Shown: positions 1 to 34,697 of the stretch, in pieces
Layout of the letters: each line of letters begins with the position of its first letter
Numbering within the stretch: the first letter of the stretch is position 1
NCBI GenBank assembly: GCA_007123515.1
Contig: SKKY01000159.1
Span: forward strand, 1-34,697
Direction of reading: 5' to 3'
DNA from: Clostridia bacterium
GTDB taxonomy: Bacteria > Bacillota > Peptococcia > Peptococcales > SKKY01
Length of the DNA stretch: 34,697 nucleotides
Notes under the pieces: generated by a model
What the model saw: the letters and a program-made list of their open reading frames with translations, nothing else
Told to the model about the DNA's origin: nothing
The model's database searches: none
Program-made: the position numbers and the translations under genes

Positions 1-2
1 AT

Positions 3-479
3 TGTAATTTTGAAGGAGAAAAGAGTATAAAAGATGTAATTGGATCAGAAAAGTTTGATAAATCGGATTTGATAAAAGTTCTTCATCGTACCCAGCAAGA
101 GTTTGGTTATATACCGCCAGCTTTACAGGTAGAAATAGCCGAAAAATTATCGGTGCCATTGGCAGAGGTTAATGGGGTTGTAACGTTCTATTCTTATTTT
201 ACAACTAGTCCGAGAGGTCGGTATAGTATAAATGTCTGTTTAGGTACGGCTTGTTATGTCAAAGGCTCACAAAAAATATTTGATAAGTTTATATCGGAGT
301 TGAAAATAGCGGTTGGAGAAACGACCGATGATGGATTGTTTACACTTGAAGGATGTCGTTGTATTGGGGCATGCGGGCTGGCGCCTGTAATTACAATTAA
401 CGAAGATGTTCATGGGCAGCTTTCCGAAAATGATGTGACGGGTCTTATAGAAAGCTATCGCAAGAAAGGCAGTGAATAA
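3..479 (+). CDS. hndA: NuoE-like [2Fe-2S] subunit of multimeric [FeFe]-hydrogenase (HydC/HndA), 5' partial
   Basis: Frame is open from position 3. VVTFYSYF, CLGTAC and CIGACGLAP motifs. Confidence 0.9.
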   Translation, partial: CNFEGEKSIKDVIGSEKFDKSDLIKVLHRTQQEFGYIPPALQVEIAEKLSVPLAEVNGVVTFYSYFTTSPRGRYSINVCLGTACYVKGSQKIFDKFISELKIAVGETTDDGLFTLEGCRCIGACGLAPVITINEDVHGQLSENDVTGLIESYRKKGSE

Positions 480-481
480 AA

Positions 482-847
482 ATGAAGACAATACAAGAGT
501 TGGCCGACTGGAAAGAGCAAATTCTAAAAAGTGAGCAAGAGTTTGGTGAAACTAAAAGGGTGCAGGTTCAGATTGCGATGTCTACTTGTGGGATTACAGC
601 GGGCGCAAAGGTTGTTTTAGAAGAATTGAAGCTAATTCTAAAAGAAAAGCAGATAATAGATGTTGAAGTTTCTCAAACGGGCTGCCCCGGACTTTGTTTT
701 AGCGAGCCGCTTGTTTCCGTTTTCCATGTTGGAGAAAAGGGCAGAATATATGGAAACATAAAGAAAAACATGGTAGAAAGAATTGTCGAGGAAGATATTA
801 TAAAGAATCAGCCAATAAAGGAATGGCTGATTAATAGAGAAGGATAG
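482..847 (+). CDS. hndB: Thioredoxin-like ferredoxin subunit (HndB/HydD)
   Basis: MSTCGITAGA and QTGCPGLCFSEP motifs; position in the operon. Confidence 0.85.
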   Translation: MKTIQELADWKEQILKSEQEFGETKRVQVQIAMSTCGITAGAKVVLEELKLILKEKQIIDVEVSQTGCPGLCFSEPLVSVFHVGEKGRIYGNIKKNMVERIVEEDIIKNQPIKEWLINREG

Positions 848-853
848 GGGGAA

Positions 854-2650
854 GTGATGAAAAATATAGTAACCCATGTGCTTGTTTGTGAATGTGAATC
901 ATGTCAGGCCAAAAACAGCCAGGCAATTTATAATAATTTATATTTTGAGCTTGAGTCACATCATCTTAGTGAGCAGATAAAAGTTGTCAGAACCAGCTGT
1001 TTTGGTTTTTGCGAATCAGGGCCGGCTATTATTGTTTATCCTGAATCGGTGGTCTATGGGCCGGTATCTCCTGCAGATATAAAAGATATTGTAAGGGAAC
1101 ATTTTTTGAATGGAAAAATTCTAGAAAGCCTGCTATATGAAAAAAAAGAAACACCGTTTTCTTTGTTTGATTTTGAAAAAATCCCTTTTTTTGAGCACCA
1201 AAAAAGAATTGTTTTGGATAATTGTGGAATTATAGATCCTGAAAGTCTTGAAGAATATGTCGCAAGGGACGGTTATTTGGCTTTGGCGATTGCTGTAACG
1301 GAAATGACCCCGGAAGAGGTTATCGAGATTATTTCAAAGTCCGGTCTTCGCGGTCGTGGCGGTGGTGGTTTTCCGACCGGCAAAAAGTGGGATTTTGCGA
1401 GAAAGGCAAACGGAAAAGAAAAATATGTTATTTGTAATGCTGATGAAGGCGATCCCGGGGCGTTTATGGACAGGAGTGTCCTGGAAGGCGATCCCCATAG
1501 TGTAATTGAAGCCATGGCGATTGCCGGTTATGCCATAGGTGCTTCGAAAGGTTATGTATATGTCCGGGCCGAATATCCTCTGGCCATAAAAAGGCTTGAG
1601 CTAGCCCTGGCACAAGCAGAAGAACATGCACTGATAGGCGAAAACATGTTCGGCATAGGGCGTGGTTTTTCGGTAGAAGTTCGCTTAGGAGCCGGCGCGT
1701 TTGTTTGTGGTGAGGAGACAGCCCTAATCGCATCAATTGAGGGGAAAAGGGGAGAACCGAGACCTCGACCACCGTTTCCGGCTAACCAGGGTCTTTGGCA
1801 AGAACCTACCATTATTAATAACGTAGAGACGCTGGCTAATGTACCGAAAATTATTAAAAATGGGGCAGAGTGGTTTAATGAAGTAGGGACAGAAAAAAGC
1901 AAAGGCACTAAGGTCTTTGCTTTAGCCGGAAAGATACAAAATACCGGCCTGATTGAAGTACCGATGGGTACTAAATTATCGACTATTATTTATGAAATAG
2001 GCGGAGGCATTCCTGAGGGGAAAAAATTTAAAGCTGCTCAGACCGGAGGACCGTCCGGAGGTTGTATTCCGGCTGAACTTATGGAAATAGAAATCGATTA
2101 CGATAATTTAATTAAGGCCGGCTCAATGATGGGGTCGGGAGGTTTAATTATCTTAGATGAAGATACTTGCATGGTCGATGTATCAAGATTTTTTCTTGAA
2201 TTTACCCAGGAAGAATCCTGTGGAAAATGTCCTCCATGCAGAATTGGTACAAAAAGAATGCTGGAAATTTTAAATAAAATAACTGAAGGAAAAGGGCAGG
2301 CTGAAGATCTTGAGAATCTTCAGGATATTGCGGAAATAATAAAATCGGCTTCACTATGTGGCCTTGGGCAGAGTGCTCCGAACCCGGTGTTAAGCACCCT
2401 TCAATATTTTATAGAAGAGTACGAAGCCCATATTTTTGAAAAAAAATGCCCGGCCGGAGTTTGTCAGGCACTTCTACAATATTCCGTCATTCCGGAAAAA
2501 TGCATTGGATGTGGACTATGTGCCAGAAATTGTCCCGTGGGAGCCATATCAGGAAAACCACGGGAGTTATATACGATTGACCAGAGAAAGTGCATCAAAT
2601 GTAATGCCTGCATCGAAAAGTGTCCGGTTAACGCTATTTTAAAAGATTGA
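854..2650 (+). CDS. hndC: NuoF-like NADH/FMN-binding subunit (HydB/HndC)
   Basis: GLRGRGGGGFP, NADEGDPG, GAFVCGEETAL, SCGKCPPCRIG and two C-terminal CxxCxxCxxxCP motifs. Confidence 0.95.
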   Translation: MMKNIVTHVLVCECESCQAKNSQAIYNNLYFELESHHLSEQIKVVRTSCFGFCESGPAIIVYPESVVYGPVSPADIKDIVREHFLNGKILESLLYEKKETPFSLFDFEKIPFFEHQKRIVLDNCGIIDPESLEEYVARDGYLALAIAVTEMTPEEVIEIISKSGLRGRGGGGFPTGKKWDFARKANGKEKYVICNADEGDPGAFMDRSVLEGDPHSVIEAMAIAGYAIGASKGYVYVRAEYPLAIKRLELALAQAEEHALIGENMFGIGRGFSVEVRLGAGAFVCGEETALIASIEGKRGEPRPRPPFPANQGLWQEPTIINNVETLANVPKIIKNGAEWFNEVGTEKSKGTKVFALAGKIQNTGLIEVPMGTKLSTIIYEIGGGIPEGKKFKAAQTGGPSGGCIPAELMEIEIDYDNLIKAGSMMGSGGLIILDEDTCMVDVSRFFLEFTQEESCGKCPPCRIGTKRMLEILNKITEGKGQAEDLENLQDIAEIIKSASLCGLGQSAPNPVLSTLQYFIEEYEAHIFEKKCPAGVCQALLQYSVIPEKCIGCGLCARNCPVGAISGKPRELYTIDQRKCIKCNACIEKCPVNAILKD

Positions 2651-2663
2651 GGAGCTCTGTATT

Positions 2664-4442
2664 ATGAAAAAAGAAATTCATATAAAAATTAATGGTGCAG
2701 AAATTACGGCCAGCGAAGGAATGACCATTATGGAGGCTGCCAGAGCTAACAATATTACTATTCCTTCATTATGTTATCTAAAAGATGTAAATCAGATTGG
2801 TGCCTGTCGTATATGTATAGTAGAGATAAAGGGCATCCGGGGCCTGCAGTCTTCTTGTACCTATCCGGTGGAAAAGAATATGGAAATATTCACTAATTCT
2901 GAAAAAGTCAGAAAAGTTAGAAGAGGAGTGCTTGAGTTGATTTTATCAAATCATCCTCAGGACTGTCTGAAATGTTCAAGAAATCAAAATTGCGAACTAC
3001 AAAAGCTGAGCATTGAATTAGGGGTTAAAGACATACGTTTTCCGGGGGCAATTAGCTACGATCAATATAAAGAAGACCGGATGTTTAAAACTGTTGCGAT
3101 CGAAAGAAATCCAGAAAAATGCATCCTGTGCAAGCGATGTATCGCCGCCTGTTCTGACATACAGGAAGTGGGGATTTTAGCGGCTATTAACAGAGGATTT
3201 GATACGATTGTTACCACAGCCTTTGACCACCAGCTAGAAAATATAAATTGTACGCTTTGCGGGCAATGCATTAATGTCTGTCCTGTTGAGGCGATCCAGG
3301 AGAAAAGTGAAATTGATAAAGTGTTTAATGCGATAAATAACCAAGAACTTCATGTCGTGGTCCAGACCGCTCCTACTGTAAGAGCTACGCTTGGTGAAAT
3401 TTTTGGTTTGCCGATTGGATCGAATGTGAAAGGGAAAATGGTGGCTGCATTAAAACTGTTAGGCTTTGACAAGGTCTTTGATACTGATTTTTCAGCGGAC
3501 TTGACCATTATTGAAGAAGGCTATGAATTTATTGACAGACTAAAAAACAATAAGAATCTTCCATTAATTACATCCTGCAGTCCGGGTTGGATTAAATATT
3601 GTGAGCATCATTTCCCGGAATTTATCGATCATCTTTCATCCTGCAAATCGCCTCAACAGATGTTTGGCGCCCTGTCTAAAACCTATTATCCAGAGATTTG
3701 TGGTATTGATCCGAAGAAGATTTTTTCTGTATCGGTAATGCCCTGTACGGCCAAAAAATATGAAGCAGACCGTAAAGAGATTAATGCAGGTGATGCAAGA
3801 GATGTTGACGCAGTGCTGACAATCAGGGAATTAGGGCGCATGATTAAAGAGGCCGGTATTGATTTTAATGCTCTTGAGGATCAGGATTTTGACTTGCCTA
3901 TGGGACAGTCAACGGGAGCGGGTGTTATTTTTGGAACGACAGGTGGCGTGATGGAAGCAGCGTTGAGGACAGTTTCCGAGGTAATTACCGGAAAACCCCT
4001 TGATACCATTGAGTTTATGAATGTGCGTGGAATTTCTGAGGGACTTAAAGAATCAACGGTTACAATAGGAGACAAAACGATTAGAGTGGCAGTAGCACAT
4101 GGCCTGAAAAATGCCAGGATAGTACTTGAAAAAATAAAAGCCGGAGAATCATACCATTTTGTAGAAATAATGGCTTGTCCTGGTGGATGTATTGGCGGAG
4201 GAGGAACACCGATTATAGATGCTCAGACAAAGTCAAGACTAAAGGAAAGTCATTTAGTAACAAGAGCTCGGGCTATTTATGATGAGGATTGCAACAGCCC
4301 GCTTAGGCAGTCTCACAAGAATCCATCGATTCAAAGATTGTATGATGAATTTCTTGGTGAGCCTAACGGAAAGCTTGCTCATACCTTGCTTCACACAACC
4401 TACAAAGCCCGGAAAAAATATCCGGATTTCGAGGGATCATAA
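2664..4442 (+). CDS. hydA: Group A [FeFe]-hydrogenase catalytic subunit (HydA/HndD)
   Basis: H-cluster motifs TSCSPGW, MPCTAKKYE, EIMACPGGCIGGGG; N-terminal 2Fe-2S, HxxxCxxC and 2x4Fe-4S domains. Confidence 0.96.
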   Translation: MKKEIHIKINGAEITASEGMTIMEAARANNITIPSLCYLKDVNQIGACRICIVEIKGIRGLQSSCTYPVEKNMEIFTNSEKVRKVRRGVLELILSNHPQDCLKCSRNQNCELQKLSIELGVKDIRFPGAISYDQYKEDRMFKTVAIERNPEKCILCKRCIAACSDIQEVGILAAINRGFDTIVTTAFDHQLENINCTLCGQCINVCPVEAIQEKSEIDKVFNAINNQELHVVVQTAPTVRATLGEIFGLPIGSNVKGKMVAALKLLGFDKVFDTDFSADLTIIEEGYEFIDRLKNNKNLPLITSCSPGWIKYCEHHFPEFIDHLSSCKSPQQMFGALSKTYYPEICGIDPKKIFSVSVMPCTAKKYEADRKEINAGDARDVDAVLTIRELGRMIKEAGIDFNALEDQDFDLPMGQSTGAGVIFGTTGGVMEAALRTVSEVITGKPLDTIEFMNVRGISEGLKESTVTIGDKTIRVAVAHGLKNARIVLEKIKAGESYHFVEIMACPGGCIGGGGTPIIDAQTKSRLKESHLVTRARAIYDEDCNSPLRQSHKNPSIQRLYDEFLGEPNGKLAHTLLHTTYKARKKYPDFEGS

Positions 4443-4450
4443 ATAAGGAC

Positions 4451-4479
4451 TTTACTATTATTAAAAAAAAAAGTAGAAT
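4451..4479 (+). promoter_or_regulatory. Putative sigma-A promoter
   Basis: TTTACT-17bp-TAGAAT upstream of the M23 gene. Confidence 0.5.
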
Positions 4480-4513
4480 AAAGATGTTTAAAAGTAATAG
4501 GAGTGGTGTACAC

Positions 4514-5500
4514 GTGAATTTTAAGTTTAAAAACCACAAATTTACTCTGATGTTTATTCCTCATAACAATGCTACGGTACGAAGCGTAAAGATACCGGCT
4601 CTTTTGATAAATGCACTGGCAATTTTTGGCCTTTTATCACTGATTGTTGTGAGCGTCTTATTTGTTAAGTCTGCAGAGCTAGAAGAAAAAGTATTAGAAA
4701 ATGATACTTTAAAAATAGTAAACACTATCCAAAGTGAAGAGATCCGAACCCTTAAAGAGGAAACCACAATAGCACTAGAAAAGCTCGATGAGATAAGGTC
4801 AACAGACTTTAAAGTGCGAGAAATGGTGGGTCTTGAAGTAAAAAGGGAAGAGGCAAACGTAACCGCTTCCAGGGGTAGTGGCGGAACAGAGTTTCCGCAA
4901 AGAAGTCTTGTTGCAGAAAATTATGATTTGATGACGACTACATATACATCAGAAGCATCTTTGCAAAATGTTAATGATAATAAAACATATGGTTTATCAG
5001 ATATTGATGAAATAAAAGAGATGCTTTCAGAAATTAATGAAGGTGTCGCAGAGCAGGAAGAAGTTCTTACTGTGCTTGAAAATGAAACGTCGGATCGGTT
5101 ACGATTCCTGGCAGCCAAGCCTCAGGGCTGGCCCACCTCAGGACGGATTACATCCCCTTACGGATGGCGTTCGAATCCCTTTACCGGAAGAGGATCGGAG
5201 TTTCATTCAGGTGTTGATTTTGCCAATTCCTATGGAACAAGGATTAATTCGACTGGATCGGGTCGTGTTACATTTTCCGGATGGCGGGCAGGATATGGTT
5301 ATACTGTGATTATCAATCATGGTTATGGCTATACAACAATGTATTGTCATCTTGCTTCTATTAATGTAAGAGCTGGCGAGACTGTAGAAAGAGGCACAAT
5401 GATTGGCAGAATGGGCCGATCAGGCCGTGCAACCGGAGTGCATCTGCATTATGAGATCACCTATAATGGAAGGTCTATCAATCCTCGGGACACGATGTAA
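4514..5500 (+). CDS. Membrane-anchored coiled-coil M23 family peptidase (LmdC-like architecture)
   Basis: GTG at 4514 follows an AGGAGTGG RBS; TM helix, coiled coil, HSGVD and HLH M23 motifs. Confidence 0.9.
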   Translation: MNFKFKNHKFTLMFIPHNNATVRSVKIPALLINALAIFGLLSLIVVSVLFVKSAELEEKVLENDTLKIVNTIQSEEIRTLKEETTIALEKLDEIRSTDFKVREMVGLEVKREEANVTASRGSGGTEFPQRSLVAENYDLMTTTYTSEASLQNVNDNKTYGLSDIDEIKEMLSEINEGVAEQEEVLTVLENETSDRLRFLAAKPQGWPTSGRITSPYGWRSNPFTGRGSEFHSGVDFANSYGTRINSTGSGRVTFSGWRAGYGYTVIINHGYGYTTMYCHLASINVRAGETVERGTMIGRMGRSGRATGVHLHYEITYNGRSINPRDTM

Positions 5501-5518
5501 ATAATAAGGAGAGAGTTC

Positions 5519-5914
5519 ATGTTTGGAGCTAAAGATCAAAAGAAAGAAGGGCCGGTTAATTTGGATGTTGTAGAAACGATTATCGGAGCGAATTCTGAAG
5601 TAACAGGCGATGTTTCTTCAGCAGGTTCTGTTAGAATTGACGGAAAGCTACTAGGCACAGTACAGGCAAAAGGCAATGTGATCGTCGGAGAAAAAGGTCT
5701 CCTTGAAGGCAATGCTTTTGCTAACAATGTAGTGGTTGCCGGAAAAATTAAAGGAAACATTAAGGCAAACCAAAAAGTAGAAATCAATGCCAGTGGTAGT
5801 CTTGAAGGAGATATGTCGGCAAAAACGATTGTGATAGAAGATGGGGCTTTATTTTCCGGAAACTGTAAAATGGAGTCTGAAGAGCAACCTTTGTTAAAAA
5901 ATGGCAAAAAGTAA
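5519..5914 (+). CDS. Bactofilin (polymer-forming cytoskeletal protein)
   Basis: ETIIG, VRIDG and IEDGALFSGNC beta-helix pattern; follows an M23 gene. Confidence 0.92.
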   Translation: MFGAKDQKKEGPVNLDVVETIIGANSEVTGDVSSAGSVRIDGKLLGTVQAKGNVIVGEKGLLEGNAFANNVVVAGKIKGNIKANQKVEINASGSLEGDMSAKTIVIEDGALFSGNCKMESEEQPLLKNGKK

Positions 5915-5952
5915 ACGATTGACAAAAAATATAATGGTTAAGGCTAATTATA

Positions 5953-5993
5953 AAGACTTTTATCAGAGTTCTGGCTTTGATAAAAGTCTTTTT
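5953..5993 (+). terminator. Intrinsic terminator-like hairpin
   Basis: AAAGACTTTTATCA...TGATAAAAGTCTTT inverted repeat ending in a T-run. Confidence 0.65.
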
Positions 5994-6065
5994 GGTGTAA
6001 AGAGAGAATAACATTGTTTTTCTTTGTGATAATGAAATATAATGAATAAAAAAGCTGGTGATTTT

Positions 6066-6809
6066 ATGGATGCATATAACATGATTGATATCATTATTGT
6101 CATAGTAGTAATTATCGGAGCGATTGTGGGTTTTCATAAAGGATTTGTGGCAAGCCTGTTTAGTTTTGCCGGAAAGGTTTTAGCGGCTTACTTATCGGTT
6201 AAACTCATCAGACCCTTCATTGATTTATTTCAGATCAAGGAGTTGTTTCTGCAGGGTTTAACGGAGTCTGTTAATGAAAGACTTCCCTTATCCGAAGAGG
6301 TTAAAAATGTTACCTTTGGATACAATGGTAATGGTCTTGATGAGACGCTGGCCGATCATAATGTGATTTTACAGCTAATAGGAAATAATTTAGAAACAGA
6401 AATGGAACGAATGTATTTGATTGCTCAACGTATGGAGGTTGGTACCTTAGGGGAAATGCTCTCTTTGATTGTGGCTAATTTTTTACTCAATATCGTGTCC
6501 TTTCTAGTTTTGTTTTTTATCATTTTAGTTCTTTTTTCTATCATTAAATCTGTTATTTTTAAACTGATAAGTCTTTCAGGAGTTGTTTCCGGGGCGGATA
6601 AGTTTTTTGGGATGATTTTAGGAGCTGCCGTTGATGTTTTTATTCTGGCGTTAGTCCTAGGTTTTGCCTTCGACCTGTTATCAATGTTGCCATTAAATGA
6701 AGACACGTTTTTTATGAGTCTAAGGACATCCATCAGCGAATCATCTTTACAAGAATATTTGTATCAAATTTACAGGTTGATAGTGAGTGAAGGATTCAGG
6801 TTGCTATAG
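6066..6809 (+). CDS. CvpA family membrane protein
   Basis: DIIII..GAIVGFHKGF and ADKFFGMILG motifs; ATG 6066 more likely than 6042. Confidence 0.85.
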   Translation: MDAYNMIDIIIVIVVIIGAIVGFHKGFVASLFSFAGKVLAAYLSVKLIRPFIDLFQIKELFLQGLTESVNERLPLSEEVKNVTFGYNGNGLDETLADHNVILQLIGNNLETEMERMYLIAQRMEVGTLGEMLSLIVANFLLNIVSFLVLFFIILVLFSIIKSVIFKLISLSGVVSGADKFFGMILGAAVDVFILALVLGFAFDLLSMLPLNEDTFFMSLRTSISESSLQEYLYQIYRLIVSEGFRLL

Positions 6810-6821
6810 AAAGGAATTGCA

Positions 6822-7778
6822 GTGGAGAAAAAAAGATATAACATTTATTCAGAGCACTTAAAAAATAAATATGGCGAGAAAGTATATAAGCTGCCTGTGA
6901 ATCTTCCGGGTACTTGCCCTAACAGGGACGGGAACGTGTCTGTGGATGGCTGTACTTTTTGCGATGAAGAAGGATCCGGTTTTGAATGTTTACCGAATGA
7001 TCTATCCGTAAAAAAACAGATAGAGATTAATAAAGCTTTTTTCATAAAACGCTTTAAAGCCAAGAAGTTCATTGTCTATTTTCAGGCATTTACAAATACC
7101 TATATGCCTCTTGAGGAATTTAAAAGCTGTATCATTCAGGCGGTTAAAGATCCTGATGTGGTTGGAGTTTCAATATCAACCAGACCGGATTGCGCCGCCT
7201 CTGAATATCTTGACTTTTTAGCGAAGGTCAAGCAGCGCTATAATATCTCTATTGATGTGGAATTAGGTTTGCAGACAGTAAACTATCATTCACTGATAAA
7301 AATAAACAGAGGTCATACGCTGGCTGAGTACATTGATGCGGCGCTGGCGATTAAAAGCAGAGGGTTTAATTTAGTCACACACCTTATTTTAAATCTTCCT
7401 TATGATACGATGACCGATGTGATTGAAAATGCAAAGGTTGTATCAGCGTTACAGTCAGATTATGTTAAATTGCACTCCTTGTATATTGTTAAAGGCACCG
7501 CATTAAGTAAAGACTATCAGGAAGAAAAGTTTTCTCTGATCTCTTTAGAGGAATATGTGGAGCGGGTGGTAACATTTGTTGAGTATGTAAGCCCGGATAT
7601 TGTCATTCAAAGAATTGTGGGTAAAGGGCCCCAGGGGAACCTTGATTTTTGCAACTGGCAGACAAGCTGGTGGAAAATTAAAGAAATGATTGATCAAAAG
7701 CTTGAAGAAGAAAATACCTTCCAGGGCAGAAAATGTAATTATCTAGATGGATCGGCGGTCAGAAAAGAATTTATGTAG
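6822..7778 (+). CDS. TIGR01212 family radical SAM protein (YhcC/YtqA-like)
   Basis: CPNRDG...GCTFC, YFQAFTNTY, STRPDC and ELGLQT motifs. Confidence 0.92.
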   Translation: MEKKRYNIYSEHLKNKYGEKVYKLPVNLPGTCPNRDGNVSVDGCTFCDEEGSGFECLPNDLSVKKQIEINKAFFIKRFKAKKFIVYFQAFTNTYMPLEEFKSCIIQAVKDPDVVGVSISTRPDCAASEYLDFLAKVKQRYNISIDVELGLQTVNYHSLIKINRGHTLAEYIDAALAIKSRGFNLVTHLILNLPYDTMTDVIENAKVVSALQSDYVKLHSLYIVKGTALSKDYQEEKFSLISLEEYVERVVTFVEYVSPDIVIQRIVGKGPQGNLDFCNWQTSWWKIKEMIDQKLEEENTFQGRKCNYLDGSAVRKEFM

Positions 7779-7787
7779 CAGGGTGGG

Positions 7788-8000
7788 GTGAAAATGCCAT
7801 TAAAAATCAAAGTAGGAGATCAGTTGCAGATGAAAAAAAAACATCCATGCGGAGGCGATCAATGGCTTGTTATGCGTACAGGAGCCGACTTTGTTATAAA
7901 ATGCCAAACCTGTTCTCATCAGACTTGGATTCCAAGACCTAAACTTGAAAAATCCATTAAGAAATGGACTCCGTCTGAGGGAGAGGAAGAAAAAGAATAA
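7788..8000 (+). CDS. DUF951 family protein (YyzM-like)
   Basis: MKKKHPCGG..W..R.GAD..IKC..C motif; usual position before rpsF. Confidence 0.9.
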   Translation: MKMPLKIKVGDQLQMKKKHPCGGDQWLVMRTGADFVIKCQTCSHQTWIPRPKLEKSIKKWTPSEGEEEKE

Positions 8001-8014
8001 GATGCTTATCTGTC

Positions 8015-8043
8015 TTTACTTTTTCCTGTTTCTATGGTAACAT
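8015..8043 (+). promoter_or_regulatory. Putative rpsF promoter
   Basis: TTTACT-17bp-TAACAT with a TG extension. Confidence 0.5.
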
Positions 8044-8052
8044 TTTGCGTTG

Positions 8053-8100
8053 TAGACCCTGCTCTTGAAAAAAGAGCCAAAGTCCATGGGGGGAGGTGAA
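8053..8100 (+). promoter_or_regulatory. S6:S18 ribosomal protein leader RNA
   Basis: ACCCT-GCTCTT-loop-AAGAGC hairpin with CCC able to pair with the GGGAGG RBS, directly before rpsF. Confidence 0.65.
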
Positions 8101-8105
8101 GACTA

Positions 8106-8390
8106 GTGCGCGAATACGAAATTATGTATATTCTAAACCCAGCTGAAGAAGGCGTCATTGAAGCTCAAATCGAAAAATTCAATAAAGTTATTGCTGATCA
8201 GGGTGGCGAATTAAAAACCCTAACGAAAATGGGTAATCGCAAACTAGCCTATGAAATTGACAAGAAGAATGATGGTTTTTATGTTCTTGCTCGGTTTATG
8301 GGTGATGAAAAGGTTACAGAAGAACTTACCAGAGTGATGAAGATCTCTGATGATGTAATTCGTAATTTAATTGTAAAAGTAGAAGAATAG
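8106..8390 (+). CDS. rpsF: 30S ribosomal protein S6
   Basis: MREYEIMYIL and G.RKLAYEI motifs. Confidence 0.98.
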   Translation: MREYEIMYILNPAEEGVIEAQIEKFNKVIADQGGELKTLTKMGNRKLAYEIDKKNDGFYVLARFMGDEKVTEELTRVMKISDDVIRNLIVKVEE

Positions 8391-8408
8391 AATCGGAGGA
8401 TAAAGTCT

Positions 8409-8804
8409 ATGAACAGAGCCGTATTAGTTGGGAGACTGACAAAAGATCCTGAATTACGATACACCCAATCGGGAATTGCTGTAGCAGGCTTTACTGTTGC
8501 AGTGAACCGCAGATTTAGCCGTGAGGGAGAGGCTTCGGCAGATTTTATTCCCGTTACCGTCTGGCAGAAGCCAGCAGAAAATGTCGCAAAGTATTTAAGT
8601 AAAGGCAGCCAGGTTGCAGTAGATGGAAGAATCCAGACATCAAGTTATGAAAACAAAGAAGGTCAGCGTGTTTATAAAACAGAGATTATTGCTGACAATG
8701 TTGAGTTTTTATCACCTAAGGGTAGTACAAAAGGTTCTTCTGAAAATGATAATGATGGAGATTCACACAAGGGTGATTTTTCCAGTGATGAAATACCATT
8801 TTGA
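8409..8804 (+). CDS. ssb: Single-stranded DNA-binding protein
   Basis: [15 protein letters not shown]-terminus; acidic DEIPF tail. Confidence 0.98.
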
Positions 8805-8819
8805 TGGGAGATGAGATAA

Positions 8820-9053
8820 TTGGTTAGACGCGAACGTGGTGGAAGAAGGAAAAAACGTGTTTGCAGTTTCTGTGCCGATAAAAGAAGTTTGATTGACTAT
8901 AAAGAGTTAAACAAACTGACAAAGTACACTTCTGAAAGAGGTAAGATTTTACCGAGAAGAGTATCAGGAAACTGTGCAAAACACCAAAGAGCCTTAACAA
9001 TCGCAATTAAAAGATCAAGATACATTGGTTTATTGCCATACATGATCGACTAA
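8820..9053 (+). CDS. rpsR: 30S ribosomal protein S18 (Zn-binding type)
   Basis: [25 protein letters not shown]. Confidence 0.98.
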
Positions 9054-9071
9054 AAGAATAAAGTATACAAA

Positions 9072-9105
9072 GGACAAGGATACGAAAGTTCCCTTGTCTT
9101 TTTTT
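9072..9105 (+). terminator. Intrinsic terminator of rpsF-ssb-rpsR
   Basis: GGACAAGG...CCTTGTCT stem followed by a T-run. Confidence 0.75.
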
Positions 9106-9159
9106 GTGTTTTTCCACTATAATAGGTGGGTAGACAGACAAGGAGAGAGATTAAAAATA

Positions 9160-10149
9160 ATGACAACAACATTCAAAACCAGGCAAATAACAGAAGGTGC
9201 AATCATGGCTGTCATTACAGCAGTTTTCGCACTGATTGGAACGTTTGTTCCGTTACTAAACACCTTTACTTTTATGGTTATTGCCACACCTATCATCTTT
9301 GTAATTGTAAGAAATAATTTTTCAACCGGCATATTGTCTTCTTTGGTTGCCGCTTTTCTGGTGGGGATCTTTGCCGGACCAATCATTGCTTTGTTTTTTT
9401 ATCTGCAGTTTATGCTTTTGGCACTGGTATATGGCCATCTGATAAAAAAAGAAAGCAGCGTTGCAAAAATACTGTCTGCCGGAACCGTGGTATCGGTAGT
9501 GGGGACGATCATCGTTTTTGCCTTAATTGCTCTTACAGGGCAGTTAAATTTTGCACAACAACAGGAAGTTTTTTATGAAACCATTGACAGAACGATTGAA
9601 CAATATGAAAGAACAGGAATGCTCAGTGACTTAGAAGAACAGGGATTCACTCAAGAAGAAATCAGAGAAATGCTTGATGGGGTGATCCGTTTTATAATAA
9701 ATATAATTCCGGTGCTTATTGTTATTGCAAGTGCGTTAACGGCTATTCTTAACTTTATTTTTGCCAGTATGTTCTTAAGGAAATTTCAATATAAAGTTCC
9801 AAAGTTCCCAAAGTTTTCAGAGTGGAAACTGCCTTGGAACTCGATCTGGGGCTTTTTGGGAGCCTGGATTATTCTGCTTTTAGCCGATGTGCTTAATAAT
9901 AGTATGCTAATGGTTATCAGTCAAAACATTCTGATAGCCTATGGAGCCGCTTTTTTTATTACCGGTATTTCTACGGTTGCCCATATCTTTAAAAATGCAG
10001 AGCTTTCACCACTGTTAAGAATTGCTTTTGTCATTATTGTAGTCTTTATGTTTCAGAGTATAGTTGTAATTACTGCTATTATAGGCTTGTTAGATTTGTT
10101 ATTTGATGTACGAAAAAGAATGATGAAAAGAAAGGAAGAGAAACTATGA
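9160..10149 (+). CDS. YybS/DUF2232 family membrane protein
   Basis: ITEGA, FSEWKLP and [12 protein letters not shown] motifs; ATG 9160 after AGGAGAG; promoter-like TTGTCT-18-TATAAT at 9094-9123. Confidence 0.9.
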
Positions 10150-10595
10150 AGGTAATTTTATTAGAAGATGTGAATAAGATTGGGAAAAAAGGTGAAATTA
10201 AAGAAGTAAAAGACGGATACGCTCATAATTTTCTCTTTCCCAAAAACCTGGCAGCTCCTGCTACAAAGCAGAATCTGGCTAGTGTAGAAAAACAAAAAGA
10301 AGCAAAAAAACAAGAAGAGTTAAAACGCAAAGAAGAAGCGGAAGCGATTGGCAAAAAATTAACAGATAAAGAGTTTGGGTTTAAGGTGAAAGCCGGAGAA
10401 AGAGGAAGGCTATTCGGATCGTTAACCACAAAAGAAATCGCTGCAGAAATTGAAAGACAATATGACATCAAAATGGATAAAAGAAAATTGTCGATAGATG
10501 AGCCGATTAAGGCACTGGGAACCTATAACATAACAGCGAAACTTCATCCTGAAGTAAGCTTTGATTTTAAAATAATAGTTTCTGAACTGGAGTAG
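10146..10595 (+). CDS. rplI: 50S ribosomal protein L9
   Basis: [23 protein letters not shown] and GRLFGS motifs. Confidence 0.98.
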
Positions 10596-10606
10596 GATGA
10601 AATTTT

Positions 10607-11935
10607 ATGGATCAGGTAAGTTTTGAAAAACGCCAGCCGGCAAACATAGAAGCTGAAGAGGCTATTATTGCAGCTATGATTCTTGATAAACAGGTGATTA
10701 ATCAAGTTGTGCAAAGCCTTAAGGCTGAAGATTTTTACAGAGATCAAAATGGAATATTGTTCGAAACCATTGCCCACTTAAATGATAAAGGCGAAGTGAT
10801 TGAACTTTTAACCATTGCAGAAAATCTAAAAAAACAAAATCTTTTGGAAAAAGCCGGCGGATTACTGGAAATTACCCGAGTCGCCAATGCTGTCTCTACC
10901 ACGCAGGGGGTAGAGCGTTATGCGGAGATTGTTAAAGAAAAGTCGACGCTCAGGCAACTAATCAGAATTAATACACAGCTTCTTAATCGCTGCTATGAAG
11001 AATCAGAGGATGTAGAAAGTATTCTCGATGATGCGGAAAGACAGGTTCTTGAGATTTCCAAAGAACGAGAGTCCTCCGGTCTTGTACAGATTAAGAACGT
11101 GGTCAATGATGTCATCACGAATTTAGAAGAATTATATAACCGAAAAACAGACATTACCGGTATTGCATCCGGGTTTACTGACCTTGATAAAATGACCTCA
11201 GGTTTTCAGCGCTCTGATTTGATCATCGTTGCAGCCAGACCTGGTATGGGGAAAACATCTTTTTGTCTGAACATGGCCCAGAACATAACGACGAAAAGTG
11301 ATTTTTCAGCAGCTATCTTTAGTCTGGAGATGTCCAAAGAACAGCTGACGCAAAGAATTATTTCGTCAGCTGCTAAAATCGACCAGTCAATTCTTAGAAG
11401 CGGAAAAATTCAGGCTGATGACTGGAGCCGTCTGATTGATGTGATCAATCCATTATCGGAAGCAAAGATTTTTATTGATGATACGCCGGCAATTTCAGTG
11501 CGTGAGATAAGAGCAAAAGCCAGAAGGCTTCAGGCAGAAAAGGGTCTTGATATCCTCTTTGTTGATTACATACAACTAATGTCCGGAGGGATAAAGTCAG
11601 AGTCAAGACAACAGGAGATCTCATATATTTCAAGGTCACTAAAAGCCCTTGCCAGAGAGCTAAACATACCGATTATTGCCCTGTCTCAATTATCCAGAGC
11701 TACTGAACAAACTTCGGATAAGCGACCTAGCCTCAGTCACTTGAGAGAATCCGGTGCGCTTGAGCAGGATGCGGATATCGTTATGTTTATTTACAGGGAA
11801 GAATATTATGACCCTGATAGTGAGAAAAAGGCTATTGCAGAAATTATTATTGCCAAACACAGAAATGGGTCGATAGGCAGTGTAGAACTGGCCTTTTTTG
11901 GAGAGTTTACTAAGTTTAGCAATTTATCTAAGTAA
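10607..11935 (+). CDS. dnaB: Replicative DNA helicase
   Basis: AARPGMGKT Walker A, FSLEM, DYIQL, LRESGALEQDAD; no intein. Confidence 0.98.
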   Translation: MDQVSFEKRQPANIEAEEAIIAAMILDKQVINQVVQSLKAEDFYRDQNGILFETIAHLNDKGEVIELLTIAENLKKQNLLEKAGGLLEITRVANAVSTTQGVERYAEIVKEKSTLRQLIRINTQLLNRCYEESEDVESILDDAERQVLEISKERESSGLVQIKNVVNDVITNLEELYNRKTDITGIASGFTDLDKMTSGFQRSDLIIVAARPGMGKTSFCLNMAQNITTKSDFSAAIFSLEMSKEQLTQRIISSAAKIDQSILRSGKIQADDWSRLIDVINPLSEAKIFIDDTPAISVREIRAKARRLQAEKGLDILFVDYIQLMSGGIKSESRQQEISYISRSLKALARELNIPIIALSQLSRATEQTSDKRPSLSHLRESGALEQDADIVMFIYREEYYDPDSEKKAIAEIIIAKHRNGSIGSVELAFFGEFTKFSNLSK

Positions 11936-11958
11936 TTTTAGCGTACAGGAGGCAAAAC

Positions 11959-13365
11959 ATGATTAAGCATAATGCTGATATATTGATTATTGGTGCAGGC
12001 CCGTCAGGAATTTTTACGGCAATTGAGCTGGAGCGCCAAAGACCTGGGTTGCAGATTATCGTTATTGATAAAGGTGTTGAGATCGATAAAAGAAAATGTC
12101 CGGAAAGGACTAAAGGATATTGCGTTAAATGTCCGGTCTGCAGCATTACATCGGGCTGGAGTGGCGCCGGAGCGTTTAGTGACGGAAAGCTGAGTTTGTC
12201 AACGGATGTTGGCGGAAGGATTACCGATTATTTAGGACAGGATATCAGTCAGAAATTAATAGATTATGCGGATACCATATACATGGAATTCGGTGCTAAT
12301 GATATGGTATATGGTCTTAACAGTTCTAAGGTGGAAGACATTGCTTATGAGGCATCTAAACATGATTTGCAGCTAATCTCCTGTCCGGTAAGACATCTTG
12401 GAACTGAGAAAGCCTATACTGTTCTTAAAGCGATGCACGACTACCTGGTGGCAAAAGAAAATATTTCTTTCTGGTCATTAACCAAAGCGGTTGATTTAGT
12501 TGTTGAAGACGGATTAGTGATTGGCGCTAAGGTTAGCAGAGGGCTGAAAGAGTATCTTATTGAAGCTAAAAAAGTTGTTGTCGCTCCGGGACGCGGTGGA
12601 GCCGAATGGCTTAATCAGCAGACAGCAAAGCTAAACATACAGACAGAAAATAATGAGGTTGATGTAGGTGTCCGGGTTGAGGTGCCTAATTCTATCATGG
12701 ATCATTTGACAAAAGACTTATACGAAGCTAAGTTGGTCTATTATTCAGATACGTATGATAACCGGGTCAGAACGTTTTGTATGAATCCTGGTGGCGTGGT
12801 ATCCGGTGAAGGCTATGAAGGAATCTCGGTGGTTAATGGTCACAGTTATTCAGACCCTTCCCTGCGTACCAAAAATACAAATTTTGCGCTGCTGGTTTCA
12901 ACAAAATTTACCAAGCCATTTAACGAACCGATTGAATACGGAAAATATGTTGCCCGGCTTGCAAATATGCTGACGGGTGGTGGCATTATGGTCCAAAGGT
13001 TAGGTGATTTGGTTCGTGGCAGAAGAACCGATTATGCCAGGCTCGAAAAATCAACGACCATTCCAACATTAAAAAGTGCTGTTCCGGGAGATTTAAGCTA
13101 TGTGCTTCCGGCAAGATACTTAACATCCATTGTCGAGTCGCTAAAGGCTTTAGATAAAATAGCGCCTGGCTTATACTCAAGAAATACATTGCTCTATGGT
13201 GTAGAAGTAAAATTTTATTCGTCAAAAGTCACACTAGGCGATAATTTTGAAACAGAGATACAAAACCTATATACTATAGGTGATGGTGCCGGTATTACGA
13301 GGGGACTTATGCAAGCTTCAGTAAATGGGATTGCCGTAGCCAGAGACATAATAAAAAAATTATAA
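11959..13365 (+). CDS. NAD(P)/FAD-dependent oxidoreductase (COG2509-like)
   Basis: GAGPSG, GAGAFSDGKL, VRTFCMNPGG, VNGHS, GDGAGITRGLMQAS. Confidence 0.85.
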   Translation: MIKHNADILIIGAGPSGIFTAIELERQRPGLQIIVIDKGVEIDKRKCPERTKGYCVKCPVCSITSGWSGAGAFSDGKLSLSTDVGGRITDYLGQDISQKLIDYADTIYMEFGANDMVYGLNSSKVEDIAYEASKHDLQLISCPVRHLGTEKAYTVLKAMHDYLVAKENISFWSLTKAVDLVVEDGLVIGAKVSRGLKEYLIEAKKVVVAPGRGGAEWLNQQTAKLNIQTENNEVDVGVRVEVPNSIMDHLTKDLYEAKLVYYSDTYDNRVRTFCMNPGGVVSGEGYEGISVVNGHSYSDPSLRTKNTNFALLVSTKFTKPFNEPIEYGKYVARLANMLTGGGIMVQRLGDLVRGRRTDYARLEKSTTIPTLKSAVPGDLSYVLPARYLTSIVESLKALDKIAPGLYSRNTLLYGVEVKFYSSKVTLGDNFETEIQNLYTIGDGAGITRGLMQASVNGIAVARDIIKKL

Positions 13366-13385
13366 AAAATAAATAATAATAATGA

Positions 13386-14678
<1,293 letters not shown>

Positions 14679-14712
14679 ATAAGCGATGCCGGTCTTAGTA
14701 TCGTTGTTATTG

Positions 14713-14747
14713 GTTGGCGAGGCAGCTTTTGCTTCGCCAACTTTTTT
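14713..14747 (+). terminator. purA terminator
   Basis: GTTGGCGAGGC/GCTTCGCCAAC stem plus T6. Confidence 0.85.
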
Positions 14748-14791
14748 ATTTGAAGTATTATGATTCGTATTGTAAAATTAGACAAATATGA

Positions 14792-16033
14792 TTGATGGGT
14801 GGGATTGTTTTGGCTGGAAAATTGGATTTTTTACCGGTAATACTTGGGTCAGATGATAATGCATATAGTATGGCAAGATCGTTTCATGAAGAGTATGGTA
14901 TCAAAAGTATTGTTGTTACAAAGGGGCACTTGCTTCCTACGGCGCATAGTCGCATTATAGAGAAAAAAATGGTTGATAATTTTGATCAGCCGGAAAATTT
15001 TGTTACAGGGTTGTTGCAGCTGGTGCCGGAATTAAAAATGCGTGCGGAGCAATTGATTCTTGTTGCCAGTAATGAGAATTATGCAGAGCTTGGAATACGC
15101 AACAGAGAAGCTCTTGAAAAAGACTATATCGTTCCGTTTATCAGCGAAGAGCTGATGGAAAAGGTGGTCTATAAAGAGAATTTTTATGAGCTCTGTGAAG
15201 AATATGGCCTCGACTATCCGGAGACACTGATCTTTAAAAAGGGTATGGATCCGGAGATGGATCTTCCTTTTGATTTCCCTGTTGTGGTCAAGGCTTCTGA
15301 CAGTATGAGCTACTTCAATGCTCAATTTGAGGGGAAAAAGAAAGCCTATATTATTGATAATCGCAATGATTTTGTGGAAGCGATCACTAATATTTACGGA
15401 TCAACGTATAAAGACAATCTGATTATTCAGGATTATATTCCCGGAGATGATACGGTCATGCGCGTATTAAATGCTTATGTGGACAGAAACCATAAGGTTC
15501 GCATGATCTGCCTTGGGCGAATTGTTTTAGAGGATCATACGCCGGTTTTAATAGGCAATTATGTGGGAATTGTATCGGAGTATAATCAGGAGTTGTATGA
15601 TAAGTATGTAAAGTTTTTGGAAGAGGTTAAATATACGGGATATGCAAATATTGACTTAAAGTATGATCGCCGGGATGGTAAAATGAAGATTTTTGAACTG
15701 AACATTCGTCAGGGACGAAGCAGTTTCTTTGTGACCGCCAGCGGTTATAATCTTGCTAAATATTTAATTAATGATCGCATCTATCAAAAGGATCTGCCAA
15801 TAGAATATGGCAATAATGAATATTTATGGCATAGCATACCGCAGGATCTGCTCTTAGAATATACGATGGATCCGGAATTAAAAGAACAGGTTCAAAGGCT
15901 GATAAAAGAAAAGAAAACATCAACAACCTTGTACTATGACAAAGATAAAAGTCTCTTTAGAACGATTAAGCTAAATAATTATTATAAAGATTACTACAAA
16001 AGATATAAAAAATATTTTGTTAAAAAACAATAA
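14792..16033 (+). CDS. ATP-grasp carboxylate-amine ligase, D-aspartate ligase (Asl-fm/YxbA)-like
   Basis: LGSDDNAYSMARSFHEEY, IIQDYIPGDD, KYDRRDG, FELNIRQGRSSFF. The start may be a few codons later. Confidence 0.8.
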   Translation: MMGGIVLAGKLDFLPVILGSDDNAYSMARSFHEEYGIKSIVVTKGHLLPTAHSRIIEKKMVDNFDQPENFVTGLLQLVPELKMRAEQLILVASNENYAELGIRNREALEKDYIVPFISEELMEKVVYKENFYELCEEYGLDYPETLIFKKGMDPEMDLPFDFPVVVKASDSMSYFNAQFEGKKKAYIIDNRNDFVEAITNIYGSTYKDNLIIQDYIPGDDTVMRVLNAYVDRNHKVRMICLGRIVLEDHTPVLIGNYVGIVSEYNQELYDKYVKFLEEVKYTGYANIDLKYDRRDGKMKIFELNIRQGRSSFFVTASGYNLAKYLINDRIYQKDLPIEYGNNEYLWHSIPQDLLLEYTMDPELKEQVQRLIKEKKTSTTLYYDKDKSLFRTIKLNNYYKDYYKRYKKYFVKKQ

Positions 16034-16048
16034 CAGACATATAAGGAG

Positions 16049-17098
16049 ATGTATCCGTTGCCAGTCTTAGATAAAAGCAATTCGGCTGCCGTTGAAAAAT
16101 ATCTTGAATTTGTAAGGAGCCATACAAACAGAACCCTGACCCAGGACCCGGATTGGTCTGAGGTAAAATGGGACTGGGGTAGTGAACAGGTGTATCTTGA
16201 AGAGGACGGTCAAATCATTGCGGCGATGTCTTTGCTAGTTAAAAAAGTTCCTTTTTTTGGTGCGCTTTTGTATGCTCCAAGAGGGCCGGTTGCAGAAAAT
16301 GCCGATCCTGTTCTTGTAAGGAAAATTGTTATTGAGGCTCAACCACTGGTGAAAAAATACAAAGCTTTTGCTCTTAAATTCGATCCGGAAACACCCTATT
16401 CGTCGGAGCTTGAGAAAGAATATGAGCAGGCTGGCTTTGTTGTTCGTAACAAAGGAGCTAAAAAGGATGCGCTGATCCAACCCAGATATAATATGGTTCT
16501 TCATTTTGAAGATCATGACCAGGAATCGATTATGCAAAAATTTAGTGGTAAGATTCGTAATCGTATTCGTTCAGCAGCGAAAAAAGGAGTCTATGCAGAG
16601 CATGGCAGGAGCGATCAATTTTTAGAAACGTTTTATGAAATCTACCTGGAAATGTCGGAAAGAAACAGACTGACTCCGAGATCCTATGAATATTTTTTAA
16701 AAATGCGTGAAGCTTTTCCAGGACTTCGGGTGTATCTTGCGAAGCATGAAGAGGATACCTTATCGGCGGGAGTCACGATTAACTATTATGGGAAGTTATA
16801 CTATTTGTATGCAGGAAGCCGTGATAAGAAAAGAAATTTAGGACCGAATCAGTTTTTAAATTACGAAATGATTCGCTGGGGTATTGAAGAAGGAGCTGAA
16901 CAGTACGATTTTGGGGGAGTCATTGCCCCAGATAAAAGTGATGGCCTATATGAATTTAAGATTGGTTTTTGTCACAAAGATGGAATGACTGAATATATTG
17001 GTGAGATTGATCAGGTGTATAAGAAGTTTTCATACTACGCTTTTACCCATCTTGTCCCAAAAATACAAAGATTACGAATTATATTGACAAGAAAGTAG
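16049..17098 (+). CDS. FemABX/MurM family tRNA-dependent peptidoglycan aminoacyltransferase
   Basis: Q...W..VK..W, YAPRGPV, LKFDP, IQPR, YLYAGS, YDFGG, GLYEFK.GF, EYIGE.D. Confidence 0.9.
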   Translation: MYPLPVLDKSNSAAVEKYLEFVRSHTNRTLTQDPDWSEVKWDWGSEQVYLEEDGQIIAAMSLLVKKVPFFGALLYAPRGPVAENADPVLVRKIVIEAQPLVKKYKAFALKFDPETPYSSELEKEYEQAGFVVRNKGAKKDALIQPRYNMVLHFEDHDQESIMQKFSGKIRNRIRSAAKKGVYAEHGRSDQFLETFYEIYLEMSERNRLTPRSYEYFLKMREAFPGLRVYLAKHEEDTLSAGVTINYYGKLYYLYAGSRDKKRNLGPNQFLNYEMIRWGIEEGAEQYDFGGVIAPDKSDGLYEFKIGFCHKDGMTEYIGEIDQVYKKFSYYAFTHLVPKIQRLRIILTRK

Positions 17099-17112
17099 CG
17101 CTTCTGTATAAT
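17084..17112 (+). promoter_or_regulatory. Consensus sigma-A promoter of the tRNA operon
   Basis: TTGACA-17bp-TATAAT, overlapping the end of the fem gene. Confidence 0.9.
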
Positions 17113-17130
17113 TCAAAATCGTTGGTGCCT

Positions 17131-17206
17131 GAGCCATTAGCTCAGTTGGCAGAGCACCTGACTTTTAATCAGGGTGTCCCGCGTTCGAGTCGCGGATGGC
17201 TCACCA
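17131..17206 (+). tRNA. tRNA-Lys(UUU)
   Basis: Cloverleaf, anticodon loop CTTTTAA, encoded CCA. Confidence 0.97.
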
Positions 17207-17214
17207 TTAAATAT

Positions 17215-17291
17215 GGCGCGTTGGAGAAGCGGCTTAACTCACCAGCCTTTCACGCTGGCATTCACGGGTTCGAATCCCGTACGCGTCACCA
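17215..17291 (+). tRNA. tRNA-Glu(UUC)
   Basis: CCAGC-CTTTCAC-GCTGG anticodon arm, TTCGAAT T-loop, encoded CCA. Confidence 0.96.
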
Positions 17292-17300
17292 TTTTATTTT

Positions 17301-17376
<76 letters not shown>

Positions 17377-17377
17377 T

Positions 17378-17416
17378 AAAAAACTCCTTATTGCAATGTG
17401 CAATGAGGAGTTTTTT
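17378..17416. terminator. Bidirectional terminator between the tRNAs and the BCCT gene
   Basis: A-run, CTCCTTATTGCA/TGCAATGAGGAG stem, T-run. Confidence 0.85.
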
Positions 17417-17475
17417 AGTGCGTGTTTATAAAGCTGTAATTTAGTTTTTAGAGTCAGACATAGACCGAAATTTTC

Positions 17476-19461
17476 TTATCTTGTAATATGTAGAAAATGC
17501 ATATGCTTTTCATACTGATCTAAAACATTATTTATCAGTTGTTCCTTGGTCCAGCCCATCACATCGTAGTTCTGTCCGCCTTCTTTTAAGTAGACTTCAG
17601 CGCGGTAATGTTTTTTAGTGTCCTGATATTCTTTGGCATCTTCTGTTAAGGCAAAGGCCGGGGGTGTATGAGGTCTTGGTCTGACTGAATAGAAGAAATT
17701 ATCTTCATCTTCATGATTTACTTCAATCCAGACCCTTCCGTCTTCACCTGTTTCAACAACGGCGTCAATTTCATTTTTCCGGAAAACACTGGCGACATCT
17801 TCAAGAGCTGGCTTTACCGTGTCAGAAATATAAGAGCAGACATCCTGTTTTTTGGGCTGATCGATAAGCGTATGTAATCGTTCCTGCCAGGAGACAGGAT
17901 TTTTTTGCGTATCGGGCATAACTATCGCTTCTTGAAGTGTGGTTTTTTTAATGACTTCAATTCGGAGAGCTTTAAGCAGTCCCCAACACATAATAAGCAT
18001 AATTAAAGTAAATGGCAGGGCGCTGGCTATGGCTGCTGTTTGTAAGGCGGTTAACCCTCCGGCTAAAAGTAGTGCGATGGCGACTAAACCCTCGGCCGTA
18101 GCCCAGAATATTCGTTGCCAGACAGGGCCTTCTTTTTCTCCACCGTTAGTCAGCATGTCAATAACAAGAGAACCGGAGTCTGATGAAGTTACGAAAAAAG
18201 TAACGACGAGTAAAGTAGCGATGCTTGCAACCAGTGTGGAAAATGGCAGATGCTCAAAAAATTCAAAAAGAGCCATGGTGGTATCGGTAGCAACCGCATC
18301 AGATAATTGGGTGAGCCCCTGTTGCATAATCATATGGATGCCGGTATTTCCAAAAAAGGTCATCCACATAAAAGTAAATCCGACGGGTACCATCAAAACA
18401 CCTACCACAAATTCGCGAATGGTGCGCCCTCTGGAGACGCGGGCAATAAACATTCCTACAAAGGGAGACCAGGCGATCCACCAGCCCCAGTAAAAAAGCG
18501 TCCATCCACCGATCCAATCGCCGGGTTCATAGGCATATAGGTAGAAGGTTTGATTGATGACGTCCGCAATATAACTTCCGGTATTTTGGACAAGAGTCTG
18601 TAAAAGAAAGACGGTAGGCCCTGCGATCAATACAAATGCCAAGAGAGAAACCGCCATGATCATATTGAGTTCGGAAATTCTTTTGATACCTGCATCAAGC
18701 CCGGAGGCAACTGATCCGGTGGCTATCAGGGTAATAATGGCAATTAAGAGGATTTGGACAAAAGTCGTATTTGGTACCCCGAAAAGATAATTGAGTCCAG
18801 AGTTAACCTGCAATACGCCAAGACCAAGTGAGGTCGCGACGCCAAAAATTGTACCGATAACGGCGAAAGTATCAACAATGTGTCCAATCGGTCCATAGAT
18901 CCTGTCACCGATCAACGGGTAGAGTGATGAACGAATGGCAAGAGGGAGGTTGTGTCTAAAAGAAAAATAGGCCAGTGAAATGGCTACAACGGCGTAGATT
19001 GCCCAAGCATGGATGCCCCAGTGGAAAAAAGTAATTTTCATAGCCTCGCGGGCTGCATTGACAGTAGCGCCATCACCTACCGGGGGGTTCATGTAGTGCA
19101 TGACCGGTTCGGCCACACCAAAAAACAAAAGACCGATGCCCATCCCTGCGGAAAAAAGCATGGCAAACCAGGAAATATAGTTATAATCTGGCTCACTGTG
19201 ATCCGGTCCGAGCTTAATAAGGCCGTTTTTTGAAATGCCAAGAAAAATAACGAAGATCAGAAAAATGGCTACAGAAAGAACATAAAACCATCCGGTGGTG
19301 TCTATAATCCATGTCTGGACTGATGTAAATACTCGTTCAGTAGTTGCCGGAGCAATCACCGTCAGCGTCACAAATATGATAGTGATAATGGCGGAGCTGA
19401 AAAAAACGGGTGGATTGATTCTAATTTCAGGTTTTTTAAAAAATCGCTTTTTTTCTTTCAT
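17476..19461 (-). CDS. BCCT family betaine/choline transporter with long BetT-type C-terminal domain
   Basis: WFAMLFSAGMGIG, HWGIHAW, WTLFYWGWWIAWSPFVGMFIARVSRGRTIREF, FFVTSSDSG; ATG 19461 after GGAGGT. Confidence 0.93.
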   Translation of the reverse strand: MKEKKRFFKKPEIRINPPVFFSSAIITIIFVTLTVIAPATTERVFTSVQTWIIDTTGWFYVLSVAIFLIFVIFLGISKNGLIKLGPDHSEPDYNYISWFAMLFSAGMGIGLLFFGVAEPVMHYMNPPVGDGATVNAAREAMKITFFHWGIHAWAIYAVVAISLAYFSFRHNLPLAIRSSLYPLIGDRIYGPIGHIVDTFAVIGTIFGVATSLGLGVLQVNSGLNYLFGVPNTTFVQILLIAIITLIATGSVASGLDAGIKRISELNMIMAVSLLAFVLIAGPTVFLLQTLVQNTGSYIADVINQTFYLYAYEPGDWIGGWTLFYWGWWIAWSPFVGMFIARVSRGRTIREFVVGVLMVPVGFTFMWMTFFGNTGIHMIMQQGLTQLSDAVATDTTMALFEFFEHLPFSTLVASIATLLVVTFFVTSSDSGSLVIDMLTNGGEKEGPVWQRIFWATAEGLVAIALLLAGGLTALQTAAIASALPFTLIMLIMCWGLLKALRIEVIKKTTLQEAIVMPDTQKNPVSWQERLHTLIDQPKKQDVCSYISDTVKPALEDVASVFRKNEIDAVVETGEDGRVWIEVNHEDEDNFFYSVRPRPHTPPAFALTEDAKEYQDTKKHYRAEVYLKEGGQNYDVMGWTKEQLINNVLDQYEKHMHFLHITR

Positions 19462-19620
19462 ATAGCGGACCTCCACAATAAGATCATTTAATACAGTAGT
19501 ATATATTAATATACAAATTTTTTAAATATTTGTAATATATAACCTGGTCAAGCAAAGGTTTAAACAAGAAGAATTTAGTTTATGGATAGTTTGATATAGA
19601 TAAAAAGAGGGTGTGATTTT

Positions 19621-20973
19621 ATGAGACAGCACTATGAGGTAATTGTTATCGGTACTGGGGCAGCAGGAACCACTGCAGCAGCTATATGTAATAAAGAAGG
19701 CAAAAAAGTGGCTATTATCGATGAAAGAGAATTAGGCGGAACTTGTGCCTTAAGAGGTTGCGATGCTAAAAAAATATTCACGGGTCTGGCAGAATTAGTT
19801 GACTGGAATCAACGAATGTCCGACAAAGGGATTGTAGATCAGGCTGAAACGAATTGGGAAGATATTCTTTCTTTTAAAAATAAAATGAAAAAAGGATTTC
19901 CTGAACAAAAAGAAGCTTATTTTGAAAAATATGGAATTGACGTTTATCGGGGTATAGCATCGTTCTATTCTGAAAAGGAAGTAAAGGTTGGCAATGCAAT
20001 TTTATCAGGTGATTACATCGTAATTGCTACGGGTGCTAAACCAAGAGAGTTGCCTTTTGAAGGGGCGAACCACTTGATCACCAGCGAAGAATTTCTAGAC
20101 TTAGAACAATTGCCTGAAAAAATGGTTTTTGTTGGTGGAGGATATATTTCCTTTGAATTTGCTCATATCACTTCAAGGCTGGGAGTAGAAACCCATATCA
20201 TTGAATTTCAGGATCGCGTTTTACAGAACTTTGAAAAAAACATGGTTGATAAAATGCTTGAGAAAAGTGCTCAGGCAGGTATCCAAATTCATTTAGAAAC
20301 CAGCGTGGAGAAGATCGAAGAACAGGGCACTCAGTATAAGATTATTGCTGAAAAAGATGGAAAATCTTTTGAGATGGAGGCAGGAGTCGTAGTAAATGGA
20401 GCCGGTCGGATACCGAATATTGAGAGTCTTAATTTAGAAAAAGGAAAAGTATCATATTCGGAAAAAGGGATTGAAGTTAATCAGTATTTACAGAGTCCAA
20501 GCAATCCGGCTGTCTATGCCGCCGGAGATGTCAGTCATACGAAAGGACTGCCGCTTACCCCGGTTGCAGGAGTTGAAGGAGCGGTGGTTGGTGAAAATAT
20601 TATTAAAGGGAATAGTAATAGTCCCGACTATTCAATGATTGCAACAACTTTGTTTACCATTCCTAAAATTTCAGCAGCAGGAATGTCAGAAGAAGAAGCT
20701 AAAAAGCAGGGTATTCATTATGAGATAAAACAAAAAGACATGTCAGACTGGTACTCCTATAAAAGAACAAATGATGGACATGCGATGTGTAAAGTGCTGA
20801 TTGATCCGAATAGTGATTTGATTTTAGGCGTTCAGGCCGTGGGTGGATATGCCGATCATATAGTAAACCATCTGGCGCTGGCGATCAAACACAAAATACC
20901 GGTCGGCGAAATACAGGCAATGATGTATTCTTATCCGAGTATCGAGTCAGACCTTCAGCATATTCTAAAATAG
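19621..20973 (+). CDS. Glutathione-reductase-like pyridine nucleotide-disulfide oxidoreductase
   Basis: GTGAAG, GGTCALRGCDAKK redox-active CxxxxC, GGGYIS, LTPVA. Confidence 0.85.
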   Translation: MRQHYEVIVIGTGAAGTTAAAICNKEGKKVAIIDERELGGTCALRGCDAKKIFTGLAELVDWNQRMSDKGIVDQAETNWEDILSFKNKMKKGFPEQKEAYFEKYGIDVYRGIASFYSEKEVKVGNAILSGDYIVIATGAKPRELPFEGANHLITSEEFLDLEQLPEKMVFVGGGYISFEFAHITSRLGVETHIIEFQDRVLQNFEKNMVDKMLEKSAQAGIQIHLETSVEKIEEQGTQYKIIAEKDGKSFEMEAGVVVNGAGRIPNIESLNLEKGKVSYSEKGIEVNQYLQSPSNPAVYAAGDVSHTKGLPLTPVAGVEGAVVGENIIKGNSNSPDYSMIATTLFTIPKISAAGMSEEEAKKQGIHYEIKQKDMSDWYSYKRTNDGHAMCKVLIDPNSDLILGVQAVGGYADHIVNHLALAIKHKIPVGEIQAMMYSYPSIESDLQHILK

Positions 20974-20984
20974 ACTTTATGTTA

Positions 20985-21013
20985 TTGTTATTTCTTTTGG
21001 AATTTGTTATAAT
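20985..21013 (+). promoter_or_regulatory. Putative scfA promoter
   Basis: TTGTTA-17bp-TATAAT with TGn extension. Confidence 0.65.
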
Positions 21014-21039
21014 TCCCTTGCAAAGTGAGGTGGAGTATC

Positions 21040-21180
21040 ATGAAAAAACATATCAAAACGATTTCTAAAAAAGATTTAAAATGCACGATAAAAAAAGGCG
21101 GATGTGGAGAATGCCCTACTTCATGCCAGTCAGCATGCAAAACATCATGCACTGTTAGCAATCAAACATGTAAAAATTAA
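21040..21180 (+). CDS. scfA: SCIFF (six-cysteine ranthipeptide) precursor, 46 aa, not in the ORF track
   Basis: Translated by hand: MKKHIKTISKKDLKCTIKKGGCGECPTSCQSACKTSCTVSNQTCKN. GAGGTGG RBS; adjacent maturase. Confidence 0.95.
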   Translation: MKKHIKTISKKDLKCTIKKGGCGECPTSCQSACKTSCTVSNQTCKN

Positions 21181-21206
21181 TACTACAAAATATATAAGAC
21201 AGAAGC

Positions 21207-21238
21207 CAGATCCTTTCCTAAAAGGGTCTGATTTTTTT
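21207..21238 (+). terminator. Terminator/stabilising hairpin after scfA
   Basis: CAGATCCTTT/AAAGGGTCTG stem plus T-run. Confidence 0.7.
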
Positions 21239-21244
21239 GTTTTG

Positions 21245-21315
21245 TTGGGGACGTTTCCCTCTGGTATACCAGAGGGAAACGTCCCCAATGGTATTACAAT
21301 TAGGGACACTTCTTG
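21245..21315. repeat. REP-like 71-bp element, copy 1 (44-bp perfect palindrome 21245-21288 plus tail)
   Basis: TTGGGGACGTTTCCCTCTGGTA|TACCAGAGGGAAACGTCCCCAA; inverted copy at 33946-34016. Confidence 0.9.
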
Positions 21316-21335
21316 TCAGGGAGGAAAGAGTAATA

Positions 21336-22703
21336 ATGAACAGCTATGATTTTAACCGGATTCACTTTTATCAATATGACGACTTATATATCCTGATTGA
21401 TATTAATTCGGACAGTATTCATCAGATTGATGAAATGACGTATCACTTATTACAGATATTAAAAGAAACTAATGACTGCCAAGCAGCAATTATGGAGATG
21501 CAGAAAGCCGGATATCAAAAGGATGAAGTACAGGAAGTTATAAATGAAATTGATGAGCTGGCAGAAGAAGGGATACTATTTTCCTCTGATGAAGAGATTC
21601 TGCGTTTTATGCCGGAGCAGAATCCTATCGTTAAAGCGATGTGTCTGCATATCGCTCACGACTGTAATTTGCGCTGTCCATATTGTTTTGCTGATCAGGG
21701 ACCTTACGGGGGAGATCTTTCATTGATGGATGAAGATACAGGTGTAGCTGCCATTGACTTCTTGTTTGAGGCCTCGGGTAACAGGAAGAATCTGAACATT
21801 GACTTTTTTGGTGGAGAGCCCTTGATGAATTTTGATGTCGTAAAAGAGCTAATTTTGTATATCGGTAAAAAATCAGAAGAAACAGGGAAAGTTCCAGAGC
21901 TGACCCTTACGACTAATGCGCTTTTGCTTGACAAAGAAAAAGGTGATTTTCTTAAAAAACATGAAATCAGTGTGGTTTTAAGTATTGACGGACGTCCGGA
22001 AGTTCACGACAAAATGCGTTTTACGGCTAACCAAAAAGGTTCTTATGATACGGTTATGAAGAACATTCAGGAATTTATAAAAGACGGGTACTCAAAATAT
22101 ATTGTACGAGGTACGTTTACCAGTGAAAATCTTGATTTTGTTAAAGATTTACAACATCTTAGCGATTACGGATTGAAGAATTTATCAATAGAACCGGTGG
22201 TGGCTCCGGAGAGTGCATCGTATGCAATAAAAGAAAGCGATATTCCTGTCGTGCTTGAAAGTTATGAAGAGTTGACCCGCCTGCTTGAAAAAAATGAGGA
22301 GTTTAACTTTTTTCATTTTAATATCGATATATACAAAGGGCCTTGCCTGCCTAAAAGAATTTCAGCCTGCGGTGCGGGTCATGAATATCTTGCCATAAGT
22401 CCTAAAGGGGACATTTATCCCTGTCATCAGTTTGTTGGGAATCTGGACTTTAAGATGGGTACAGTGCAAACTGGCTATAAAAAGGATATCGGAAAAACAT
22501 TGCAGAATGCAAACGTCTTAAATAAACAGGAGTGTATGAGTTGCTGGGCAAGGTTTTACTGCAGTGGGGGTTGCCATGCTAGTAACCATTATGACCGTGG
22601 TGATTTGATGCAAGTTTACCGCACAGGATGTGAATTACAGAAAAAAAGGATTGAATGCGCGATAGCTCTTGTTTTAAAAAAGAACAATAGGGTAGCAGAC
22701 TAA
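21336..22703 (+). CDS. scfB: SCIFF radical SAM/SPASM thioether maturase
   Basis: KAMCLHIAHDCNLRCPYCFA, DFFGGEP, CGAG.EY, YPCHQF, C..CWARFYCSGGC; ATG 21336 after GGAGG. Confidence 0.95.
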   Translation: MNSYDFNRIHFYQYDDLYILIDINSDSIHQIDEMTYHLLQILKETNDCQAAIMEMQKAGYQKDEVQEVINEIDELAEEGILFSSDEEILRFMPEQNPIVKAMCLHIAHDCNLRCPYCFADQGPYGGDLSLMDEDTGVAAIDFLFEASGNRKNLNIDFFGGEPLMNFDVVKELILYIGKKSEETGKVPELTLTTNALLLDKEKGDFLKKHEISVVLSIDGRPEVHDKMRFTANQKGSYDTVMKNIQEFIKDGYSKYIVRGTFTSENLDFVKDLQHLSDYGLKNLSIEPVVAPESASYAIKESDIPVVLESYEELTRLLEKNEEFNFFHFNIDIYKGPCLPKRISACGAGHEYLAISPKGDIYPCHQFVGNLDFKMGTVQTGYKKDIGKTLQNANVLNKQECMSCWARFYCSGGCHASNHYDRGDLMQVYRTGCELQKKRIECAIALVLKKNNRVAD

Positions 22704-22761
22704 AATGTTTTATGATATAATTCGTCTTGCGAAAGATTCGCGAAAAGGAGGTGTCCAGGAC

Positions 22762-24156
22762 ATACGTACTTTAGTCGAAGAACTTAAAGCAAAGATTGAT
22801 GCAAAAAAGATTGATGCAAAAAAAGTAAACAAAATACATATGATTGCAGCAGCGATGTGTCTGCTTGTAATGATATCTTTTTTCATAATGGGTAGTTCTG
22901 ATCAGGTTTTAGTGGCTGGTGATCAGGGCATTGCAAAAGTAAGTAACCAAAGTGTCTATGAAGAAGCACTGGAAATTTTGAAGGCCGAGCAGGAAGCGGA
23001 GCTTGGAGTTTCGATTGACGAATTGCATTCAGAGATAAGCTTTTCAACAGAAGTTAAATATGCCGGCAAATCGATTTCGGATCCGCGGGAATTAGTTTCA
23101 TTAATTTCTCCTTACGTATCTGGCACGACGAATGCATATGCGTTACAGGTTAATGATGTACAGCGTGTTTTCGTTAAAACAGAAGAAGAAGCTGAAAAGA
23201 TACTTGAAAGCATTAAAGATAAATTCATTGGTGAGAGTGAAGAAGTGGTAGCTTATGAATTTAGAGAAAACGTGGAAGTCGTTCAAGTGGCGGTTGCTGC
23301 AACAAAAATAATGGAGACAGAAGAAGCCAAAAACTTTATCTTAACAGGTACTGATAAAATAGAAGTCTACAAAGTTGCAAAAGGTGATACCCTTTCAACG
23401 ATTGCTCAGAAACAGGGAGTGGGGTTAAGCACATTACGTGAGGCAAACCCTCAGTTAAAAGGAGATTTGCTGTCTATCGGACAGGAATTAAAGCTTGTAA
23501 AATTAGAGCCTGTATTGCATGTTATGGTGACAAAAGAAGTAAAGGTAGAACAACAAATTCCATTTTCTACCAGAACCATTAATACCAATAATTTATATAC
23601 CGGGCAGACTCGGGTTCAGAAAGCCGGTACTAGAGGGCTTAAAGAAGTAACCTATAAAGTGGTGTCGGAAAATGGGCGTGAGCTTAATAGGGAAGAACTT
23701 GGTGCAGTTGTTTTACAGGAACCATCTGTACAGGAAGTATTAAGAGGAACCAAGCAAATGACCGCATCTCGTGGAGGCGGTGATGGTCAGTTAGGCTGGC
23801 CATTAAGAGGTAACATCACTTCCAGATACGGCCCAAGAGGTGGAGGTTTCCATACAGGGATTGATATTGGCGCTTCAAGAGGAACACCCACCTATTCTGC
23901 AGGAAATGGGACTGTCATCTTTGCCGGATGGGGTTCAGGCGGCTATGGCAACCTGGTGATCATTGATCATGGAAACGGATTAACAACCAAATATGCACAT
24001 CTTGCATCGATTAATGTAAAGATGGCACAAAACGTTTCAAGAGGCGCTGTTGTCGGAACAGTGGGGACGACAGGCAGGAGCACCGGGCCTCACCTTCATT
24101 TCGAAACGAATGTAAACGGACGTCATGTTAATCCAACAAGGTATCTTGGCAATTAA
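22762..24156 (+). CDS. LysM/G5/M23 cell-wall endopeptidase; probable ATA start (ORF track start 22705)
   Basis: YKVAKGDTLSTIA LysM, G5 domain, HTGID and HLH motifs; AAGGAGGTG RBS 8 nt before an in-frame ATA. Confidence 0.88.
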   Translation: MRTLVEELKAKIDAKKIDAKKVNKIHMIAAAMCLLVMISFFIMGSSDQVLVAGDQGIAKVSNQSVYEEALEILKAEQEAELGVSIDELHSEISFSTEVKYAGKSISDPRELVSLISPYVSGTTNAYALQVNDVQRVFVKTEEEAEKILESIKDKFIGESEEVVAYEFRENVEVVQVAVAATKIMETEEAKNFILTGTDKIEVYKVAKGDTLSTIAQKQGVGLSTLREANPQLKGDLLSIGQELKLVKLEPVLHVMVTKEVKVEQQIPFSTRTINTNNLYTGQTRVQKAGTRGLKEVTYKVVSENGRELNREELGAVVLQEPSVQEVLRGTKQMTASRGGGDGQLGWPLRGNITSRYGPRGGGFHTGIDIGASRGTPTYSAGNGTVIFAGWGSGGYGNLVIIDHGNGLTTKYAHLASINVKMAQNVSRGAVVGTVGTTGRSTGPHLHFETNVNGRHVNPTRYLGN

Positions 24157-24167
24157 CAAAAATTATC

Positions 24168-24199
24168 AACCACAGGTTAAAATAGCCTGTGGTTTTTTT
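24168..24199 (+). terminator. Intrinsic terminator
   Basis: AACCACAGG/CCTGTGGTT stem plus T-run. Confidence 0.8.
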
Positions 24200-24228
24200 A
24201 AAGAAAAAATTCAGAATATGAGGTACTT

Positions 24229-26052
24229 TTGATGAGAATCGTTGTTTCAACATTGCTTGTCTGGACTATTTTTTTTACGATGAGTCTAAATCCAATAATC
24301 TATAACCAGAATCGCGAGGTGCCTATTGCCCGGGAAATAGTCTATGATCTTGTCGTGTATGGTGCAGACCCTGAAGGAATTGCTGCGGCTACAGTTGCCG
24401 GTGAACGAGGGCTCAGTGTATTAGTTATTGAAGAGAGATCCGATATTGGTGGGTTGATGACACTCGGTGGCCTAAACTTTATTGACATGAATTATGATTC
24501 TCAAAGGAACCTGGTAACCCGTGGTATTTTCAAAAGATTTTATGACAATGTAGGCGGAAATGCCTTTGAAATCGATAAGGCCCATGAAGTCTTTAAGACT
24601 TTTTTGCTTGATAGCAAAGCTGATCTGATGCTTAATACGGAAGTAACATACCTTACCCTAGAAAATAAAAGGATTAAGAATATTACGGTTAACCAAAACG
24701 GAGAACTGCACAAGATCGAGGCCTCTTATTTTATTGACGCTTCACCTGATGGTGTGCTAGCAGCCATGGCAGGCGTTCCTTATACGCTGTTTGGAGAAGA
24801 CATCCGAAAGCCTGACCGCCTGATGGGAGTGACACTTGTTTTTGCTCTTGATCAGGTTAACTGGAACCATGTTTTTGTGCATCTGAATACTAATCGTATT
24901 CAGGGGATCATAGCTAATGATGAACGAAAAATCTATGGAGCAGGATTCAGAACGGCCTGGGGATATCCGGATGAGGGGTATCGATATCAACCAAGGGACG
25001 AACAAATGCGTTTAAGGGGGTTAAATGCTGCCAGACAGAATGACGGAACGGTACTCATCAATGCGCTGCTCATCTTTGATGTCAACCCGCTTGATCCTGT
25101 AAGTAAGGCTCGTGCTTTTGACAGAGCAAAAAAAGAATTAGAACATGTCATTCCCTATATTCAAGAAAATTTTGCGGGCTTTAAAAATGCCCGTTTAGTC
25201 GGAACGGCTGATGATCTCTATGTCAGAGAATCAAGACATTTTTTAACAACCTATGTTCTTAGCATTGATGATGTGCTTGAGAATCGATCTTTTGACGATC
25301 AAATTGCGATAGGCAGTTATCCTGTTGACATTCAGCCTTCACAACCCGGAGACTGGGGAACCATTGTTGGGGACCCTGATAAGTACGGGATTCCTTATCG
25401 GTGTTTGCTTCCTGAAGATTTTGAAAATTTACTTCTGGCAGGTAAACACGCCGGATACTCTTCTTTAGCCGCAGGAAGTGCGAGAGTGATTCCGATTGGT
25501 ATGGTAACTGCTGAAGCAGCAGCTCTGGCAACAGTTTTAGCTGTTGAAAAAAATACTTCATTCCCGGAAATTGCAAATAATGATAATTATTTTTCTTTGC
25601 TTCAGGAGCAGATCATTGCTAACGATGGCTTTATTGAGACGTTTATCATTGAAAATCCTCTGGAAAGGTACACAGGATATGAACATATGAAAAACTTGCG
25701 TCGGATGGGCTTGGTTTTTGGGAGGTACCAAAACGAATACCATTTTGATCAGATTATTGATAAATGGACGTTTGACCGTATTTTCAGGGGTCTTTTGGAA
25801 TATCATAACAGAGCAGAAGATTTTGTAAGAATCGATCAATACCCGAATTATGGCAGCATTGCTAGACTTGTTTACCAGGTGGAACATGGATACGTTCCGG
25901 ACATACAAGACGCATATGATTTTGGCCTGGAACAAAAATTATTCAGAAATCTCGATTATTGGACAACAGAAAGAATCAATGCTCATCCGAATGTGGAAGA
26001 AATTTACATCTTTTTAAGCAATTTTAATGATTATTTATCAAAAAAGGATTAG
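24229..26052 (+). CDS. Exported FAD-dependent oxidoreductase (FAD_oxidored-like)
   Basis: Hydrophobic N-terminus, YDLVVYGADPEGIAAA, LYVRESRH, YGIPYRCL, AGSARVIP. Confidence 0.8.
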   Translation: MMRIVVSTLLVWTIFFTMSLNPIIYNQNREVPIAREIVYDLVVYGADPEGIAAATVAGERGLSVLVIEERSDIGGLMTLGGLNFIDMNYDSQRNLVTRGIFKRFYDNVGGNAFEIDKAHEVFKTFLLDSKADLMLNTEVTYLTLENKRIKNITVNQNGELHKIEASYFIDASPDGVLAAMAGVPYTLFGEDIRKPDRLMGVTLVFALDQVNWNHVFVHLNTNRIQGIIANDERKIYGAGFRTAWGYPDEGYRYQPRDEQMRLRGLNAARQNDGTVLINALLIFDVNPLDPVSKARAFDRAKKELEHVIPYIQENFAGFKNARLVGTADDLYVRESRHFLTTYVLSIDDVLENRSFDDQIAIGSYPVDIQPSQPGDWGTIVGDPDKYGIPYRCLLPEDFENLLLAGKHAGYSSLAAGSARVIPIGMVTAEAAALATVLAVEKNTSFPEIANNDNYFSLLQEQIIANDGFIETFIIENPLERYTGYEHMKNLRRMGLVFGRYQNEYHFDQIIDKWTFDRIFRGLLEYHNRAEDFVRIDQYPNYGSIARLVYQVEHGYVPDIQDAYDFGLEQKLFRNLDYWTTERINAHPNVEEIYIFLSNFNDYLSKKD

Positions 26053-26098
26053 AATAGAAGGAGAACCAAGCAATACGTTAAGAAAAGGTGTGTGAAAA

Positions 26099-27025
26099 AT
26101 GATTTATGACGTGATAATTATTGGTGCCGGACCAGCTGGAATGACCAGTGCCATTTATACAAAAAGAAGTGGACTTAATGTCCTGGTAATTGAACAGGGC
26201 ATGCCGGGAGGACAGGCCGCAACCACGCATGCTATTGAAAATTATCCAGGGTTTAAGGAGCCGATTTCAGGACCGGACTTAATGTTGAATTTTTTTGAAC
26301 AGATGATGAGTTTTGGTGTAGAAATGGTGACAAAGCGTGTTGAAAAAATCAACATTTCAGAACCGGTGAAAGAGGTTGTGACATCGGATGCCACATATCA
26401 GGCAAAAGCGTTAATTCTTGCCTCCGGAGCTCAGCCGAGATTACTAGGTGCTGAGGGAGAGGGCAAGTACCGTGGTAAAGGAGTTTCGTACTGTGCTACT
26501 TGTGATGGTTTTTTCTTTAAAGATAAAGATGTGGTGGTTGTCGGTGGTGGCGATTCGGCTCTGGAGGAGTCGCTATATCTAAGCAAGATCTGTAAATCGG
26601 TTACGATCATCCATCGACGCGAAACCTTCCGTGGTGCTAAAATTTTGCAGGATAGGGTCTATGCTGCTGAAAACATTACAGTTATGATGGATTACATGGT
26701 TGAAGAAATTGCCGGAACAGAAGATAAGGTGACGGCGTTGCAGATTAAGCATGTAAATACAGAGGAAGCTTCTTCTCTTGCTACAGATGGTGTCTTTATC
26801 TTTGTTGGATATTTACCTAATGCCGACTATATAGTACCGGAAAACGGTTTGCTTCAAGATGGCCTGGGGTACATCGGAACAGATGAAACTTTGATGACAG
26901 ATCAGCCCGGTGTTTTTGTTGCAGGTGATTTGCGTGTGAAAACACTGCGACAGGTAACCACAGCTGTTGGCGACGGTGCTCTTGTTAATGTGGCTGTTGA
27001 ACGTTATTTATCGGAGGTGAACTAA
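26099..27025 (+). CDS. trxB: Thioredoxin-disulfide reductase
   Basis: GAGPAG, ENYPG, GVSYCATCDG, GGGDSA. Confidence 0.96.
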   Translation: MIYDVIIIGAGPAGMTSAIYTKRSGLNVLVIEQGMPGGQAATTHAIENYPGFKEPISGPDLMLNFFEQMMSFGVEMVTKRVEKINISEPVKEVVTSDATYQAKALILASGAQPRLLGAEGEGKYRGKGVSYCATCDGFFFKDKDVVVVGGGDSALEESLYLSKICKSVTIIHRRETFRGAKILQDRVYAAENITVMMDYMVEEIAGTEDKVTALQIKHVNTEEASSLATDGVFIFVGYLPNADYIVPENGLLQDGLGYIGTDETLMTDQPGVFVAGDLRVKTLRQVTTAVGDGALVNVAVERYLSEVN

Positions 27026-27026
27026 G

Positions 27027-27143
27027 ATGGGAATAAGAAATCGTTCTAAAGGTCAGCGGATTTTTCTGATCACCTTAGTTGTGATATTATGCATCGGTTT
27101 AATACTACCTTCGTTTGCTGCTTTGCTGGCAGCGATTGTATAG
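27027..27143 (+). CDS. 38-aa single-pass membrane peptide, not in the ORF track
   Basis: MGIRNRSKGQRIFLITLVVILCIGLILPSFAALLAAIV; GGAGGTG RBS; fills the trxB-walJ gap. Confidence 0.7.
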   Translation: MGIRNRSKGQRIFLITLVVILCIGLILPSFAALLAAIV

Positions 27144-27155
27144 AAAGAGGAATCC

Positions 27156-27947
27156 ATGAAATTTTGTTCAATTGCAAGCGGATCAAGCGGAAATTGTTAC
27201 TATCTTGAAATAGAAGAGCAGAAATATTTGGTAGATGCCGGTATTTCTTTTAAAAGAATTAGAGAAGGCCTGGCGGGTATTAACGTAGACATTGCGGATA
27301 TCGCCGGGCTCTTTGTTACGCATGAACATACAGACCATGTCAGTGCCCTGCCGATGATCTTAAAAAAAACACAGATCCCGATTTTTTCTTCAACGGGAAC
27401 GTTAAGGGCCCTGCAGGGAAAATTTGAAGGACTTAGTACAACCAGACTTCATGATCTGTCAGTTGTTAATCCATTAGTAAGTGGTGATACGATGGTGACG
27501 TCCTTTAATGTCTACCACGATGCAGCCAATCCGATTGGTTTCGTTTTTGAATCAAGGCAAGCGAATAAAAAGGTAGGCATCGTCACAGATACCGGAAAGA
27601 TAGACCCAGAGATAACCGAAAAAATTCATGGGGTGAATCTTTTAGTTGTAGAAGCTAATTATGATGAACATACATTAAAAAATGGAGATTATCCGGCATT
27701 TTTAAAAAGAAGGATATTATCTTCTGATGGACATTTGTCAAATCTGGCAGCCGCTAAAATCCTTCATGATATCTGTCATGAAAGATTATCACATGTTTTT
27801 TTAGGGCACCTTAGTAAAGAAAACAATCTGCCTTTTATAGCGAAAGATGCGGTCTGTCAGTTCTTAGAAGATTTCAGTAAAGAGATTACCTTTGAGCTCG
27901 ACTGTTTATCCAGAAATATGCCAGGAGAACTGATAGTCGTAAAGTGA
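27156..27947 (+). CDS. walJ: MBL-fold metallo-hydrolase, YycJ/WalJ family
   Basis: SIASGSSGN, THEHTDH, HDAA, TDTG, EANYD, GHLSN, HLSKENN. Confidence 0.9.
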   Translation: MKFCSIASGSSGNCYYLEIEEQKYLVDAGISFKRIREGLAGINVDIADIAGLFVTHEHTDHVSALPMILKKTQIPIFSSTGTLRALQGKFEGLSTTRLHDLSVVNPLVSGDTMVTSFNVYHDAANPIGFVFESRQANKKVGIVTDTGKIDPEITEKIHGVNLLVVEANYDEHTLKNGDYPAFLKRRILSSDGHLSNLAAAKILHDICHERLSHVFLGHLSKENNLPFIAKDAVCQFLEDFSKEITFELDCLSRNMPGELIVVK

Positions 27948-28000
27948 CATACCCCCACCACTTATAGAAGTGGGGGCTTCTTGTTTCAATGACTACCGCC
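27944..28000 (-). mobile_element. Isolated IS200/IS605-type right-end remnant ending in TCAC
   Basis: Minus strand reads GGCGGTAGTCATTGAAACAAGAAGCCCCCACTTCTATAAGTGGTGGGGGTATGTCAC: subterminal hairpin plus TCAC, recalled as typical of tnpB-element ends. Confidence 0.7.
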
Positions 28001-28057
28001 TCATTAGCTGCTGAAATAAAAAAAGTTGGAAAATGTATTTAAAAAACAAAAAAAGCA

Positions 28058-28120
28058 TTGACAAACAGGATAAACAGCGTATAATATTCATTATTATTCA
28101 TGTTGTTGAATATTTATTCA
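28058..28120 (+). promoter_or_regulatory. Promoter plus candidate repressor operator
   Basis: TTGACA-16bp-TATAAT at 28058-28085; TATTCA-N6-TGAATA inverted repeat at 28095-28112. Confidence 0.65.
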
Positions 28121-28132
28121 GGAGTGTTGTTT

Positions 28133-28660
28133 ATGCTTTATTCAGTAAGACATGCAACGGAAAAAGATGTTCCGTTTATTACAGAAATTTTCAATCAGGG
28201 TATTGAAGACGGAGTTGCCACGTTGGAAACCAGAGTTCAGAAAGATGAAGACATTCATAATTGGCTCACTAACAGAGATCCAAGATATGTTGTTATCGTG
28301 GTGCTTAATAATATAAATGAAATCTGCGGATATGCTTCGTTAAATAAATTTAACTTTAAAAGTGCTTATACAGGAGTAGCTGATATTTCCATTTATATAA
28401 AAAGATCTTCAAGAGGACAGGGTGTTGGCAAAATACTCTTAGACGGTTTATATGAAGCGGCAAAAAAAGAAGGTTTCTACAAGTTGGTTCTTAATGTTAT
28501 CAGCAAAAACAAAGCAGCGATTAAGTTTTATGAAAAGATGGGTTATTCCTATGTCGGAGTCTATAAAAATCAGGGAATGCTTCATGGTGAGTGGGTCGAT
28601 ATGATGATTATGGAGAAATTTTTAGCCGAAGGACTTAGCGACCAGGAATGTGCAGGATAA
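28133..28660 (+). CDS. GNAT N-acetyltransferase, ArsN1 family A / phosphinothricin acetyltransferase-like
   Basis: IFNQGIEDGVATLET, ADISIYI...RGQGVG, G.L.G.WVD; ATG 28133 after AGGAGTG. Confidence 0.8.
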   Translation: MLYSVRHATEKDVPFITEIFNQGIEDGVATLETRVQKDEDIHNWLTNRDPRYVVIVVLNNINEICGYASLNKFNFKSAYTGVADISIYIKRSSRGQGVGKILLDGLYEAAKKEGFYKLVLNVISKNKAAIKFYEKMGYSYVGVYKNQGMLHGEWVDMMIMEKFLAEGLSDQECAG

Positions 28661-28685
28661 TTTAAATAAATAAGATAAAGAGAGC

Positions 28686-28744
28686 AAAACCATAAGAGAC
28701 GTTTCTAACCGGTACACTGGTGGGAACGTCTCTTATGGTTTTTA
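28686..28744 (+). terminator. Long hairpin terminator with a degenerate REP-like core
   Basis: AAAACCATAAGAGACGTT...AACGTCTCTTATGGTTTT. Confidence 0.7.
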
Positions 28745-28790
28745 TTTATAGCGATATTTGGACGAATGCGGTTATAAAAGGCTTTAAGGA

Positions 28791-28805
28791 TTGACAATCC
28801 CACAG
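28791..28805 (-). mobile_element. Distal half of the interrupted IS200/IS605-type right end (ends TCAA)
   Basis: Minus strand CTGTGGGATTGTCAA; pairs with CAAGAATCCCATTG at 31946-31933. Confidence 0.7.
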
Positions 28806-28825
28806 CTTTAGTTATCTTGACTAGA

Positions 28826-28862
28826 AAAGAGGGAGCCTTCTATTTCAAGGGGCTCCCTCTTT
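28826..28862. terminator. Subterminal hairpin/terminator at the transposon left end
   Basis: AAAGAGGGAGCCTT...GGGGCTCCCTCTTT (with G-U pairs). Confidence 0.7.
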
Positions 28863-28957
28863 ATATACATATACACAAAGTATAAACATGTTTAATTTTT
28901 GATGATCTGTGACGCATAAATCAGATACTACGCACATAAGTGTTTTTAAACATTATC

Positions 28958-30235
28958 TCAAGTTTGAACTGCCGATTTAATTTTCAACTCCTCTGTTTCA
29001 ATACAAAATAACCATTCAATTTTCTCCAATTCGGATTCTTTACTATCTTCCCAGTTAGCGTTAGTAAAAGCAGTTATAAATTTAAGGGTACTCCCATCAT
29101 CTGACCAGGACATATCTTTGTATTTCAGCATAGGTTCTCGAGAGTGAAGTATATTAAAACCTTCCTGTTCTAAAACGGTATTCAGCTTTTCCACATCAAG
29201 GGTAACCACATTTTCCTTTTGTTTTAGGTTATCTATATGCAACCAACTTCTTGGGCCATCTTCAGTAGAGATATAGGCAATATTTTCTTCGTCAGGAGAC
29301 CATTTTTTCTCCATTGCTAAGTCTCCCCACCCAATATTGGTAAAATTAACTTCATTATCGTTTAAGTCAATTATACCAAAAGCACCTATACGGAAAGGAC
29401 AAGCACCATAATTGTCTAAATCAAAAGCAATTTTATCTTCTGTAGGGGATATTTTCATAGCTCCAATGCCGTTAAAATAGTGAGGGGTTGGTGCTTCAGG
29501 ATTATCACCTAAGTATCCTTCTACTCCCTGGTACTCTAAAATAGTAGAACAAATAATTTTGCTCCAGTCTTCTTCCAAAACACTATACAGGTCCTCAATA
29601 CTAAATAATCTCTTGCCGTTATAGTACCACTTGATATTGGCCTTCTCCAGTCGCTCTGATAATTCAGGGGCTTTTTCATCAAGCTGACGAATGATGATCG
29701 TCTCTTCTAATTCGACCAATTCTTCTTCCACAACTAAGCGGTTAAAAGCCTTTATTGGAGGGCCCCGTCTTTCCCTCTCCAACTCCTTTCCCAGGTCCAA
29801 GATTCCTCCATCAATTTTGTCTTCTTCTCCTTTAACCAGTATCTGTTCCAGCTCTTCTGGTATATCACGGTCAAGCTCATGCTCGGCTGTTTGCTCCTCA
29901 AAAACAGCCATTAGATTTTTATCTTCAATTATTTCCAGCTTATGTCTTTTATCTGTGCTTAACTGATCCCCTTCTTTTTCCCATGCAACAAACTCGTAGC
30001 CTTCTTTGGGAGTGGCTTCTACTGTTATCTCTTCCCCTTCTTCATAAATGCCTTCTCCTATTATTTCGCCAACATCCTCAGGATCAGCTTGTACCTCTAC
30101 TTTGTATTCATTTACTTCATCTTGTTTATCCTGCTCATCCTCTGCTTTTTCCTCTGAAGCACATCCTGTAATAAAAATTGTTAAAGCTGTTAAGCTTATT
30201 ACTATCACTAAATAAGCTGATTTTCTTACTGGCAC
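28958..30235 (-). CDS. Acidic lipoprotein with an InlB-B/bacterial-repeat-like domain and WSPD-type repeats (transposon cargo)
   Basis: Lipobox ITGC; G.G.YEEGEEITVEATPKEGYEFVAW repeat; ISPTEDKIAF, WSPDEENIAY and WSDDGSTL motifs; GTG start after GAGAGGTG. Confidence 0.8.
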   Translation of the reverse strand: MPVRKSAYLVIVISLTALTIFITGCASEEKAEDEQDKQDEVNEYKVEVQADPEDVGEIIGEGIYEEGEEITVEATPKEGYEFVAWEKEGDQLSTDKRHKLEIIEDKNLMAVFEEQTAEHELDRDIPEELEQILVKGEEDKIDGGILDLGKELERERRGPPIKAFNRLVVEEELVELEETIIIRQLDEKAPELSERLEKANIKWYYNGKRLFSIEDLYSVLEEDWSKIICSTILEYQGVEGYLGDNPEAPTPHYFNGIGAMKISPTEDKIAFDLDNYGACPFRIGAFGIIDLNDNEVNFTNIGWGDLAMEKKWSPDEENIAYISTEDGPRSWLHIDNLKQKENVVTLDVEKLNTVLEQEGFNILHSREPMLKYKDMSWSDDGSTLKFITAFTNANWEDSKESELEKIEWLFCIETEELKIKSAVQT

Positions 30236-30356
30236 TTTACCACCTCTCTCTAATAAATTTTAAAATGATATGTCCTGTTGAAGAGGAACATAATATATCA
30301 AATGCGTATTAAATGGGTTCTTTTTAAAAGCATTCTTCCCTGCTTTTAAAATCAAA

Positions 30357-30740
30357 TTAAGTTAGTGAATCGTAAAATTTGCCACGCAACTTTTGCAGCT
30401 CTTCTTTAAGACGTTTATTCTCATCTTCTAGTTCTTTTATCTTTTTATTTTTTGCAGCAATTACAGCATCCTTGCTGGCATCAGTCATTTCTCTTTTAAC
30501 CTGCCTAGCAGAAGGAAGCCCTTCCTGCTGTTTCCGCAAATTTTCGATACGCTGACGAATTTCCTGGTTGGTGTAGAGATAAGCTTTGCTTACACTAGCT
30601 TCTTCGGCTACACTGTTAAAATTGATTCTATCTTTGTTCTTGACCAGGCGCTGGATGGCTTCATCAACTTTTTTGGCAGTTTGGGCTTTTCTGTGTTCGG
30701 CATGTCTTTTTAGACCTTCTGTGTTACGCTTGTGGGACAT
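30357..30740 (-). CDS. TnpC-like transposition accessory protein (DUF6262-like)
   Basis: INFNSVAEEASVSKAYLY HTH plus C-terminal coiled coil; ATG 30740 after GGAGAGGAG. Confidence 0.82.
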   Translation of the reverse strand: MSHKRNTEGLKRHAEHRKAQTAKKVDEAIQRLVKNKDRINFNSVAEEASVSKAYLYTNQEIRQRIENLRKQQEGLPSARQVKREMTDASKDAVIAAKNKKIKELEDENKRLKEELQKLRGKFYDSLT

Positions 30741-30810
30741 TTTGACGCTCCTCTCCAACGTACTCCCTTCTTTTTTTACCAGCTATGTGGTGGGCTTTGC
30801 CTTCTTTCAA
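30724..30810 (-). pseudogene. Probable C-terminal remnant of the second recombinase (Tn554 TnpB-like)
   Basis: Alternative frame LKEGKAHHIAGKKRREYVGEERQNVPQA* overlaps the tnpC start, as tnpB would; resemblance to such C-termini is from memory. Confidence 0.6.
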
Positions 30811-31768
30811 GCAAAAGATCGAAGTGGCTGTGCCTGAACATATGAGAGGTTACATGTAGATCCGTTTTTGCCCTGAGCCTGCGGAAAAGGCTCATAACAT
30901 CTTCGTATTCCAGTGGCTGATATTTCTTGTCTCCCGATATTTTGATTAGCACATAGTTAGTGTCTACTTCATCGGTGTGATACTCCGCTATGTAATCAAA
31001 GAAAAGGTTGATTAGATCGGCTGAAACATCTACAGTGCGAGGACTGCATACGGTCTTGATTTCAGCAAGGTTGGGCAGTTCCCCCCGATCCTGCAGATGT
31101 ATTTTTTGAGCATCGGGTTCAACATCTTCTAACCATAAGGACAGCGCCTCCGAAATCCTAAAGCCCGTTTCCCAGAGTAAATTTATTAAGAACTTGTCCC
31201 TTAGGTTCTTGCAGGCGTTTAATAATTTTTCTACCTGTTCCTTGCTTAAGGTAGCAACATTTCTTTTGGGTTCTTGCAGTTTTAAGATTTTTGCTGTAAT
31301 AGGCTTGTCCTTATTGATGTGGTGAAGAAACCCCTTAAAACTTCTCCTGCTTCCTGAAACGGTTTTTTTAAGCTTCTCCGACAGTTGGATACTGTAGTCT
31401 TCATGCCTCATTAAGTAATCGTAAAAGTTAAGGACAGTAGATATTATCGTGTTTATCGTAGCTGGACTCCGTTTAGATTGAACGGGTTTTACAGGGGTAA
31501 TTTTGGAGCTGCTGTAAGGGTTTTTTAGCCACCTCACAAATGAAGCCATATCATCTATGCCAACTTCCCGATAGTCCAGCCCTTCTTGATTTAAAAACTC
31601 AAAAAACAGCTTCAAATGCTGGCAGTAACAGCGGAGGCTGTTTCTCGCTGCCTCACTGTTGTCTTTAAACTTAATATATTTCATCACTGGAATAACTGGC
31701 TTTCCTTCTTCATCTACCAGCATGTATCTAGTTCTGTCATCTGCTGTAGCAACAGTCACCACTTTCAA
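30776..31768 (-). pseudogene. Tn554 TnpA-like tyrosine recombinase, truncated before the catalytic Tyr
   Basis: ETGFRISEAL and HMFRH are present; the protein ends 17 aa after HMFRH with no GH or Y motif. Confidence 0.85.
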
Positions 31769-31926
31769 TTCCCTTCACCACCAAGACAGGAAGATTAAGT
31801 ATATTCATACTATACTACACATACTATATATTTATAATACTTATATGTATATTATTAAGTAAAAATATAGAGGGATAAATCTTCTTGTAATACGTAGAAG
31901 ACTATCCCTCTAACTAGTACAGATAA

Positions 31927-32068
31927 CTAAAGCAATGGGATTCTTGAGTGATTAAACGCCATTCTGTTTCCAGTAGACAAGTATAACCTCAAGCTAAGGG
32001 CATGCGCATGCCATTGTCCTTCCTAAGACAGTACATGTAGTATCTTAGGCTGATAGACTTTTATCATC
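31927..32068 (-). ncRNA. IS605/TnpB omegaRNA-like scaffold and proximal right-end half (orphan remnant)
   Basis: Minus strand: DDKSLSA* tail; stems CCTAAGA/TCTTAGG, GGCATG/CATGCC, CTTGAG/CTCAAG and CTG-GAAA-CAG; then CAAGAATCCCATTGCTTTAG. Confidence 0.65.
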
Positions 32069-32191
32069 TTTTCCCATAGATGGAATGGTCTTATTTTCTA
32101 AGATAAAAATCAAGTTCAGGCTTGATATTTCCTGCAATGAAACCATTTTTACAGATCATTTTGGCGTAGCCTTTTTTTCCAACCGAGTGTC

Positions 32192-32548
32192 TCAGCTAAA
32201 GTCTTGAGCGAACTCTTCAATAGATTGCAACAGTAGTGTGGAAAAATAGGTTAATACAGGTCCACCGCCCATACTAACGGCGACTAGTCCGGCTTCCTGG
32301 ATTTCCTCTTTACTTGCCCCAGCCCGAAAGGCTTCATAGACATGGATCACGACACAATATTTGCATTTGATATGCAAGCCGATCGCAACACTGATTAGCT
32401 CTTTTTCCTTTACACTTAAAGCACCGGCGCTGTTTAAAGCCTTGCTTTGCTCAATAATGGCTCTAGCCGTATCGCGATTATCTTTCATAAATCCTTTAAA
32501 GCCGTCTTTATACTCTTTTAAAATTTCTCTTGGATTTTCCTGCATCAT
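32192..32548 (-). CDS. Carboxymuconolactone decarboxylase/AhpD-like protein
   Basis: GALSVKEKELISVAI, CKYC, GASKEEI, MGGGP; start 32548 after GGAGGG. Confidence 0.9.
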   Translation of the reverse strand: MMQENPREILKEYKDGFKGFMKDNRDTARAIIEQSKALNSAGALSVKEKELISVAIGLHIKCKYCVVIHVYEAFRAGASKEEIQEAGLVAVSMGGGPVLTYFSTLLLQSIEEFAQDFS

Positions 32549-32703
32549 TATAAACCCTCCGTTAGTCATAGTATTCGATACACTCTGTTATATTACATAC
32601 CCGAATTATGATTTCGTTAAAAATTAAACACGTTTCCAAAAGTAGTAACATTTTGTCTGATGATTCTGGTATGATAGTATCAGAATTAATTTTATCCGAT
32701 TAT

Positions 32704-32763
32704 GGATTAGCTCAATTAACATTTAGATGGAGTTCATACTCCACCTGAATTGAGTTTCACTTT
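32704..32763. repeat. Candidate second REP-like palindromic element
   Basis: CTCAATT...AGATGGAGT-TCAT-ACTCCACCT-G-AATTGAG nested inverted repeat between divergent genes. Confidence 0.45.
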
Positions 32764-32782
32764 ATAACAGAGGGGAAAAATC

Positions 32783-33931
32783 ATGGAGAACTACAGAATT
32801 ATTGTTGCAACCGCTTTCGGCATGGAAGCGACTTGCAAAAGAGAAATGCTGGCACTTGGCTATGAAAAACTGCAGGTGGAAAACGGACGTATTGAGATAG
32901 ACGGTAGTTTTGCCGATATTGCGAAGCTAAGCATCTGGCTTAGAACAGCAGAAAGAATCAAAATTAAAATAGCAGAATTTAGAGCAGAAACCTTCACAGA
33001 ATTATTTGACGGAACAAGAACCGTCAATTGGTCGGACTTTGTCCCAAAAGGGGGAGCATTTCCGGTTGATGCAAAATCTGTAAAGTCAAAGCTTTTTAGT
33101 TTATCGGATTGTCAAAAAATAGTGAAAAAAGCGATGGCGGAAAGTCTAAAAGAAGTAAGGAATGAAGATTGGCTGGATGAATCCGGATCATTATATCGAT
33201 TTGAAGTCAGTATGCTTAATGACATAGCCACGATTACGCTTGATACTTCAGGTCCCGGGCTTCACAAGCGCGGGTACCGTAAATTAGTAGGTTCAGCACC
33301 AATAAAAGAAACCATGGCAGCAGCGATGATTGATTTAAGTTACTGGAATAAAGACAGGCTGTTGTTAGATCCGATGTGCGGATCTGGCACTTTTCCGATA
33401 GAAGCGGCTTTAATAGCCCGAAACATTGCACCGGGGCTTAACAGAACATTTACTGCAGAAACCTGGGGAAATTTTCCGGTCGATGTCTGGAAGAAAGAAC
33501 GAACTGAAGCAAAAAAACAGATCGATTTTGACACAGAATTACAACTATATGGTTACGATTATGACCCGGAAACGATAGAAATTGCAAAAATTAATGCGGA
33601 TGATGCCGGTGTATTGGAAGATATCGTATTCGAACAGAAGGATTTCCTCGCACTTGGGCCAAAGCTCCCCTGGGATTACGGAGTGATGATTACCAATCCC
33701 CCTTACGGAGAGAGGATCGATAAAAGAGATGAAGCCATCCAGATTTACAGAAAATTTGGAGAGTTAATGAGCGATAACCCCACATGGTCATATTACCTTC
33801 TTACATCCAATGAAGATTTTGAAGGAGCCGCAGGCAAAAAAAGTGATCGAAAAAGAAAAATGTTCAACGGAAATATCAGGGTTGATTACTATCAATATTA
33901 TGGTCCAAGACCACCGAGAAAAGAACAATAA
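32783..33931 (+). CDS. THUMP-domain class I SAM-dependent RNA methyltransferase (YpsC/RlmL-like)
   Basis: WLRTAER, LHKRGYR, APIKETMAA, DPMCGSGT, TNPPYGER. Confidence 0.93.
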   Translation: MENYRIIVATAFGMEATCKREMLALGYEKLQVENGRIEIDGSFADIAKLSIWLRTAERIKIKIAEFRAETFTELFDGTRTVNWSDFVPKGGAFPVDAKSVKSKLFSLSDCQKIVKKAMAESLKEVRNEDWLDESGSLYRFEVSMLNDIATITLDTSGPGLHKRGYRKLVGSAPIKETMAAAMIDLSYWNKDRLLLDPMCGSGTFPIEAALIARNIAPGLNRTFTAETWGNFPVDVWKKERTEAKKQIDFDTELQLYGYDYDPETIEIAKINADDAGVLEDIVFEQKDFLALGPKLPWDYGVMITNPPYGERIDKRDEAIQIYRKFGELMSDNPTWSYYLLTSNEDFEGAAGKKSDRKRKMFNGNIRVDYYQYYGPRPPRKEQ

Positions 33932-33945
33932 ACAAAAAAAGCAAT

Positions 33946-34017
33946 CAAGAAGTGTCCCTAACTGGTATACCATCGGGGACGTTTCCCTCTGGTATACCAG
34001 AGGGAAACGTCCCCGAT
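33946..34017. repeat. REP-like 71-bp element, copy 2 (46-bp perfect palindrome 33972-34017)
   Basis: 66/71 identical to the reverse complement of 21245-21315. Confidence 0.9.
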
Positions 34018-34175
34018 TTTTTTACTTTATCCTGTTATAATACAAAATACATTACTGTTATACTGTATTACGATTGTATTTTTGTTGTCCAAATTTTTTT
34101 ACGGTGGTACACTTTTTATCCTAGGGTAAGTATTATCTCGGGTTTTACAAATACAACAAGGGGGGATTCGTTATC

Positions 34176-34697
34176 ATGAATAGCTATCCGCAAAAACAAG
34201 GTCTATATAGTCCCGAACTAGAGAAAGATAATTGTGGTGTTGGTTTTGTGGCTAACATTAAAGGAGAGAAGAGTCATCATGTGATTGTTGATGGCCTTCA
34301 GATATTAAAAAAACTTGTCCACAGAGGTGCCACAGGAGCGGATCCGGAAACTGGAGATGGAGCAGGTATTATGATCCAGATTCCTGATGCTTTTCTGCGC
34401 AAGGAGATGGAGAAGGAGGACGTTACTTTACCGGCTGAGGGTGATTATGCCGTAGGAATGATGTTTTTACCAAAAGAACCAAATGCCAGATATTATGCTG
34501 AGGGTGTACTTGAAAGAATTATAGAAGAAGAAGGCCAGGAGTTGTTGGGCTGGAGGATTGTCCCTGTTAATGAAAATTCCTGTGGATTTTCGGCTAGAGG
34601 CACTTGTCCAATTGTCAGTCAGGTTTTTATTGCCCGAAACGGAATGGATGAAGATGCGTTTAATCGTAAGCTCATTATAATCCGTAAACGAGCGGAA
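34176..34697 (+). CDS. gltB: Glutamate synthase large subunit, 3' partial
   Basis: Translated by hand: MNSYPQKQGLYSPELEKDNCGVGFVANIKG...HRGATGADPETGDGAGI. Confidence 0.97.
   Translation, partial: MNSYPQKQGLYSPELEKDNCGVGFVANIKGEKSHHVIVDGLQILKKLVHRGATGADPETGDGAGIMIQIPDAFLRKEMEKEDVTLPAEGDYAVGMMFLPKEPNARYYAEGVLERIIEEEGQELLGWRIVPVNENSCGFSARGTCPIVSQVFIARNGMDEDAFNRKLIIIRKRAE

Follow-up and report, generated by a model that had tools for sequence, protein, structure and literature searches.

Within the window, by which we mean the whole stretch of 34,697 nucleotides analysed here, a Tn554-family element occupies positions 28812-31926 on the minus strand (3115 bp, arms included). It is bounded by 13-nt inverted arms and lies between the two parts of a right-end relic of the IS200/IS605 type. 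The features of the locus are given below, where C20 denotes a second copy of this right end in the same genome, L009 and L010 are relatives of the element in two other genomes, and L091 and L092 are empty CTTTAG-loop copies of the target in the genomes of L009 and L010.

28791-28805, minus strand: outer piece of the IS200/IS605-type right-end relic, a 3' stem half followed by TCAA; it aligns with C20 across the joint and has the layout of IS608
28806-28811, minus strand: attR hexamer (CTAAAG on the element strand), a 6-bp footprint from the previous site, assigned from the single hexamer between the stem halves of the empty copy and from the rule set out in passages of PMC10214605
28812-28824, minus strand: cargo-side (tnpC-distal) 13-nt terminal arm, complementary to the other arm at 11/13 positions
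28958-30235, minus strand: cargo gene encoding a 425-aa predicted lipoprotein with an InlB B-repeat domain (Pfam PF18998, E 7e-11)
30357-30740, minus strand: apparently intact tnpC homologue (DUF6262; PF19776, E 4.8e-20, profile positions 2-110 of 110)
30776-31768, minus strand: truncated tnpA (short tyrosine recombinase), 330 aa against ~376 aa in homologues, with the C-terminal catalytic-tyrosine block missing
30807-30864, minus strand: deletion joint at which ~2.1 kb that intact relatives have is lost, comprising the tnpA 3' end and almost the whole of tnpB, the gene for the large recombinase (BLAST blocks against L009 and its ORF map)
31868-31910, minus strand: subterminal hairpin of the tnpA-side end, GGGATAG...TATCCC type, seen when upstream regions were compared and kept in the closest relatives; a function can be assigned to it by inference only
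31914-31926, minus strand: tnpA-side 13-nt terminal arm, recognized from the inverted repeat and from relatives
31927-31932, minus strand: attL hexamer (CTTTAG on the element strand), the loop of the target hairpin; the same hexamer is present in the empty copies C20, L091 and L092
31927-32069, minus strand: body of the right-end relic, omegaRNA-scaffold-like, 143 nt, 94% identical to C20:13727-13869, with no tnpB adjoining

The initial annotation had called the element Tn554-like, and its proteins bear this out. A Tn558-type element, the tnpA-tnpB-DUF6262-fexA element on the staphylococcal plasmid pSN134, served as reference; its TnpA is 38% identical to that of the window (E 5e-76) and its TnpC 37% (E 3e-25), the latter alignment beginning at the ATG at 30740. 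TnpA contains Pfam Phage_integrase and SAM-like domains and has 521 homologues at E<=1e-20, mostly of 361-391 aa among the matches listed. By inspection, the N-terminal ITGC of the cargo protein is presumably a lipobox.

The initial annotation also spoke of a tnpABC lineage, but the locus has no full tnpABC set. The window TnpA departs from its homologues after about residue 316 and stops at residue 330, before the catalytic-tyrosine region, and the gene for the large TnpB tyrosine recombinase (about 630-655 aa) is absent from the window, where only ~18 nt separate tnpA from tnpC. A Tn554-type TnpB recombinase of 655 aa is present in both L009 and L010, and that of L009 is ~29-30% identical to staphylococcal and enterococcal ones over 93-94% of its length. 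Aligned with L009, the window copy matches 10097-10905 and then 13006-13455, skipping L009 10906-13005. Since the large recombinase is absent here and present in relatives, the window copy derives by deletion from a Tn554-family member and is left without two of the three Tn554 functions (TnpA, TnpB and TnpC). It is defective, and from its gene content it reads as an immobile fossil that carries tnpC and the lipoprotein gene.

Element ends and the rebuilt target site

The flanks proposed by the initial annotation are present to the letter. On the left side, TTGACAATCCCACAG (28791-28805) is followed by CTTTAG (28806-28811) and TTATCTTGACTAG (28812-28824); on the right side, CTAGTACAGATAA (31914-31926) is followed by CTAAAG (31927-31932) and CAATGGGATTCTTG (31933-31946). 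Two occurrences of the motif AATCCCANNGCTTTAG were counted in the window, where 0.43 would be expected, and because two or more were found in 8 of 100 shuffles, this count is weak evidence when taken alone. The decisive evidence for insertion is the empty site. When 28806-31926 is excised, so that 28700-28805 is joined to 31927-32200, the resulting sequence aligns without gaps to C20:13711-13869 with 150 of 159 positions identical; the alignment runs across the joint and the homology begins at the TCAA end. The prediction that excision rebuilds a hairpin ending in TCAA is thereby confirmed. C20 is a paralogue at a locus of its own, and the loop assigned to the window copy before insertion is a putative one. 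Congeneric genomes are only ~68% identical in the neighbouring gene, which is too far for a comparison of the orthologous empty locus.

In a repeat search, the longest inverted repeat of the region consists of both flank/arm junctions (29 nt, 86% complementary, 25/29, 3089 nt apart). As this repeat is continuous and, seen alone, looks like transposon ends, all 29 nt might be taken for long terminal repeats of an element that targeted no hairpin. This is extremely unlikely: the outer 16 nt and 143 further nt occur in C20 without the element, which makes the outer part of the repeat target DNA, and the identical elements L009, L010 and L102 (the last on a metagenome contig) have different outer sequences and hexamers. 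Inverted repeats that bracket a tyrosine-recombinase gene could belong to an invertible switch, in which the recombinase flips the DNA between them. Such a switch is exceedingly improbable here, given a recombinase without its catalytic-tyrosine region, homologues that are transposon genes in tnpA-tnpB-tnpC order at many unrelated sites, and the existence of an empty site.

The nature of the target follows from its copies. C20 runs on into a tnpB pseudogene (a fragment matching PF07282, E 7e-14, frame broken), and its right end consists of a hairpin and then GTGTCAA, an arrangement that the two halves in the window share. The right end of IS608 is drawn as a subterminal palindrome plus TCAA (Fig. 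1 legend, PMC5934647), and the window and C20 ends likewise have a subterminal imperfect palindrome a few nt before a TCAA-type cleavage site, as IS200/IS605 right ends do. With the gapless empty site and the position of C20 3' of a tnpB remnant, the earlier placement of the insertion exactly in the loop of an IS200/IS605 right-end hairpin stands. The same hairpin would form the final stem-loop of an omegaRNA scaffold. Folded as DNA, the C20 hairpin is predicted at -4.9 kcal/mol (z -1.9; 8/200 shuffles fold equally well), and it also forms inside a predicted 240-nt RNA fold. Its predicted stability is modest, and its conservation across TnpB elements is the stronger argument.

The right end lies 3' of an intact TnpB gene at L009 and L010 and 3' of the pseudogene fragment at C20. 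The rebuilt site, which the initial annotation had proposed to seek downstream of intact tnpB genes, was found uninterrupted and 3' of tnpB in this genome, but the tnpB there is a pseudogene. Neither a Y1 (HUH) transposase nor a left end adjoins the window copy or C20, where the upstream part of the tnpB fragment is cut off; one Y1_Tnp match lies elsewhere in the genome, on C119. Only two copies of the right end were found in this genome (assembly 86% complete) and none in five congeneric genomes, and the suggestion of many harmless targets is not borne out here. Nor was a working omegaRNA split from its guide at this locus, as had been imagined, because the window target is a right-end relic on its own, 159 nt long, and no tnpB adjoins it.

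Several other candidates were discarded. The ORFs at 32192-32569 and 32783-33931, considered as IS605 tnpA and tnpB, are a CMD-family protein and an RlmL-like methyltransferase according to Pfam. A one-mismatch match to the motif on C137 lies inside coding sequence and is a chance match. A genome-wide count of CTTTAG hairpins was too lenient when G-U pairs and offsets were allowed, as 50 of 1144 sites passed.

Taken together, we consider it probable (about 0.85) that a Tn554-family tyrosine-recombinase transposon inserted in the 6-nt loop of the subterminal hairpin at an IS200/IS605-type right end, and that the tnpA 3' end and the large recombinase gene were lost from it afterwards.

Relatives, hexamers and palindromic flanks

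From the 521 TnpA homologues (E<=1e-20), 160 loci were retrieved. L009 and L010 are two copies of an intact 3719-bp relative (99.87% identical over 3747 aligned bp) that occupy the CTTTAG-loop hairpin in opposite orientations, with flanks swapped and reversed. Both sites lie ~270 nt 3' of ORFs that encode TnpB (NF040570, 103.1 bits, where the cut-off is 100). L102 has as its left flank a third and diverged copy of the L009/L010-type right end, with a local alignment score of 58 that none of 200 shuffles reached; local alignment with shuffles was used for this comparison, as blastn-short missed even L102. L101 and L088 represent the same place as L010 and are not independent sites. The expectation that independent relatives would be found in the same loop is therefore supported by L009, L010 and L102. 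The AGTnnAGATAA-type arm at the cargo side is kept in relatives, and the clade is hosted by anaerobic Bacillota whose genomes were assembled from metagenomes. Scanning 401 genomes of the phylum for the junction pattern gave no new case: 17 places matched, and only the four known ones adjoin a tnpA homologue.

In SE elements, according to passages of PMC10214605, attL keeps the 6 bp of attB, and attR receives the 6 bp of the donor. In the copies studied here, empty sites hold one hexamer and occupied junctions hold two different ones, with no target duplication. The attL hexamer equals the target loop in all three cases in which that loop is independently known. The attR hexamers are CTAAAG in the window, CTTTAG in L009 and CATTAG in L010, and CATTAG is also the attL hexamer of L102. 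This pattern fits the SE rule, under which the 6 bp of the target would lie at the tnpA side and the 6 bp of the previous site at the other end.

That each of the three carried hexamers is of the IS-loop type implies previous sites of that kind too and favours a reading in which the IS605-type right-end hairpin is the dedicated site of the lineage, recognized by the sequence of its stem and CTTTAG loop. The near-identical L009-type element is known only from such sites (L009, L010 with its duplicates L101 and L088, and L102), and GMT (gamma-mobile-trio) islands are reported, in the part of 10.1101/2023.03.28.534373 that concerns their sites, to have a cognate repeat-containing site for each system. 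We nevertheless regard a dedicated site as rather unlikely. The closest relatives by TnpA, L172 (97%) and L106 (90%), both partial, are at other sites; 12 of 13 other left flanks in the closest clade have no similarity to this right-end family; the stems of the window target and the L009-type target differ in sequence; and only four independent sites are known. Genes flanking the closest-clade elements are ordinary, with TnpB in 0 of 10 tested. The IS end accounts for 4 of the 16 readable sites in this clade, the remainder being other short palindromes, mostly after ordinary genes. Of the proposal that this lineage uses the IS605 end as its att site, what survives is a recurrent target, but not the sole one.

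A palindromic context is common to most insertions. At least 7 of 10 nested Watson-Crick flank pairs were found in 10 of 15 complete events, including 8/8 of the closest clade, whereas this level was reached by 3.6% of 3351 random sites and 9.5% of 210 mismatched flank pairs. The remaining five events have 4-6 of 10 pairs and represent a second target family with an imperfect palindrome; no Rfam family matches this second palindromic target or the right-end region. These frequencies also bear on the view that there is no real target preference and that the hairpin was hit by chance, a view to which the modest stability of the hairpin and its few copies in this genome lend some colour. With palindromic flanks so much rarer at random sites, with four independent insertions at the exact same loop position in diverged copies and with carried hexamers of the same type, chance is very unlikely.

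Possible integration route and comparison with known systems

Insertion into the loop, the reading that we prefer, could proceed as follows. By analogy with Tn554 and the SEs, joining of the element ends would create a palindromic core site, in which 6 bp separate the two 13-nt arms, and the target would be another palindrome, likewise with a spacer of 6 bp. Strand exchange would occur at the spacer edges and would not need homology between spacers. The 6 bp of the target would come to lie beside the tnpA-side arm and the 6 bp copied from the donor site beside the other arm, and no target duplication would be produced. Judged by its sites, the clade prefers short GC-rich palindromes with a 6-7 nt centre, among which the CTTTAG-loop hairpins of TnpB elements form a class that recurs.

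The Tn554 family (Tn554 and Tn558; Staphylococcus, Enterococcus) shares with the clade a short tnpA, a long tnpB, tnpC (DUF6262) and downstream cargo, in the order seen in the relatives, as well as imperfect inverted ends, the lack of a target duplication and a 6-bp donor-site footprint. The Tn554 site att554 lies in radC. Hosts of the clade are, unlike those of classical Tn554, anaerobic Bacillota, and the window copy has neither tnpB nor the end of tnpA. In the portion of PMC3414803 that treats them, classical members are given a single integration site, and by that description they are set apart from the clade, which is found in the loops of varied palindromes including TnpB-IS ends.

The SEs, as far as passages of PMC10214605 describe them, have 13-19-bp imperfect inverted ends, and the window hexamers behave as theirs do; they differ in a fourth core gene (tfp) and in targets that are a few selected locations, not IS ends. 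GMT islands carry a tyrosine-recombinase trio and insert into specific sites, with an inverted repeat present in 238 of the 366 naive sites that were predicted; this repeat lies on either side of an island once it has inserted, and the circular form lacks it. The account of sites in 10.1101/2023.03.28.534373 from which these points are taken mentions no IS-end target. The window proteins score far below the NCBIfam cut-offs for GmtY (44.5 bits, cut-off 340) and VPA1267_fam (21.1, cut-off 90), and the window element has neither core set (GmtY, GmtZ and GmtX; IntA, Tfp, IntB and Srap). The element works like the GMT/SE systems, yet it is not a member of them. ISPpu9 and ISPpu10 of the IS110 family target repetitive extragenic palindromes, according to the abstracts of PMC12288879 and 10.64898/2026.03.19.712850, and similarly use a multicopy palindrome as a safe landing site; they differ in an IS110-type recombinase with a bridge RNA and in a target that is a host repeat and not the end of another transposon. 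The initial annotation knew of no description of the targeting seen here. Both palindrome-containing sites and the 6-bp carry-over have in fact been published before, for GMT/SE elements and for Tn554.

That a Tn554 sublineage uses the TnpB (IS200/IS605) right-end hairpin loop as its cognate multicopy landing site, homing into another selfish element and disabling it, is a tentative idea that we find somewhat doubtful. If it were true, insertion would split the hairpin bound by the IS transposase and part the omegaRNA scaffold from its guide, and each copy would keep a 6-bp record of its origin site, from which the history of transposition could be read by sequence alone. The locus and its relatives document the targeted insertion of one mobile element into a working structure of a second, a hairpin used both in IS200/IS605 transposition and in the guide RNA of TnpB. 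Were the preference specific, elements of this kind would curb how far TnpB insertion sequences spread, and their arms and recombinases could be tried as tools for insertion at definable short palindromes. Within this genome, taken by itself, the locus is a double fossil with no likely present function. Beyond it, small palindromes with a 6-nt centre offer a readable target rule for the little-studied Tn554 family outside the staphylococci, and the natural copies show that the 6-bp carry-over of Tn554 and the SEs holds in distant relatives.

An interrupted IS right end

The longest inverted repeat found in the region by a repeat search comprises the two ends of the element (29 nt, 25/29 complementary, 28796-28824 and 31914-31942). 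In the window sequence its flanks read exactly as they were written in the initial annotation. The outer repeat sequence occurs once more in the assembly of the window's genome (193 contigs, 86% complete), uninterrupted on contig C20. A site rebuilt by joining 28700-28805 to 31927-32200 by coordinates aligns to C20:13711-13869 without gaps across the joint (150/159 identical), and the homology starts at the minus-strand TCAA. The initial annotation had proposed searching for this empty site in its own genome; the match lies 3' of a tnpB remnant (Cas12f1-like TNB domain, E 7e-14), of which the frame is broken and the upstream part is cut off where contig C62 overlaps. The outer repeat might instead have been an invariant end of the element, but it stands element-free in C20 and is, on this alignment, target DNA.

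The last 37 nt of the C20 copy are predicted to fold into a hairpin with its stem around a CTTTAG centre, followed by GTGTCAA, which recovers the hairpin drawn earlier from the window. This layout matches the right end of IS608, where a subterminal imperfect palindrome precedes the TCAA cleavage site (Fig. 1 legend, PMC5934647). Together, the alignment and the layout indicate that the window carries a solo right-end relic, interrupted by 3121 nt (the 3115-bp element plus 6 nt). The relic and the genes between the repeats are as follows.

28791-28805 and 31927-32069, minus strand: solo right-end relic, 159 nt, from the alignment with C20
30776-31768, minus strand: tyrosine recombinase (TnpA), 330 aa
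30357-30740/30758, minus strand: DUF6262 protein (TnpC)
28958-30235, minus strand: InlB B-repeat domain protein, 425 aa, with a lipoprotein-like N-terminus

Outside the repeat, the adjacent genes are ordinary ones, with no IS gene among them, and encode a GNAT acetyltransferase, a CMD-family protein and an RlmL-like methyltransferase (Pfam). The truncated tnpB fragment spanning C20 and C62 has another hairpin with a CTAAAG centre (CCCACGG, CTAAAG, CCGGG) ~150 nt upstream of it, on C62 (~245-290); this hairpin is similar to the left flank of L172, a relative, and may represent a terminus of another decayed IS copy.

The window recombinase has 521 homologues at E ≤ 1e-20, those listed being mostly 361-391 aa, and several sources label them transposases. 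On a staphylococcal plasmid, tnpA (361 aa) is followed by genes for a 637-aa recombinase and a DUF6262 protein and then by fexA, an arrangement that we take to be Tn558. The window TnpA and TnpC are 38% (E 5e-76) and 37% (E 3e-25) identical to the corresponding proteins of this element, in agreement with the earlier designation as Tn554-like. When aligned with seven homologues, the window TnpA tracks them to about residue 316, then diverges and ends at residue 330, ahead of the conserved C-terminal block with the catalytic tyrosine. Against the intact relative at locus L009, the window DNA aligns in two blocks (L009 10097-10905 and 13006-13455); the ~2.1 kb of L009 absent from the window correspond to the 3' part of tnpA and almost the entire 655-aa recombinase gene, and no other copy of the recombinase was found in the window's assembly at E ≤ 1e-30. 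Judged from its sequence, the window copy is a fossil, a broken member of the Tn554 family, and it is dead on both sides, as a defective transposon within a relic IS end.

Recurrent insertions and the hexamer footprint

Relatives were collected from 80 genome and 80 metagenome loci. Closest-clade elements measure ~3.7 kb (longer with cargo) and have TTAnnTnnAC-type arms ~150 nt upstream of tnpA and AGTnnAGATAA-type arms at the far end. Just inside the tnpA-side arm, a subterminal hairpin (GGGATAG, ~20 nt, TATCCC; window 31868-31910) is kept across the closest clade (L007-L013, L084, L095-L102) and may be a recombinase-binding or regulatory site.

The initial annotation predicted independent copies in IS605-end hairpin loops, and three such sites besides the window were found. 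L009 and L010, from two genomes of one genus in the phylum of the window's genome, carry a 3719-bp element, with 99.87% identity across 3747 aligned bp. Each copy occupies a hairpin whose six-base centre is identical to that of the window's target, and lies ~270 nt downstream of a TnpB ORF, which scores 103.1 bits with NCBIfam guided_TnpB (cut-off 100) and weakly matches solved TnpB structures. Since the flanks of L009 are the reverse complement of those of L010, the two insertions are independent and of opposite orientation. Both genomes also hold uninterrupted copies of this right end (L091, L092), with a CTTTAG centre and ending in GGTTCAA or GGTTCAG. On metagenome contig L102, an L009-type element lies beside a third, diverged right-end copy (local alignment score 58, reached by 0/200 shuffles). 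L101 and L088 were counted together with L010, whose site they repeat.

Insertion of SE elements leaves the central 6 bp of attB at attL, beside the intA-side end, and places at attR a copy of six bases of the donor site's left flank; this footprint is also stated for Tn554-related elements (PMC10214605). The natural copies studied here conform to this rule.

Table. Junction hexamers at the tnpA side (attL) and the far side (attR), with orientation relative to the IS
Locus; orientation; attL; attR
Window; same; CTTTAG; CTAAAG
L009; same; CTTTAG; CTTTAG
L010; opposite; CTAAAG; CATTAG

The attL hexamer equals the target centre in all three cases where the centre is known from empty paralogues. 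Each carried hexamer (3/3) matches the IS-loop hexamer exactly, as its reverse complement or with one base changed, which points to earlier residence of the window, L009 and L010 elements in loops of the same kind. The CATTAG of L010 is the attL hexamer of L102. The carried hexamer of the window happens to be the reverse complement of that of its target, so the 13-nt arms extend through the hexamer into the palindromic stem, giving the 29-nt repeat originally described.

Target range

Fifteen events with both arms placed (the window and 14 loci) were scored by the number of nested Watson-Crick pairs that the 10 nt flanking the hexamers on one side form with the 10 nt on the other. Loci running off the contig at one end, L019, L105 and L107 as uncertain, and a Clostridium clade with different ends were left out. 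At least 7/10 pairs were counted in 10 of the 15 events, among them 8/8 of the closest clade, and at least 8/10 in seven, against 3.6% and 0.66% of 3351 random sites in the same loci, and 9.5% and 4.8% of 210 mismatched flank pairs.

The majority of these palindromic sites are not IS ends. By local alignment, L102 alone among 13 further closest-clade left flanks resembles the right-end family. No TnpB occurs among the ten flanking ORFs tested, which comprise one rve-type IS transposase and otherwise ordinary genes; several stop 20-60 nt ahead of the insertion, and these closest-clade sites just past gene ends look like terminator hairpins. The window's nearest relatives by TnpA occupy other sites (L172, 97% over 160 aa; L106, 90% over 240 aa). 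A loop-plus-arm junction scan of 401 genomes of the phylum matched 17 places (three with the reversed control pattern) and gave no new case, a tnpA homologue adjoining only four already-known places. The proposed use of IS605-end palindromes as att site thus holds in that such loops are hit repeatedly, but IS ends account for only 4/16 closest-clade sites with a readable left flank, a count that omits six more loci with arms unrecognised by the search pattern, and the rest are other palindromes. That some sublineage is truly dedicated to IS ends is possible, though less likely than not.

The original observation and the core of its interpretation are confirmed. Literature searches on the Tn554 family with hairpins, palindromes, stem-loops, terminators or TnpB as targets, and on DUF6262, outside supplementary site lists, turned up no account of insertion into IS200/IS605 ends. 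Tn554 hosts are given as Staphylococcus and Enterococcus (PMC10214605); actinobacterial relatives are described elsewhere, where the Tn554 integration site is called unique (PMC3414803). For GMT islands, an inverted repeat is reported in 238/366 predicted naive insertion sites, flanking the island and absent from the circular form (10.1101/2023.03.28.534373). The general principle is already published for relatives, and no new mechanism is involved here. New are that the target is a functional hairpin belonging to another mobile element, with repeated insertions in both orientations, and that the palindrome rule and 6-bp footprint extend to Tn554-type elements of anaerobic Bacillota.

Other targets and features of the window

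The Clostridium clade (L033-L076, e.g. L034 9842/13585 and L038 9829/13546; TnpA 53-57% identical) belongs to the same transposon family and has AATATAGTGTAG at one side and TACACGAGATAT at the other. Its far end adjoins a ribosome-binding-site-like AGGAG and then the ATG of the next gene, which suggests a different type of target for this clade; many contigs of 3.7 kb contain nothing but its element. Insertions also recur in a second target, an imperfect palindrome (GGGGTAGCGTCAGGAAA-type arm, 6 nt, partner arm) without an Rfam match, occupied in both orientations in Bacillus, Clostridia and metagenome loci (L014, L017, L018, L021, L022, L024, L032, L083, L108, L116, L119, L121); an uninterrupted copy adjoins the insertion in L116.

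In the window, the GNAT gene is followed by a perfect 18-bp inverted repeat (28686-28742; centre of 21 nt), its probable terminator, which lies ~50 nt from the IS relic and is unused by the element. Between a metallo-beta-lactamase-fold gene and the GNAT gene lies a ~68-nt interspersed repeat (27942-28010) that contains a GC-rich hairpin (CCCCCAC...GUGGGGG) and recurs elsewhere in the genome, with at least nine more copies on other contigs at 93-100% identity. Three consecutive tRNA genes occupy 17131-17373 (Rfam tRNA, 60-70 bits).
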